DNA of 63,948 nt, filler included, from Sandaracinaceae bacterium (GTDB lineage Bacteria; Myxococcota_A; Polyangia; Polyangiales; JADJQN01), in assembly GCA_947483975.1 (NCBI GenBank). It is 7 parts of 7 records of this genome, joined end to end, with 100 filler letters (N's around TTAATTAATTAA, not from the genome) between each part and the next. Parts side by side here need not be neighbours in the genome. Positions count along the whole stretch, not along the records: positions 1 to 9,584 come from CANKOL010000199.1; 6 more parts are not named here. The stretch is one strand, 5' to 3'. Below are positions 1 to 63,948 of this stretch, piece by piece. The position numbers and the translations under genes were made by a program. The notes under the pieces are model-generated. The model did no database searches. It was given only the letters and a program-made list of their open reading frames with translations, and had not been told where the DNA came from. The stretch's first letter is position 1, and the number at the start of each line of letters is the position of its first letter.

Positions 1-2009
1 CCGAGCAAGCACGCGTTGCTGCAGGCGTCGGCGTCGACGAGGTTGCCGTCGTCGCAGACCTCCCCGGTGTTGAGGACGCCGTTGCCGCAGACGAGCTCCA
101 TGCAGGTCCGCGTCGTCAGGTCGCAGGTGCGCCCCGCCGGGCAGGGAGCGCCGCACGGCGTCTGGCAGATGGACGGCTGGCCCGCGCAGGTCGCCGCCGG
201 CTGGCCGCAGTAGAGATCGAGCGCGTCCTGCGCGCAGCCCGCGCGCGTGCGGAAGTACCGCGCGATCGTGCCCGCGGGGCAGTCCACGACTTGGGTGCTC
301 CCCGGAGTGCCGCCGCCGGTGACGTGGACGTCCGTGGTCGGCCCGACCGGCGTTCCGTCGACCGTCATCGCCTGGCAGACGATGGTCGCGTCGGTGAAGA
401 GCGTCGGCGTGCCGCTCAGGGTCGAGGGCATGCCGCGAATCCCGACGACCGCCGAGCCGCTCGGGCAGAGCGCCTCGGGCGACCACGACGCGGGAGTCCA
501 CCCGCCGCAGCCCGAGCCGCCGCTCTCCTCGCCCGTGGTCCGCGTCGTCGTGACCTCGCCCGTCGCGCTCACCGCGACCGCGCCGCAGATCGCCCGCGTG
601 CCGACGGCCTCGGAGCGCGTGTCGCTCCACAGGAACGCGAGGCCGATCAGCACGTCGTTGCTGCCGCAGCCCATCTGCGGACCAGTTCCGCCGCCGTCCC
701 CGCCGATGCGCCCGGCCAGCGTCTCCATCGAGTACGTGATCGTCGGCGTCGCGCAGCTGCAGTCGAAGCCGCCTTCGATCGTGCAGGTCGGCGAGCAGCC
801 GTCGCCCGCGACGAGGTCGCCGTCGTCGCACGCCTCGCCCGCATCCACACGCCCATCGCCGCACGCCGTCGGGCTCGCCACGCACACGTGCAGCGTGGTG
901 TCGCAGGTCGCGCCGCCCGCGCAGTCGGCGTTCTCGACGCACTCCACGCAGACGTTGGTCGCGCCGCTCGTGTCGCAGATCGGCGTCGCGCCGCCGCAGC
1001 CCGTGTCGGCTACGCCGGGCGCCGCGCTGTCGAGGCAGGGCTGGCACGTCGAGCGCGCCACGTCGCAGACGCCCGTCGCGCAGTAGCGGTCCGCCGTGCA
1101 CTCGACGCAGGTGAGCGAGGCGGGGTTGCACGCCGGCCGGCTCGCGATGCATCCCGAGTCGAGCGTCCCCATCCCGACCGAGCAGAACTGATCGGTGAAC
1201 GAGAGGCGGTAGCGGAGCGTCCGGGGCGCGGTCAGCACGCCGAGCGACCACTCGACGCCGATGCCGTTGTCGGTCGTGTCGCTCGTGTCCTCGACGTTCC
1301 CGAGGTCACGCCCGTTGTCGAACTCGGTCTCGAGCAATTGGCTGTAGAGGCCGGAGAAGAAGAAGTCCCAGGGATCCGCGACTCGGATGAACGCCTCGAA
1401 GACGTCGAGCCGTCGCACGCCGACGACGGCAGGATCCGCCGCGCTCGGGCGGACGTACGCGGGGCCCGCGTCCGACCCGGCGAGGAAGGTGTCGATGGCG
1501 TGATAGAGCCGCACCTGCTGGGTGTTCCCCGCGGGCGGCGTGACCTCGAGGTCGATCAGCATCTCGTCGTCGGGCAGCGTGTAGGTCACCGTCCAGCGCA
1601 CGGTGAAGCCACCGCCGGTGAGCGTGGTCGTGCTCGTCCAGGGGTCGGCGCGGGTGCCGCTGCCGGTGACCGGCGTCTGCCCGCCCGCGGTCCACACGGT
1701 GTCGACGGCGGGCGCCGCGGCGACCGACGACGTGCCGTACACCGTGGCAGTGCCGCTCGGGCCCACCGCGAGGAAGACCCCGTTGTACATATCGGTGCTC
1801 GGGGGCAGGCTGCCGGGCGCGTAGACCTGCCCGGTGCCCGCGCGATGGATCTGGAGCTGCCCAGTCTCGCCCATATTGATGCGGAGGCCGGTCGCGGGAT
1901 CCGCGGTCCCGCCGGTCGGGTTGAGCTCACGCCGCTGGGCGCTCGCCGTACCGGCCGAGAGGGCTACGAACAGGGAGAAAACAGCGAGGATGGCGCGTTG
2001 GTTCTTCAT
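1..2009 (-). CDS. Secreted Cys-rich surface protein with myxobacterial Cys-rich repeats (DUF4215-like), TraA-like layout; 3' end runs off the window
   Basis: Translated by hand (absent from the ORF track because there is no stop in the window). Signal peptide MKNQRAILAVFSLFVALSAGTASAQ, a Cys-free domain of about 250 aa, then repeats such as CGDGRVDAGEACDDGDLVAGDGCSPTC and CGNGVLNTGEVCDDGNLVDADACSNAC. Confidence 0.85.
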   Translation of the reverse strand, partial: MKNQRAILAVFSLFVALSAGTASAQRRELNPTGGTADPATGLRINMGETGQLQIHRAGTGQVYAPGSLPPSTDMYNGVFLAVGPSGTATVYGTSSVAAAPAVDTVWTAGGQTPVTGSGTRADPWTSTTTLTGGGFTVRWTVTYTLPDDEMLIDLEVTPPAGNTQQVRLYHAIDTFLAGSDAGPAYVRPSAADPAVVGVRRLDVFEAFIRVADPWDFFFSGLYSQLLETEFDNGRDLGNVEDTSDTTDNGIGVEWSLGVLTAPRTLRYRLSFTDQFCSVGMGTLDSGCIASRPACNPASLTCVECTADRYCATGVCDVARSTCQPCLDSAAPGVADTGCGGATPICDTSGATNVCVECVENADCAGGATCDTTLHVCVASPTACGDGRVDAGEACDDGDLVAGDGCSPTCTIEGGFDCSCATPTITYSMETLAGRIGGDGGGTGPQMGCGSNDVLIGLAFLWSDTRSEAVGTRAICGAVAVSATGEVTTTRTTGEESGGSGCGGWTPASWSPEALCPSGSAVVGIRGMPSTLSGTPTLFTDATIVCQAMTVDGTPVGPTTDVHVTGGGTPGSTQVVDCPAGTIARYFRTRAGCAQDALDLYCGQPAATCAGQPSICQTPCGAPCPAGRTCDLTTRTCMELVCGNGVLNTGEVCDDGNLVDADACSNACLL

Positions 2010-2014
2010 GGTGC

Positions 2015-3850
2015 TCACCTGTCGATGGTCTCGGAGGTCGGGCCTGTGGTGGTCGTCGTGACGTCGGAGGCGCTGAGGATCTCGAACACCACGCGACGGT
2101 TCTGGGCGTGCTCCGCGGGGGTGTGTGCGTCAGCGACGACGGGGTGGTCAGGGCCGTAGCCGACCGCCGTGAGCCTCGCGGCGTCGATGTGCCCGACGTC
2201 CACCAAGTGCCGCACGACGGACTGGGCGCGCCGCTGCGAGAGGTCGAGGTTGTGCGCGCGAGCGCCGCGGTTGTCGGTGTGTCCGGAGACGCGGATGTGC
2301 GCGATCTCGGGGTGCGCGGTCAGCACCGCGGCGACGTTCGCGAGGAGCGGGAAGCTCCGCGAGAGGATCTCGTCGCGGTCCGTGCGGAAGTAGACCGTCT
2401 CGATGATCACGAGCGAGCCGTCCGAGATGAAGACCGTCTGGACCTCGGCCGCGGGGCAGCCGTAGTTCGCCACGGGCCCGGGCACATCGGGGCAGTTGTC
2501 GCGGCGATCGACGACCGTGTCGGTGTCGCGGTCCGGGTCGGGGCAGCCGTGGTTGTCCGCGACGCCGGCCTCGTTCGGGCACTGGTCGGGCGCGACGTCG
2601 AGGACGCCGTCGCCGTCGTTGTCGGGGTCCGGGCAGCCGTCCTCGTCTTGGAAGCCGTCGCGGTCCTCGGCCTCGGTCGGGCAATGGTCGTTGGGGTCGA
2701 GCAGGCCGTCCCCGTCGGTGTCCGGGATGGTGTCGGGGCAGCCGTCGGTGTCCTGCCACTGGTTGACGGTCTCGGGCACCATCGGGCAGGTGTCGTCGAC
2801 GTCGAGGATGCCGTCGCCGTCGTTGTCCGGGTCCGGGCAGCCGTCAGCGTCTTGGTAGGTGTCGATGTCCTCGACCTGACCGGCGCAGGGATCGACCGGC
2901 GCGGGCGCTTCCCGCGGCAGCGCCCAGCCGACCATCAGCACCGCGCGCACGTCCGGGCTCCCCACGCCCCGCGTGAGGCCGGGGCCCGCGACGGCGCCCA
3001 CCGTGAGGCCGCTCGCGTGCGCGAAGCGGACGCCGCCGAGCGCCTCCGAGGTCGTCGCCTCGCGGCCGAGAAGATCAGAGAACGCCGTCTCCGCGTGGAG
3101 CTGCGCGAGCAGATCGAGGTGCGTCTGAGCGTCGCTCGAAGCCGTCCACACCGGGAACGACACGCCGAGGCCGAGCCGCAGCGCGTTCCCGAAGACGATG
3201 TTGCTCGTCGGCTGAGCGACCGAGCCGCGCACGAGCGCGCCCGCGTTCGCCACGATCCGCAGCCCGCCGCCGGGCCGAAACTCCGCCGTCAGCTCGGGCC
3301 GCACGGACACAGACTCCTCGCCGCGGTACGCGCCGGCGCCGCTGCTCGGCAGGCCGAGCGTCGCCTGCACGCCGAGCGCGAACGCGTCGTCCTCCTCGCC
3401 GAAGAGCCGCGCACGCACGCCGAGGTACGCGTCCCCGAGCCCCGTTCCGTCCGAGGCGCGCGGGCCGAGCCCCGTCACCGTGCTCGCGTCGGCGCCCGAC
3501 ATAGTGAGCACGACCGGCAGCCCTCCGTAGACCACCAAGCGATCGAAGAGGCCGAGGCTCAAGACCACCGTGCCGACCAGCTCGTGCGCGACGATCGAGA
3601 GGCGCTCGGTCGAGGCGTCACCGAGCGTGTCCTCCCAGACGAGCGGGTTCCTCGCGTAGTCGAGGTGCAGCATCGCCCCGAAGCGCAGGTGCCCGAGGTC
3701 AGTCGGGCGGGCGAGCGCGAAGTCGTCCTCGGGCGTCTGAGAGGGCGTGTACGCGTCGAGCGTCGCCGTCTGAGCGAGCGCCGCGGTGGGCAGCGCCAGG
3801 ACCGCAGCCGCGACGAGCAGCGCGTGGATGGGGCGGAGATGCACGGACAT
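2015..3850 (-). CDS. OmpA-family outer-membrane protein: N-terminal beta-barrel, thrombospondin type-3 repeats, C-terminal OmpA peptidoglycan-binding domain (TraB-like)
   Basis: Signal peptide from ATG 3850; repeated DxDGCPDPDNDGDG motifs; C-terminal GHTDNRG...NLDLSQRRAQSV...NRRVVF. Confidence 0.9.
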   Translation of the reverse strand: MSVHLRPIHALLVAAAVLALPTAALAQTATLDAYTPSQTPEDDFALARPTDLGHLRFGAMLHLDYARNPLVWEDTLGDASTERLSIVAHELVGTVVLSLGLFDRLVVYGGLPVVLTMSGADASTVTGLGPRASDGTGLGDAYLGVRARLFGEEDDAFALGVQATLGLPSSGAGAYRGEESVSVRPELTAEFRPGGGLRIVANAGALVRGSVAQPTSNIVFGNALRLGLGVSFPVWTASSDAQTHLDLLAQLHAETAFSDLLGREATTSEALGGVRFAHASGLTVGAVAGPGLTRGVGSPDVRAVLMVGWALPREAPAPVDPCAGQVEDIDTYQDADGCPDPDNDGDGILDVDDTCPMVPETVNQWQDTDGCPDTIPDTDGDGLLDPNDHCPTEAEDRDGFQDEDGCPDPDNDGDGVLDVAPDQCPNEAGVADNHGCPDPDRDTDTVVDRRDNCPDVPGPVANYGCPAAEVQTVFISDGSLVIIETVYFRTDRDEILSRSFPLLANVAAVLTAHPEIAHIRVSGHTDNRGARAHNLDLSQRRAQSVVRHLVDVGHIDAARLTAVGYGPDHPVVADAHTPAEHAQNRRVVFEILSASDVTTTTTGPTSETIDR

Positions 3851-4020
3851 CGGGAGAAGCCTCCTGGTCGCGCCGCAGGGCGAGACGGACGGTCGAACCC
3901 GTCGCACCTAGGGCTCGGGGCCCCGCTGAACAGTGGGGCCGCTCACAATTCTCGCTCACGCTCCGGTTCCCTGCGGGGCGAGCCCATGGAGCGCGAGCGC
4001 GTCCGCCTCGCCCCGCGGCC

Positions 4021-4407
4021 AAGCTGAGCTTGCCGAGCGTGAGGTCGTCGGCCTCCGGCCTAAGCTCAGCTTGGACGGAAAGACCCAAACGGTGGAACCG
4101 CGATAGCTGCGCTTGGGCGGCAGAACCGCGGAGGTCCAAACGGCCAAGCTCAGCTTGCGAGGGACAACGTGGAGGTTGTCGGCGCCAAGCTCAGCTTAGG
4201 CGACAAGACCGAAACGGTTGATCAGCGATAGCTGAGCTTAGGGGGTCCGAACCGCGGAGGTTCGAGCGTCCAAGCTCAGCTTTGGCGGCACAACCGGGAG
4301 GTTGTCGGCGCCAAACTCAGCTTGGACGTGCCGACCGAAACGGTTGATCCGCGATAGCTCAGCTTGGACGGCAAGACCGAAACGGTTGCGCCGCGATAGC
4401 GAAGCGT
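4021..4407. repeat. Intergenic array of about 9-10 units of 41-43 bp with palindromic core (A)AGCT(C/G)AGCTT and a second dyad ACC-N4/5-GGT
   Basis: Cores start at 4022, 4063, 4105, 4147, 4188, 4230, 4273, 4314, 4356, with a degenerate copy at 4398. Confidence 0.9.
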
Positions 4408-4510
4408 CGCGCGCGCCCTACGGCGCCGTGCAGAGCCCTGCGCGGCGAGGTCGTCACAAGTCGCTGCCTCCTTCGCCACGGGCCCGCGACCCGTCGCCGC
4501 GCGAACGCGC

Positions 4511-4777
4511 TCAGATCGGGTCGGGCTGGCAGCTCTTCGTGGAGCCGCCGCTCACGCCGTTGCACGAGTAGCCCGTCGGGCAGTCGTCCATGAGCTCGCA
4601 GACCTTGCGGCACACGTTGCCGGGGCTCTCGTTCGTGCAGACCGCGCCGTCGACGCACTCGCTGAGCGAGCCCGCCGTGTCGCACGCCTCGCCGAGGTCG
4701 GGCGCACCGCAGCCCGCGACGAGCAGGCCCGCGCCTAGGAGCAGTGCGACCGAGAGCGTGCGTAGGGAAAGGGTCAT
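4511..4777 (-). CDS. Small Cys-rich lipoprotein
   Basis: Lipobox LLVAG-C followed by 9 more Cys in about 65 aa. Confidence 0.75.
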   Translation of the reverse strand: MTLSLRTLSVALLLGAGLLVAGCGAPDLGEACDTAGSLSECVDGAVCTNESPGNVCRKVCELMDDCPTGYSCNGVSGGSTKSCQPDPI

Positions 4778-4840
4778 GGCTGCGGATTGTACGACGCGCG
4801 ACGCCAGGGGATTCATTCCCGGCGCGAGCGAGGTTTTTCG

Positions 4841-5323
4841 TCAGTCGATGCGATAGGCCGCGATGGCGCGCTCGACCTCGGGCTGCGCCGCCTCGAAGAC
4901 GTCCTTCTTGCCGCCCGCCTCGAGCACGAAGACGTTGTGGTCCGTGACGAAGACGGTCAGCCAGAAGAAGTACGGGCCGCCGCTCTCGTCGTGCCCGAAG
5001 CGGAGCTGCTTGCCCGCCTCGCCCGACGCCGCGCGCACGTCCTTCTCCTCGAGCAGCGCGTAGCCGCGCACGGTGCGCATGCGGCGCTTGATGGCCTCGA
5101 CCCAGAACGCGAGCGGGCCATACGGGTCGTTCGGGACCTCGCGCACGGCCATCACGACGCCCTCGGCGCTCGTCGCCCGCTGCGTGTAGCTGTCGCCGGG
5201 CTCGGAGAGGTCGATGAAGTTGGGCGGCGGGGTGAGGTGTGAGGCGGCGCCTCCGCACGCTCCGAGGAGCAGCGAGGCGGCGAGGAGCGTGGCGACCAAG
5301 ACGGGGCGTAGCGCGCGGTTCAT
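4841..5323 (-). CDS. Lipoprotein of unknown function, neighbour of the DUF4349 protein
   Basis: Lipobox LLLGA-C; coherent 160-aa ORF starting 4 nt after the DUF4349 gene stop. Confidence 0.8.
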   Translation of the reverse strand: MNRALRPVLVATLLAASLLLGACGGAASHLTPPPNFIDLSEPGDSYTQRATSAEGVVMAVREVPNDPYGPLAFWVEAIKRRMRTVRGYALLEEKDVRAASGEAGKQLRFGHDESGGPYFFWLTVFVTDHNVFVLEAGGKKDVFEAAQPEVERAIAAYRID

Positions 5324-5327
5324 CGCA

Positions 5328-6248
5328 TCACTCCTGATAGGGCAGGTTCAGCAAGCTGCGGAGAGAGAGCTCGTCGAGCCACGGGAACGGCAGGCGGAAC
5401 ACATCGGGCTGATCCGTGGTCGCCGTCGGCGCGGGCTGGAAGAAGACGGTGATGGTCGAGAACGCGATGCGGTCGCCGAGGTACGCCATGCGCCCCTTCA
5501 GCTGCTCGATGACGCCGGTGATGCGCTCGAGCTCCGTCTGCACGGCGAGCGCCTCTTCGACGGTGCGCGCCTGCGCCATCAGCGCCGCGAGGCGGTCGCG
5601 CACGACCTCGGCGTTGCGGAGGCGTATCTGCACGTCGCGGAACTCCTCGCTGACGTCGAGCGCCTCGATGTTGCGGTGGAGCACATCGCCCACCTGCTCG
5701 ATGCGCGCGAGCGCGTCGCGGAACTTGCTCGCGGGCACGCGGATGACGACCTGCTGATCGTTCTGCACGGCGAGAAAGCCGTTCAGCTCCTGCGCGATGG
5801 CGATGACCGAGCGCTGCGTCGTCTCGACCTCGAACACGCTGAGGTGGAGCGTCGCCTGATAGATCAACAGCGGGCCGCGCTGCGCGTCGTCGGCGGCGCC
5901 GTGGGGCGGAGGCGTGGTCGTCGTCGGCACTGCCTGCGGCGGCGACGGTGGCGGCGTGTTCTGCGCGTAAAGCTGCGGTCCATCGGAGTCGCCCGAAGCG
6001 GACGAGCCGGTCGCCGTCGTCATCGGCTGCATCGCGGAGGACGCGCGCGAAGGCGGAGACTCTTCCGAGTCGGACGACGCGGTCTGCACGGACTCGGACT
6101 GGAAACCATACGACGAGCCGCCCGACGACTCGGCGACGGCGTAGTCGCCCGGCGCGGCCGACGGACTCATCGCGTAGCTCGCCGAGCCGCCGCAGGCCGC
6201 CAGCGCCAGGGAGAGCAGCAGTAGCATCCACTTCACACGCGTGCGCAT
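5328..6248 (-). CDS. DUF4349-domain lipoprotein
   Basis: Lipobox ALAA-C, low-complexity linker, then IRVPA..F...DVSEEFRDVQIRL..., a coiled coil and RIAFSTITV, typical of DUF4349. Start codon uncertain. Confidence 0.85.
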   Translation of the reverse strand: MRTRVKWMLLLLSLALAACGGSASYAMSPSAAPGDYAVAESSGGSSYGFQSESVQTASSDSEESPPSRASSAMQPMTTATGSSASGDSDGPQLYAQNTPPPSPPQAVPTTTTPPPHGAADDAQRGPLLIYQATLHLSVFEVETTQRSVIAIAQELNGFLAVQNDQQVVIRVPASKFRDALARIEQVGDVLHRNIEALDVSEEFRDVQIRLRNAEVVRDRLAALMAQARTVEEALAVQTELERITGVIEQLKGRMAYLGDRIAFSTITVFFQPAPTATTDQPDVFRLPFPWLDELSLRSLLNLPYQE

Positions 6249-6339
6249 CACTCGAGCCTCCTGCCGATCGTCGCCACTCGAACGTTGGTGGAACCGCATC
6301 GTATACGCTCCTCGGCCGTCGTTCTGCCCCAATGTGCGG

Positions 6340-7125
6340 CTAGAAACGATAGTCGGCGTAGGCGCCGAACGTCATCATGTCGCGCATCGCGCCGAAGCTC
6401 GGCGAGGCGCCGATCAGATGGTGCCCGCTGACGTCGAGCCCGAGCGCGAGCGCGCCCTCGGAGACGGGATACGCGAGCTCGAGCCCGACGCGCCCCGTCG
6501 CCGCGAACGCGGTGCCGCCCTCGGCTTGGTGCGGGTCGATGGTCACCGTCTCGAGCCCCGCGCCGACGACGGGGTGCACGACAGCGCGCGTGAGGAAGCG
6601 ATAGTTGAACGTCGCGCCCGCGGTGTAGAGCGCGGCGGGCGTCGTGCCGAGGCCGCCGTCGGTGCGCGCGACCTCCATCGCGTCGGGCGCGAGGTCGAAG
6701 CGCAGCGCGAACTCTGCGGCGCCGACGGCGAGCCCGACGTGCAGGCGATACGCGGCGGCGACGCCGGTCACGCCATCGCCGAAGAAGAACAGCCCGCCCA
6801 TGCCCGCGCCCGCGATGACGAGCCCGTGCGTGTCGTAGGCGTCGCGCTCCCGCGAGTCACCCGCGGGGCCCGCGTCGACGTCGGTGGGGTGCGCGTTGAG
6901 CGTGATGTCGACGGTGGTCGTCGTCGTGCCCGTCTGCACGGGCGTGACGTAGTAGGTCGTCACCGGCTGCGTGAGCACGATCGGCCGCTCGACGAAGGTC
7001 TGCACGGCCGGGTCCCAGTACAGCTCGACCGCGGACGCCGAGCGGGGCGCGACGGCCCAAGCGAGAGACAGCGCGGCGAGCGCGAGCGTCGAGAGGCGAG
7101 CGAGGCTTGGGCGGATCGAGGGCAT
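6340..7125 (-). CDS. Exported protein, probable outer-membrane beta-barrel
   Basis: Signal peptide, alternating beta-strand pattern, terminal YRF motif. Confidence 0.7.
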   Translation of the reverse strand: MPSIRPSLARLSTLALAALSLAWAVAPRSASAVELYWDPAVQTFVERPIVLTQPVTTYYVTPVQTGTTTTTVDITLNAHPTDVDAGPAGDSRERDAYDTHGLVIAGAGMGGLFFFGDGVTGVAAAYRLHVGLAVGAAEFALRFDLAPDAMEVARTDGGLGTTPAALYTAGATFNYRFLTRAVVHPVVGAGLETVTIDPHQAEGGTAFAATGRVGLELAYPVSEGALALGLDVSGHHLIGASPSFGAMRDMMTFGAYADYRF

Positions 7126-7173
7126 CGGAGGCTCCGGCGTGAGGGGAAACGTGAGGAGAGAGCCCGCGCGCGG

Positions 7174-9522
7174 TCAGCGCAGGAACGCGGTGACTTGGTC
7201 GGCGCCGAGGTCGGCGGGCGCGGTCGGGTCGATGACGACGGCGCGTTGAGCGTCGAGCGTGACGGTGACCTGCTCGCCGAGCGCGAGCGCGCTCGCGAGG
7301 TCGGGGCGGGCGCGCAGGAGCGCGAAGTACGCGGCGCTCATCGCGCGGAGGCGGAGCGTGCGCATCCCCGCTTGGTAGCGCGAGTCAGTCCAGCCGCCGC
7401 CGCTGCGCGTGAACGTGCGCCCGGCGACGAAGCGCGAGGTGAGCGCGTCGTCGGTGTCGGTGCGCTCGGCCTCGCGCATCGTGCGCAGGCGCGCAGAGAG
7501 CCGCCGACCGCCGTCGCCCATGCCGCCCGAGGGGGCCGCTTGCGGCGCTTGTGGGGCCATGCTTGCGCCCGCTGAGCCGCCGCCCATGCGCGACGGCGGC
7601 GCGACGCTCGCAGAGTCGAACGACTCGAAGTCACGCGAGGCCGACTCGGACGCCGTCGCGGGCGCCGACGAGGGCATGGCTTGGCCACGGTTGCGCTCCT
7701 CGTTCAGCATCGGCATCCCGGGCGTCGAGGGGCGCGTGATCACGGGCACGTTGAGGCCCTGCATCGCGGAGTCCGGCGCGACGAGATAGCTCGTGTACGG
7801 CGTCACGATCCCGAAGCGGCGCGAGAGCGCGACGACCTCGTCGCGGAGCTCCGAGCGCTCGCCGTGCAGGCGAATCTCGTCGAGCAGATAGCCGATCTTC
7901 CGCGTCGCCCAGAGGCGCGGGAGGAAGTCGTTCTGCGCCTCGGTCGCGGGGAAGTTCACGTCGAACGCGAAGGCGTGCGGCGCAGGCTCGGTGCTGAGCT
8001 TGCCGGTCAGCGTGACGTGGCTCGCGCCCGCGTTGCGATAGCGCCCGACGACGAGCAATTGCGCGCCGCGATAGAGGTGCCCGAGGTCGCGCGGGTAGGT
8101 GTCGAAGGAGCTGATCCCGGGCAGCGCGAGCGCGAGGTCGGTCAGCAGCGGATACGCGACGCGGTCGTAGAACGACGAGAGGCGGCGCTCCATCTCGGCG
8201 CCGTCGCGGAAGTAGTCGCCGACGCCGCGGTTGGCCGTCGCGAGCGCGTCGAGGAACGTCGTGTTCACGTCGTCGCCGACGCCGAAGACGAACAGCCGCG
8301 CATCGCCCGAGCGGCGCGCGACCTCGTCGACGATGCGCGAGGGCTCCGTCTCGCCGACGGTCGGCATCCCGTCGGTCAGGAACACGACCATGCGCGGCAG
8401 CCCGCTCACCGCGGGCGCGCGGAGCGCCTCGACGAGCGCGGGCTGGATCGCCGTGCCGCCCGCCGCCGCGAAGCCGCGCGCGAACCGCCGCGCCCGCGCG
8501 AGGTTCTCGGGCGTCGCCGCTGCGCTCGCGCCCCCATCGAAGAGCACCTCGACGTCCGTCGAGAAGCGCACGACCTGAAATTTGTCGGTCGGGCGCAGCC
8601 GCTGGAGCATGTAGTCGAGCGCCGCGCGCGCGCGCTCGAGCTTCTCGCCCGCCATCGAGCCCGAGGTGTCGAAGACGAAGAGCACCTCCTTCGAAGCGAT
8701 CTCCGCGTCGGTGACCTGCGAGCGCGGCGCGATCATCGCGAGGAAGTAGCCGTCCTCGCCGGGCTGCCGGTGCGTCAGCAGCGACAAGCCGACGTCGCTG
8801 TCTTGCACCGCGTAATAGAGGTCGAAGTCGGTGTCGAGCGTCGCCGCGTTCGCCTCGAAGCCGATGGTCGCGTGGTGGTCGTCGGGGCGCGCGACGGAGA
8901 TGCTGTGCGTCGGCGAGTAGACCGCGCGGATCGCCGTGCGCGAGACGATCTCGGCGGAGATGGTCAGGTCCTCCATCGTGCGCGCCGCGCGCCCGCCGGT
9001 GCGGAGCGGATAGCGGTAGTGGATGACGCCGCCGTCGTACGGCAGCACCTGCGTGAAGCTCAGCTCGATGCGCTGATCGCTGTTCGGCTCGATCGGGAAG
9101 ACGCGCGCGCGAAACAGATTGCCGCCCATCGACTCGACGAGCCCCGGGTCGCGCATACGCGCCACGATCTGCTCGTAGATGCTGCGCGCTTGGCCCGCGT
9201 CGAGCAGCTCGCCCTGCAGGCGCTGCCCGTTGACCCACATCGCGAAGCCGCTGACCGACGCGCCCGCCGGCACCGGGAAGATGTACGTCGCCTCGAGGCG
9301 CTGCCCGGTGTTGTTGCGGAAGACCTGCTCGATCCGCGTCTCGGCCGAGCGCTCGCGGACCGTGACCGTCACGCGATGGCTGCGGATCATCAGCGGCTCG
9401 AGGTTCGCTTGCGTCGGCAGGAGCACGCCGATGGCGTGCGCGCTCCCCGGGTGCACGACGGCGACGAGCCCGGCGAAGAGGACAGAGGCAACCAGAGCGC
9501 GGGCGTTGGGCATGGAGTGCAT
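7174..9522 (-). CDS. VIT + von Willebrand factor A domain protein (inter-alpha-trypsin inhibitor-like), exported
   Basis: VIT motif LEATYIFPVP..ASVSGF; MIDAS motif FVFDTSGSM, GGT, FLTDG; later VTPYTSYLV. Confidence 0.9.
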   Translation of the reverse strand: MHSMPNARALVASVLFAGLVAVVHPGSAHAIGVLLPTQANLEPLMIRSHRVTVTVRERSAETRIEQVFRNNTGQRLEATYIFPVPAGASVSGFAMWVNGQRLQGELLDAGQARSIYEQIVARMRDPGLVESMGGNLFRARVFPIEPNSDQRIELSFTQVLPYDGGVIHYRYPLRTGGRAARTMEDLTISAEIVSRTAIRAVYSPTHSISVARPDDHHATIGFEANAATLDTDFDLYYAVQDSDVGLSLLTHRQPGEDGYFLAMIAPRSQVTDAEIASKEVLFVFDTSGSMAGEKLERARAALDYMLQRLRPTDKFQVVRFSTDVEVLFDGGASAAATPENLARARRFARGFAAAGGTAIQPALVEALRAPAVSGLPRMVVFLTDGMPTVGETEPSRIVDEVARRSGDARLFVFGVGDDVNTTFLDALATANRGVGDYFRDGAEMERRLSSFYDRVAYPLLTDLALALPGISSFDTYPRDLGHLYRGAQLLVVGRYRNAGASHVTLTGKLSTEPAPHAFAFDVNFPATEAQNDFLPRLWATRKIGYLLDEIRLHGERSELRDEVVALSRRFGIVTPYTSYLVAPDSAMQGLNVPVITRPSTPGMPMLNEERNRGQAMPSSAPATASESASRDFESFDSASVAPPSRMGGGSAGASMAPQAPQAAPSGGMGDGGRRLSARLRTMREAERTDTDDALTSRFVAGRTFTRSGGGWTDSRYQAGMRTLRLRAMSAAYFALLRARPDLASALALGEQVTVTLDAQRAVVIDPTAPADLGADQVTAFLR

Positions 9523-9584
9523 GGGACCTTCCCCTCCGTGGGTCCCGGGCTCCGACGTGCAGCCTCCGAGAAGGATCTACGAAG

Positions 9585-9684
9585 NNNNNNNNNNNNNNNN
9601 NNNNNNNNNNNNNNNNNNNNNNNNNNNNTTAATTAATTAANNNNNNNNNNNNNNNNNNNNNNNNNNNNNNNNNNNNNNNNNNNN
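9585..9684. other. Artificial contig spacer (identical spacers at 19256-19355, 28829-28928, 38402-38501, 47974-48073, 57468-57567)
   Basis: N44-TTAATTAATTAA-N44, a six-frame stop linker. Confidence 0.99.
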
Positions 9685-9770
9685 CTCCGCAGCGAAGCCG
9701 AAGGCCGTCCGGACGGGCACCGCCAAGAAGAAGTAACGCGAGCGCCTCGCTCGTTCACCAGCAAACTCGT

Positions 9771-9799
9771 TTGACAGTCAGGCGGAGGCGCCGTACAAA
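9771..9799 (+). promoter_or_regulatory. Sigma70-type promoter for the rpmI operon
   Basis: TTGACA (9771) - 17 bp - TACAAA (9794). Confidence 0.6.
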
Positions 9800-9866
9800 C
9801 CGCCTCCCCTTCCGCGCATCGCCGCGTCCCCACGCTGGTTCTGCGCAAGAGAGAACGGAGCCTCAA

Positions 9867-10067
9867 GTGCCGAAGATGAAGACGAACAGCGCTGCAGCCA
9901 AGCGCTTCAAGGTCACGGGTACCGGCAAGGTACGCCGCGGCAAGGCGGGCCTGAGCCACTTCATGCGGGGCAAGTCCGCAAGTCGTCGGCGCAAGCTGAG
10001 GAAGAACGGGATCGTGTCGGACACGCATCAGGGCCACATCGAGCGCCTGATGCCCTACGCGTTCTGA
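9867..10067 (+). CDS. rpmI: 50S ribosomal protein L35
   Basis: MPKMKTNSAAAKRFKVTGTGKV from a GTG start. Confidence 0.97.
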   Translation: MPKMKTNSAAAKRFKVTGTGKVRRGKAGLSHFMRGKSASRRRKLRKNGIVSDTHQGHIERLMPYAF

Positions 10068-10096
10068 CGCCGACCAGCCTCCGCTGGCCGACTTCA

Positions 10097-10174
10097 CGGC
10101 CCAGCTCTCGCTGGGCAACGCCCCGGCCCAGCGTTCGCTGGGCAACGGCTCGGCCCGGCAGCACTGCTGGGCCC
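10097..10174. repeat. Three tandem 27-bp hairpin units (CGGCCCAGC-N4-GCTGGGC)
   Basis: Units start at 10097, 10124 and 10151, between rpmI and rplT; the third is divergent. Confidence 0.75.
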
Positions 10175-10226
10175 GCCCATTCTTCCATCCCTCGCTGACC
10201 CGCTGATCTGAGACCTAGGAGTTTGT

Positions 10227-10571
10227 ATGCCGCGCGCAAAAAGGGGCTTTAAGGCCCGTCGTCGTCGTAATCGTATCTTCCGCCACGCCAAGGGCTTCTA
10301 CGGCGCCCGCGGCCGCATCTTCGGCGACGCCGTCGAGCAGGTCCGCAACGCTTGGACTGACGCGTTCAAGGCGCGTCGTATGCGCAAGCGGGACTTCCGC
10401 CGCCTGTGGATCGCCCGCATCAACGCCGCCGCGCGTCTGCTCGGCGTCAGCTACAGCAAGCTCACGTTCAAGCTGAAGACCGCTCGCATCGAGATCGACC
10501 GCAAGATCCTCGCGGATCTCGCCGTCAGCGATCCGGGTGGTTTCAAGGCTGTCGTCGACGCCGCTCAGTAG
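10227..10571 (+). CDS. rplT: 50S ribosomal protein L20
   Basis: MPRAKRG...[16 protein letters not shown]...[11 protein letters not shown]. Confidence 0.98.
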
Positions 10572-10604
10572 AGATCGTTTGCTGCTTTCTCGGAGGGCTG
10601 TTCC

Positions 10605-11720
<1,116 letters not shown>

Positions 11721-11732
11721 CGGAGACGAACT

Positions 11733-14201
11733 TTGCGCGCCTCGACTCAGTGGCTGTGTGAGCTCGCGGGGGTGCAGGCGACGCCGGCCGAGATCGCCGA
11801 GCGCCTGACGGCGGGCGGGCTCGAGGTCGAGGCGCTGCACCCGTATGGAGCGTCGCTCGAGGGCGTCGTCGTCGCGGAGGTGCGCAGCCGCGCGCCGCAC
11901 CCGAAGCGCGACAAGCTGACCGTCGTCGAGGTCTTCGACGGAACGATCGTGCACACGGTCGTCTGCGGCGCGTCGAATGTGCCGGAGCCGGGCGGGCGCG
12001 TGCTGCTCGCGCGCGTCGGCGCGGTGCTGCCGGGGGGCGTCGCGATCGCGGAGCGCGAGCTCGCGGGCGTGGTGTCGCGCGGGATGCTCTGCAGCGAGAG
12101 CGAGCTCGGGATCGGGAGCGAGGCGGGCGGGATCGTGGTGCTCGGTGAGGCGGACGTCGCCGCGCTCGGGGCGCGCGCGGACGAGGCGTTCGACCTCCGC
12201 GATGTGGCGCTCGAGATCTCGCTGACGCCGAACCGCCCGGATTGCCTCGGGCACGTGGGGCTCGCCCGTGAGCTCGCGGTGCTGTCGGGGAAGACGTTCA
12301 CGCCGCCGGCGCCGGGCGGCGACTTCGCGCTCGAGGCGATCGCGGGCGCGCGGGGAGTGCTCGCGGCGGAGGGCGGCGAGGTCACCGTCACCATCGCGGC
12401 GCCCGAGCGCTGTCCGCGGTACGCCGCGGCGATCGTCCGCGGGGTCACGGTGGGGCCGTCGCCGCTCCGCGTGCGCGCGCGGCTGCACGTGCTCGCGGTG
12501 CGCGCGATCTCGAACATCGTCGACGCGACGAACCTCGGGCTCTACGAGTGGGGCTACCCGACGCACGCGTTCGACCTCGCGCGGGTCGCGGGGCGTCACC
12601 TCGTCGTACGCCTCGCCACCGACGGCGAGCGGATGAAGACGCTCGACGGGATCGAGCGCGCGCTGACGCGTGATGATCTGCTGATCTGCGACGGGGACGG
12701 CCCGGTGGCGATCGCCGGCGTGATGGGCGGCGAGTCGAGCGAGATCCGCAGCACGACGCGGGATGTGCTCCTCGAGTGCGCGTGGTTCGATCCCCGGAGC
12801 GTGCGGCGCACGGCGCGGCGGCTCGGGCTGCACACGGACGCGAGCCATCGCTTCGAGCGCGGCGTGGACCCGGGGGCGGTGCCGGCGGTGCTCGGTCGCG
12901 TCGGCGCGCTCGTGCAGAGCCTGTCGGGCGGCGCAGCGGCGGGTGCCGCGGACGTACATCCTCAGGCGCAGACGCCGGTTCGGATCGAGCTGCGCGGGGC
13001 GCGGCTGCGCGCGCTGCTCGGCGACGCCGAGGTGTCGCTCGACGACGCGGCGCGGATTCTCAGCGGGCTCGGCTGCGTGCTCGACGGCGCGCCGACTCCC
13101 GACGCGGCGGCGCTCGAGCTGAGCGCGCCGTCTTGGCGCCCGGACCTGACGCGCGAGATCGATCTCGTCGAGGAGGTCGCGCGGGTGCGCGGCTACGATC
13201 GCATCCCGACCGTCGTGCCGAACGTGCGCCCGTCCGTGACGGGGACGCCTCCGCGCGTGCGCTTCGGCCGCAAGCTGCGCGAGCACGCGGCCGCCGCGGG
13301 GCTGTACGAGGCGATCAACTTCGCGTTCGTCGCGCCGTCGGAGCTGCTCGCGGCGCAGGTCTCGACGCGCGCGGTGCCGCTCGCGAACCCGCTCTCGGAG
13401 GAGCGCGCCGTGCTCCGCACCTCGCTCGTGCCCGGGCTGCTCGCGGACGTGCGCCGAGCCCAGCGTCATCAGGGCGAGCGGGTCGCGCTCTTCGAGCTGG
13501 CGCGGGTGTTCGCGCCGCAGGCCGAGGGCCCGCTCCCGATCGAGCGTCGAGAGCTCGGCTTCGTCCTCGCGGGGCCGCGCGCGAGCTGGCTCGGCGACAC
13601 CGAGCCGTTCGACTTCTTCGATCTCAAGGGGCTGGTGGCGACCATCGTCTCCTCGGCGTGCGGGCTGGTCATCGAGACGATCGTCGATGACGCGCTCGAC
13701 GGGCCGGTCGAGGCGGGCGGCGCGCCGTTCCTCCATCCGCGGCGCAGGGCGCGCGTGCGCGCAGCGGGGCGGGACCTCGGGGTGCTCGGGGAGGTGCACC
13801 CGGACGTCGTGCGCGGGGTCGAGCTCCTCGGGCGCCCGCTCGTCGCGCTGCTCGACGTCGAGGCGCTCTTCGACGCGAGCGAGGCGGCCGGGGTGCCGCG
13901 CGCTCGTCCGCTGCCGCGCTTCCCGCACGTGTCGCGCGACCTCGCGCTGGTCGTCGAGGAGTCCGCGCGCGCCGGGGACGTCGCCTCGGTGATGCGCGAG
14001 GCGGGCGCGGGGCTCGCCGAGGACGTGCAGGTGTTCGACGTCTATCGCGGCGGGGGCATCCCCGCGGGGCAGAAGTCGCTCGCGTTTCGCGTCGTGTACC
14101 GCGACCCCGCGGCGACGCTGACGGACGAGCGAGTCGACCGCGCGCACGAGCTGGTGACGCGCGCGGCGCGCGAGCGCTTCGGCGCTTCCGTTCGAGGCTG
14201 A
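11733..14201 (+). CDS. pheT: Phenylalanyl-tRNA synthetase beta subunit
   Basis: LTPNRPDCLG, DASHRFERGVD, PSWRPDL..EIDLVEEVARV, C-terminal anticodon-binding domain. Confidence 0.98.
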   Translation: MRASTQWLCELAGVQATPAEIAERLTAGGLEVEALHPYGASLEGVVVAEVRSRAPHPKRDKLTVVEVFDGTIVHTVVCGASNVPEPGGRVLLARVGAVLPGGVAIAERELAGVVSRGMLCSESELGIGSEAGGIVVLGEADVAALGARADEAFDLRDVALEISLTPNRPDCLGHVGLARELAVLSGKTFTPPAPGGDFALEAIAGARGVLAAEGGEVTVTIAAPERCPRYAAAIVRGVTVGPSPLRVRARLHVLAVRAISNIVDATNLGLYEWGYPTHAFDLARVAGRHLVVRLATDGERMKTLDGIERALTRDDLLICDGDGPVAIAGVMGGESSEIRSTTRDVLLECAWFDPRSVRRTARRLGLHTDASHRFERGVDPGAVPAVLGRVGALVQSLSGGAAAGAADVHPQAQTPVRIELRGARLRALLGDAEVSLDDAARILSGLGCVLDGAPTPDAAALELSAPSWRPDLTREIDLVEEVARVRGYDRIPTVVPNVRPSVTGTPPRVRFGRKLREHAAAAGLYEAINFAFVAPSELLAAQVSTRAVPLANPLSEERAVLRTSLVPGLLADVRRAQRHQGERVALFELARVFAPQAEGPLPIERRELGFVLAGPRASWLGDTEPFDFFDLKGLVATIVSSACGLVIETIVDDALDGPVEAGGAPFLHPRRRARVRAAGRDLGVLGEVHPDVVRGVELLGRPLVALLDVEALFDASEAAGVPRARPLPRFPHVSRDLALVVEESARAGDVASVMREAGAGLAEDVQVFDVYRGGGIPAGQKSLAFRVVYRDPAATLTDERVDRAHELVTRAARERFGASVRG

Positions 14202-14344
14202 GGCGGCGCGGCGCGAGCCTGCGGCGGTGCGCGAGCGCGCTTCGAGGCGCGCCCGTCCGTCGCGGTTGAGTCCTGAGGGCAATCGTGGTTGCATAGCCGT
14301 CGCCGTTCGACCGAGCGGCGTTCCCCCCTCTGGAGAAGTGCTCG

Positions 14345-14692
14345 ATGACCAAGGCGGAAATCATCGACAGCGTCTACGAGAACGTCGGCGGATTCTCCAA
14401 GAAGGAGTCCGCCGAGATCGTCGAGGCTGTGTTCGACACGATGAAGGAAGTCCTCGCCGACGGAAAGAAGATCAAGATCTCCGGCTTCGGTAACTTCGTC
14501 GTGCGCGCCAAGAAGGAGCGCATGGGGCGCAACCCGCAGACGGGCTCGCCGATCCCGATCAGCGCGCGGCGCGTGCTCACCTTCAAGCCGAGCCAGGTGC
14601 TCAAGGGCACGCTCAATCCCCACAAGTCGAGCGCTGGGCAGCAGCCTGGCGCAGTCCCGCCGCGCGCGGGCGAGGGCGGCGCGCCCAGTTGA
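14345..14692 (+). CDS. ihfA: Integration host factor alpha subunit
   Basis: MTKAEII...KISGFGNF..R.K.ERMGRNPQTG..I.ISARRVLTFKPS; canonical position after pheT. Confidence 0.95.
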   Translation: MTKAEIIDSVYENVGGFSKKESAEIVEAVFDTMKEVLADGKKIKISGFGNFVVRAKKERMGRNPQTGSPIPISARRVLTFKPSQVLKGTLNPHKSSAGQQPGAVPPRAGEGGAPS

Positions 14693-14797
14693 CGCCTCTC
14701 CGGTCGAGGTCCCCGGCGTGCGTGAGCGCCGCCCAGGGGTCGTGCCCATCTTCCTGTAGCAAGCCAGCGCGGCGCGCTGCGCCAAGCGGGGACGGTA

Positions 14798-15307
14798 TTG
14801 CCTTCGCGGACGCTCCTCCCGGACAAGCACTTCTACAAGATCGGTGAGGTCGCGGACCTGATCGGCGTGAAGCCGCACGTCCTGCGCTATTGGGAGAGCG
14901 AGTTCCCGAGCCTGCGCCCCATGAAGACGCGCGGCGCGCACCGCGTGTACAAGAAGCGCGACGTCGAGCTCGCGATGCTGATTCGCCGCCTGCTCCACGA
15001 CGAGGGCTACACCACGCCGGGCGCGAAGAAGCGCCTGCGCGAGCTAGGTCACGAGCGGGCTGAGAGCGATGAGGGGCGCGGCGCGTCCCGCGAGGTCGTG
15101 CTGCGAGGCGAGCTGCTCGGGCTGCGCGAGGAGCTCCAGAGGCTGCTCGCGCAGCTGACCGCGATCGGCGCGGGGCCGCCGGCCGCGGGCCTCCCGCCGA
15201 GCGTCCTCGCGCAGTCGGCGACGCCGCTCGCCTCAGCGCCGGAGACGGCACAAATGACCGTGTCGAGCGTCGTGCCGGCGGCTCGCCGTGGTGCGCCGCC
15301 CAAGTGA
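14798..15307 (+). CDS. MerR-family transcriptional regulator
   Basis: [25 protein letters not shown] helix-turn-helix; conserved ihfA-merR-tRNA-Pro context. Confidence 0.93.
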
Positions 15308-15389
15308 TCTGCGCTCGGCCACGATTCTGCGTTGCGGGTCCCGCGGAACCGTGTATCTTCCGCCTCCCCTTAGCGGGGGACGTGTTCAT

Positions 15390-15467
15390 CGGGGCGTAGC
15401 GCAGCCTGGTTAGCGCACCAGACTGGGGGTCTGGGGGTCGCTGGTTCGAATCCAGTCGCCCCGACCA
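15390..15467 (+). tRNA. tRNA-Pro(GGG)
   Basis: CGGGGCG/CGCCCCG acceptor stem, anticodon arm CCAGA-CTGGGGG-TCTGG, GGTTCGAATCC T-arm, encoded CCA. Confidence 0.97.
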
Positions 15468-15470
15468 CGT

Positions 15471-15511
15471 GAAGGGCCGCAAGCCGAAAGGCTGGCGGCC
15501 CTTCCTCTTTG
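15471..15511 (+). terminator. Probable intrinsic terminator after tRNA-Pro
   Basis: GAAGGGCCGC..AGCC-GAAA-GGCT..GCGGCCCTTC hairpin followed by CTCTTTG. Confidence 0.65.
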
Positions 15512-15608
15512 TGGGCAGTGCATCACGCACCGGTTGGGTAGGCCCTGCATCACGCACGGACCGACCGTTGCAGTCACGGCCCGTTCGCGCGTGGTACATC
15601 TGCCCGCG

Positions 15609-16400
15609 ATGAGCGCGCGACCGCTGGTACTTGTCTCGAACGACGATGGCGTGAACGCGCCGGGCATCCGGACGCTGGCCGAGGCGCTCCGCGAGGCGTT
15701 CGACGTCGTCGTGTGCGCCCCCGAGGGCGAGCAGAGCGCGCAGTCGCACTCCCTGACGCTCGCTCGTCCGCTGCGGCACCGGAGGCTCGGCGATGGCGTG
15801 CACGCCGTCGACGGTTCGCCCGCCGACTGCATCTACGTCGCCCTGCACCACGCGCCGATCCTCGCGCGCCGCCCCGACGTCGTCGTCAGCGGGATGAACC
15901 ACGGCGTGAACCTCGGGTCGGACGTCTTCTACTCGGGGACGGTCGCGGCGGCGCGAGAGGGCGCGCTGCGCGGCATTCCCGCGATGGCGTTCTCTCTCGA
16001 CTCGGGCGGCGACCTCGCGGCGGCGTGCGCGCTCGCGCGTGAGATGGTGCTCCGCCTCGTGAGCGCCGGGGCAGGCGTCGCCGACCGCGACGACGTCACG
16101 CCGCTGCTCAACGTGAACTTCCCGGTCGGGCGCGTGAAGGGCGTCCGCACGACGCGCCTCGGGCGGCGCCTCTACGCGGACGAGGTCGTCGTCCGACAGG
16201 ACCCGCGCGGGCGCGAGTACTTCTGGATCGGCGGCCCCGCCGGGGCGCGGCACGAGCACGTCGACGGCAGCGACACCGCGGCCGTCGACGCTGGCTACGC
16301 TACAGTCACCCCCCTGATGATCGACGCGAGCTCGGCAGCGCACTTTGGACTCGCGGCCTTCGTCGCGGGCCCTGCCGATGAGCGCGGGAGCACACCATGA
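15609..16400 (+). CDS. surE: 5'/3'-nucleotidase SurE
   Basis: [41 protein letters not shown]. Confidence 0.96.
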
Positions 16401-16933
16401 ACACCACCGAAAACCGCCTGAAGTACCTCCGCTCGCACGTCCGCGACGTCATCGACTTCCCGAAGGCGGGCATCCTGTTCAAGGACATCACCCCGTTGCT
16501 CGCCGACGCGCGCGCGCTCACGACGGTGATCGACCTGTTCGCCGAGCGCTTCACCGGCGCGGGCGTCGACACGATCGTCGGCATCGAGTCGCGGGGCTTC
16601 CTCTTCGCGGCGCCGCTCGCGGTGCGGCTCGGCGCGGGCTTCGTGCCGGCGCGAAAGCCCGGCAAGCTACCGAGCAAGACCGACTCCGTCTCCTACGCCC
16701 TCGAGTACGGCACCGACTCGCTCGAGCTGCACAGCGACGCGATTCGCCCGGGCGCGCGCGTGCTCGTCGTCGACGACGTGATCGCGACGGGAGGCACGGC
16801 GTGGGCCGCGGCGGAGCTCGTTCGGCGACAGGGCGGCGAGGTGCTCGGCGCCGCGTTCCTGCTCGAGCTGACGTTCCTCTCGGGCCGCGAGCGCATCGCC
16901 CCGGTCGAGTCTTTCTCGCTGCTGACTTACTGA
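16397..16933 (+). CDS. apt: Adenine phosphoribosyltransferase
   Basis: [38 protein letters not shown]. Confidence 0.97.
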
Positions 16934-16994
16934 AGCGCTTCAGCAAGCGCCGCCCCGATCGGCCCGGCATCGGGCGCAGCGCGGGGCGGTCGCG

Positions 16995-17282
16995 TCAGCG
17001 GGCCGCGGGGCGCTTGAAGCAGAGCCGGTAGAACTGCGCCTCCGCCGAAACAAGCTCAAAACCCTCACGGCCACGACTGGCGAGCACGCGGTTCAGGGCC
17101 CCGTCGTTGTTGGTACCGGTCGATTCGCAGAACTGTTCCCACCGCTGCGCGCTCGGGTTCGCTGGGAACGACTGCGCGGCGAGCCGCGGCATGGTCGCGC
17201 CGATGGCGCAGCCGACGAGCACGCAAGAGAACGCGATCACGAGGCGCTGCTTGAGCGAGGCGTTGAGTGGGGTTGTCGACAT
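16995..17282 (-). CDS. Small exported protein (DUF4177-like)
   Basis: N-terminal hydrophobic segment, then RWEQFC...LNRVLASRGREGFELVS...LCFKRP. Confidence 0.65.
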   Translation of the reverse strand: MSTTPLNASLKQRLVIAFSCVLVGCAIGATMPRLAAQSFPANPSAQRWEQFCESTGTNNDGALNRVLASRGREGFELVSAEAQFYRLCFKRPAAR

Positions 17283-17329
17283 CTCGGACCCTTTGGGCAG
17301 GCGGGCGAACCGAGTTTGGAAGGGGTGAA

Positions 17330-17910
17330 CCCTGCCGCAAGGCGCCGGTGATCGTTCCGCGTGAGGAGCGACCCCTGCTCGTCCGCTGCGGCGTGCTCGA
17401 CAGCGCAGGGTCGGACCCTTGGCCGAGCGCGTCGCGCGAGCGACAGTGGAGGCTCGGACCCTTGGCGGGAGGATGTTCACGGCGGGTGCGCGAGGGTTGG
17501 ACCCATGCCGGCAGGCAGCGCGCGATCGCGGCGCGAAGGGTCGGAGCCTGCCCACGACGTGCGCGTTCCCTTCCCGGAAGGGGTCAACGCGAGGCGGACG
17601 AGTTTTGGGACGTCGTGATGAGGGTCGATCCCTTCGCTGCGCGATTTCGAGCGGCGCGTGGAAGGCGGCGCCCCTCGGCCGACGGCGCTGCGCGCGGCGC
17701 GGAAGGGCTCGGGGTTCGATGTGCGCGAGAGGGAACGACACGCGGGCCTGGCAATCCTTCCAGGGCGTCGGCGTGCCCACGGCGCTCGGCGACGGTGTCC
17801 GCGTTGACGTTCAGCGACGCGCCCTCGTGATCGACGGCGACGGGCGCGTGGAACGCGAGCGTGCCGGTCGCGTCGCGCTCGTAGACCCCATCGAGAATCA
17901 GCGCGCGCTA
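17330..17910 (-). pseudogene. Degraded IS91-family (Y2 rolling-circle) transposase remnant
   Basis: Minus strand reads *RALILDGVYERDATGTLAFHA near 17910-17845, resembling the segment after the HUH motif (H.LVLDGVY) of IS91-like transposases. The rest is frameshifted and the boundaries are approximate. Confidence 0.5.
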
Positions 17911-17941
17911 ACAGCCGCGAGGCGGGCTCCTCGTCGACTCG

Positions 17942-18394
17942 TCACCCACCGAGCTCGGCCTCTACCTCAGCGAGGAAGGCAGCGCGCATCGCGTAGTAGG
18001 CGTCGTCCACGGCGCCGCAGCGCTCAGCGAGCCGCTCGTACGCGGCGTCGACCTTCGCTGACTCATCCCGGGCGTCGAGGGCGTCGGAGCGCACCCCGAT
18101 CTTCGCCATCTTCTTCACGAGCTTGGCGACCTCCCGGGCGAGCGGGCTGCGGAGCTCACCGAGCACCCCGAGCAGCGCCGGGTCATGGACCCGCCACTCA
18201 TTGGTGACCCAGAACTGCGACCCGCCGTTCCCCATCTGCCCGTCGAAGGCGAGGACATATGTGGCCACGCGCGTGGGCCACGGCATCGCGTTCACGTCTT
18301 CGGGATCGAGCGGGTCGCCGAAAACCAGGAATCCAACGAGAGCGTGCTCGTCGAGGAGCGGGTGCTTGGGCTGCTTGCGTCGAGTCGTCGCCAT
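17942..18394 (-). CDS. DMP19/DUF4375-like protein
   Basis: FDGQMGNGGSQFWVTN resembles the EV.NGG..Q.F.N motif; GGAG ribosome-binding site upstream. Confidence 0.65.
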   Translation of the reverse strand: MATTRRKQPKHPLLDEHALVGFLVFGDPLDPEDVNAMPWPTRVATYVLAFDGQMGNGGSQFWVTNEWRVHDPALLGVLGELRSPLAREVAKLVKKMAKIGVRSDALDARDESAKVDAAYERLAERCGAVDDAYYAMRAAFLAEVEAELGG

Positions 18395-18762
18395 CTACGG
18401 GGCTCCTTGGTCAGCGCGGCAGCTACCGCTGCACCGTGCCATGGGGAGACGCTGAGCCGCTCCCGGTTCTGACGACGGCCACGCCCGACGTGGTGCGTCG
18501 CAGGGATGATGACCTTTACTCTTCCAGGTCGAACCGCTCGAGGAGACCTTGGTCGGTGAGGGGCGTGGACGCGAGCTCGGTCAAGTGCTTGTTGGTCCGG
18601 CCCAGTTCGTACACGAGCGTCTCCGTTGGCCTTGCCGTGCGTGAAGCGCGTCGCAAGTCGCGCTACTTGGAGCGTATCCGATGCGAGCCGCCTTTGCTGA
18701 AACGGTGAGCGCGCTCCCGAGATACTGTGCTGGCAAGTCCAAGCCTGTCGCCGGAGAACACC

Positions 18763-18925
18763 GTGCCCGTCGTCGACCTCCTCTACTTCCCCAGCTGCCC
18801 GCACGTCGTCGCTGCGCGTGAGCAGCTGACGCGCGCCTTCACGGCGGCCAGGCTGGCGCCCTCATGGACCGAGCACGACGTCACCGCAGATGCTCCCGCC
18901 CGTGTCCGTGGCTACGGCTCGCCGA
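18763..18925 (+). pseudogene. N-terminal fragment of a small thioredoxin-like protein of the type found in metal-resistance clusters
   Basis: GGAG RBS, then VDLLYFPSCPHV..AREQL...RGYGSP; breaks off where T(I/V)LVDG would be expected. Confidence 0.55.
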
Positions 18926-18928
18926 GGC

Positions 18929-19069
18929 GCGGCCAGCGAGCTCGCGAACCACAGCGACGCGACCATCCCGAGGCGCTACGTCCACGTCAAGGTCGAGCGC
19001 ACCCGCAGGGCGCTCGAACAACTGCCGGACCTGACGACGTACGGCTCCGAGGGCGACGTGCTCCACTGA
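18929..19069 (+). pseudogene. C-terminal fragment of a tyrosine recombinase/integrase
   Basis: AASELANHSDATIPRRYVHVKVERTRRALEQLPDL...* matches the box II pattern L(A/G).HS...T.RY.H. Confidence 0.65.
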
Positions 19070-19181
19070 GGCCGCGTGCTATTCCCAGCGGCGCCTGGCG
19101 CCTCGGATGTGAATAGAATGTGAATAGGACGGACGGGGATGGGACAGTAGAGGCACCTAACCACGCGAGATTAGAAGCAAA

Positions 19182-19255
19182 GCTCCCATAGCTCAGGGGA
19201 TAGAGCAGCGGTTTCCTAAACCGTTGGCCGCACGTTCGATTCGTGCTGGGAGCGC
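19182..19255 (+). tRNA. tRNA-Arg(CCT); 3' end cut by the contig end
   Basis: GCTCCCA/TGGGAGC acceptor stem, anticodon arm GCGGT-TTCCTAA-ACCGT, T-arm GCACG-TTCGATT-CGTGC. Confidence 0.93.
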
Positions 19256-19355
19256 NNNNNNNNNNNNNNNNNNNNNNNNNNNNNNNNNNNNNNNNNNNNT
19301 TAATTAATTAANNNNNNNNNNNNNNNNNNNNNNNNNNNNNNNNNNNNNNNNNNNN

Positions 19356-19982
19356 CACAGCGACTGGATCGTCGCCGCGGTCGGCCTACACCCGCACGAC
19401 GCGCGGGTCTCGACCGACGCGCTCCTCGCCGATCTAGAGCGACTCGCGCGCGATCCGCAGGTCGTCGCGGTCGGTGAGACGGGGCTCGACTTCCACTACG
19501 ATCACAGCCCGCGCGAGGTGCAGCGCGAGGTCTTTCGGCGCTTCATCGACCTCGCGAAGCGCGTGAAGAAGCCGCTGATCATCCACACGCGCGAGGCCCC
19601 CGAGGACACGCTGGCGATCCTCTACGAAGAGGGCGCGCGCGACGTCGGCGGCATCATCCATTGCTTCAGCGAAGACCCCACTTTCGCCAAGTGCGCGCTC
19701 GAGCTGAACTTCATCTCGAGCTTCAGCGGGATCGTCACCTTCAAGAGCGCGACGGCGGTGCGCGAGGCCGCGCGCGTGCAGCCCCTCGACGCGCTCTTGG
19801 TCGAGACCGATGCGCCCTACCTCGCGCCCGTGCCCTTTCGCGGCAAGCGCAACGAGCCTGCCTACGTGACGCGCACCGCCCAGGTGATCGCCGAACTACG
19901 GGGCGTAACCGTCGAAGAGATCGCCACCGCGACGACGCACAACGCGTGTCGGCTCTTCGGACTGCCAATACCCCCCGAATAA
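19356..19982 (+). CDS. tatD: TatD-family hydrolase (5' partial)
   Basis: AVGLHPHD, VGETGLDFHY, IIHTREA, IIHCFS, LVETDAPYLAP. Confidence 0.95.
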   Translation, partial: HSDWIVAAVGLHPHDARVSTDALLADLERLARDPQVVAVGETGLDFHYDHSPREVQREVFRRFIDLAKRVKKPLIIHTREAPEDTLAILYEEGARDVGGIIHCFSEDPTFAKCALELNFISSFSGIVTFKSATAVREAARVQPLDALLVETDAPYLAPVPFRGKRNEPAYVTRTAQVIAELRGVTVEEIATATTHNACRLFGLPIPPE

Positions 19983-20112
19983 CCTCGCTCATACGCGCGC
20001 CTTCCGCGCGGCCTCGCAAAGACTCCCCTTCACAGCGCCCAAACCCGCTGTCCTACCCTTGACACTCGAACGTTTCCCCGTACCCTTCCGCCTCCTCAGG
20101 TACAAGCGCGCC

Positions 20113-20778
20113 ATGAACACCAATATCGGCCTCGTCGGCAAGAAGCTCGGCAACACCCAACTCTTCAACGAAGACGGCACCGTCACGCGCGTCACGGCCA
20201 TTCAGGTCGGCCCGTGCATCGTGCTGGCGAAACGCACGGAAGAGAAGGACGGCTACACCGCGCTCGTGCTCGGCTTCGGCACCAAGCGTGAGAAGCTCGT
20301 CGCCAAGCCGCAGGCGGGCTTCTTCAAGAAGCTCGGCGTGCCGGCGAACCGCACCATCAAGGAGCTGCGCGTCTCCGCGGAGCTCTCCGAGAAGTACACG
20401 GTCGGGCAGGTGCTCAAGCCGTCGGAGGTCTTCACGGTCGGCCAGAAGGTCGACGTCTCGGGCAAGACGCGCGGTCGCGGCTTCACCGGCGTCATGGCCC
20501 GCTGGAACTTCTCGGGCTTCCCGATGACGCACGGCACGCACGAGTACCGTCGTCACGGCGGCTCGATCGGCACGAACATGACGCCCGGCCGCACGCTGCC
20601 GAACGTCAAGATGCCCGGCCAGTACGGCAACGAGCTGGTCACGATCCTCAATCTGAAGGTCGCCCGCGTGATGGACGAAGAGCAGATCGTGCTCCTCGAG
20701 GGCGCGGTTCCCGGCGCGAAGAACGGCATCGTCACCGTGCGCGGGGCCGTGAAGCAGCGTCAGGCCGCGCAGGCCTGA
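20113..20778 (+). CDS. rplC: 50S ribosomal protein L3
   Basis: GLVGKKLGNTQLF, VDVSGKTRGRGFTGV, RHGGSIG, KMPGQYG, GAVPGAKNG. Confidence 0.96.
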   Translation: MNTNIGLVGKKLGNTQLFNEDGTVTRVTAIQVGPCIVLAKRTEEKDGYTALVLGFGTKREKLVAKPQAGFFKKLGVPANRTIKELRVSAELSEKYTVGQVLKPSEVFTVGQKVDVSGKTRGRGFTGVMARWNFSGFPMTHGTHEYRRHGGSIGTNMTPGRTLPNVKMPGQYGNELVTILNLKVARVMDEEQIVLLEGAVPGAKNGIVTVRGAVKQRQAAQA

Positions 20779-20785
20779 GCAGCGA

Positions 20786-21535
20786 ATGTCAGGTCGTCGC
20801 CGCTCCGTCGTTCGAGCAGCGGCGACCAGCTCGAAGAGCCGGCCAGCCGCCGGCTCTTCGCGTTCCGTCGCCTCTGGCACAGGGAAATCCAACGCAAAGC
20901 CAGGCGGCAAAGCGGGCGAGCCGAAGGCCAAGACGCCGTCGGCTGGCGGGCCGCGCACATCGCGCCCGAACGATCACTTCGGCGCGAAGGCGAAGAAGGA
21001 GGGCTACCCGGCCCGCTCGGTCTACAAGCTCGAGGAGATCGACCGCCGCGTGCGCCTGCTGAGGCCCGGGATGCGCGTGCTCGATCTCGGCGCATTTCCA
21101 GGCTCTTGGACGATGTACGCCGCCAAGAAGGTCGCTCCCCAGGGGCGCGTGCTCGGCATCGACATCCAAGAGAACCGCGACGGCGTCGCGCCGAACGCCG
21201 AGATGCGCCAGGCGGACATCTTCACCGTCGAGCCGACGACGCTCGGGCGCTTCGATGTGGTGCTGACGGATATGGCGCCGTCGACGATCGGCTCGCGCGC
21301 GGCCGACCAGTACAACAGCTACCTGCTCTTCATGGCCGCCGTGAAGATCGCCGAAGTGACCCTCGCTCCGGGCGGCTCGTTCGTCGGCAAGATCTTCCAG
21401 GGTGGGGAGTTCGAAGACGCGCGCCGGTCGCTGCGGGAGCTCTTCGAGACGGTGCGGATCATCAAGCCGGAAGCCTCGCGCCAGGAGAGCTACGAGGTCT
21501 TCCTCGTCGGGCTCGGACGCAAGGCGAGCGTGTAG
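20786..21535 (+). CDS. rlmE: 23S rRNA Um2552 methyltransferase RlmE/FtsJ with a basic N-terminal extension
   Basis: YPARSVYKLEEID, DLGAFPGSW, DMAP, KIFQG, KPEASRQESYE. Confidence 0.95.
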   Translation: MSGRRRSVVRAAATSSKSRPAAGSSRSVASGTGKSNAKPGGKAGEPKAKTPSAGGPRTSRPNDHFGAKAKKEGYPARSVYKLEEIDRRVRLLRPGMRVLDLGAFPGSWTMYAAKKVAPQGRVLGIDIQENRDGVAPNAEMRQADIFTVEPTTLGRFDVVLTDMAPSTIGSRAADQYNSYLLFMAAVKIAEVTLAPGGSFVGKIFQGGEFEDARRSLRELFETVRIIKPEASRQESYEVFLVGLGRKASV

Positions 21536-21559
21536 CTTCGGCTACGCCGAGCGGCTCGC

Positions 21560-23731
21560 TCAGCCTTGCCCGTTGCCGTCGGTCAGGCGCGATGGTGCGG
21601 GCTCGCTCGTCGAAGCGTCGCGAGGGCTCGCGGAGTCGCGCGAGGCAGCTGAGTCGCGCGGCGCGGCAGAGTCGCGGGCGGACGCGTCGCGCGGGGCGCT
21701 CTCGCGCGGGCGGAAGGCGCGCGCCTTCTCGCGGAAGCGCTTGATCGCCGGCGCCAGGATCTCGCCGATCAGCGTGCGGTAGTCCATCCCGATGCTCTTC
21801 GAGATCAGGCAGAGATCCGACCAATCGGGCGTGAGCCCTGGGAGCGGATTGCACTCGATGAAGTTGACGCGCCCCTGCGCGTCGCAGCGCAGATCGACGC
21901 GCGCGACGTCGCGGCAGCCGAGCGCGACGAACGAACCGCGCGCCGCCCGCTCGAGCTCACGGGCGAGGTCGCGGTCGATGATCGCGGGCGCGTCGTAGCG
22001 GATGTCCGACGACCAATCGAGCTTGTGCTGGAAGGAGTAGACCGGGTGCTTCTTCTCCGCCGAGACGAAGACGATCTCCATCGGAGGGAGCGCGCGCGGG
22101 CGCTGCTCACCGAGGAGCGCGACGGTGAACTCGCGTCCACCGAGGAATTCCTCGACGAGCGCGGGCTGCCGGTACTTGTTGACGACCTCGGAGACGATGC
22201 GCCGCATCTCGGCTTCGTCCTCGGCGACGCTGCTGCCGACGACGCCCTTGCTGGAGCCCTCGGCGACGGGCTTGACGATCACTGGGAAGCGCATGCCCTT
22301 CGGGAGGCGCTCCTTGCCGGTCGTCATCAGCACGAAGTCGGGCGTCGCGATCCCCGCCTGCCGCACGATCCGCTTGGCCATTCCCTTGTCGAGCGCGAGC
22401 GAGAGCGCGGCGGGATCGGAGCCGGTGTACGGGATGTCGAGCAGCTCGAGGATGGCTGGGACCTGCGCCTCGCGGTTTCGACCCTTGATGCCCTCGGCCA
22501 TGTTGAAGACGAGGTCGACGTTCGCGGCGGCGAGGATCGTCGGGAGCTCTGGCGTCGCCTCGAGGTCGATGACCTCGTGACCGAAGCTGGCGATCGCCTG
22601 TCGAATCGAGTCGATCGTCGTCGGCGAGTCGTACTCGGCCTCGCTGTCGTCCGTACCGGCCTTCGGGTCGATGCGCTTGACGTTGTAGGTGAAGCCGACG
22701 CGCAGCGGCGTGGTGCGACGAGCCGAGACGCCCTTGCGCAGCGTCAGCCCCTGGCGCGTCGCGGCGCTCTTCAAGATCGCCTCGAGCACGTCGTCGATGC
22801 TCGCGAGGCCGGCGGCGCGCGCGGCCGCGTAGATGACGGCGTCCGCCTCGAGGGCGGGCAGCGCGTTGGCGTCGATGACGTAGATCTCGCCCTCGTCCGT
22901 CACGCGGAAGTCGACCGTCGCGCAGTCGCGCAGACCGAGCGCCCGAATCACGCTGCGCGCGATCTTGCCGAGCTGCGCGAGGCGCTCGGCCGAGAGGAGC
23001 GGAGGCGTGCGCATCGACGCGAGGTGCGTGTCCTTGTGCTTGAGCGCGTAGTCGTAGATCGGGTATTTGCGCGCGAGCACGCTCGCGTCGAACACGTACT
23101 CGACCGCAGGCAGGATGCCGCCGTTGTTCGTCCCGAGGCGCTCCAGGAAGCCGACCGTCACGTCGACGCCGGCGATGTACTCCTCGACGAGCACGCCTTG
23201 CGGGTACGCGGCGAGCGTCGAGGCGAGGCGGTCGCGCAACTCAGCGGCCGTGTCGACGACGGCGTCGGGGCCGATGCCCTTGCTGGAGCCTTCGAAGTTC
23301 GGCTTCACGATCAGCGGAAAGCGCAGATCCGAGCGGGAGAAGGTCGCGAGGTCTTCGACGAACGCGCCGTTCGGCGTGAGGATGTCGCGCGACGCGAGGA
23401 GCAGCTTCGTGACCTCCTTGTCGAGCGTGAGCGCGCAGGTGTAGGCGTCGGAGCCCGTGTACGGGATGCCTAGCTGCTCGAAGAGGCCCGGGTAGAACGC
23501 CTCGCGATAGCGCCCCCGCGTGCCCTCGGCGGTGTTGAAGATCAGGTCGGGATCGAGCGCCTCGAGGCGGGCGACCGTGCGCGACGCTGGCCCGCTGACC
23601 TCGACCGGCTCGACCTGATGCCCGAGGCGAGCGAGCGCCTGCGCGAGGGCCTCGATCGTGCGAGGGGTGTCGAACTCGGCCTCTTGCTCGCTCGCTGACA
23701 GCCGCACGTTGTGCGTGAACGCGATTCGCAT
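21560..23731 (-). CDS. Tandem double ATP-grasp protein of the D-Ala-D-Ala ligase-like family
   Basis: Two full modules, each with EAE(F/Y)D.P.TI, FN.AEG..GR.REA, IPYTGSD, KP..EGSSKG and (D/E).N.LP.L. Confidence 0.9.
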   Translation of the reverse strand: MRIAFTHNVRLSASEQEAEFDTPRTIEALAQALARLGHQVEPVEVSGPASRTVARLEALDPDLIFNTAEGTRGRYREAFYPGLFEQLGIPYTGSDAYTCALTLDKEVTKLLLASRDILTPNGAFVEDLATFSRSDLRFPLIVKPNFEGSSKGIGPDAVVDTAAELRDRLASTLAAYPQGVLVEEYIAGVDVTVGFLERLGTNNGGILPAVEYVFDASVLARKYPIYDYALKHKDTHLASMRTPPLLSAERLAQLGKIARSVIRALGLRDCATVDFRVTDEGEIYVIDANALPALEADAVIYAAARAAGLASIDDVLEAILKSAATRQGLTLRKGVSARRTTPLRVGFTYNVKRIDPKAGTDDSEAEYDSPTTIDSIRQAIASFGHEVIDLEATPELPTILAAANVDLVFNMAEGIKGRNREAQVPAILELLDIPYTGSDPAALSLALDKGMAKRIVRQAGIATPDFVLMTTGKERLPKGMRFPVIVKPVAEGSSKGVVGSSVAEDEAEMRRIVSEVVNKYRQPALVEEFLGGREFTVALLGEQRPRALPPMEIVFVSAEKKHPVYSFQHKLDWSSDIRYDAPAIIDRDLARELERAARGSFVALGCRDVARVDLRCDAQGRVNFIECNPLPGLTPDWSDLCLISKSIGMDYRTLIGEILAPAIKRFREKARAFRPRESAPRDASARDSAAPRDSAASRDSASPRDASTSEPAPSRLTDGNGQG

Positions 23732-23777
23732 CTATCTCGGGCTCCGGGGCTGCGTCATTCGGTGGGCGAGGCGGCGT

Positions 23778-24893
23778 TCAACGATGAGTGCGCACGCCGC
23801 GCACGGGGGCGGCCCGTGCTGGCGCGCCTGCACGCGCCGCGTCGCGCGCGTGCGAGAGGCCCGCGCGGGCTTGGGCCGCCTGCGCGCCCTCGGGCTCCAA
23901 CGCGAGGTAACGCTCGAAGTGCGTGATCGCCTGCGCAAACGCCCCGCGACCGGCGAGCATGCTCGCGAGGAGGTAGTGCGCTGTGGCGTAGCGCTCGTCG
24001 GCCGCGAGCACGCGCGCGAGCGTCGCCTCGGACGCGGGGCGGTCTTCGGCAGCGTACTGCGCGAGCGCTAGCTCACAGAGCAGCCCCGGCGTCGGAGGCT
24101 CCTCGCCGACCTCGACGGCCGCCGCGAGCGCGCGAACCGCCGTCTCCGGCTCGCCTGCGCGACGCAGTCCGCTGCCGATGCCCGCGAGCGCAGCGCGGTT
24201 GTCGGCCGCGAGCGGCATCGCCTCACGCAGCGTCCGGGCAGCGTCGTCGTTCCGCTGCATCCGCAGCAGCAGCAGCCCGAGGTTCACGCGCGCCATCGGA
24301 TCACGCGGCGCGAGCCGGACTGCCGCGCGATACGCGACCTCCGCGGCGGGAAGCTCCTCGTGCTCTTCGAGGGCGAGCGCGAGGTTCGCCTGCGCCGACG
24401 GGCTGTTTGCGCGCAGGCGGACCGCTTCGTGGAGCGCGACGAGCGCGCCCGCGAGGTCGCCTCTTTCGCGCAGCAGGGCCCCGAGATTGTTGTGCGCCTC
24501 GGCGAAGCGAGCATCGACGCGGATCGCCTCGCGGTAGGAGTGCTCTGCGCCGGGGACGTCGTCTTGAAGCTCGCGGGAGAGGCCGAGATCGAGCAGCGCC
24601 CGCGCGTCGCTCGCGTCCGCGGTCAGCGCCGCTCTGAACAGCCGCTCGGCCCCCGCCGCGTCCCCCTGTGCGAGGAGCGCCTCACCGCGCTGCACGGGCT
24701 CGCTCGCCGGGTGCGCTTGCTGTGCGCCTCGCTCGACGGCCTCATCCTCGAACTCGACGTCCTCGCCGCCGGAGCCGCGCCCGGCCGCGTCACCCGGCCG
24801 AACGTCGGACGGCGAGTCGACGGCTGGACCGCCGCAGCCGAGCAGCCCGACACAGCACGCGGCGAGCGCCGCGCGACCGAGCGCCCAGCTCAC
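23778..24893 (-). CDS. TPR-repeat lipoprotein
   Basis: Lipobox LLG-C; repeats such as AEAHNNLGALL and ARVNLGLLL. Confidence 0.88.
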   Translation of the reverse strand: MSWALGRAALAACCVGLLGCGGPAVDSPSDVRPGDAAGRGSGGEDVEFEDEAVERGAQQAHPASEPVQRGEALLAQGDAAGAERLFRAALTADASDARALLDLGLSRELQDDVPGAEHSYREAIRVDARFAEAHNNLGALLRERGDLAGALVALHEAVRLRANSPSAQANLALALEEHEELPAAEVAYRAAVRLAPRDPMARVNLGLLLLRMQRNDDAARTLREAMPLAADNRAALAGIGSGLRRAGEPETAVRALAAAVEVGEEPPTPGLLCELALAQYAAEDRPASEATLARVLAADERYATAHYLLASMLAGRGAFAQAITHFERYLALEPEGAQAAQARAGLSHARDAARAGAPARAAPVRGVRTHR

Positions 24894-27709
24894 ATCGACT
24901 CCCGGTCCGCCAAGCCCGAGCCGTCGAGGTCCGCGTCGAGGCGCGCGATCGTCTCGCGCAGCACGAGCGTGAGCGCCGCGAGCTTGCCCGCGTCCTGCAC
25001 CTTGCCCCCGCCTCGCTCTTCCACGTAGAAAACGTCCGCCACGCGCAGGCCCTCGGTGTTGATCTTCGAGAGCGCGATCGTCAGCCCCTGCTCGTGCAGC
25101 GCGCGGGCGATCGCGTGCAGCAAGCCTACCCGGTCTCGCGTGAAGACGTCGACCACCGTGAAGCGCGGGTCCACGCCATTGTCGACGCGCACCTCGGTCG
25201 GCACATCAGGGCCCTTGCGTCGCGCCCACGCCGGAGGGCGCGGGCGAGCGGCGAGCAGCGCCTCGGGGGTGACGCGGCCCGACACGAGGTCGTCGATGTC
25301 CTTGGTGAGCTTGGGGAGCCAGCTCGTGTCGCCGAGCTCCGCCCCGCGCACGACGCGCCGGACATGAAAGAGGTCGACGGCCTCGTCGGGCTCGCCCTGC
25401 CGCGCGCGCGTGTAGATCTGTGCGCTGCTGACGGCGAGGCGGTTCGCGGTGAGAGCGGCGGTGAGGTCAGAGAGCAAGCCCGGGCGGTCGTCGGTGACCA
25501 CGACGAGCTCGGCGAGCTCGGCCGGCGTGCCGGGGCGCACCGCGACGTGCACGCGAGTGTCGCCGCGCCGGGCCGCGATGCTGGCGTGCGCGAGGATCGC
25601 GTCCGGCGGGTTGGCGAGCACGTAGCGCGCTGGCATCTCGTCGACGAAGCGCTCGTGCTGCGCCTGGCCGCCGCTCTCGCCGCGCTTCGAGGCTGCGCTC
25701 GCCATGCCCAAGATGCGCACGCGCAGCTCCGCCCGAAGCTCGTCGGCGCGCTCGTAGGACGAGGCCGTCGCGCCCCCCTCGAGCGCCTGCGCCACGGTGA
25801 CGTAGAGGTCGTCGAGCATGCGCGCCTTCCAGGAGGTCATCGCCTGCGGGTTCGTCGTCGAGAGGTCCACGACGGTGAGCAGATAGAGGTCGCGCAGTCG
25901 ATCCACCGAGCCGACGAGCCGCCCAACCTCGGCGATCGTCTCGGGATCGCTCGTGTCGCGCCGCATCGCCCAGTGGTAGAGCGAGAGGTGCTCCTGCACG
26001 AGCCAGACGACGTGATCGGCGTCCACCGGCGAGAGCCCAAAGCGCGGCGCGATCGTCCGGACCATCTGCGCGCCACGCTTGCTGTGGTCCTTGCCCTGCC
26101 CCTTGCCGATGTCGTGCAGGAGCACGGCGAGCAGGAGGGGCGCCGGGCGAGGCGCCTCCGCGGCAGCGCGTGAGGCGAGCGGAAGCTCGTGCGCGAGGTC
26201 GCCCCGCGCCAGCGCATGGAGCGTGTCGACGGCGGCCACCGAGTGAACGTCGACCGTGTACACATGATAGAGGTCGTGTTGAACACGCCCCGTGACGGGC
26301 TCGAACTCGGGGATCATCGCGAGCAGCAGCCCGACCTCGTGCAGCTCACCGAGCAGCGAGCCGCGCCGCACGGACGCCTCCCCGACGTGCCCGAGCAGCC
26401 TCAGAAAGAGCTCGGACGCGCCCGCCGACTCACGCAGGCGCTTGCGCCACTCGGCGTCCCCCGCCGCCCGCGCGATCGCGTCACGCGCGTACGGATACGG
26501 CGGCAGCTCGCGACGCGCGACCTCCCCGTAGAAACGCAGCGCGAGGCAAGGGTCGGCGCTCAGCTGCTCGCTGTCGGCGAGCGTGACGTGCTCGCCCCAC
26601 AGCGCGACGCCACCGCCGACGTCAGTCGCGGTGCCGCGTGAGTCGCGGCGCTTCTCCGGGCGCGCGCGCGCGAGGACGCGCTCCGCCGCCTGCGCGACGA
26701 CGCGCGCCTGCTGGTAGTACGCCTGCATGAACTGCTCGACGCCGAGCGTGACGCCGTCGACGAAGCCGAGCGCCGGCGCGACGTCCTCTTGGTCCTCGAA
26801 GGTGAGCCGGTCCTGGCGACGCCCGGCCCGGACGTGCAGCAGATTGCGCACTCTCCAGAGCAGCTCCTCGGCCGCCTCGAGCTCCTTCAGCTCGCGGGGA
26901 TAGACGGCGCCGAGGCGCACGAGCTCCTCCGGCGTCGCCGCGCCCCACCGCGCGCGCGCCGCCCAGCGGGCGACGTCGAGGTCACGCAGCCCGCCTCGCC
27001 CGAGCTTCACCTCGGGCTCGAGGAGGTAGAGCGAGCCGCCGAAGCGCTCGTGGCGCTCCTGCGTGTCCTTCTGCATCGCGTCGAGGAACGCCTCGAGTCC
27101 GGGGTCGAAGAGCGAACGCCGACCAGCCTTCTGCAGCTCGTCGACGAGCACGCGCTGACCCGCGATGGGCCGCGCATCGAGGAGCGTCGTCGCGGTGCGC
27201 AGGTCGGTGCGCGCGAGCTCGACCGTCTCTTCGACGCCGCGCACGGCGTGCCCGATGGACACGCCGAGGTCCCAGAGCGGATAGAGGATCCCCTCGGCCA
27301 GCGCGCCGATGTGCGGGTCGCGCGGGTCATCGCAGAGGAAGAGGACGTCGATGTCGGAGCGCAGCCCGACGAGCCCGCGCCCCCAGCCTCCGACCGCGAC
27401 GAGCGCCACGCGCCCCGCTGGCCGATGGCCGCTCGCGCGCGCCGCTGCGTCCGACGCGCAGTAGAGCGCGCCGAGCAAACCATCGAGCGCGCGGGAGAGC
27501 TTGCGCCCGACAGACGCGCCGCCCTCGCCTGCACGCGCGGCCGCCTCGAGCTGTGCGCGATACCTGACTAGGTACTCGTCACACGTCGCGGCGAGCCCCG
27601 GGGCCAGGCGGCCGAGGTCGATGGTCCTCGAGGGCGCTTCGGCCATTCCGGGACCGAGTATGGCGGCGACCCGGCCGCGCGCAATGTCCCGCCGATGCCC
27701 CGCGCTCAC
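24890..27709 (-). CDS. glnD: [Protein-PII] uridylyltransferase
   Basis: AVGGWGRG...SDIDVL, EPEVKLGRGGLRDL, YHVYTVDVH, HD domain LLHDIGKG, two ACT domains. Start codon uncertain. Confidence 0.95.
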   Translation of the reverse strand: MSAGHRRDIARGRVAAILGPGMAEAPSRTIDLGRLAPGLAATCDEYLVRYRAQLEAAARAGEGGASVGRKLSRALDGLLGALYCASDAAARASGHRPAGRVALVAVGGWGRGLVGLRSDIDVLFLCDDPRDPHIGALAEGILYPLWDLGVSIGHAVRGVEETVELARTDLRTATTLLDARPIAGQRVLVDELQKAGRRSLFDPGLEAFLDAMQKDTQERHERFGGSLYLLEPEVKLGRGGLRDLDVARWAARARWGAATPEELVRLGAVYPRELKELEAAEELLWRVRNLLHVRAGRRQDRLTFEDQEDVAPALGFVDGVTLGVEQFMQAYYQQARVVAQAAERVLARARPEKRRDSRGTATDVGGGVALWGEHVTLADSEQLSADPCLALRFYGEVARRELPPYPYARDAIARAAGDAEWRKRLRESAGASELFLRLLGHVGEASVRRGSLLGELHEVGLLLAMIPEFEPVTGRVQHDLYHVYTVDVHSVAAVDTLHALARGDLAHELPLASRAAAEAPRPAPLLLAVLLHDIGKGQGKDHSKRGAQMVRTIAPRFGLSPVDADHVVWLVQEHLSLYHWAMRRDTSDPETIAEVGRLVGSVDRLRDLYLLTVVDLSTTNPQAMTSWKARMLDDLYVTVAQALEGGATASSYERADELRAELRVRILGMASAASKRGESGGQAQHERFVDEMPARYVLANPPDAILAHASIAARRGDTRVHVAVRPGTPAELAELVVVTDDRPGLLSDLTAALTANRLAVSSAQIYTRARQGEPDEAVDLFHVRRVVRGAELGDTSWLPKLTKDIDDLVSGRVTPEALLAARPRPPAWARRKGPDVPTEVRVDNGVDPRFTVVDVFTRDRVGLLHAIARALHEQGLTIALSKINTEGLRVADVFYVEERGGGKVQDAGKLAALTLVLRETIARLDADLDGSGLADRESM

Positions 27710-28828
27710 TGCCCGTGTGCGTAGCGCACCAAGCCGTCCGCGATGCCCTCCGCGAGCGCCCGCTTGTACGACACCGACTCGAGGAGCGGCGCCTCCGGCG
27801 CCCGCAGGATGAACGACGCCTCGACGAGCACGGCAGGCATCCGCGCGCCGACGAGCACGTAGAACAGCGCGCTCTGCGTCCCGCGGTCGTAGAGCGTCGG
27901 ATACTCGCGCCGACCGGCGGCGAGCGTCGTGCCTTGCAGGTGCTCGGCGAGCGCTCGGGAATCGCCCGCCTGATCGGCGCGCTGGAGGGAAGCGAGGATC
28001 CGCTGGAGCCCGGTGACCTCGCCCTCGGTCGTCCCGTTCTCACGCGCGGCGAGGCTCAGCGACGCGCGGTCCGCCGTCGTGTCGAGGACGAAGGTGCCGA
28101 CGCCGCCCCGCTCTGCGGGCGTCGGGCTCGCGTTGAGGTGAATCGAGACGAAGGCGTCCGCGTTGACGACGTTCGCCATGGCGGCGCGCTGCTCGAGGGA
28201 GAGGAACACATCGTGATCGCGCGTGAGCAGCACGCGCGTACCCGGGAGGCGCTGCGCGAGGATGGCCTTCACCTGCTGCGCGAGCTCGAGCACGACGAAC
28301 GACTCGCGGAGGCCGGTGGGGCTGCGGGCCCCGTGATCGTCGCCGCCGTGCCCTGGGTCGAGCACGAGCAGCCCGAGACGGTGCGGTCCGCCCGTCGGGG
28401 CGACGACCACCGGCGTGGCCGCGCGCGGGTCGGCAGAGGCTTGCTCGAAATCGACGACCACGCGGTACGGATCCGGCAAGAAAAACAGGCGATAGCGCGC
28501 GCTCGGCTCGAGGTCGAAGGCCACGCGCAGCGTTTGCGGAGCGAGCTGCGCCGCGCGCACGCGCGCCACGCCTCCAGCGCCCACCCGCGTCGCCGCAGCG
28601 ACCTCCGGAGCGAGCCGCGCGCCGTGGAAGTCGAGGAACACCCGGCGTGGCAGCGTGCCGTCGGCGGCGAGCTCGCCGCGCTCGAACACCGCGACGTGAT
28701 CGAAGTAGAGCGCGACGCGGGCGCTGGCTGCCGCGCCCACCGGGGAGCCAGCGTTCGGTGCGGCGCCGAGGACCTCGATGCGCAGGAGCGTGGGCGTGGC
28801 TCCGGCGGGCGCATCGGCGCGCGCGGCC
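27706..28828 (-). CDS. N-acetylmuramoyl-L-alanine amidase (AmiC-like, AMIN + Amidase_3; 5' partial)
   Basis: VLDPGHGGDD.GA, LTRDHD.FLSLEQR, FVSIHLNA, MPAVLVEASFI. Confidence 0.93.
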
Positions 28829-28966
28829 NNNNNNNNNNNNNNNNNNNNNNNNNNNNNNNNNNNNNNNNNNNNTTAATTAATTAANNNNNNNNNNNNNNNN
28901 NNNNNNNNNNNNNNNNNNNNNNNNNNNNCCCGAGGCCGGCTAGCCGGAGAGCCCGCGCGAGGGAGT

Positions 28967-29758
28967 TCACCGGGGCTCGGCGGCCGCGAGCGCGGTGCTC
29001 GCGCCTGTGCGCGAAGTGGTCGGGCTCGGCGGCGCGATCCGGTCGCGGAGCGTCGCCAGCTCGGCCTCACGCGTGGCCGCGACGGCGACCTCGATCACGA
29101 ATTCGGCGTGCATCGCCTCGAGCATCACGTTGGCGTCGGTCGTCGCCAGCCCGATCAGGTGGTAGGCGCCGTAGCAGGTGACGACGTCTTCGTAGGTGTT
29201 GGCGCTGCACACCGCGGCAGCCTGCTGCGCCTGCGCGACCGCTGCCGCCGCATCGCCCGAGCGCCAGAGCGCGATCGCGAGCCCGACGCGTGAGCCGAGC
29301 CCCGCCTCCTCCGCGTCGAGGCGCAGCGCGCGCCGGTATTCGACGGTCGCGAGGCGCGTCCGACCGTCGCCCAGCGCGATCTCGCCGAGGAGCGCGTGCG
29401 CGCGCGCCGCCGCCCAAGCCTCGATCGTTCCGTCCCGCAGGCCCAGCCGCACCATGCGCTCGGCCTCACGCGGGTCGCCGTCGTACATGGTCGACCACGC
29501 CTGGTCGAGCACGGACTCCTCGCCGCCGCAGAAGTCGCCGCCGTACTCCTCCTCCGAATCGGCGCCCTCTTCCCCGTCGGAGTCGGCGTCGTCCGTGCCT
29601 TGCTCGGCGCTCGCGTCGTCGGCGACGCCATCGGGCGCGGCGGCCGCGTCGCCGACCGCCTGGTCGTGGAATGCGTGCGCGCGCCCGGCGGACCCAAAGC
29701 CGAGGCCGATCGCCAACACCACCGAGACCATCGACGCACCGACGTTACGAGCAGCCAT
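28967..29758 (-). CDS. Secreted protein with an acidic linker and a TPR-like helical region
   Basis: Signal peptide ending AHA, D/E-rich stretch, ARAHALLGEIAL...YRRALRLD. Confidence 0.7.
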   Translation of the reverse strand: MAARNVGASMVSVVLAIGLGFGSAGRAHAFHDQAVGDAAAAPDGVADDASAEQGTDDADSDGEEGADSEEEYGGDFCGGEESVLDQAWSTMYDGDPREAERMVRLGLRDGTIEAWAAARAHALLGEIALGDGRTRLATVEYRRALRLDAEEAGLGSRVGLAIALWRSGDAAAAVAQAQQAAAVCSANTYEDVVTCYGAYHLIGLATTDANVMLEAMHAEFVIEVAVAATREAELATLRDRIAPPSPTTSRTGASTALAAAEPR

Positions 29759-30032
29759 GTTCGACCTCCGCGTCCTCGTTGAGCAACCTGCGTGCCGTCA
29801 GGACGGGCACGCTGGCGAGGGCGCTCGACTCTACCAGACGGCCCAACGCGATCTGCCGAGGATCTCGGGCTGCTAGGCCGGGCGAACCGTCCCGCGACAG
29901 CGCGCGCACGGGCGCGTCCTCGTCGCCGTCGAGAGCGCGACCGTGTCCCAGACCGCGCGCTCCTGTGGCTCCTCGTCCACGACGAGCGGCCCGTTCGTCG
30001 CGGGCCGGGGTCATGCGTGCCATCGTCGTGCG

Positions 30033-30773
30033 ATGTGCGCGCGCGTCACGCTGCTCCTCACGCTCCTCGCGCTGCCCGGCCTCGCGGGTTGCCCGCAGGT
30101 CACGCCGTGCCCGGGGTCGACGCACCCGGAGCCCGCGCCGCTCGTCTACGACGAGGTCGTCACGGGCGGCGCCGCGGCCGACGAGACGCTCCCGCTCGTC
30201 GTCTGCCTCCACGGGCTCGGCGACTCGCCCGCGGGGATTCGCTCGCTCGCGACGGACTTCCCCGGGCGCGCGCGCTTCGTGCTGCCGCAGGCGCCGACGC
30301 CGTATGGCTCGGGCTTCGCGTGGTTCCCGTTCTACGAGGGGCGCGGCACGCAGCAGCAGTACGCGGTCGGCGTGCGCGAGGCTGCGCTGCGCGTCGCCGC
30401 GACGATCCGGCGAGTGCGCGCGCTGCGCCCGACGCGCGGCCAGACGCTCGTCACCGGCTTCTCGCAGGGCGCGATGATCTCGTATGGGCTCGCCGCGCAG
30501 CACGCCGACCTGATCGGCGCGGCGTTCCCGCTGTCGGGCTTTCTACCGACGCCGCTCTTGCCGCGCGCCGGCGCGCGCCTGCCGCCCATCCGCGCGATGC
30601 ACGGCGACGCCGACGACGTCGTGCCGCTCGCGCTCGACCGAGAGTCCGTCGCGGCGCTCCGCAGGCTCGGCGCGGACATCGACCTGCGCGTGTATCCGGG
30701 CGTCCGACACACGATCACCGCGCAGATGGGCGACGATCTGAACGCGGCGATCGCGGCGGCGATCGCTCGCTGA
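30033..30773 (+). CDS. Phospholipase/carboxylesterase (alpha/beta hydrolase), probable lipoprotein
   Basis: LHGLGD, GFSQG nucleophile motif, HGDADDVVP, GVRH. Confidence 0.9.
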   Translation: MCARVTLLLTLLALPGLAGCPQVTPCPGSTHPEPAPLVYDEVVTGGAAADETLPLVVCLHGLGDSPAGIRSLATDFPGRARFVLPQAPTPYGSGFAWFPFYEGRGTQQQYAVGVREAALRVAATIRRVRALRPTRGQTLVTGFSQGAMISYGLAAQHADLIGAAFPLSGFLPTPLLPRAGARLPPIRAMHGDADDVVPLALDRESVAALRRLGADIDLRVYPGVRHTITAQMGDDLNAAIAAAIAR

Positions 30774-30882
30774 GGTGCCGTGCCTCATCACGGGCTGCCG
30801 GGTGCCGGGCACGGCGCGCGCCGTCGTCGGCGCTGAGCGCGCGCGGGCTCTACGCCGAGACCGCGCGCAGGCGTCGAGCGTC

Positions 30883-32421
30883 ATGGCGGCACGAGCCTTG
30901 CGAACTACGTCGACCTTGCCCAACGATCCGCAGTCTCTGGCCCCTCCTGTCAGCCCGCGCCTCCGCATCGCGCTTCGCCCGCCGCACACGCCCGTCGCAG
31001 CGGCGTTCACCCGCGCGCCTCGCGCAGACGCGCCTGTGGTGTGCGTCGTCGGCGGCGGCTTCTCGGGCGTGGTCGTCGCCGCGCAGCTGCTGCGTCAGGC
31101 GAGCGAAGCGCAGACGCCGCTGCACGTCGTCGTCGTCGATCCACACGCGGCGTTCGGTGAGGGCCTCGCGTACCGCACGGCCGACGCGCGCCACCTGCTC
31201 AACGTGCCCGCCTCGAACATGAGCGCCTGGCCGGACCGGCCGGGAGACTTTCGCGAGTGGGCCAAGGCGCGCGGCCTCGGCGACGACGCCGCGGCGTTTC
31301 TCCCCCGGCGCGCCTATGGCGAGTACGTGCGGCACACCCTCGCCGCGACCGCGGACGCCGCCTTCGACGGGGCGAGCCTCGAGCTGCTGCGCGCGGAGGC
31401 GACCGAGGTCACGCGCGGCGACGCGGGCTGGTCGACGCACACCACGGTCGGGCGAGTGCTCGACGCGAGCGCGGTCGTGCTGGCGACGGGCCATCGCCCG
31501 CCCGACGACGCGCTCGGTGGCCGCTGGGTCGGTCCGCGCGCGAGGTACGTCGAGGATCCGTGGGCGTCCCTCGCGCTGTCGGGGATCGGGCCCGAGGATG
31601 CCGTCGTGCTCCTCGGCAGCGGGCTGACCGCGGTCGACGTGCTGCTGACGCTCACCGGCACGCCGCGCACGGGGCCGGTGCTCGCGGTCTCCCGGCGCGG
31701 GCTCGCCCCGACGATGCACGCGGCCCAGCGCGCGGAGCCGCTCTCCCCCTCGGCCTGGCTCGAGCCGCTGCTCGCGTCCGAGGGCGGGCCGACGACGCTC
31801 GACCTCGTCCGCGCGCTCCGCTCGGCGGTCGAGCGCGCCGACGGCGCGGGGCAGGACTGGCGCGCCGTGATCGATGGCCTGCGCGCTGACACCGCGCGCA
31901 CCTGGCGCGCCCTCTCGACCGTCGAGGCCAAGCGCTTCCTGCGTCACGCGCGCGCGTTCTGGGAGGTGCGCCGGCATCGGATGTCGCCGGGCGTGGGGAC
32001 GCTCGTCGATGAGCTCACGGCGCGCGGCACGTTCCGCACGATGGCGGCGCGCGTCGTCGCGGCCCGCGCGGACGCGGAGGGCGTCGCGCTCGAGGTGCGC
32101 GCGCGAGGTGCCGAGACGAGCGAGACGCTCCGCGCGGCGTGGGTCGTCAACTGCACCGGACCAGGCACGGGTCGGCCCGATCCGATCGTCGCGTCCCTGC
32201 TCGAGCGCGGTCTGCTCGAGGCGGACTCGCTCGGCCTCGGCGTCCTGACGGACGACGACGGGCGCGCCCGCGTGCGCGGCGCGACGCGCTCGGATCTCGT
32301 GGTCGTCGGGACCTTGCGCAAGCCGCAAGCGTGGGAGTCGACCGCCGTCCCGGAGCTGCGCGTGCAGGCGCGCGACGCGGCGCGCGCGGTGCTCGAAGGG
32401 CTCGCCGCCCCGCGAGGCTGA
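30883..32421 (+). CDS. FAD/NAD(P)-binding protein (YdhS-like)
   Basis: VGGGFSG, GLAY...HLLNVPA.NMS, GSGLTAVD, VNCTGP, ESTAVPELR.QA. Start codon uncertain. Confidence 0.9.
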   Translation: MAARALRTTSTLPNDPQSLAPPVSPRLRIALRPPHTPVAAAFTRAPRADAPVVCVVGGGFSGVVVAAQLLRQASEAQTPLHVVVVDPHAAFGEGLAYRTADARHLLNVPASNMSAWPDRPGDFREWAKARGLGDDAAAFLPRRAYGEYVRHTLAATADAAFDGASLELLRAEATEVTRGDAGWSTHTTVGRVLDASAVVLATGHRPPDDALGGRWVGPRARYVEDPWASLALSGIGPEDAVVLLGSGLTAVDVLLTLTGTPRTGPVLAVSRRGLAPTMHAAQRAEPLSPSAWLEPLLASEGGPTTLDLVRALRSAVERADGAGQDWRAVIDGLRADTARTWRALSTVEAKRFLRHARAFWEVRRHRMSPGVGTLVDELTARGTFRTMAARVVAARADAEGVALEVRARGAETSETLRAAWVVNCTGPGTGRPDPIVASLLERGLLEADSLGLGVLTDDDGRARVRGATRSDLVVVGTLRKPQAWESTAVPELRVQARDAARAVLEGLAAPRG

Positions 32422-32427
32422 CGGCCC

Positions 32428-33837
32428 TCAGAGCGGCGGCACGGTCGGCCTGCGCGGCGTCTTGGCCATGCGGCGCGCCATCACGAACGCCATCTCGAGC
32501 GCCTGCCGGTAGTTGAGGCGCGGGTCGCAGAGGCTCTCGTAGCGCGTGTCGAGATCGGCCTCCGTCAGCCCGCCGCCGACGCACTCGGTGACGTCCTCGC
32601 CGGTCAGCTCGAAGTGCACGCCGCCGAGGTGCGAGCCGAGCGCCTCGTGCGCGTCGAAGCTCGCCTCGAGCTCGCGCACGATGTCGGCGAAGTCGCGCGT
32701 TTTTCGGCCTGAAGCGGTCGTGCGCGTGTTGCCGTGCATCGGATCGCTCAGCCAGAGCACGGTGCGCCCGGCGGCGCGCACCGCCTCGACGAGCGGCGGC
32801 AGCGCGTCGGCGACGCGCTCTGCGCCGAGGCGCGCGATCAGCACGAGCTTCCCCCGCTCGTCCTTCGGGTTGAGCGTCTCGATGAGGCGCACGACCTCGT
32901 CCGGGCGCGCGCTCGGGCCGACCTTCACGCCGATGGGGTTGCGGAGGCCGCGGAAGAACTCGAGGTGCGCGCCGTCGAGCCCGCGCGTGCGCTCGCCGAT
33001 CCACGGCAGATGCGTCGAGAGGTCGTAGAAGCCTTCGCGCCGCGGCACCGAGCGCGTCTGCGCCGACTCGTAGTGCAGGTTCAGCCCCTCGTGCGAGGTG
33101 TAGAGCTCGACGCGCGTGAGCTCATCGACCGTCGTCTCGCCGATCGCCTCCATGAAGCGGAGCGCGTCCGAGAGGGACGTGCTCGTGCGCGAGTACTCGG
33201 CGCGCAGCTCCTCGCTCATGTCGTGCCGCCCGAGGAACGAGAGGTCCCAATACTCCGGGTGATGCAGGTCCGCGAAGCCGCCCGCCGTCAGCGCGCGGAC
33301 GAAGTTGAGCGTCATCGCGGCGTGCTGATAGCAAGCGAGCATCTGCGCGGGATCGTGCGCGCGCGCCGCAGCGGTAAACTCTGGGCGATTGACGAGATCG
33401 CCGAGGTACTGCGGCAGCTCGACGCCGTCCCGCGTCTCCGTCGGCGAGGAGCGCGGCTTCGCGTACTGCCCCGCGAGGCGCCCGATGCGGAGCACGGGCT
33501 GCTTGCTGCCCTGCACGAGCACGAGCGACATCTGCAGCAGGATCTTCAGCTGGTCGGTGATGACCTGCGGGCGGCAGTCGGCGAGCGTCTCCGCGCACGC
33601 GCCGCCTTGGAGCACGAAGCGCCTGCCGAGCTGCGCCTCGGCCAACTTTTGCTTGAGGCGCTCGATCTCCCACGAGGTGACCAGCGGCGGCAGCCCGCGC
33701 AGCGCCTGCACCGTGCGCTCGACGGCGGCGGCGTCCGGATAGCTCGGCTGATGCAGCGCGGGGAGCGCGCGCCACGAGTCGGGGGACCACGGAGCGGGCA
33801 CGGAGAGGGGCGCAGAAGGCGGAGCGGCGGGGGGCAC
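32428..33837 (-). CDS. Class II DAHP synthase
   Basis: LQGG.CAE, GRLAGQYAKPRS, TSHEGL, WIGERTR, NPIGVKVGP, DPMHGNT, CDPRLN. Confidence 0.96.
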   Translation of the reverse strand: MPPAAPPSAPLSVPAPWSPDSWRALPALHQPSYPDAAAVERTVQALRGLPPLVTSWEIERLKQKLAEAQLGRRFVLQGGACAETLADCRPQVITDQLKILLQMSLVLVQGSKQPVLRIGRLAGQYAKPRSSPTETRDGVELPQYLGDLVNRPEFTAAARAHDPAQMLACYQHAAMTLNFVRALTAGGFADLHHPEYWDLSFLGRHDMSEELRAEYSRTSTSLSDALRFMEAIGETTVDELTRVELYTSHEGLNLHYESAQTRSVPRREGFYDLSTHLPWIGERTRGLDGAHLEFFRGLRNPIGVKVGPSARPDEVVRLIETLNPKDERGKLVLIARLGAERVADALPPLVEAVRAAGRTVLWLSDPMHGNTRTTASGRKTRDFADIVRELEASFDAHEALGSHLGGVHFELTGEDVTECVGGGLTEADLDTRYESLCDPRLNYRQALEMAFVMARRMAKTPRRPTVPPL

Positions 33838-33914
33838 GGCGGCCCGACTATTTCACCATTCCGCGCGGCGCGCCCGCGCAGCGCTGCCGCTGAGCGAGCC
33901 TCGACAGCCCGTGT

Positions 33915-34192
33915 GTGTACGTCGAGGCGACGCACATGGCCGGCCATCCAGACGTGACCGTCGTGTGCGGTCCGCCGAAGCGCATGCCGGACGGACGCCC
34001 CCTGCTGAATCCGTCGCTGCTCGTCGAGGTGCTCTCACCGACGAGCGCCGCGTCGAGCACCACCGGCGAATCGAGCCCGGCCAATGGCTCATGCGCGAGT
34101 ACGCAGAGGACGACGCGCAGATCGAGCTACCGGTGCTCGCCGCGTCCATCGTGCTCGGTGATCTCTACGACCGCGCGGACGAGCTGGAGTAG
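33915..34192 (+). pseudogene. Uma2-family endonuclease remnant
   Basis: HPDVTVVCGP...NPSLLVEVLSPTS, then an internal deletion or frameshift to RRVEHHRR...WLMREY...IELPVL...LGDLYD. Confidence 0.75.
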
Positions 34193-34320
34193 TCGCGGCG
34201 CGACGTGAGGGGGCGCCCGGCGCGGCAGAGAGCACCTTCTTGCGCTCCGGATACCTGGGGCATCGGCGCGTCCCCCCGCGTGGAAGCCGCAGTCCCGCAG
34301 CCGCTCGCCGACCTCCGCGC

Positions 34321-34965
34321 TCAGCCGCCGAGCTGCACGGCCTTGCCTACCCAGTCGTCCGAGTCAGCGGCGGTGACCAGGAAGTCCGCCACGTCTGCCC
34401 GGGAGATGGAGCCGGGGACGGGGGCGAGTTCCGCCCGCTTGACGTAGCGGCCGCGCGCCGGCCCAGGCGTGAGGCGACCGGGACGCGCGATGACCCACTC
34501 CAGGCCGGACGCCCGCGTCAGAGCCTCCTGCCGCCCGTGATCCTGGGTCGGGAGTTTGAGGAGGCGGTCCAACAGCAGGGTCCGGATGAACCAGCCCCGC
34601 AGCACGCGGCTGTCGCCTGTCCCGAGCGAGCTGAGCACGACCAACCGCGGCACCCCGTGGCGCTTCATCGCCTCGACCACGAGCGCGGTGCCCGCCGAGA
34701 AGTAGTTCGGGTTCTCCTTGAACCCCGCGAGCGACGACGGCGCCGCGGTGATAATCACGGCGTCGTGCCCCACCACGGCGGCATCCACGGCAGCGGCATC
34801 GTGAAAGCTCCCCGCTCGCCTCGTGAGCGACGCATGCTCGAGCGCGAGCTTCTGGGGGCTGCGCGAAAACGCGGTGACCTGGTGGCCGCGCGCCAGGGCG
34901 GCCGAGACGGTGAGCGCACCGGTGCCCTGCGAGGCACCGACCACGAGCAGGCGGAGAGAGGGCAT
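34321..34965 (-). CDS. NAD(P)H-binding atypical SDR (flavin reductase/BVR-B-like)
   Basis: VVGASQGTG, SGLEWVIARPGRLT, ISRADVADFL. Confidence 0.9.
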   Translation of the reverse strand: MPSLRLLVVGASQGTGALTVSAALARGHQVTAFSRSPQKLALEHASLTRRAGSFHDAAAVDAAVVGHDAVIITAAPSSLAGFKENPNYFSAGTALVVEAMKRHGVPRLVVLSSLGTGDSRVLRGWFIRTLLLDRLLKLPTQDHGRQEALTRASGLEWVIARPGRLTPGPARGRYVKRAELAPVPGSISRADVADFLVTAADSDDWVGKAVQLGG

Positions 34966-35088
34966 GTGTCGTCCTGGGGAGGCGTTAGGATGGGATGGCC
35001 CTGCGCAAGCCGGACTCTCCGCTATCGCGGGTACCGAAGCGAGTTGGGGCTGTCGAGCGGTTCGGGTGATGGCGAGAGCCGCCAGCCT

Positions 35089-35950
35089 GGCGCGTAGTCC
35101 ATCCGAGCGCCCGACGCATCGCTTTTCCGTGTGGAATTCGCCGCTCCGTGCACCGCTGAACCCTACGCGACGGCACCCCGCAGCACAATCTTGGCGTCGA
35201 GGCGAGTCCCCCGGACGGTCTTCGGCGAAGCGGGAATCCCCACTTTCCACTGATGTTCACGCGCCGCACGCACGTCTCCCTGGCCGCGCTCTGCGCAGCC
35301 GCTCAACCCACCGAGGTCACGCGAGGCGGCCTCACCCGAACGCGAGCCGCTGCTGCCCGTGCACGAGGGCCGATGACTCGGCGCGAGGCGGCGCGCTCGG
35401 CGGCGCTCTCGCGTAGCCGAGGTCGCCGAGCGCGCGGCTGATGTCGTCGCGCTTCGTGGCGATCTCTACAAGGCGCAGTCGGCCGCCGCACCTCTCGCAG
35501 TTCAAGACGTCCACGGTGCTCCTCACCACCGCCTCCAGTAGCGGAGGTCGGGTGACGAGCGCAGTACCCGCGCGCTCGACGAGCGACGCCCGCGCATCAC
35601 GCTTGATCGTCACCGCGTAGAAGCTCGCGAGTGGATGCGCCACGGGCGGCGAGCACGTCACCCGACCGGCGCGGTCACCAGGGACTCCCGCACACGTACA
35701 CCGCGCCATCTGACCGCCGCTGCCTCGCGACGATGTGCTCGACCGCGCCGTTGGCCTGCCGCTGCCTCGCGCACGAAGTCCTCCACCACACTGTTTGCCT
35801 CCAACTCACCCGGCGGGAACGCGCGCACCGTCGCGTTTGCCTGCCGAGGCCTCGCGGGTGGTGCGTCACACCGTGCGGAGGCTGCGCGGGCCATTTCGCT
35901 CGCTGACGCGGCGCCTTCGCCGATGCCTCCGGGAGTGCCCGACACGATGC
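35089..35950 (-). mobile_element. Degraded IS91/ISCR-like element: transposase C-terminal remnant plus oriIS-like end
   Basis: 35332-35530 encodes VDVLNCERCGGRLRLV...ISRALGDLG...PP.APPRA...QQRLAF, the usual C-terminus of these transposases. The downstream end at 35089-35159 recurs at 38331-38401. Right boundary approximate. Confidence 0.65.
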
Positions 35951-36212
35951 TGCGCACCACCCCGGAGGCAGCCGCGGTCACTCGCCGAGGTCGCGGGCAT
36001 CGTCGGTGGGCCGGTCGCCGTCACGCCCGTGCGATGCCGGCAGCCACCCGACAGGCAATGCCAGGCACTCGGTGCCGGTCGCGGCCTTCGTCGCGAGGCT
36101 GCCGCTGGCAAACGCGAAGGTCGCGGCCTTCGTCGCGAGGCTGCCGCGGGCAAGTTCGACGGTCGGCGCCATCGTCAACCTCTCGAGCGACTCACTCCGA
36201 CGCGACAGCCGC

Positions 36213-36425
36213 TCAGAGCCCGCACGCCTGACGCAGGTACGCGAGCACTCCGGAGCACACGCGCTCGCAGAGGTCGAGCACCTCCTCGAAGCCCTCGGGG
36301 CCCGACGAGTAGGCATCGGGCACCTCCGCGCCCTCGGGCGCGCCGGCTTTGAAGCTGCGTAGCAGTTAGACCTTCGCGCGGTCGGCGTCGCTCGGCGCGA
36401 GGCGATGCACCGTGTCCTGCTCCGG
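36213..36425 (-). pseudogene. C-terminal remnant of a low-molecular-weight protein-tyrosine phosphatase
   Basis: HRLAPSDADRAKV*LLRSFKAGAPEGAEVPDAYSSGPEGFEEVLDLCER: in-frame stop, and the DPYY loop has decayed to DAYS. Confidence 0.75.
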
Positions 36426-36460
36426 TCGCCGGCGCGCCCTTCTGCGGCGGCTCGTGTGGA

Positions 36461-36799
36461 ATGGCTCCTGAACGGTGCCCGGATACACGCAGCCCCTTTG
36501 GCGGCTCGAGCCTGCAACTGCCATGCATCGGCGTGTCGGACGCGCGCGCCTTCGGGGTGTGCGTCTTCAACGGCGCCGACTGCGACCACATCTGGAGGAT
36601 GTTTGGGGCCGACGGCGTCGCCATGTACCTCGACACCTGCACTGCGGAGTACGGCGCACCGTGCGCGTGTATGCAGCTCACGGCGGGGCCCGATGCGCCG
36701 CTGTCGTACTTCGTCAACGCCGCGACCTGCGTCCGCTACCGTGCGGAGTATCCCGGCAGCGTGGAGTGCCTCGACGCTGCGCGCGCGCCCCTGCCATAG
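36461..36799 (+). CDS. Cys-rich hypothetical protein, probably a C-terminal fragment
   Basis: Nine Cys, protein-like composition, no signal peptide. Confidence 0.4.
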   Translation: MAPERCPDTRSPFGGSSLQLPCIGVSDARAFGVCVFNGADCDHIWRMFGADGVAMYLDTCTAEYGAPCACMQLTAGPDAPLSYFVNAATCVRYRAEYPGSVECLDAARAPLP

Positions 36800-37050
36800 G
36801 GCAACACACCGTCGGGGCGCTGCCGCGCCGCCGCTCGTCAGCGCCCCGCGCGCACCGGCGCCTCGGCCCAGAGCGCGCCGCGGAGGTCGCCGAGCGCGTA
36901 GCCCGTCGCGCGGTCCTGTGGATACCGATGTACGGAGGAGACTGCGGCGAGGAGGCGAGTGCGCATGGCGGGCTGGCGCGTAAGAGCCGCGCCGGCGAGC
37001 GGAGGGTTCGCGGCTTGGCGGGCGGGGCAGCCTCGAATAGGATGATCGGT

Positions 37051-37296
37051 ATGACCGAGCCCAAGGCCAAGGTGACGATGACCATCGATCAAGCGCTGCT
37101 CGATCGCGTCAAGGCGCTCGTCGGAGCAGGGAGCACGGCGAGCGTGTCGGCCTATGTCGAGCACGCGATCGGAGCTCAGCTCGCGGCCGAGGCGGCGCTC
37201 GACGCCGACCTCGCGGACGCGCTCTTGGCGACGGGAGGTCCCGCGACGCGCGCCGAGCGTGCCCACGCGCGCAAGCTGCTGCGCGGCGCGGCGTGA
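37051..37296 (+). CDS. Ribbon-helix-helix antitoxin
   Basis: KAKVTMTIDQALLDRVK...SVSAYVEHAI; GTGA overlap with the PIN gene. Confidence 0.85.
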   Translation: MTEPKAKVTMTIDQALLDRVKALVGAGSTASVSAYVEHAIGAQLAAEAALDADLADALLATGGPATRAERAHARKLLRGAA

Positions 37297-37670
37297 GAGG
37301 GGTCGTCTTCGACACGGGCGCGCTCATCGCCCTCGACCGCGGCGATCGGGCGGTGCTCGTGCTCGTCGCGGAGGCGCGCCTCGCGAATGCGCCGATCACG
37401 GTGCCGGCTGCGTGTGTCGCCCAAGCCTGGCGCGCGCCGTCTCGACAGGTGCGGCTCGGCAAGTTCTTACGCCTTCCGAACGTGCAAATCGTCGCGCTCG
37501 ATGATGGGGACGCGCGCCTCGTGGGGATGCTGCTCGCGCGCTCGCGCTCACGCGATGTCGTGGATGCGCACGTCGCCCTGTGCGGGCATCGGCGCGGGCA
37601 GGTCGTGCTGACGAGCGATCCGACCGGCCTTCGCGCGCTCGTCCCGCAGCTGGCGGTGCAGCGCGTCTGA
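37293..37670 (+). CDS. PIN-domain (VapC-like) toxin
   Basis: VVFDTGALIALDR, VAQAWR, DVVDAHV, VLTSDP. Confidence 0.9.
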   Translation: MRGVVFDTGALIALDRGDRAVLVLVAEARLANAPITVPAACVAQAWRAPSRQVRLGKFLRLPNVQIVALDDGDARLVGMLLARSRSRDVVDAHVALCGHRRGQVVLTSDPTGLRALVPQLAVQRV

Positions 37671-37844
37671 GGTGCGATCGCTGCGACGCGTACACCGGCT
37701 GCGGTGGCACATGGCGGGCTGGCGCGTAAGAGCCGCGCCGGCGGGCGGAGGGTTCGCGGCGATGGGGGAGGACGGCGCGAGGGACCAGCGGTGTCTCGGC
37801 GTCGTGCGCTTCGAGGGAGCCGCGGCGCGCTACGCTGCGCCTCG

Positions 37845-38339
37845 ATGTCCGACCCGACGGCGCTGCCCGATGATCGCGCTCGCGGCGCGCTCTGCTACCC
37901 GGTCGGCGCGCTCTTCGGGCCGGTGCCGATGGTGGTCGTGCTGCGCTTCGCGTCGAGCGCGTTCACGCGGCGCTGCGCGACGCAGGCGCTGCTCGGGTTC
38001 AGCGCGCTGCTCGCGTCGGGCGCGCTCGCGCTCTTCGTGATCGTCGGCGGCTTGCTCGCGCAGGGGCTGGTGTACGGGGCGGCGTCGCTCGCGGATGGGC
38101 CGGAGGCGCCGCCGCTCGTGCGCGCGGCGGGGCTCGTCGCGGGGCTGCTCGTCTGCGGGACGTACGCAGCGCAGCTCGGCGCGGCGCTGGTCTTCGCGCG
38201 GCGCGCGCTCCGCGGGGAGGTGACGCGGTTCCCGCTCGGCGGCGCGGCGCTCGATCGGGCCGCGCTCGCTCAGTGCACGGCGAGCGCGGCGCGGGAGCGG
38301 GCGACGAATTCGCCGTCGGGGGCGAGCGCGGGCGCGTAG
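37845..38339 (+). CDS. Membrane protein, DUF4870-like
   Basis: ALCY...PVPMVV...S.FTRR.A.QAL...ALRGE..RFPL with three hydrophobic segments. Confidence 0.65.
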   Translation: MSDPTALPDDRARGALCYPVGALFGPVPMVVVLRFASSAFTRRCATQALLGFSALLASGALALFVIVGGLLAQGLVYGAASLADGPEAPPLVRAAGLVAGLLVCGTYAAQLGAALVFARRALRGEVTRFPLGGAALDRAALAQCTASAARERATNSPSGASAGA

Positions 38340-38401
38340 TCCATCCGAACGCCCGACGCGTCGCTTCTCCATGTGGCAGTCCCCGCTCCATGCACCGCTG
38401 A
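38331..38401 (-). mobile_element. Second copy of the IS91-like oriIS end, at the contig end
   Basis: 63/71 identical to 35089-35159 by manual alignment. Confidence 0.7.
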
Positions 38402-38501
38402 NNNNNNNNNNNNNNNNNNNNNNNNNNNNNNNNNNNNNNNNNNNNTTAATTAATTAANNNNNNNNNNNNNNNNNNNNNNNNNNNNNNNNNNNNNNNNNNN
38501 N

Positions 38502-39159
38502 CGAGATCCTGCCGGGAGGCGCGCTCCTCGAGCTCGACGCGACGCGCAGCGCCGACGGCGCGGCGACGGGGCCCGGGCAGGTCGAGGTGCTCGTCGACGT
38601 CGCGGCGCGCGTGCTCGTCGACGGGCAGTCGCTCGGCGAGGGGCGGCGCGTGCTCGGCTCGCTCGGCTCCGGTACGCATCGGCTGCGCGTCGAGGCGCCT
38701 GGGCGGCTGCCGTACGAGTCCACGATCGCGGTGCAGCCCGACAACCGCACTCGCCTCGAGGTGACGCTCGGCGTCGACCCCGCGACGCTGACGGAGCTCG
38801 GCGCGTGGCCGACGGTCGCGCTCGTCGCGACGACGGCCGTCTTCACGCTCGGCCTCGTCGCGGGCGCGATCGGCGGCGGCATCAACACCCAATACAGCAC
38901 CGACCGTCAGAACTACGACCCGCAGTTCGCGTCGCAGGCCGACTACGACAAGCTGGCCGCGCAGCGCACGCAGATCCTCGCGCTCAACACGCTCGCTGAC
39001 GGGCTGTGGCTGACCGGCGCGGCGTTCGGTCTGACGACGCTCCTGCTCTATTGGATCGACGACGACGAGGCGGGCGGAGGCTCGACCGGCTCAGTCACGG
39101 TGGCCCCGCTCGCCGGCGTCGGGCTGCTCGGCGGCGCGCTCGCCTTGAGGTTCCCATGA
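38502..39159 (+). CDS. PEGA-domain protein, C-terminal part
   Basis: ARVLVDG...GTHRLRVEAPG..PYE, then a hydrophobic C-terminus typical of myxobacterial PEGA proteins. Confidence 0.8.
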
Positions 39160-41228
39160 CCCGCGTGATGCGAACGGTGAAGGTCTGCCTCGCCCTCGTC
39201 GCGATGGCCGCGCTGCCCGCGTGCTCGCTGATCAACGCGCCGGAAGTGCTGCCTCCGGAGCCGTACGACGGCGGCGCGGACGGCGGCCCCGTGGACGGCG
39301 AGGTGGAGGGCGATGCGGACATCGACGCGGATGGCGGGCCGAGAGACGACGCGTCGCGGCCGCTCCACGAGATCTGCTTCAACGGCGAGGACGTCGACGA
39401 CGACGGCGACGGCGCGACTGACTGCGCGGACCTCGACTGCGCGAGTGAGCCGACGTGCTGCGGTGGCGCGGGCACCGCGAGGCTGTCGGAAGACTGGACC
39501 GATCCGACCAACTTCTCCCTCCGGTGGCTGCTCGCCGACCTGAGCGACTACGGCGTGGTGACCACGCAGGACGGCGTCGCGCTTTCGAGCTTCGGCGATG
39601 ACGGCGTCTTGCGGTCGCTCCTGCCGAGCACGCCGCGCAATCGATGCGTGAGCCTCGGGTTCGGCGCGCGGATCGCCGTCACGCTCCTCCCCGCGGGGTG
39701 CATGGGTTGCACGGGTGAGGCCGCCGTCGTGCTCACGGGGGCCACGACGCCCGCGCGTGGCGTGCCGCTGGCGGCGGATCTCCGCGTCGCCGTGGCGGCC
39801 GATGGCGCGCTCCGCGTCACGAGCGGGGACACGGTCCTCAGCGACACGAGCACAGTCGATTCAACCGGGCACATCGTCATCGAGATTGGCGCGGCCGTGC
39901 GTGACGGCGTCCCCGTGCTCGCCGCCAGCGTGTCGACGGGCGCGACTGGAGTGGAGGAGTCCGTCATCAAGGGAATCCCGTTCATCGCCCAGTCTCTGCT
40001 GAGCGCTTGCAAAGATGGGCCAGGGCTCTCCATCGCCCTCGAGGGCAGCGGCAGCGCGGTCACCGTCGGAGCGGTTCAGGTGACGGAGCTCGCGTGCACG
40101 AACCCCCGGGTCTTTGGGAGGGACGTCGCGGACACCGTCATCACGAGCGCGGTGCTCCCGTCTACCGTCGGCTGGACGGGCGGCGGCCTCTCCGCGCCCG
40201 CGCTCCTTCCCGAGGCGACGGTTCAGCACCTCTTCTACGACGCGACGAACGTCCCGCGCGAGCTCGAGAGCATCGCGCCGATCGACTTTGCCATCGGCGC
40301 CGCGGACGCTCTGTCGTTCGCCTCTCCGTGGGGCTCGTTCAGTGGCCACGCCCTCCAGCAAGGCGACGCCTACCTGGGCACGACGCCGCCCGCCTGCACC
40401 TCACCTCCGTGCGCTGCGCAGCGCAGCGTGCGTGAGCCGACGGCGAGCGCGGTCTACAGCGGGACCCGCATCGCTTCGACGGAGGACACCCACATCCTCG
40501 CGTTCGCTCGCGAGACCGACACCGCCGACCTCTACGCCATCGAGTACGTCGACGCGCCGCTCGTCAACACCACGCCCGCGACGGCTCCCGACGGGATGCA
40601 CGTCCTCGTCGCGCCCAGCGGCGAGTGTCACTCCGTGCGCGACCCCGCGCTCGCGCAGGCGGACGCGGCACCCGACGCGGGGCTGTGGCTGTTCTATACG
40701 TGTGAACACTTGGACGGGCCCTCGACGATTCGCGCCGTCGCGCTCCACTTCGACACGGGCGTCTTGGTCCCCAACCCGGAGACCGACGTCGAGGTGCTCG
40801 GGCCCGGCATTGGCGCCTATGCAGCCCACGGAGTCGCAGGTCCCGCAGCGCTCGTGCGAGTGACCTCCGGGACGCTGCCCACGCTGGCCGTCCGCCTCTG
40901 GTTCGTCGCGCGCGGCGTAGATGGACGCCGGTCGCTCGCCCTCGCCGAGGGGCAGGTCCCCGTCACCGCTGGGGCGGTCGCCGCGACGCTGCCCATCCCG
41001 GCGCTCCAGGCCTATCCCGCGAATCCGCTCCTCTATGGCGACTCCGCCCCGCTCCCTGACTGCGGTGGAACTTGCATCCTGCGCGACGTCGCGATCGGCC
41101 GTCTGCCGAATTCCACCGCGCTCACCGTGCTGGTGGCACGGAGTGTGGATCTCACGGCCGGCGGGACCGAGTGGCAGCTGGTCCCGCTCTCGCAAACGCT
41201 CGAGGCAGCCTGGTGGGGAACTCCATGA
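39156..41228 (+). CDS. Lipoprotein paralog 1 (Cys/Asp motif + beta-rich domain + propeller-like region)
   Basis: Lipobox LPA-C; EICFNGEDVDDDGDGATDCADLDC; ATGA overlaps at both ends. Confidence 0.85.
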   Translation: MTRVMRTVKVCLALVAMAALPACSLINAPEVLPPEPYDGGADGGPVDGEVEGDADIDADGGPRDDASRPLHEICFNGEDVDDDGDGATDCADLDCASEPTCCGGAGTARLSEDWTDPTNFSLRWLLADLSDYGVVTTQDGVALSSFGDDGVLRSLLPSTPRNRCVSLGFGARIAVTLLPAGCMGCTGEAAVVLTGATTPARGVPLAADLRVAVAADGALRVTSGDTVLSDTSTVDSTGHIVIEIGAAVRDGVPVLAASVSTGATGVEESVIKGIPFIAQSLLSACKDGPGLSIALEGSGSAVTVGAVQVTELACTNPRVFGRDVADTVITSAVLPSTVGWTGGGLSAPALLPEATVQHLFYDATNVPRELESIAPIDFAIGAADALSFASPWGSFSGHALQQGDAYLGTTPPACTSPPCAAQRSVREPTASAVYSGTRIASTEDTHILAFARETDTADLYAIEYVDAPLVNTTPATAPDGMHVLVAPSGECHSVRDPALAQADAAPDAGLWLFYTCEHLDGPSTIRAVALHFDTGVLVPNPETDVEVLGPGIGAYAAHGVAGPAALVRVTSGTLPTLAVRLWFVARGVDGRRSLALAEGQVPVTAGAVAATLPIPALQAYPANPLLYGDSAPLPDCGGTCILRDVAIGRLPNSTALTVLVARSVDLTAGGTEWQLVPLSQTLEAAWWGTP

Positions 41229-43144
41229 CACGCACCAATCCGCTCCAACGCCTCGGCTGGCTGATCGCGGGGCTCGGCGTCGTCGCGGCGGGCTGCTCGG
41301 CCAACAGCGAATTCGGGCCAGACGCGCCCTCTTGTGATGACGGCGGCGTGTGCGGTGGGGGGGGCGTGGCCGACGCCGGCGCGGCGTTCGATGGCGGGGA
41401 CGCCGACGCGGTGCTCGTCGGCACCCCCACGGGCGATGGCGGCGACGCCAGCGTCGAGGTCGGCGAGGCGTGCTTCGACGGACAGGACAACGACGGCAAT
41501 GCGGCCGTCGACTGCGACGAGCTCGCCTGTCAGGACGGCTATCCGTCATGCTGCGCTGGGCGCTCGGGCGGAGCGTGCTGCTCGGCGCCGCTCACCGTCG
41601 CCGAGCCGACGTTCGGCGGCTGCGCGGGCCCGCTCGACGGCATCTGTGCGGACGCCGCCGTAGCGTCCGGCATGACGCCGTTCGGCTTGCCCTCGCCGCG
41701 GTTCGGCTCGGACGCGCTCTTCCCGGGTGGCGACCTCAGCTACGACAGCGGTGTCGTGGTCGACGCGCCGATCGGGCCAGGTCGTGCCATCACTCTGACC
41801 GGGACCCTCGCTCTTCCGAGCGGCGAGTGCCTCGAGGGGTGCGTCGAATCGGCCGCCGTCGGGCTGACCACCGCGTCGCGCTACAGCGACAGCAGCTACG
41901 TGCGCGCGCTCGTCGGTCTCGTCGCCAACGCCTCGCGTCATCGGGTCGAGCTCGTGCTCAACGGCGAGGTCGCGGCGTACGCCGAGCTCGTCCCGCTGAC
42001 CACCGACATCGCCTTCGCGCTGACGCTGTCGCCCACCGGCGAGGTGACCGCTACGGGCGCTGCGTTCGGTGCGCTCAGCGGTCGCGTGCAGCGCAGCGGG
42101 GACCTCCACGTGGTCGCGTGGGGCCACAACATGAACAGCACGAGCGACGACCGCGCGCGGGTCCTCGCGCTCACCGCGTCCACATCGATCTGCGACGCGC
42201 CCGCGACTTGGGTCGAGCGCGCGCCGCTCGCGCTCGGGGACGGCACGCTCATGCCGCCCGTCCCCGCGCCGAGTGTCGCCGCACCGAGCGTCGCCGACAT
42301 CGGCGGAGAGTCGCTGCTGGCGTTCGAGGCGAACGACCTCGTCGTCCTCGCGCGCCGCACGGCTCCGGGCACGACGTACGCGCTCGTCGGCGGCTACATG
42401 ACGTCCGCCATCAACGACTCTACGCCGGGATTTCACGACCCGGAGCTCGTCGCGCTGCCGGACGGTTTGGGCTGGCGCCTCTACGTCGCGACCGCGAGCG
42501 GCACCATCGCCTACGCGGACGCCGCCCTCGGCGCCGACATCTTCCCGCCACCGATGGACGCGCACACTCCCGCCGCGCTCGGCGACACGATCGATCGACT
42601 CGACGGTCCCTCCGTGCTCGCGCCGAGCGAGCTGGACACTCAATGGCACCTGGTCGCGCGCGCGATCGACAAGGACGGGCGCAGCTCCCTCGTGCACCTC
42701 GTCTCGCTCGACGGCGTCACGTTCGACTTCCCGGCGGACTCGATGCTCGCGCCCTCGGTGCCCGGCACGCTGGAGTCGGCGACGCTGCGCACGCCGCAAG
42801 GCTCGTTCGCCGCGTTCGATCGCGACGAGGTCGCCGCGCCGGACGTCTACCGGCAGGGGCGCACCGTGAACGTCGCCTACGCGGGTCGCGCCGGCGCGCG
42901 CTGGTCGATCGGGCTGCTGGTCAGCGACGCCTTCGCGCATATGCGGCCCGCGGCCGCCGGCGCGTTGCTCGATGATGGTGCGGTCCTCGCGGGCAGCGCC
43001 GTCTCCGGCGACGCAGACTCGCTCTCGGTCAGCGACCCCGACGTCGTCGTCCGCGGCGGCCAAGTCGAGCTCTTCTACACGGGCTCTGACGGCGCGAACA
43101 CCCGCCTCGCGCACGCCTCGCGCGCCGCCTTCGAGGCGCCGTGA
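41225..43144 (+). CDS. Lipoprotein paralog 2
   Basis: Lipobox AAG-C; CFDGQDNDGNAAVDC; AFDRDEVAAP; DSLSVSDPDVV...LFYTGSDG. Confidence 0.85.
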   Translation: MTRTNPLQRLGWLIAGLGVVAAGCSANSEFGPDAPSCDDGGVCGGGGVADAGAAFDGGDADAVLVGTPTGDGGDASVEVGEACFDGQDNDGNAAVDCDELACQDGYPSCCAGRSGGACCSAPLTVAEPTFGGCAGPLDGICADAAVASGMTPFGLPSPRFGSDALFPGGDLSYDSGVVVDAPIGPGRAITLTGTLALPSGECLEGCVESAAVGLTTASRYSDSSYVRALVGLVANASRHRVELVLNGEVAAYAELVPLTTDIAFALTLSPTGEVTATGAAFGALSGRVQRSGDLHVVAWGHNMNSTSDDRARVLALTASTSICDAPATWVERAPLALGDGTLMPPVPAPSVAAPSVADIGGESLLAFEANDLVVLARRTAPGTTYALVGGYMTSAINDSTPGFHDPELVALPDGLGWRLYVATASGTIAYADAALGADIFPPPMDAHTPAALGDTIDRLDGPSVLAPSELDTQWHLVARAIDKDGRSSLVHLVSLDGVTFDFPADSMLAPSVPGTLESATLRTPQGSFAAFDRDEVAAPDVYRQGRTVNVAYAGRAGARWSIGLLVSDAFAHMRPAAAGALLDDGAVLAGSAVSGDADSLSVSDPDVVVRGGQVELFYTGSDGANTRLAHASRAAFEAP

Positions 43145-45072
43145 GCGCGCCGCGTCGCGCGCATCGGCTCGCGCTCGGAGCGCTCGTCGCGTCGGTCGCG
43201 GGCGCGCTCCTCGGCTGTGGCAGCATTGTATTAGCGTCCCCCGACGCCGACGCCGACGCCGATGGCGGGTGCGAGTCGGACGCGTGCGTCTCCCACCCCC
43301 CGAGAGACCTCGACGCGGGCGACCGCGGGCCCGAGGGGATTCCCCGTGACGCCGTGGCCGCGAGCGTGTCGCCGGAGGTCCTCGCGACCTGCTACGACGG
43401 CCAGGACAACGACACCGACGGCGTGTTCGACTGCGCCGCGCCCGGCTGCGCTCAGCTCGCGTCGTGCTGCGTCGGCGCGACCTCGCTCGGCTGCTGCGGT
43501 TCGCAAGACCTCGTCGCGTCGATGACGCTCACGGGCTGCTCGGGGCCCCTCGATCTCTGTGCTCCCATCGATGGGACCGTCGGCTTCGGCTCGCCGTCCC
43601 CCATCGCTATCCCGGACCCCGGCGGGGACAGCGCCCTCGACCGCTTCTTCCCCAACGGCGACGCCACCGACGACAGCGGGCTCGTGCTCACGAAGCCGCT
43701 CGATCCGCACGGCGCCATCGTCGTCAGCGGGGTGCTCGCGACGCCCGTCGGCGACTGCGGCGAGGGCTGCTTCGAGAGCGTCGCGCTCGGGCTGATCCCG
43801 GTCGGCGCGGTCGGTCCCGCCGTCACGCTGCGCCCGCTCGTCGCCGTCGTCGCGAGCGCGGCGCGCGCGGAGGTCGCGCTCGTGCTCAGCGGGGACACCG
43901 CGGCGCGGCTGACCCTGCCCAACGCGAATGAGGTCCGCGTGCAGCTCGTCGTGCTGCCGACAGGGGTCGTGTCGCTGCACGTCACCGACGCGCCGGGCAC
44001 CGCGGACCTAGGCACTCTGACCGGGCGCATCGTCCCGAGCGACACCGACCTGCAGCTCGCGGTCTACGGGCACAACGTCAACCGCTCGGGCACGCTCCTG
44101 TCGCCGTCCTACGCGCGCGGCGTCTCCGCGTCGGCCGCGCTCTGCGACGCGCCGTCCCGCTGGCTCACGCGCACGGCGCTTCCCATCGGCGCTGGGGCAG
44201 CTTCGGTCGGCCCCGCGAGCGCGCCGTCCTTCGCGTATGGTGGAGGCCAGACCTTCGTCGCGTTCGCGTCCGAGGGGCAGCTCGTCTTCGGGCGCGCGGA
44301 CCCCGAGGACGTCTCGCACGGCTTCGCGCTGCTCGGCATGAACAGCCACTACGCGCGCCCGGGCGAGGTGCTGAGCGACCCCGACGTGCACTACGACGCG
44401 CCGGCGGGCACGTCGCCCGAGTCGTACACGGTCTACTTCGCGAACCGCACGACGAAGTCGATCTGGCGCATGGTCCTCGCGCTCGACGGCACGCCCTTGG
44501 GCGACGCGACGGAGTGGCTCGCGCCCGCGGTGCTCGACGACGCCTTCCTCGAGTCCATCGACGGGCCGAGCGTCCTGCGACCGGCGCCGGGCACGAGCAG
44601 CCTCACCTTCGTGTTTGCCAGGATTCTCACGAAAGCCGGAGACACCCGGATCGTCCGTTTCGCCCTCGCGAACGAGGACTCCGCGTTCGAGACCCCGTCG
44701 GACTGGGACGCGCTCACCGTGCGCACGACGCAGCCTTCGTTCGGCGCGTTCGACCGCGACGAGGTCGCGTCGCCGGCCGCCTACCGGCAGAACGGCTCGC
44801 TGCAGGTCGCGTTCGCTGGGCGCAGCGGCGCTCGCTGGGCCCTCGGGCTGATGGCGACGGACGACCCGCGCGTGGCCCTCTGGCGGCGCGCGCCTGCGCC
44901 GACGATGCTGACCGGCGACGGCAGCGGCTTCGACTCGCTCTCGGTGCGCGACCCCGCGATCGTCGCGCGCGGCACCACGGTGGAGCTGCTCTACGCGGGC
45001 TCCGACGGCGCGACCGACACGCTCGGCTACACGCACCGACTTGCGGTGGATCACTTGCCCGTCGGCCCGTAG
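43141..45072 (+). CDS. Lipoprotein paralog 3
   Basis: Lipobox LLG-C; CYDGQDNDTDGVFDC; AFDRDEVASP; DSLSVRDPAIV...LLYAGSDG. Confidence 0.85.
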   Translation: MSAPRRAHRLALGALVASVAGALLGCGSIVLASPDADADADGGCESDACVSHPPRDLDAGDRGPEGIPRDAVAASVSPEVLATCYDGQDNDTDGVFDCAAPGCAQLASCCVGATSLGCCGSQDLVASMTLTGCSGPLDLCAPIDGTVGFGSPSPIAIPDPGGDSALDRFFPNGDATDDSGLVLTKPLDPHGAIVVSGVLATPVGDCGEGCFESVALGLIPVGAVGPAVTLRPLVAVVASAARAEVALVLSGDTAARLTLPNANEVRVQLVVLPTGVVSLHVTDAPGTADLGTLTGRIVPSDTDLQLAVYGHNVNRSGTLLSPSYARGVSASAALCDAPSRWLTRTALPIGAGAASVGPASAPSFAYGGGQTFVAFASEGQLVFGRADPEDVSHGFALLGMNSHYARPGEVLSDPDVHYDAPAGTSPESYTVYFANRTTKSIWRMVLALDGTPLGDATEWLAPAVLDDAFLESIDGPSVLRPAPGTSSLTFVFARILTKAGDTRIVRFALANEDSAFETPSDWDALTVRTTQPSFGAFDRDEVASPAAYRQNGSLQVAFAGRSGARWALGLMATDDPRVALWRRAPAPTMLTGDGSGFDSLSVRDPAIVARGTTVELLYAGSDGATDTLGYTHRLAVDHLPVGP

Positions 45073-45120
45073 CGGGTCCGTCGACCGCGCGGCGCGCGCG
45101 CTCTGATAGAGTCCGCGCCC

Positions 45121-46779
45121 ATGAGCACCCTCCGCCCGATCGACGACGTCGCCGCTGAGCTTGGACTGCACGGCGACGACCTGTTTCACTACGGTCGCCA
45201 CATGGCCAAGGTCGAGCTCTCCGCGCTCGACCGCCCGCGCACTGGCGCTGGGCGCTTGATCCTCGTCTCCGCGATCACGCCGACGCCGGCGGGCGAGGGC
45301 AAGACGACGATCTCCTGCGCGCTCGCGATGGGCCTGCGCAAGCTCGGCAAGAAGGTCGCGCTCTGCCTGCGCGAGCCGTCCCTCGGCCCCGTGTTCGGGG
45401 TCAAGGGCGGCGGCACCGGCGGCGGCAAGGCGCAGGTCGTGCCGAGCGACGTGATCAACCTGCACTTCACCGGCGACCTCCACGCGATCACCGCGGCCAA
45501 CAACCTCCTCGCCGCGCTCGTCGACAACGACCTCTTCTTCGACGCCAAGAGCGGCCTCGACGCGCGCCGCGTCAGCTGGCGCCGCTGCCTCGACATGAAC
45601 GACCGCAGCCTGCGCAACGTGCTCGTCGGGCTCGGCGGGCGCCTCAACGGCGTGCCGCGCGAGAGCGGCTTCGACATCACCGCGGCGAGCGAGGTGATGG
45701 CCGTGCTCTGCCTCGCGAACGACCTGAAGGACCTCGAGGCGCGCCTCGACCGCATCGTCGTCGGCACCTCGCCGAAGGGCGACCCGATCTCCTCGCGCGC
45801 TGTCTCCGGCGGCGCCGCGATGACCGCGCTCCTCAAGGACGCGCTCCGCCCGAACCTCGTGCAGACGACCGAGGGCGGCCCGGCGTTCGTGCACGGCGGC
45901 CCCTTCGCGAACATCGCGCACGGCTGCTCGAGCGTGCTCTCGACGAAGATGGGCATGCACTACGGCGACTACGTCATCACCGAGGCGGGCTTCGGCTTCG
46001 ACCTCGGCGCCGAGAAATTCCTCGACATCAAGTGCCGCGCCGCGGGGCTCTGGCCGCGCGCCATCGTGCTCGTCGCGACGCTCCGCGCGCTCAAGTCGCA
46101 CGGCGGCGCGCCGACGGCCGAGTGCAAGCAGCCGAACGCGTCCGCGCTCGAGGCGGGCTTGCCGCAGCTCGACAAGCACCTCGAGAGCGTGCGCTCGTTC
46201 GGGCTCGAGCCCGTCGTCGCCATCAACTGCTTCGCCGAGGACCCCGAGAGCGAGCTTCAGCGCCTCGAGCAGCACTGCGCGTCGCGCGGCGTGCGCGTCG
46301 GGCGCTCGCAGGCGTTCGTGCACGGCGGCGAGGGCGCGCTCGACCTCGCGCGCACCGTCGCCGAGCTCGTCGACGGCACCGACGCGCAGCCCCCGCAGCA
46401 GAAGTTCACCTACGAGCTCGGCGTGCCGTACCTCGAGAAGCTGCGCTCGATCGCGCGCACGATCTACGGCGCGGACGACGTCGTGCTCGCGGGCACCGTC
46501 AAGAAGGACCTCGAGCGCTTCGCGTCGTGGGGCTACGGCGAGCTGCCCGTCTGCGTCGCCAAGACGCACCTCTCGCTGTCCGATGATCCGAAGAAGATCA
46601 ACCGCCCGACGGGCTTCGTCGTCACGGTGCGCGAGGTGCGCCTGAGCGCGGGCGCCGGCTTCGTCGTCGCGCTGATGGGCGACCTGATGACCATGCCTGG
46701 TTTGCCGCGTGAGCCTGCCGCCGTGCGCGTCCGCATCGAGCCCGACGGACGCGTCCGCGGGCTGATGCAGGGCGACTGA
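45121..46779 (+). CDS. fhs: Formate--tetrahydrofolate ligase
   Basis: TPTPAGEGKTT, REPSLGPVFGVKGG, INLHFTGD, HGGPFANIAHG, TEAGFG.DLGAEKF. Confidence 0.98.
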   Translation: MSTLRPIDDVAAELGLHGDDLFHYGRHMAKVELSALDRPRTGAGRLILVSAITPTPAGEGKTTISCALAMGLRKLGKKVALCLREPSLGPVFGVKGGGTGGGKAQVVPSDVINLHFTGDLHAITAANNLLAALVDNDLFFDAKSGLDARRVSWRRCLDMNDRSLRNVLVGLGGRLNGVPRESGFDITAASEVMAVLCLANDLKDLEARLDRIVVGTSPKGDPISSRAVSGGAAMTALLKDALRPNLVQTTEGGPAFVHGGPFANIAHGCSSVLSTKMGMHYGDYVITEAGFGFDLGAEKFLDIKCRAAGLWPRAIVLVATLRALKSHGGAPTAECKQPNASALEAGLPQLDKHLESVRSFGLEPVVAINCFAEDPESELQRLEQHCASRGVRVGRSQAFVHGGEGALDLARTVAELVDGTDAQPPQQKFTYELGVPYLEKLRSIARTIYGADDVVLAGTVKKDLERFASWGYGELPVCVAKTHLSLSDDPKKINRPTGFVVTVREVRLSAGAGFVVALMGDLMTMPGLPREPAAVRVRIEPDGRVRGLMQGD

Positions 46780-46785
46780 GCCAGG

Positions 46786-47733
46786 ATGACTTCGCAGAAC
46801 TCACGCGCCGAGGTCGTCGTCAGCGCAGCCCAGTCCGGCAAGACCGTCAGCGCGATCGTGCGCGAAGCGCTCACGCTCCCGTGGACGCGCGCGAAGTCGC
46901 TCTGCGAGAGCGGGCGCGTCGCCGTCGACGGGCAGCAAGCGACCGACCCCGGCGCGCGCGTCGCCGAAGGCATGACCGTCGTCGTCGACGAGCGGGCGCC
47001 GCGCAAGCGCTCGGGCACGCTCTCGCGCGACTCGATCGTGTTCGTCGACCGCGACGTCGTCGTCGTCGAGAAGCCGCCCGGCTTGATGACGGTGCCGTTC
47101 GATCCCGCGGACAAGGACACGCTCGTCGACCGCACGCGCGCGGCGCTCAGGCGCACGAGCAGCGGCTACGACCCGCAGCTAGGCGTCGTGCAGCGCCTCG
47201 ACAAGGACACGACCGGCGTGCTCCTGTTCACGCGCACCGTCGCGGCGAAGCGGCACCTGCAGCAGCAGTTTCGAGCGCACAGCATCGAGCGCCGCTACGT
47301 CGCGATCGTGCACGGCATCTTCTCGCGCGCGCGCACCTTCGAGACTGACCTCTTGAAGGATCGCGGCGACGGACTCCGCGGCTCTTGGGGCTTCTTTCGC
47401 CGGCCGAATTCGAAGGCGCCGCCGCCCGACGCGCAGCACGCCGTCACGCACGTGCAGCCCATCGAGCGCCTGCGCGGCGCGACGCTCGTCGAGTGTCACC
47501 TCGAGACCGGACGACAGCATCAGATCCGCATTCACCTCGCAGAGGCTGGCCATATGCTCCTCGGCGAGCCTGTGTACATCCGCGGCTTCGCGGGCGACCG
47601 AATCGAGGCGCCGCGCCCGATGCTGCACGCCGCGACGCTCGGCTTCGTACACCCGCGCACGGAAGAGCCGATCCGCTTCGACAGCGATCCGCCCGAGGAC
47701 TTCATGGAGGTCCTGCGCTCTTTGCGGATCTGA
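46786..47733 (+). CDS. RluA/RluD-family pseudouridine synthase with S4 domain
   Basis: VEKPPGL, QRLDKDTTG, LETGRQHQIRIHL, MLHAATLGFVHP. Confidence 0.95.
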   Translation: MTSQNSRAEVVVSAAQSGKTVSAIVREALTLPWTRAKSLCESGRVAVDGQQATDPGARVAEGMTVVVDERAPRKRSGTLSRDSIVFVDRDVVVVEKPPGLMTVPFDPADKDTLVDRTRAALRRTSSGYDPQLGVVQRLDKDTTGVLLFTRTVAAKRHLQQQFRAHSIERRYVAIVHGIFSRARTFETDLLKDRGDGLRGSWGFFRRPNSKAPPPDAQHAVTHVQPIERLRGATLVECHLETGRQHQIRIHLAEAGHMLLGEPVYIRGFAGDRIEAPRPMLHAATLGFVHPRTEEPIRFDSDPPEDFMEVLRSLRI

Positions 47734-47776
47734 GTCGGCGCGTCGAACTCCTACGTTCGACTCGTCGACTCCAGCG

Positions 47777-47876
47777 CTCGACTGGCTACCTCGACTGGCT
47801 ACCTCGACTGGCTACCTCGACTGGCTACTTCGACTGGCTACTTCGACTGGCTACCTCGACTGCCTACTTCGACTGG
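47777..47876. repeat. 13-bp tandem repeat (C/T)TCGACTGGCTAC, about 7.7 copies
   Basis: Units start at 47777, 47790, 47803, 47816, 47829, 47842, 47855 and 47868. Confidence 0.95.
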
Positions 47877-47973
47877 CGCGCCGCGCGGCGGCGGCGTGCG
47901 ACCAAGAGCAGCGCGGCGAGCCCGAGCGCGCCGCTCCACGTGGGCGGCAGGGCGCTGCCCGCGCCGACGAGCG
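47864..47973 (-). CDS. 3' end of a protein with a MYXO-CTERM-like sorting tail (partial)
   Basis: ...LVGAGSALPPTWSGALGLAALLLVARRRRAARQSK*: hydrophobic helix followed by an Arg cluster. Confidence 0.65.
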
Positions 47974-48073
47974 NNNNNNNNNNNNNNNNNNNNNNNNNNN
48001 NNNNNNNNNNNNNNNNNTTAATTAATTAANNNNNNNNNNNNNNNNNNNNNNNNNNNNNNNNNNNNNNNNNNNN

Positions 48074-49028
48074 CGGAGCCCCGCCCAGCGGGCCGAGGGC
48101 GCCCGCCCCGGTATTGGGCGCGGTCCACGCCGACGCGCCCGTCGCGCGCGCCGGGCACTTCGTCTCCCTCGACGTCGACGACGACGCTTGGCAGCAGCGC
48201 GTGCGCGTCGCCGTGCCCCTGCGCTTCAAGCCCGTCGGCACCTCGAGCGTCGTCTTCAAGACGACGTTCGTCGGCGGGCTCGAGGCGTCGTTCCGGCCGC
48301 GGACGAGCACGCAGGCGAACGGCTGGACGAACGAGGTCGCCGCCTATCGCCTCGCGCGCGCGCTCGACCTCGATCAGGTGCCGCCCGCCGTCGCGCGGGC
48401 GTTCTCCCGCGCGGAGCTGCAGGCGCGGCTGCACCCCGACTACGCGGCGGACTGGCCCGCGCTCGACGAGAAGATGCTCGGGCACGGCGACGCCGTCTGG
48501 GGCGCGCTCGTCTACTGGGTGCCTGGGCTGCGCGACCTCGAGCTCGACACTCCGCGCGGTATGGCGCGTTGGGGGCAGTGGCTCTCGCGCGACTCAGGCG
48601 CGCTCAGCCCGGACGAAGCCTCGCTCGCCGCCGACGTCGGGACGATGCTCTGCTTCGACTACCTGATCGCCAACGTCGACCGCTGGAGCGGCGGCAACGT
48701 GCGCGCCGACGCGAGCGCGCGCCGCGTCGTCATCCGCGATCACAACCTCGCGTTTCTCGCGCCGCTGCCCCGCTCGCAGCACGAGCGCGTGCTCGGTCCG
48801 ATGCGGCGAGTCGAGCGCTTCTCGCGTCGCTTCGTCATCGCCCTGCAAGCCCTCGACGAGCCCCGCCTGCGCGCCGCGCTCGCGCCCGATGCGTCCCTGC
48901 CCGAGGGCACGCCGCTCCTCGACGAGGCGCAGCTGCGCGGCGTGCTCGACCGCCGCGCAGCGCTGCTCTCGCGCGTCGCGGCGCTGCTCGATGCGTATGG
49001 CGACGCGGCCGTGCTCGCCTTCCCTTGA
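48074..49028 (+). CDS. Atypical kinase-fold protein (Fam20/PI3-4-kinase/HipA-like; 5' partial)
   Basis: EVAAYRLARALDL..VPPAV, FDYLIANVDR..GN, IRDHNLAF. Confidence 0.75.
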
Positions 49029-49086
49029 GGCTACGCCCCCCGCATTCGCTTGATGCCCCGCGGACGGGGCCTGATACTCTCGCGAA

Positions 49087-49764
49087 ATGTCCGCTGACGA
49101 CCCCCGCCTCCTCGGGCAACTGCTCGCGCTCCTCGTCCACGATCTGCGCAACCCCGTCGCGACGATCGGCGCGAACCTCAGCTACGTGAGCGAGGTCGGG
49201 AGCGGCACGCTCGACACGGACGCTCAGGAGGCGCTCAACGACTCGACGAGCGCCCTGCAGGGCTTGACGTCGGGCCTCGACAACATGGCGTTTCTCTCGC
49301 GCTGGGTGGCGAACGAGCCCGCCGCGGCAGCGCTCGAAGGGAGCGTGGTCGACGCGCTCCGCTCGGTCGCAGCCCGCGAGCGCCCGTCGGTGCTGACGCT
49401 CGCCGTCGGCGAGGGCGTCGCGCGCGCCCGCGGGGCGCAGACGCTCCCGCGCCTCCTCGAGATCCTCCTCGCGAACGCGGAGCAACACGCCGCGGGTAAG
49501 CCGGTCACGCTGCGCGCGCTGCGCGAGGGCGACGACGTCATCATCGAGGTCGAGGACGCGGGGCGCGCGATCGCCGCTGAGCTCCGGGACATCGCCTTCA
49601 CCGCCGCTGGGCAGTTGAAGCTGAAGGAGCGCTCGGACGGGCGCTACGGGCGCTCGCTCGGGCTCTTCGCGGCGGGCTTGCTCGCACAGGCGATGGGCGC
49701 ACGCCTCGAGGCGGCGGGCAAGGACGGCGCAGCCATCATCCGCGTCGTGCTCGCCGCGACGTGA
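49087..49764 (+). CDS. Sensorless histidine kinase (HisKA + HATPase)
   Basis: HDLRNP H-box, LLANAEQH N-box, VEDAG; degenerate G2 box GRSLGL. Confidence 0.85.
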   Translation: MSADDPRLLGQLLALLVHDLRNPVATIGANLSYVSEVGSGTLDTDAQEALNDSTSALQGLTSGLDNMAFLSRWVANEPAAAALEGSVVDALRSVAARERPSVLTLAVGEGVARARGAQTLPRLLEILLANAEQHAAGKPVTLRALREGDDVIIEVEDAGRAIAAELRDIAFTAAGQLKLKERSDGRYGRSLGLFAAGLLAQAMGARLEAAGKDGAAIIRVVLAAT

Positions 49765-49825
49765 GGTGAGCGACGACGCCTCGGGCCGCTCCAAGCCTTG
49801 ACAGGCCGCCCCGCGAGCGGCTTCT

Positions 49826-50251
49826 ATGCTCGACATGCTCGACGAGGCCGCGCTGGCAGGCCACCTGAGTGCGCTCGGATGGAAGGCGGAGCCGCACGGC
49901 GACCGCACGTGGCGCTGCGCGCACGACACACCGGAGGGCGATCTCCACGTCTTCGTGCGCCTCACGGACAACTGGGTGATCGCGTCGATCGTGCCGTTTC
50001 TGCAGACGCGCGGGGGCAATTCCTTCGAGCTCTGTCGGTGGTTGCTCCGACAGAATCGCGATCTGTTCCAGGCAAAGTTCAGCATCGACGACGACGGCGA
50101 CATCGTGCTCTCGGTGGAGCTGCCGACCGAATCGCTCGATTTTTCGGAACTGCGCGCGGCGCTCGAGGCGCTGGTGCGGCACGGGGCAAAACTTCGGGGC
50201 GTGCTGAGAGCGGCATCCGAGGCGGCGCGTGCTAGAGGGACGTCGACGTGA
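49826..50251 (+). CDS. YbjN/CesT-like domain protein
   Basis: WLLRQNRDLFQAKFSIDDDGDIVLSVELPTESLDFSEL. Confidence 0.75.
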   Translation: MLDMLDEAALAGHLSALGWKAEPHGDRTWRCAHDTPEGDLHVFVRLTDNWVIASIVPFLQTRGGNSFELCRWLLRQNRDLFQAKFSIDDDGDIVLSVELPTESLDFSELRAALEALVRHGAKLRGVLRAASEAARARGTST

Positions 50252-50775
50252 GGATCGAAGCCGACTCCATCGTGCCGTTCGTCCGGCCCCGAACGTACGC
50301 CGCCTATCGCGACGAGATGTCGCAATTCGTGCGGTATTTGCCCAACATTCAGGGAATCGACGTCGAGGAGCGCAGCGAGGCGGACGGCGTCGTGCGCCTG
50401 CGCAACGTCTGGCACGGCGGCGGCGAGATCCCGCTCGCGCTCCGGGGCATCGTCAAGGGCGACATGCTCTCGTGGACCGATCACGCGACGTGGCTCTCGA
50501 GCGACTGGCTCTGCGAGTGGCGCATCGAGACGCACGCGCTCAGCGAGGCGGTGCGCTGCGAGGGGAGCACGCGCTTCGTCGAGCTTCCCGGAGATCGCAC
50601 GCGCCTCGAGATCCGCGGTGAGCTCTCGATCGACCTCGGTAGGCTGCGGGCGGTCCCGACGTTCCTCGCGGGCTCGCTCGGGCGCAAGGTCGAGCAGTTC
50701 CTCGTGCGGCAGATCACGCCGAACCTGACCGGCGTGAGCGACGCGCTGACCAAGCACCTGCTCGCGAACGGCTGA
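50248..50775 (+). CDS. START/SRPBCC-fold-like protein (DUF2505-like)
   Basis: Helix-grip-like pattern; GTGA overlap with the previous gene. Confidence 0.6.
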   Translation: MRIEADSIVPFVRPRTYAAYRDEMSQFVRYLPNIQGIDVEERSEADGVVRLRNVWHGGGEIPLALRGIVKGDMLSWTDHATWLSSDWLCEWRIETHALSEAVRCEGSTRFVELPGDRTRLEIRGELSIDLGRLRAVPTFLAGSLGRKVEQFLVRQITPNLTGVSDALTKHLLANG

Positions 50776-50820
50776 GGCGCGACGAGCGCTCCGCGCGTAT
50801 ACTGCTGTCCCGGGGGGCGT

Positions 50821-51456
50821 ATGACGGTCGGAGGGCGAGAGTTCGTCGAGGGGGGCGCGTCACCGAGCGTCGACGCGGGGGCGCGGGTGTCCGCCTCGCT
50901 ACCGCTCGGCTACCGCGCGACGTTGGTCGAGCGCGGAAGCTGGGAGCTCGTGAGCGCCGTGCTCGAGGCGCGCGACCCGCACACGGCCGCGCGGCTCGAC
51001 GACCTGCGCAGCACCGAGTGGGTCTCGCTCCGCGTGCATGTGTCGCTGGTCGACGCGGCGGGCGCGGCGCTCGGGCTCGAGGCCGTGCGCGAGCTGGGCT
51101 TCGCGCGGACGCAGGCGAACACGATGGGCGGCTTGTTCCCGAGCCTGCTGCGCAGCTGGGTGCGCTCGTTTCGCAGCAACCCCGCGAGCCTCTTCGGCAT
51201 CGGCCCGCAGATCTGGCAAGTCGGGTTCCGCGACGCGGGCGAGCTGCTCCTCCGCGACCAACACGCGGACCGCGCGCGCGTGCAGATCGTGGACTGCAGG
51301 CTGCTCGCGGGCTCGCCCGCGTGGCAGCAAGCGATCGAGGGCGCCGCCGCCGGGATCTTGCGGCTCGCGGGGCTGGAGGAGCGCGTCACCTCGCGCTCCG
51401 ACGGCGTGAGCACGACGGATTTCTGGGCCGAGTGGGGCACGCCGAGCGACGGCTGA
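50821..51456 (+). CDS. Myxobacterial DUF2378-like hypothetical protein
   Basis: EWVSL..H, PQIWQ..FRDAGEL and terminal W pattern. Confidence 0.5.
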   Translation: MTVGGREFVEGGASPSVDAGARVSASLPLGYRATLVERGSWELVSAVLEARDPHTAARLDDLRSTEWVSLRVHVSLVDAAGAALGLEAVRELGFARTQANTMGGLFPSLLRSWVRSFRSNPASLFGIGPQIWQVGFRDAGELLLRDQHADRARVQIVDCRLLAGSPAWQQAIEGAAAGILRLAGLEERVTSRSDGVSTTDFWAEWGTPSDG

Positions 51457-51501
51457 GCGCCGCCGGTTGAACCCGAGTCGACAGTCCCGCATGGTCCGCG
51501 C

Positions 51502-52626
51502 GTGACGAACGAAAGCGAAGCGGACAAGCGCACGGGCTGGACGAAGCGCGCGGTGCGCCCGGTGGACGAAGCGCTGCCGCTCGTGCGCGATGGGCTCGAC
51601 GACGACGAGCCGCGCGGGGGCGGCTCCGGTGCGTGGGGCGGACCGAACGCGGGGCGCGCGCCGCACTCGAACCAGTTCGATGACGCGACGATCGCTCGAC
51701 ACGCCGAGATGCTGGCGAATCGCGTGAAGAAGACGCAGCGCAAGCTCGGCGCCCGCATGGACCGCGAGGCGCTCGGCGCGTACCGCCTCTACGACCGCGA
51801 CATCCCCGAGGTGCGCGCCGTCGTCGACTGGTTCGAGGGGCACGTCGTGGTCATGGAGTACGAGCGCGAACAGACCGGCGCAGACTATCTGCCGGAGCTC
51901 GCGCGGGTGCTCGGCGTCGCGCTCGGGCTCCCCGAGACGCACGTGCACGCGAGGCGCCGACAGGCGCGCGCCGCAGGGCGCGAGCGCAACGCGCGACCGG
52001 GCGCGCAGACGACGCGGCTCGTCGTGCGCGAGCGCGCGGCGCGCTTCGCCGTGCGGCTGAGCACCGACGCCGACACCGGGCTCTTCCCGCATCTGCGCGG
52101 CTTGCGCGCCCTCGTCGCGGCGGAGAGCGCCGGCCGGCGCGTCCTCGATCTGTTCGCGTACACGGGCACGTTCAGCGTCGCCGCGGCGCTCGGTGGAGCC
52201 GCCGAGACGACCGCCGTCGACCCGTCGCAGCTGCACCTCGACTGGGCTGGCGAGAACCTCGCGCTCAACGGCCTCGACGCGACGAAGCATCCGCTGCTCC
52301 GCGACGACCCTCGCGCCTTCCTCGGCGACGCCGCCGACGCCGTCGAGCGCTGGGACCTCGCCGTGCTCGACACCTCCAGCTTCAGCGTGCGCCTCGGCCC
52401 CGACGGCGAGCCGCTCGACGTGCTCCGCGACCACCGCGCGCTCCTCGCGGACACGCTCGCCGTGCTCGAGCCGGGCGGCGTGCTCTGGTTCATCACGACG
52501 CATCAGCGCTTCGTCCCGGACCTCGACGGGCTGCGCGCGCATCAGGTGCAAGAGCGCACGGCGGACACGGTCCCCGACGACTACCGCAATCGCGACGTTC
52601 ATCGCGCGTGGCGCCTCGTGAAGTGA
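51502..52626 (+). CDS. SAM-dependent methyltransferase, RlmK/RlmI-like stand-alone domain
   Basis: YRLYDRDIPE, DTGLF, RVLDLFAYTGTFSV.AA.GGA, LDWAGENLALNG. Confidence 0.88.
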   Translation: MTNESEADKRTGWTKRAVRPVDEALPLVRDGLDDDEPRGGGSGAWGGPNAGRAPHSNQFDDATIARHAEMLANRVKKTQRKLGARMDREALGAYRLYDRDIPEVRAVVDWFEGHVVVMEYEREQTGADYLPELARVLGVALGLPETHVHARRRQARAAGRERNARPGAQTTRLVVRERAARFAVRLSTDADTGLFPHLRGLRALVAAESAGRRVLDLFAYTGTFSVAAALGGAAETTAVDPSQLHLDWAGENLALNGLDATKHPLLRDDPRAFLGDAADAVERWDLAVLDTSSFSVRLGPDGEPLDVLRDHRALLADTLAVLEPGGVLWFITTHQRFVPDLDGLRAHQVQERTADTVPDDYRNRDVHRAWRLVK

Positions 52627-52670
52627 CCTCGCTGGCAGATCGCAAATCGCGGTCCTAGAGTCGGCGCCTG

Positions 52671-54311
52671 ATGCGCATCGTCACGGACTATCTGGTGCTC
52701 GGGAGCGGGATCGCTGGCCTCACCTTCGCGCTCGAGGCGGCGGCGCACGGCGAGGTCACGATCGTCACCAAGCGCAGCGTCAGCGAGGCGGCGACGACCT
52801 ACGCGCAGGGTGGCATCGCCGCGGTGCTCGACCCGCTCGACTCCTTCGACGCGCACGTCGCCGACACGCTGACGACGGGCGGCGGCATCTCGCACCGCGC
52901 CGTGGTCGAGCGCGTCGTCCGGGACGCCCCGGCGCGCATCGCAGAGCTGCTCGCGCGCGGCGTGCCCTTCGACGAGGCGCACGACGAGCCCGACGTCGAA
53001 GAGCGCGCGAGCGCCTCCGCGACGGCGCGCCTCGACCTCACGCGCGAGGGCGGGCACAGCGCGCGCCGCGTCGCGCACGCGGGCGACATCACGGGGCGCG
53101 AGGTCGAGCGGGCCCTCGTCGCCGCCGTCCGCGCGAACCCGCGCATCACGGTCGTCGAGGAGTCGATGGGCGTCGACCTCGTCGAGCTCTCGCGCCTCGG
53201 CGGGCAGCGCGCGGTCGCGGGCGCGTACGTGCTCGACGTGAAGACGGGCGTCGTCAACACGTACATCGCGCGGGCGACGATCCTCGCGACCGGCGGCGCG
53301 GGCAAGGTCTACCTCTACACCTCGAACCCCGACATCGCCTCGGGCGACGGCATCGCGATGGCTTATCGCGCTGGCGCGCAAATCGCGAACATGGAGTTCT
53401 TCCAGTTTCACCCGACCGTCCTCTATCACCCCGCCGCCAAGAGCTTCCTGATCAGCGAGGCGCTCCGCGGCGAGGGCGGCGTGCTCCGCCTCGCGGACGG
53501 CACCGCGTTCATGGAGAGCCACCACCCGCTCAAGGACCTCGCGCCGCGCGACGTCGTGGCGCGCGCGATCGACTTCGAGATGAAGCGCACCGGCGACGAC
53601 TGCGTGTACCTCGACATGAGCGCGTGCACGCCGGAGTACCTGCGCGAGCGCTTCCCGAACATCGGCGCGGAGTGTCTGAAATTCGGCATCGACATGACGA
53701 CGCAGTCGATCCCCGTGGTCCCCGCCGCGCACTACACCTGCGGCGGCGTCGTCGTCGACGCGGACGGGCGCAGCACGCTCCCCGGGCTCTGGGCGATCGG
53801 CGAGGTCACCTGCTCGGGCTTGCACGGCGCGAACCGCCTCGCGTCGAACTCGCTGCTCGAGGGGCTCGTCTACGGGCACGCAGCCGCCGTCGCGCTCGGC
53901 AAGAAGAGCTACGACGGCCCCCTCGCCGACCCGCTCGAGTGGGACCCGGGCAGCGCCGCGCCGAGCGACGAGGCGGTGCTCGTCACGCAGAACTGGGACG
54001 AGATCCGCCGCTTCATGTGGAACTACGTCGGCATCGTGCGGAGCGAGAAGCGCCTGCGCCGCGCCTCCCGCCGCATCGCGATGCTGCAAGAGGAGATCCG
54101 CGCGTACTACTGGAAGCACCTCGTCACGCGCGATCTGCTCGAGCTGCGGAACCTCGCCGACGTCGCCGAGATGATCGTCGTCTCCGCGTCGTATCGCAAA
54201 GAGAGCCGCGGGCTGCACTACACGATCGATCACCCGAACACCGACCCCGCGTGGCAGGGCGACACGGTGCTCGTCCGCGGGGAAGCGCCGCGCCTCGTGC
54301 GGCACGACTGA
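52671..54311 (+). CDS. nadB: L-aspartate oxidase
   Basis: GSGIAGL, YAQGGIAA, EGGHSARR, QFHPT, SEALRGEG, HYTCGG, HGANRLASNSLLE. Confidence 0.97.
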   Translation: MRIVTDYLVLGSGIAGLTFALEAAAHGEVTIVTKRSVSEAATTYAQGGIAAVLDPLDSFDAHVADTLTTGGGISHRAVVERVVRDAPARIAELLARGVPFDEAHDEPDVEERASASATARLDLTREGGHSARRVAHAGDITGREVERALVAAVRANPRITVVEESMGVDLVELSRLGGQRAVAGAYVLDVKTGVVNTYIARATILATGGAGKVYLYTSNPDIASGDGIAMAYRAGAQIANMEFFQFHPTVLYHPAAKSFLISEALRGEGGVLRLADGTAFMESHHPLKDLAPRDVVARAIDFEMKRTGDDCVYLDMSACTPEYLRERFPNIGAECLKFGIDMTTQSIPVVPAAHYTCGGVVVDADGRSTLPGLWAIGEVTCSGLHGANRLASNSLLEGLVYGHAAAVALGKKSYDGPLADPLEWDPGSAAPSDEAVLVTQNWDEIRRFMWNYVGIVRSEKRLRRASRRIAMLQEEIRAYYWKHLVTRDLLELRNLADVAEMIVVSASYRKESRGLHYTIDHPNTDPAWQGDTVLVRGEAPRLVRHD

Positions 54312-54389
54312 CGCGCGCCCCGCGCTGGGAATGTCGCGCACGTTTTGGCGCGTTCGAGCGCTGGACGATACGATCGTCGCAGAAGCTCC

Positions 54390-55058
54390 ATGCGCGCTCG
54401 CCTCACGCCCCTCGTCGCCTCGTCGCTGCTCGCGCTCACCGTGGTGCTCGGCGCCGCCCTGAGCCCCACAGGCGCGCGCGCGGACATCTATCAGTGGGTC
54501 GATGCGGACGGCGTCACCCACTACACGAACGTCCGACCGCGCGGCGTGCGCAACCTGCGCGTCGTCGTCACGGGCGGCCACGACGGGCCCGACCGCAGCA
54601 GCGCGGGCGTCGACCGCGTGCCGGCGCGCGATCACTCGCCGGACCGCTACTCCCGCTTCGACGAGCACATCCGCGAAGCCGCGCGCCTCTATCAGCTGCC
54701 GGAGGCGTTCATCCGCGCCGTGATGCGCGTCGAGAGCGACTTCGATCCGAACGTCGTCTCGCGCGTCGGCGCGATGGGGCTGATGCAGCTGATGCCCGGC
54801 ACGGCGGCGGGCATGGGCGTGCGCGATCCCTTCGACGCGCGCGAGAACATCCTCGGCGGCGTGCGCTACCTGCGCGTGCTCGCGAACGGCTTCAACGGCG
54901 ACCTCGTCCTGACGATCGCGGCGTACAACGCCGGCGAGGGCGCGGTCATCCGCTACGGCGGCGTGCCGCCCTACGACGAGACGCGCCGCTACGTGCAGAA
55001 CGTGCTCCGCTACTACTACGCGTTCCGCGCGGCGGAAGCGGCCGGCCCGCCGGGCTGA
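54390..55058 (+). CDS. Lytic transglycosylase (SLT) with N-terminal DUF4124
   Basis: IYQWVDADGVTHYTN; VESDF, GAMGLMQLMP, AAYNAG. Confidence 0.95.
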   Translation: MRARLTPLVASSLLALTVVLGAALSPTGARADIYQWVDADGVTHYTNVRPRGVRNLRVVVTGGHDGPDRSSAGVDRVPARDHSPDRYSRFDEHIREAARLYQLPEAFIRAVMRVESDFDPNVVSRVGAMGLMQLMPGTAAGMGVRDPFDARENILGGVRYLRVLANGFNGDLVLTIAAYNAGEGAVIRYGGVPPYDETRRYVQNVLRYYYAFRAAEAAGPPG

Positions 55059-55070
55059 GCGCCCGCGCGT

Positions 55071-56831
55071 ATGTCCTCGAGCCTCCCGCCCGCGCAGCTC
55101 CCGCCGATACCCGAGGTCGGGCTGATCTCCTACGTGCCCGGGCTCTGGGTGCTGCGGCACTATCGGCGGGCGTGGCTGGCGCGCGATCTCGGCGCGGGCG
55201 TCGTGCTCTCGGCGCTGCTCGTCCCCGCCGGGATGGGCTACGCCGAGGCCGCCGGGCTGCCCGCGATCAACGGCCTCTACGCGACGATCGCTGGGCTGTT
55301 CGCGTACGCGCTCTTCGGCCCGTCGCGCATCCTCGTGCTCGGCCCGGACTCCGCGCTCGCCGCGATGATCGCCGCCGCCGTCGTCACGAAGGCGGCCGGC
55401 GATCCCGCGCGCGCCATCGCCCTCGCGTCCGTGCTCGCGCTCTTCACCGGCGGGCTCTGCGTCGTCGGCGGGCTCGCCAAGCTCGGCTTCATCACGGACC
55501 TCCTCTCGAAGCCCGTGCGCGTCGGCTACCTCAACGGCATCGCGCTGACCGTCGTCGTCACGCAGCTGCCGAAGCTCTTCGGCTTCTCGGTCACCGCCGC
55601 GGACCTCACGCACGGCAGCGTGGCCTTCGCGCACGGCGTGCTCGACGGACAGACGAAGCCGGTCGCGCTCGCGCTCGGCACCATCTGCGTCGCGGTCATC
55701 GTGCTCGGCCGCGCGCTCGCGCCGCGCGCGCCGAGCGTGCTCCTCGCGGTCGTGCTCGCGACGGGCGCCGTCACCTGGCTCGGCCTCGAGACGCAGCTGA
55801 AGGTCGTCGGCGTCGTGCCGCGTGGCCTCCCGCTCCCCGCGCTGCCGCTCGTGCGCTTCTCGGAGCTCGGCGAGCTCTTCGTCGCGGCGGCGGGCATCGC
55901 GCTCGTGTCCTTCGCCGACACCAGCGTGCTCTCGCGCACCTTCGCGGCGCGCGCCCGACAGCGCGTCGATCCGAACCGAGAGCTCGTCGGGCTCGGCCTC
56001 GCCAACCTCGCCGCCGGGCTGTTCCGCGGCTTCCCGACGAGCAGCAGCTCCTCGCGCACGCCCGTCGCAGAGGCGGCCGGCGCGCGCACGCAGCTGACCG
56101 GCGTCTTCGGCGCGCTCGTCATCGCCGGGCTGCTCGTCGCGGCGCCGGGGCTGCTCCGCAACCTGCCGCTGACGGCGCTCGCGGCCATCGTGATCACGGC
56201 GGCGGCCAAGATGTTCGACTTCGGGGCGTTGCGCGTCTTTTTCCGAGTTCGCCGGTCTGACTTTCTTCTCTCGCTCGTCGCGTTCTTCGCGGTCGCCGGG
56301 TTCGGCGTCCTCAACGGGATCGGCATCGCGGTCGGCGTCTCGCTGCTCGACGTCGTGCGCCGCGCCTGGCGCCCGCACGACGCCGTGCTCGGGCGCGCGC
56401 GCGGCGTGAAGGGCTACCACGACGTCCACCGCTATCCGCACGCGCAGCAGGTCCCGGGGCTGTTGCTCTTTCGCTGGGACGCGCCGCTCTTCTTCGCCAA
56501 CGCGGACACCTTCCGCGAGCGGATCCTTCACGCGATCGAGGGTGCGACCGCTCCCGTGAAGTGGGTCGTGGTCGCCGCCGAGCCGATCACCGACGTCGAC
56601 ACGACCGCCGCGGAGATGCTCGAGGAGCTCGACGCGGAGCTCTCGGCGCGCGGCGTCGAGCTCGCGTTCGCGGAGCTGAAGGACCCGGTCAAGGACCGCC
56701 TGCAGCGCTACGGGCTCGCCAAGCGCATCGGGCGCGACTTCTTCTTCCCGACGGTGGGCGTCGCGGTGAAGGCGTTTCTCCAGCACCACGACGTGAAGTG
56801 GACCGACTGGGAAGAGACCTCCGCAGACTGA
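55071..56831 (+). CDS. SulP/SLC26 anion transporter with STAS domain
   Basis: VPAGMGYA..AGLP...GLYA, SSSRT, APLFFANA, DVDTTA. Confidence 0.95.
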   Translation: MSSSLPPAQLPPIPEVGLISYVPGLWVLRHYRRAWLARDLGAGVVLSALLVPAGMGYAEAAGLPAINGLYATIAGLFAYALFGPSRILVLGPDSALAAMIAAAVVTKAAGDPARAIALASVLALFTGGLCVVGGLAKLGFITDLLSKPVRVGYLNGIALTVVVTQLPKLFGFSVTAADLTHGSVAFAHGVLDGQTKPVALALGTICVAVIVLGRALAPRAPSVLLAVVLATGAVTWLGLETQLKVVGVVPRGLPLPALPLVRFSELGELFVAAAGIALVSFADTSVLSRTFAARARQRVDPNRELVGLGLANLAAGLFRGFPTSSSSSRTPVAEAAGARTQLTGVFGALVIAGLLVAAPGLLRNLPLTALAAIVITAAAKMFDFGALRVFFRVRRSDFLLSLVAFFAVAGFGVLNGIGIAVGVSLLDVVRRAWRPHDAVLGRARGVKGYHDVHRYPHAQQVPGLLLFRWDAPLFFANADTFRERILHAIEGATAPVKWVVVAAEPITDVDTTAAEMLEELDAELSARGVELAFAELKDPVKDRLQRYGLAKRIGRDFFFPTVGVAVKAFLQHHDVKWTDWEETSAD

Positions 56832-56849
56832 GGCGCCGCGCGCCCTCGG

Positions 56850-57467
56850 TCATTGGCTGACGAAGACGATCACGTCCGCCGAGAGCCCCGCGCGCAGCAG
56901 CGCATCGGTCGGAGGGTCCGTCCAGCGAACGCGCACGGGCACGCGCTGCACGACCTTCACGAAGTTCCCGGACGCGTTGTCGGGCGGCAACATCGAGAAG
57001 CGCGCCCCCGTCCCGCCCGAGAGGCTCTGCACCGCGCCCCGAAACACCTGCCCAGGGAAGGCGTCGATGCGGATCTCGGCGCGGTCCCCCGCGCGCATCC
57101 GACCGACCTGCGTCTCCTTGAAATTCGCGACGACGTACGTCGCGAGCGGCACGAGCATCGCGATCGCTTGCCCGGGCTGGAGCAGCTGCCCTTCGCGCAC
57201 GCCGAGGCGCGAGATCACTCCGTCGCGCGGCGCCCTCACGGTCGTGTACGAGAGCTGCAGCTGCGCGAGCGTCAGCGCCGCCGCGGAGCTGCGGACGCGC
57301 GCGTTCGCGAGATCGGCCCGCGCGCGGGCCTGCGCGAGGAGGATGTCGACTGGCGCGCTCTGCTCGAGGCGCCCCTGCGCCTGGCCGATCTGGCTCGTCG
57401 CGGCCGCCCGCATCGCCATCGCGGTCGAGAGCTGCGCCTCGGCCTGCGCGACGGCCGCCTGCGCTGC
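56850..57467 (-). CDS. HlyD/EmrA-family membrane fusion protein (5' partial)
   Basis: YTTVRAP.DG, ANFKETQ, FSMLPPDNASGNFVKVVQRVPVR. Confidence 0.95.
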   Translation of the reverse strand, partial: AAQAAVAQAEAQLSTAMAMRAAATSQIGQAQGRLEQSAPVDILLAQARARADLANARVRSSAAALTLAQLQLSYTTVRAPRDGVISRLGVREGQLLQPGQAIAMLVPLATYVVANFKETQVGRMRAGDRAEIRIDAFPGQVFRGAVQSLSGGTGARFSMLPPDNASGNFVKVVQRVPVRVRWTDPPTDALLRAGLSADVIVFVSQ

Positions 57468-57567
57468 NNNNNNNNNNNNNNNNNNNNNNNNNNNNNNNNN
57501 NNNNNNNNNNNTTAATTAATTAANNNNNNNNNNNNNNNNNNNNNNNNNNNNNNNNNNNNNNNNNNNN

Positions 57568-58832
57568 CGCGCAAGGAGCCCCGCGATGCGGCGCAGGCCG
57601 TCGAGCGCGCGGCCGAGGGCGCGGCGCTCTCCATCGAGCAGCGCGGCGCGGTGACGGCCTCGCTGCGCAGCGGCCTCGTCGTGCTGACCGGCGGGCCCGG
57701 CACCGGCAAGACGACGACCGTGCGCACCCTCGTGAAGGCCCACGAATTGCTCGGGCATCGCGTGCTGCTCGCCGCACCGACCGGGCGCGCCGCCAAGCGC
57801 CTCAGCGAGGCGACGGGCCGCGAGGCGCGCACGCTCCATCGGCTGCTCGAGTGGAGCCCCCAAGAGTCTTCCTTCGCGCGTGACGCCGACTCGCCGCTCG
57901 ACGCGGAGCTCATCCTCGTCGACGAGGCGTCGATGCTCGACCTGCAGCTCGCCGACAGCCTGCTCGACGCCGTACCGCCGCGCGGCACGCTCGTGCTGGT
58001 CGGCGACGTCGATCAGCTGCCTCCCGTCGGCGCGGGGCAGGCGCTGCGCGAGCTGCTCGGGAGCGGCGTCGCGCAGGTCGTGCGCCTGACCGAGGTGTTC
58101 CGGCAGGCGCAGCGCTCGCGCATCATCGCCGGCGCGCACGAGGTCCTTCACGGGCGTCCGCCGACGCCGAGCGCCGCAGGGGAGCGCGGCGACGGCGAGC
58201 TCTTCATCGTCCGCGCGCGGGAGCCCGAGGTGATCGCCGAGAAGCTCGTCGAGGTGCTGCGGCGGATGCAGTCGTCGTACGGGCTCGACCCCGTGCGCGA
58301 GGTGCAGGTGCTCGTGCCGATGAGGCGCGGTCCCGTCGGCACCGAGCGCTTGAACGAGCTGCTGCAGGACGCGCTCAACCCCATGCCGGGCGCGCGTCCG
58401 GGCGCGTTTCGCGAGCGCGACAAGGTGATGCAGCTCCGCAACGACTACGAGCGCGACGTGTTCAACGGCGACCTCGGCGAGGTGCGCCGCATCGCGGGCG
58501 GCACCACCTGGGTGAGCATCGACGGGCGTGACGTCGCGTACACCCCTGAAAACCTCGAGGATCTGACGCTCGCCTACGCCTGCACGATCCACAAGTCGCA
58601 AGGCAGCGAGTTCCCCGCGGTCGTCGTCGTGCTCACGTCGGCGCACCACGTCCTGCTCGATCGGGCGCTCCTCTATACGGCGATCACGCGCGCCAAGACG
58701 CTCGCCGTCCTCATCGGCGAGGACCGCGCGATCGCGCGCGCCGCCGCGCACTCCGAGTCGACGCACGCCCGGAGTCGTCTCGCCGAGCGCATTCGCCGCG
58801 CGGCGATGCAGGTCGCGATGGCGCAGCGCTGA
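57568..58832 (+). CDS. recD2: ATP-dependent RecD2-like helicase (5' partial)
   Basis: GGPGTGKTT, APTGRAAKRL, VDEASM, GDVDQLP, YACTIHKSQGSEF, LLYTAITRA. Confidence 0.95.
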
Positions 58833-58961
58833 CGTCGGGCGGACGAGCTTCGAGGTGCTCAGGGCGTGGTGCGGCCGAGCGGTCCGCGTCGTGCCCCCGG
58901 ACGGGTGAGCGGCGCCGTGCGGCCACTGCAGCGGTCTCGAGGCGCGTGCGATAGTCACGGG

Positions 58962-60182
58962 ATGTCGCGCTGCGCCGGGGTCGCTCTGCTGCTGTCCATG
59001 CTGCTCGCCGCGTGCGGCGCCAAGACGGGCCTCGACGGTCCGCCTCCGTGCGCGCGCGCCGAAGACTGCCCGGAGGTCGCTGGCTACTGTGGCGCGGTGC
59101 CGGAGTGCGTCGCGGGCGCGTGCGCCGCCGGCGAGGTGCGCGTCTGCGTCGACGACACCCTGTGTACGATCGACGCCTGCGACGACGCTCTGCGGATGTG
59201 CACGGCCGTCGTGCGCGACCGCGACGGGGACGGGGCGCTCGACGGTTCCTGCGGCGGCGGCGACTGCGACGACGGCGATCCGCTCGTCTATCCGGGGCAC
59301 GCCGAGGTCTGCGGCAACGGGAAGGACGATGACTGCGACGGACGCAGCGACTGCTCGGACGGCGACTGCCTCGCGGAGGCGCGCTGCGCTCTCTGCGCGC
59401 CGGAAGACTGCGGCAGCGGCAGCGACGAGGACTGTGATGGCGCGGTCGACTGCGCCGACGACGACTGCGTCGGGGACCCGCGCTGCTGTCGCCCGACGGA
59501 AGAGTCGTGCGACGACGCGAGCGACGAGGACTGTGACGGAACCGCCGACTGCCTCGACAGCGACTGTCGGTTCGCGCCGACGTGCTGCGCCCCGCAGCCC
59601 GAGACCTGCAACGGCGTCGACGACGACTGCGACGGAGTCGTGGACGACGGCGCGACGTGCTTCTTCGCCGACGGCGTGCCCCTCGCGCCGCTCGTCCTGC
59701 GCGAGTGCCCGAGCGCTTGGTACTCCTACGGCGACCCGGCGCACTCGAGCGCCAACCCGGACCCGGACGTGCGCCTGAGCGGGTCAGTCGTCGTCACCGT
59801 GGTGAGCGGTCCCGCGGCGTGCGGTGGGGCGGCGATCGCAGTGATCGCGGATCAGACCAGCGACGGCTCCGGCGGCGAGCTGACCGGGACGTTCGCGCTC
59901 GATCCGTCTGGCGTGCGCGGCGTGCTCGTGAGCGACGATGGGGGCGAGTGCAGATACGACGCAGGGCGCGGCACCGGCAGCTGCGCCTGGCGCTGGCAGC
60001 CGTGCTGCACGGACGGCGTGCTCCTCGGCAGCTTCCCCGGCGACTTCTGCGCGACGGTCACGCTCTCGGCGCCCGTCGGCGTCGCGAGCGTCGCGGTGCG
60101 GGACGGCAGCGGCGCGCTGCGCCCCGCGAGCTTCGGGCGTCCCATCGAGGTCTGCGCGCGCACGGCGCCGGCCGTGCCCTAG
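58962..60182 (+). CDS. Cys/Asp-rich repeat lipoprotein (putative metal-binding motifs)
   Basis: Lipobox LAA-C; DCDDGDPLVYPGHAEVCGNGKDDDCDG and further E.C...D(D/E)DCDG repeats. Confidence 0.85.
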   Translation: MSRCAGVALLLSMLLAACGAKTGLDGPPPCARAEDCPEVAGYCGAVPECVAGACAAGEVRVCVDDTLCTIDACDDALRMCTAVVRDRDGDGALDGSCGGGDCDDGDPLVYPGHAEVCGNGKDDDCDGRSDCSDGDCLAEARCALCAPEDCGSGSDEDCDGAVDCADDDCVGDPRCCRPTEESCDDASDEDCDGTADCLDSDCRFAPTCCAPQPETCNGVDDDCDGVVDDGATCFFADGVPLAPLVLRECPSAWYSYGDPAHSSANPDPDVRLSGSVVVTVVSGPAACGGAAIAVIADQTSDGSGGELTGTFALDPSGVRGVLVSDDGGECRYDAGRGTGSCAWRWQPCCTDGVLLGSFPGDFCATVTLSAPVGVASVAVRDGSGALRPASFGRPIEVCARTAPAVP

Positions 60183-60216
60183 CGCGGTCCCAGCGAAGCT
60201 CCGCGGCGCGCGGCGG

Positions 60217-61338
60217 TCAGTGGTCGAAGGCCCCGACGATGGCGTCGTGAAACGCTGGGCGGAAGCCCTTGATCCGCTCGTTCGCGCGGCTCGGGTTCAC
60301 TCGATTGGTCAGGAGCACGACGACGAGATCGCGCGTCGGATCGCACCAGATCGACGTGCCCGTGAAGCCGAGGTGCCCGAAGGTCTCGGCCGAGAGGCGC
60401 TTGCCGGCGGTGCTGCCCTCGGCGCTCTTGCTGTCCCAGCCGAGGCGCAGCGAGCTACCCGGGCGCGGCGCGAGCGCCTGCGCGACGAGGTCGCGGGGCA
60501 AGAAGTTCGAGCGACCCGCGCGCGCGTCGAGCATCGCCCGGCCGAAGACCGCCACGCCGTGCGCCGTCCCGAAGAGCCCCGCGTGCCCGCTGACGCCGCC
60601 GAGCGCCGCGCAGTTCTCGTCGTGCACCTCGCCGCGGACCAGGCGCCCTCGCCAGTCGCAGCGCTCGGTCGGCGCCGCCCTCTTGGCGAGCATCGCCTTG
60701 CGGTCGCTCGGCAGCGCGCCGGCGAAGTAGACCTCCTCGGCGATCCCGAGCGGCTCCGTGACGAGCGTCGCGAGGGCCCGGTCGAGCGGCAGCCCCGCGG
60801 CGCGCGAGACGACCTCGCCCGCCACGATGTACCCGAGGTCGCTGTACAACGCGGCCGCCTTGCTCGCGCTCGGCCCCTCCTCCGGCCGCCGCGAGGCCTC
60901 GCTGACGATCCAGCGGCGCGCGGCGGAGGTGCCCGGCTCGTGCGGCACATCGAGATAGAGGCCGCCCCAAGGCGCGAGCCCTGCGCGGTGCGTCAGGAGC
61001 TGCTCGAGGGTCGCCGCCCCGCCCGGCCCGCCGCGGGCGTCCCCGACGAGGTCCTCGGCCTTGGCGTCGAGGCGCAGCGCGCCGCTCGACACCAGACGCA
61101 GCGCCGTCATCGCGACGAACGGCTTCGTCACGGAGGCGAGGTCGTACGGCGTCCGCAGCTCGACCGCGGAGCCGCCGTCGTGAAGCTTGCCGGCGCACGC
61201 CTCGACGTAGACGGGCATTCCCCCGGAGTCGCGCCAGCCGAGGCAAGCGACCGCTCCGGGAAAGACCCGTCCTGCGACCCCCGCCTCGAGGAGACGGGTC
61301 GCCTCCGAGTAGACGCGTTCCTTCCTTGCGTTCCCCAC
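60217..61338 (-). CDS. Serine hydrolase, class C beta-lactamase-like
   Basis: SVTK (SxxK), LLTHRAGL, YSD, GHAGLF, GHLGFTG, LLTNR. Confidence 0.93.
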   Translation of the reverse strand: MGNARKERVYSEATRLLEAGVAGRVFPGAVACLGWRDSGGMPVYVEACAGKLHDGGSAVELRTPYDLASVTKPFVAMTALRLVSSGALRLDAKAEDLVGDARGGPGGAATLEQLLTHRAGLAPWGGLYLDVPHEPGTSAARRWIVSEASRRPEEGPSASKAAALYSDLGYIVAGEVVSRAAGLPLDRALATLVTEPLGIAEEVYFAGALPSDRKAMLAKRAAPTERCDWRGRLVRGEVHDENCAALGGVSGHAGLFGTAHGVAVFGRAMLDARAGRSNFLPRDLVAQALAPRPGSSLRLGWDSKSAEGSTAGKRLSAETFGHLGFTGTSIWCDPTRDLVVVLLTNRVNPSRANERIKGFRPAFHDAIVGAFDH

Positions 61339-61408
61339 GCGCTAAGCCCAACTACCCTGTACCGGACCCGCTCCCAATAATCTACTTAGAAAGCGTCCCC
61401 CACCCTCG

Positions 61409-62500
61409 ATGTCTCTCCCTTACCTGACCGCGGACGTGCCGGGCGTACCCGGGCGCCTACGCGTCGCGCTCGATGATTTCCGCGTGGATGAGCAGCCTGC
61501 GTACGAGCTTTCGGGTGAAGGCGAGCACCTCTATATCCACTTCGAGAAGCGCGATCTGACGACCCCCGAGGCGATGCGCCGCTTGGCGCGCGCGCTCGGC
61601 GCCGATCCGCGGAACGCCGGCTACGCGGGGCTCAAAGACCGCCGCGCCGTGACGCGGCAGTGGGCGAGCTTCACGGTCAAGGACGACACCGCGGCGCGCG
61701 CGCTCGGCGACTCGCTGGAAGGGATCCGCGTCCTCGAGGTCACGCGGCACATCAACAAGCTCCGCACCGGGCACCTGCGCGGCAACGCGTTCGAGCTTCG
61801 CCTGCGCGAGGTCCCTGTCGGGCGCGAGCCGGAGGTCGCCGCCGTGCTCGCCCGCCTCGCCGCCGAGGGCATCCCCAATTACTACGGCGAGCAGCGCTTC
61901 GGCCGGGACGCACAGAACGTCGCCGAGGCGCGCCGCTGGATCGTCGACGGCGAGCGTCCGTCCCGCGACCACTTCCGGCGCAAGCTGCTCGTCAGCTCGC
62001 TGCAGTCGGAGCTCTTCAACGATGTGCTCGCGGCGCGGCTCTCGGACGGCCTCTTCGCCCGCGCGGTCGACGGCGACCTCCTGCGCAAGGAGGACTCCGG
62101 CGGGCTGTTCACGACCGAAGACCTCGCCGACGCGAGCGCGCGGGTCGCGTCCTTCGAGGTGAGCCCGACGGGACCGATGTTCGGAGCGAAGATGCGCTGG
62201 CCGGAGCGGGAGGCGCGGTCGCGAGAGGAGCAGGCGCTCGCAGCCGCCGGCCTCACCGCGCAGCACCTGGCGAGCTTCGTCCGCGATGGCGAAGGGACGC
62301 GCCGGCCGCTCCGCGTGCGACCGCTCGACGTCACGGTGGAGACTGAATCCCCGGGCGTCGTGCTCCTGCGCTTCACCCTGCCGAAGGGCGCCTACGCGAC
62401 CGTGGTGCTGCGCGAGGTGACGAAGGACGCGGTCAGCGAGAGCGAGTCTCTCGCTGCGACGAAGCCCGACGCCGAGGAGCCCTCCGCAGAAGAAGTGTGA
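61409..62500 (+). CDS. truD: tRNA pseudouridine(13) synthase
   Basis: DFRVDE, GYAGLKDRRAVTRQW, GNAF, PNYYGEQRFG, FTLPKGAYAT. Confidence 0.96.
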   Translation: MSLPYLTADVPGVPGRLRVALDDFRVDEQPAYELSGEGEHLYIHFEKRDLTTPEAMRRLARALGADPRNAGYAGLKDRRAVTRQWASFTVKDDTAARALGDSLEGIRVLEVTRHINKLRTGHLRGNAFELRLREVPVGREPEVAAVLARLAAEGIPNYYGEQRFGRDAQNVAEARRWIVDGERPSRDHFRRKLLVSSLQSELFNDVLAARLSDGLFARAVDGDLLRKEDSGGLFTTEDLADASARVASFEVSPTGPMFGAKMRWPEREARSREEQALAAAGLTAQHLASFVRDGEGTRRPLRVRPLDVTVETESPGVVLLRFTLPKGAYATVVLREVTKDAVSESESLAATKPDAEEPSAEEV

Positions 62501-62617
62501 AGGGAGCACGCCCAACCTTGCCGCACGGGAAAGCGCGACGTAACGTTGCGCCGCTCGCACCGTCCATTAGCCGCGCCGCACGGGCGCACGAACGACCCGG
62601 TGCGCGGAGATTTTTGA

Positions 62618-63265
62618 ATGGACATTCAGGAACGGCTGACAGCTTTCGCGATGCTCGGGGCGACTTGGGTCATGTGGCTCTTGGTCCTGCTCTCCATCGT
62701 GGCCCTCGCGATCGTGCTCGAGCGCGTCTACTACTTCGTCGTGACGGGGGACGACCTCGTCCGCGTCAAGCGGGAGATGCTCGCGCTCCTCGGCAAGGGC
62801 GACGTCGCGGGCGCGCGTAAGCTGCTCGCTGGCTCGAAGTCGTTCGAGGCGCGCATCGCCGACGCGGGGCTCGCCGCTCCGGAAGACGGCGCGGAGTCCG
62901 CCGAGGAGCGCATCCAGGGCGAGCAGGACCTCGCGCGCCTCGCGATGGAGCGGAACCTCGTCTTCCTCGGCACCGTCGGCAACAACGCGCCCTTCCTCGG
63001 GCTGCTCGGCACGGTCATCGGCATCATCCGCTCGTTCGCCGCGCTCAACGCCGCGGGCGGGCAGGTGTCCCCGAACCTGATGGCTGAGATCGGCGAAGCG
63101 CTCGTCGCCACCGCGATCGGCATCATGGTCGCGCTGCCCGCCGTCGCCGCCTTCAACATCTTCCAGCGCGTGATCAAGAGCCGCCTCGCGCGCGGCGAGG
63201 CGCTCGGGCACGACGTGCTCGCCTACCTGAAGTCGAAGCGCGCGGGCGCCGACGGGGAGGCCTGA
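62618..63265 (+). CDS. MotA/TolQ/ExbB proton-channel protein
   Basis: LGTVGNNAPFLGLLGTV.GI, EALVATA.GI.VALPA. Confidence 0.95.
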   Translation: MDIQERLTAFAMLGATWVMWLLVLLSIVALAIVLERVYYFVVTGDDLVRVKREMLALLGKGDVAGARKLLAGSKSFEARIADAGLAAPEDGAESAEERIQGEQDLARLAMERNLVFLGTVGNNAPFLGLLGTVIGIIRSFAALNAAGGQVSPNLMAEIGEALVATAIGIMVALPAVAAFNIFQRVIKSRLARGEALGHDVLAYLKSKRAGADGEA

Positions 63266-63268
63266 GCC

Positions 63269-63688
63269 GTGGCCGGCGGCGCAGGTGGCGGCGACGAGGA
63301 GATGATCACGGCGATCAACGTCACGCCGCTCGTCGACATCGTGCTCGTGCTGCTGATCATCTTGATGGTCACGGCGAACTACCTCGCGGCCAAGACGATC
63401 CCGGTCGATCTGCCGCAGTCCTCGGTGGGCGCGGCGAGTGATACGCCCCCGCTCGCGATCACCATCGACCAACAGGGGAAGCTCTACGTCGACGCGCGCC
63501 CCGTGAGCGAGCAGGAGATGCGCCGCGGGATCCGCACCGCCTACCAGCGCGACCACGATCTGCGTGCGGTCATCGCCGGCGACGGACGCATCCAATATCA
63601 GCGCGTGGTGCGGGTCATTACGGTGCTCCGCGAGGAGGGCGTGACGAAGTTCGCCATCAACGTGCGCCCCGAGGACATGCAGAACTGA
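63269..63688 (+). CDS. ExbD/TolR protein
   Basis: INVTPLVDIVLVLLIILMVT. Confidence 0.95.
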   Translation: MAGGAGGGDEEMITAINVTPLVDIVLVLLIILMVTANYLAAKTIPVDLPQSSVGAASDTPPLAITIDQQGKLYVDARPVSEQEMRRGIRTAYQRDHDLRAVIAGDGRIQYQRVVRVITVLREEGVTKFAINVRPEDMQN

Positions 63689-63712
63689 TCGCAGTCCTGC
63701 CCGAAGCTGCCG

Positions 63713-63948
63713 ATGCCACCACGCGAAGACAAGAGCCCGCTGATCCTCGCCGCCCTCCTCTTTCTGAGCGTGGGCGTGCATGGGCTCGTGTTTCTGAGCC
63801 TCGGCTTCCTGTCGCTCATCCCGAGCGAGGCCGCGACGCGCGCGGAGATCGCGTTCGTGGTCGAGACGCCTCCGCCGCCTCCGCTGCCGCCGCCTCCCCC
63901 GCCGGAACCCGAGACTCCGCCGCCGCCGCCTCCGCCGCCCCCCGCTGC
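63713..63948 (+). CDS. TonB-like energy transducer (3' partial)
   Basis: Transmembrane helix with SxxxH (SVGVH), then a poly-Pro linker, directly after exbBD. Confidence 0.8.
   Translation, partial: MPPREDKSPLILAALLFLSVGVHGLVFLSLGFLSLIPSEAATRAEIAFVVETPPPPPLPPPPPPEPETPPPPPPPPPA

Follow-up and report, generated by a model that had tools for sequence, protein, structure and literature searches.

What kind of element is the tandem array of ~42-bp units that lies beside an OmpA-like gene in a Sandaracinaceae bacterium? A first, sequence-only reading described the array as non-coding, as distinct from a canonical CRISPR and as TIGR-like on the surface, and proposed three functions for it: a processed small-RNA array with an effector encoded elsewhere, phased protein-binding sites, or a decayed heptad-repeat open reading frame (ORF). 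We found that the descriptive part of this interpretation holds and that the three proposed functions are unsupported. Our preferred reading, held with moderate confidence, is that the array is one locus of a lineage-specific, hairpin-capable, non-coding minisatellite family with a period of ~42 bp.

The window, that is, the whole stretch of DNA analysed, is 63,948 nucleotides long. Positions 1-9584 are one entire contig (C199), and the remainder consists of other contigs joined by runs of N. The metagenome-assembled genome (MAG; G000) comprises 5.29 Mb in 524 contigs and is 81% complete, and its gene calls are crude GC3-based ORFs.

The array and its surroundings

We located the array between two minus-strand genes (Table 1). 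Each unit contains, in order, a core palindrome AGCT-S-AGCT, ~8-10 bp, a short second palindrome and ~8-11 bp. Cores with at most one mismatch start at 4022, 4063, 4105, 4147, 4188, 4230, 4273, 4314 and 4356, giving core-to-core spacings of 41, 42, 42, 41, 42, 43, 41 and 42 bp. The coordinates and layout are those first described, with the cores re-located on the same grid, the decayed tenth core included; re-reading the units reproduced the reported order of second dyads (C?-A-B-C-A-B-C-A-A), and the higher-order repeat, put earlier at ~125 bp, was recovered by TRF alongside periods of 41 and 42 bp. The motif AGCTSAGCTT has 13 matches over both strands of the window, against 0.09 expected and with 0/100 shuffles reaching 13, and all but one of the 13 fall within 4021-4365.

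Table 1. Coordinates of the array, its parts and the flanking genes within the window.
Feature	Position	Strand	Description
OmpA-family gene	2015..3850	-	Pfam OmpA 1e-15, TSP_3 repeats; ATG at 3850, AGGAGG upstream
Tandem array	4022..4406	.	Nine full units (41-43 bp each), then a decayed tenth core
Unit 1, divergent edge unit	4022..4062	.	Second dyad GAGGTC-GTC-GGCCTC, one G-T pair
126-bp higher-order repeat (unit types A-B-C)	4062..4373	.	TRF, 2.5 copies, 80% matches, score 412
Decayed terminal core AGCGAAGCG	4398..4406	.	42 bp past the last full core
101-aa Cys-rich ORF	4511..4816	-	No Pfam family; stop codon 105 bp from the right end of the array

The region is covered by DNA contigs from three lake or freshwater metagenome runs (X3, X7 and X8) of three other studies, indicating that the array is not an assembly artefact. 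All of these contigs end inside the array and none spans it. A joint in X3 (4093>4058, with 6 extra letters) was considered as a copy-number variant and rejected, as it matches a sister array on contig C211 instead. In another lake population, 6 of the 7 differences across 4249-4698 lie inside the array. The only RNA run with part of the stretch (X20, 0.07 of words) yielded one 179-nt contig at 4701-4879, outside the array.

The array begins 171 bp upstream of the ATG of the OmpA-like gene. It had been placed upstream of an OmpA/Cys-rich operon; this is correct for the OmpA-like gene, but the array lies downstream of the Cys-rich gene, both genes being on the minus strand. A scan of 3700-4900 predicted neither sigma-70 promoters nor intrinsic terminators (0 and 0), and Rfam searches (evalue mode) of 3000-5500 and of the loci of two sister arrays (C54 and C361) matched no family, with a best E of 0.64. 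The stretch TAGCTCAGCTTGG resembles a tRNA D-arm, yet ARAGORN calls no tRNA in the array. The array is non-coding, as first described: no ORF of at least 40 aa spans it, and the 41- and 43-bp spacings break the reading frame.

Dyad symmetry and folding of the units

We asked why the array should show two repeats and two variable segments on a 21-bp grid. This layout arises because a unit with a single dyad axis is repeated in tandem. Each unit is best described as an imperfect 42-bp palindrome, repeated head to tail, and for such a unit two dyad centres half a period (21 bp) apart are unavoidable. The first is the spacer-less core at the unit junction, and the second is the short stem with a 3-5 nt centre in mid-unit, so that the "two repeats and two spacers" are one feature and not four. 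The first reading of the array had overlooked this one-axis geometry.

Read from mid-core to mid-core, the unit is an imperfect hairpin: AGCU pairs with AGCU at its base, pairing is partial in the middle, and the apical stem, 4-7 bp long, is closed by a loop of 3-5 nt. Self-complementarity of the whole array is strong (z -8.78 on the plus and -8.82 on the minus strand; 0/100 shuffles on each strand). For 43 representative units folded with AGCT ends fixed, mean z was -1.29 and -1.19 on the two strands, with 15/43 and 13/43 units at p<=0.05; apical stems of single units were significant (p<=0.05) in only 5/43. The fold statistics of the units are real but modest.

The best sign of a pairing constraint, seen by inspection of the unit types, is that apical stems differ from type to type and remain complementary: ACCG/CGGT, CGAACC/GGTTCG and ACAACC/GGTTGT, and further GATT/AATC, GCGGTTC/GAACCGC and CGCTG/CAGCG. 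Among 15 units from Sorangium, 82.8% of cells pair, against 24-49% with the partner slid, and covariation among the same 15 units shows no excess over shuffles. No consensus came out of RNAalifold when 41 representative units were aligned with MAFFT, and a covariance model built from the 15 Sorangium units gave three matches to the units of this MAG (E 0.4-0.8), none of them convincing.

Several units carry apical loops that read GNRA on one strand (GAAA, GAGA, GCAA, GCGA and GGGA). The same strand allows more G-U pairs, 58 against 22 on the other. In 11/11 Sorangium arrays oriented by the T that follows the core, the strand bearing that T also folds better. We rejected this strand asymmetry as evidence for RNA: against their own composition-matched shuffles both strands give equal fold z, indicating that the asymmetry is compositional.

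Sister arrays and a genome-wide class of ~42-bp arrays

Arrays with the same core are dispersed over six further intergenic loci of the MAG, giving seven with C199. Four (on C211, C54, C175 and C121) were identified by blastn of the array against its own genome, and two (C168 and C361) by motif scan. Each contains 2 to 10 units of 41-42 bp with the AGCT-S-AGCT core and, ~21 bp after the core, a short second palindrome that is specific to the array. Over the 37 unit spacings of this core family, 21 are 41 bp, 15 are 42 bp and one is 43 bp, and the C54 array keeps 41 bp throughout. Units are near-identical inside the C54, C361 and C175 arrays and different from array to array, and this combination of identity within and divergence between arrays is the pattern of concerted evolution.

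The neighbours of these arrays are unrelated to one another, and include genes for OmpA, phosphoglucose isomerase (PGI), Lcl_C, glutamate dehydrogenase (GDH) and DUF2961 proteins, and others; one array adjoins a tRNA-Met that comes after an RluB-like pseudouridine synthase gene. Tandem, divergent and convergent intergenic settings are all represented. The occurrence of the same core at six other loci, beside unrelated genes and in every geometry, argues against the proposal that the array consists of phased sites for the OmpA operon. For the ORF next after the C54 array, the matches to TIR-like and deoxyribosyltransferase-like families all stay below threshold.

An nhmmer profile of the unit returned 84 rows over the MAG. 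Every match with E<0.05 sits in the seven array contigs, and the weaker ones, in five other contigs, all have E>=3.7; thus we found no solo units in this fragmented, 81% complete assembly.

We additionally identified, using TRF (at least 2.8 copies), a wider class of arrays of similar period, to which the array belongs; this membership is a second point overlooked in the first reading. Periods of 41, 42 and 43 bp account for 11, 31 and 8 rows, respectively, flanked by 1, 2, 1 and 2 rows at 37-40 bp, 2 rows at 44 bp and none at 46 or 47 bp; at other lengths there are 1 row at 31 bp, 8 at 32 bp and none at 52-53 bp. Merged, the rows form 47 loci with a period of 40-44 bp, of which 43 lie outside probable genes. 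Ten of the 47 are within 300 bp of a contig end, which makes it probable that more arrays are unassembled.

The class has at least four junction palindromes in the MAG, including AGCT-S-AGCT, CTTGC-YR-GCAAG, CTGCG-S-CGCAG and GGGTCC-CG-GGACCC, and an eighth array has the same 42-bp build on another core palindrome. Thirteen core-adjacent bases are the same in the C42 array and in the first C54 unit, but the core itself differs, which means that cores can be replaced. Whole-unit dyad symmetry reaches p<=0.05 at 12/47 loci, against about 2 expected. Finally, a conserved repeat of ~175 nt, which we call E, lies 5' of an array at 6 of its 11 full copies.

Distribution and turnover in other genomes

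We investigated the distribution of the arrays at three scales, and found it to be patchy. Nearest to the MAG, neither the core pattern nor a blastn match was found in any of three same-family genomes, one of them (G001) of the same genus; blastn of the array against 40 relatives gave no match, and TRF found no array of period 40-44 in a 400-kb sample of G001. Of four loci of the best OmpA-like homologues in these genomes, the three scanned by TRF (L160 and L163 in G001, L161 in G002) carry no 41-42 bp array; the best homologues in G001-G003 are 45-55% identical, so their orthology is uncertain.

The core pattern matches ten of 400 further genomes from the same GTDB order. True 41-42 bp arrays are present in four (G020, G055, G288 and G403), and the other six comprise three (AGCTC)n microsatellites and three single matches. 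The AGCT-S-AGCT core recurs in four GTDB families, in part through ascertainment, since that core was what we searched with; for the same reason, arrays built on other cores are under-represented in both the order-wide and the collection-wide results.

Searching the genomes of 185,579 species for pairs of cores separated by 31-34 bases gave at least 119 stretches. Among the 80 matches listed, loci with several matches occur in Sorangium strains and a Polyangiales MAG. Also matched were L067 and L070, the latter with two matching places 70 bases apart. L067 is an alphaproteobacterial array with units of exactly 42 bp; on our reading it is a coding repeat, and we set it aside. The single matches in other phyla, among those listed, look like chance.

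Three complete Sorangium genomes contain 6, 3 and 3 array loci, with none for a reversed-pattern control; those of So ce26 include arrays near 5.175, 5.251, 6.614, 7.185 and 7.938 Mb. Two clear non-coding arrays of period 43 bp, built on other palindromic cores, are present in a 400-kb sample of Sorangium So ce26. Two genes located downstream of arrays share 84% protein identity between So ce26 and So ce1014, yet the array units have diverged. Five Sorangium arrays are located upstream of ECF-sigma-like genes, in divergent orientation, and these genes have a promoter-like block in common. These kept flanks and the ECF-sigma-like setting could reflect retention by selection. In So ce26, one array core is interrupted by an insertion-sequence element of ~6.2 kb that has terminal inverted repeats; AGCTGAG stands on either side of it.

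Comparison with known array and repeat systems

As described in PMC12045711, CRISPR arrays have repeats of ~25-36 nt and unique spacers of similar size. The array resembles these in being non-coding, with short palindromic repeats at regular spacing. It differs in that its conserved core is 9-15 bp long and its "spacers" are related or identical across units, and Pfam found no Cas family among 45 array-neighbouring ORFs (25 in G000, 20 in Sorangium and G020). The array is therefore not a canonical CRISPR, in agreement with the first reading.

TIGR arrays are processed to unit-length RNAs bound by Tas. They have an adjacent tas gene encoding a Nop-domain protein (PMC12045711; bioRxiv 10.64898/2026.09.09.750476), and a unit of ~36 nt with two alternating repeats of 8-12 nt and variable spacers of 9 nt (up to 12), the repeats starting with box D (UG) and ending with box C (CCA), or covarying equivalents (PMC12045711). 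The likeness is that a unit holds a short, partly palindromic conserved element, a second element and two short segments, that TIGR arrays have 5-15 units, and that a stem-loop type flanks its units with palindromes, sometimes with a hairpin between spacers. Compared with the same accounts, our units measure 41-43 nt instead of 36, their segments are not variable guides, and the loci are many and dispersed.

Three further features bear on this comparison. Only the core is conserved as a repeat, the second element having forms A, B and C; the segments between the dyads recur in a 126-bp pattern in C199 and are near-identical in sister arrays; and many units have CCA before and TGG after the core, the reverse of the TIGR arrangement, with nothing comparable to box motifs flanking the second dyad on either strand. 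The Nop family PF01798 has no match over cut-off in any of seven array-bearing genomes (G000 and G020, about 80% complete, with G041, G042, G043, G403 and G055, several of the seven being complete), where a divergent Tas might escape the Pfam model, and none of the seven ORFs of contig C199 encodes a Nop protein. The TIGR likeness is thus superficial, as first suggested, failing on protein, box layout and unit length.

BIME-2, or REP clusters, of Escherichia coli have two unit types that alternate in opposite orientation with linkers, and occur alongside hundreds of solo REPs with a GTAG/CGTC head and RAYT transposases. The arrays resemble them in being intergenic, in their runs of palindromic ~35-40 bp units, in their species-specific sequence and as targets of IS insertion. 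REP is used here in the sense of PMC3733652. They differ in that their units are in direct tandem and in that nhmmer found no solo units in the 81% complete MAG. We considered and rejected an association with RAYTs: Y1_Tnp (PF01797) is present in G000, G055, G288 and G403, absent from the array-bearing G020, G041 and G043 (3/7), and present in two of three array-free genomes (G002 and G003), and so does not track the arrays.

The MIRU/VNTR loci of Mycobacterium tuberculosis are tens of intergenic loci with tandem units of 40-100 bp, which have no product and change fast; MIRUs are not known to be dyad-symmetric, differ in unit length and are frequently found in operons with small overlapping ORFs. 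The arrays are similar: they are non-coding, repeat units of tens of bp in tandem, occupy many loci (7 sharing the core; 47 with a period of 40-44 bp, 43 of them outside probable genes), and seem to lack a product and to change fast. They differ in their 41-43 bp period with palindromic cores. ToxI antitoxin RNAs of type III toxin-antitoxin systems are also encoded by tandem, near-identical, non-coding repeats of ~36-45 nt, which lie directly upstream of a toxin gene of ToxN/CptN/TenpN type; no such gene was found among the 45 neighbouring ORFs.

Explanations of the arrays

The preferred reading, of a palindromic minisatellite family, would account for the arrays as follows. Slipped-strand mispairing and unequal recombination would grow, shrink and homogenise them, which we infer because units match within arrays and diverge between them, and hairpins formed by single-stranded units may assist slippage or recombination. 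New loci would be seeded by some route that, in this genome, would often be linked to repeat E. Any effect on the host would probably be local, through hairpins in read-through transcripts or through DNA architecture between promoters, and no trans-acting RNA or protein product would be expected from the arrays. The arrays appear to turn over fast, as judged from their absence in the same-genus and same-family genomes searched and from the concentration of differences within the array (6/7), and they also seem to attract insertions, as in the So ce26 core.

Several observations count against this reading. It does not explain why a period of 41-43 bp is held sharply across families with different cores, nor, although this is in part ascertainment, why the same 9-bp core is found in four GTDB families. 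The GNRA loops on one strand and the 58 versus 22 G-U pairs hint at RNA. The mostly non-significant single-unit hairpins (5/43) and the Sorangium covariation, which is no greater than in shuffles, also speak against it. So would the Sorangium arrays beside kept genes and ECF-sigma-like genes, if selection retains them.

If the minisatellite reading is correct, the arrays would be an undescribed repeat family that fills intergenic DNA of some Polyangiales; full-text searching of the literature found no description of it. Such a family breaks assemblies (10/47 loci at contig ends), and motif-based finders can mistake its arrays for CRISPR- or TIGR-like arrays. The point of wider interest is the fixed period of 41-43 bp across families with different cores and in Sorangium, which slippage alone does not predict.

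The sharpness of the period is also an argument for architectural or regulatory DNA, in which 42 bp would correspond to four helical turns and the dyads, two turns apart, would form a helically phased platform. We consider this unlikely, and the same holds for the agents it might involve: a dimeric or structure-specific binder, an AT-hook or nucleoid protein, or cruciform extrusion between promoters, tuning neighbouring genes. The period is held in every sequence family, and A/T positions within units recur every 21 bp (harmonic 2, z 4.1, from 40 non-coding units that are related and non-independent). Junction cores are perfect spacer-less palindromes, as dimer sites are, and self-complementarity is equal on both strands. 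The placement of five Sorangium arrays between an ECF-sigma-like gene and conserved promoter-like blocks, and of the C199 array 171 bp upstream of the OmpA-like start, would suit such a platform. However, two of the seven core-family arrays are flanked by convergent gene ends and one comes after a tRNA. The second dyad varies within one array (A, B, C) and at least four cores are present in a single genome, so no single sequence-specific protein fits. TRF gives no peak at other whole-turn numbers (31: 1, 32: 8, 52-53: 0), a candidate binding protein was not found, and no arrays were found in the same-genus genome (pattern and blastn over the whole genome, TRF over 400 kb), which is unexpected for a core regulator.

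A further reading, which we regard as distinctly unlikely, is that the ~40 arrays and their Sorangium counterparts form a dedicated class with the 41-43 unit set by a molecular ruler, in an RNA or an architectural version. The RNA version would be a Nop-less array system whose transcripts, cut at the junction palindromes, yield hairpin RNAs of ~42 nt for a separately encoded effector, with element E as leader; the DNA version would be a four-turn-phased architecture read by a nucleoid or AT-hook protein. If either were true, Polyangia would have an array biology of a new kind.

It is improbable that the array is transcribed and its transcripts cut at the junction palindromes to give ~42-nt hairpin RNAs that serve an effector from another locus, by a logic like that of CRISPR, stem-loop TIGR or ToxI. 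The unit does fold as such an RNA might: above a base stem come an internal loop or part-paired middle and then an apical stem with a loop of 3-5 nt. Tandem hairpins would explain why the junction palindrome is spacer-less and the apical one looped. GNRA loops on one strand in some units, apical stems that differ between unit types and remain complementary, and a leader-like 175-nt element 5' of an array at 6/11 full copies are all consistent with it. Against this, no Nop-domain protein over cut-off was found in 7/7 array-bearing genomes, and scanning the 45 neighbouring ORFs revealed neither a nuclease nor a toxin family. The "guide-like" segments are constant across units in C54, C361 and C175 and pair with each other, the box C/box D arrangement of TIGR is absent, fold z is equal on both strands with a compositional G-U excess, and searches yielded no Rfam match and no sigma-70-like promoter or intrinsic terminator. 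The orientation of the arrays relative to flanking genes is also inconsistent. The earlier suggestion of a processed small-RNA array fares poorly on the same counts, a Nop/Tas protein being found in 0/7 genomes and its "variable segments" being near-identical from unit to unit in sister arrays and partly paired with each other.

Finally, a decayed coding repeat, a 14-aa or heptad-repeat ORF whose frame has been lost, has a next to negligible probability: 42 is divisible by 3, and an array of Sorangium So ce388 with seven units of exactly 42 bp reads open in frame, but unit periods that mix 41, 42 and 43 bp (22/37 core-family spacings are 41 or 43 bp, as are all in C54) exclude a coding origin, no open frame runs across the arrays of C199, C175, C361 or C54, array GC3 is 0.5-0.77 against about 0.85-0.95 in genes, and the units are dyad-symmetric.

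Gene context of the Sorangium arrays and insertion into an array core

We identified five arrays in Sorangium that are situated upstream of ECF-sigma-like genes and in divergent orientation to them, behind a promoter-like block that is conserved: L148, L149 and L152 in So ce26, L156 in So ce388 and L092 in So ce375. The encoded proteins contain Sigma70_r4_2 and r2 domains, along with long C-terminal extensions. A second conserved block, on the opposite side of the array, was common to three loci (L148, L153 and L092); the genes downstream of the L148 and L153 arrays are 84% identical to one another, and neither was assigned to a family in Pfam.

At So ce26 locus L150 (~6.61 Mb), the array is interrupted inside its core by a ~6.2-kb element with terminal inverted repeats, flanked on both sides by AGCTGAG. 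One ORF of this element gave a weak match to the integrase-core domain rve, under the Pfam cut-off. In the So ce388 array L156, the terminal core is followed by a terminus similar to that of the L150 element, and in the array L158 by a shorter look-alike. Because the L150 insertion lies in a core, and similar termini follow the end cores of L156 and L158, the core palindrome may be the target of an IS family.

A dispersed repeat and an ORF next to an array in the Sandaracinaceae genome

Separate from the 42-bp arrays, we identified a dispersed repeat of ~175 nt, here termed E, with 15 blast matches in this genome, including 11 near-full copies of 78-84% identity. E folds into a single long, imperfect hairpin with 44 pairs; in 9 of these, both partners carried changes. 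It had no match in Rfam. It usually lies directly 3' of a gene in the same orientation, and at 6 of the 11 full copies an array of 41-43 bp period follows on the 3' side, no more than ~520 bp away; none of the copies listed below is on C199, the contig of the array at window 4022-4406. Among 20 relatives, E was matched only by two partial stretches of 68 nt in the same-genus genome and by two weak, short hits, of 26 nt and 50 nt, in two further genomes from the order.

Located beyond the C54 array and sharing its strand, an ORF gave hits to the CAP12/Pycsar TIR domain and nucleoside 2-deoxyribosyltransferase, both below threshold; it is possibly a gene of defence type.

Further tandem arrays

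In four short 42-bp arrays the units join at the palindrome GGGTCC-CG-GGACCC, and the central dyad is rich in A/T. Three of these (C208, C304 and C38) also have a common right flank of ~90-130 nt, and array and flank therefore recur as one composite repeat. Within the window, two 42-bp-period repeats lie together on a contig other than C199, the second having a consensus similar to the C37 array family. Matches to the array pattern in three other genomes of the order (G054, G136 and G329) were rejected as false, being long (AGCTC)n pentanucleotide microsatellites. The window additionally contains a tandem repeat of 13-bp period.

Coordinates of the repeats, arrays and associated features
Feature	Location	Coordinates	Details
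Inserted element	L150	4531-10756
ORF after C54 array	L011 (= C54)	6905-7519 (= 9904-10521)	76 bp beyond array
E	C54	9344-9539
E	C276	3416-3581
E	C361	239-405
E	C42	12502-12659
E	C175	3737-3901
E	C37	23774-23931
E	C237, C51, C203, C131, C38
GGGTCC-CG-GGACCC array	C208	4279-4394
GGGTCC-CG-GGACCC array	C304	3585-3716
GGGTCC-CG-GGACCC array	C38	10663-10784
GGGTCC-CG-GGACCC array	C171	3375-3495
42-bp-period repeat	window	35699-35787	2.1 copies
42-bp-period repeat	window	36076-36176	2.4 copies
13-bp-period repeat	window	47777-47877	7.8 copies, 94% matches
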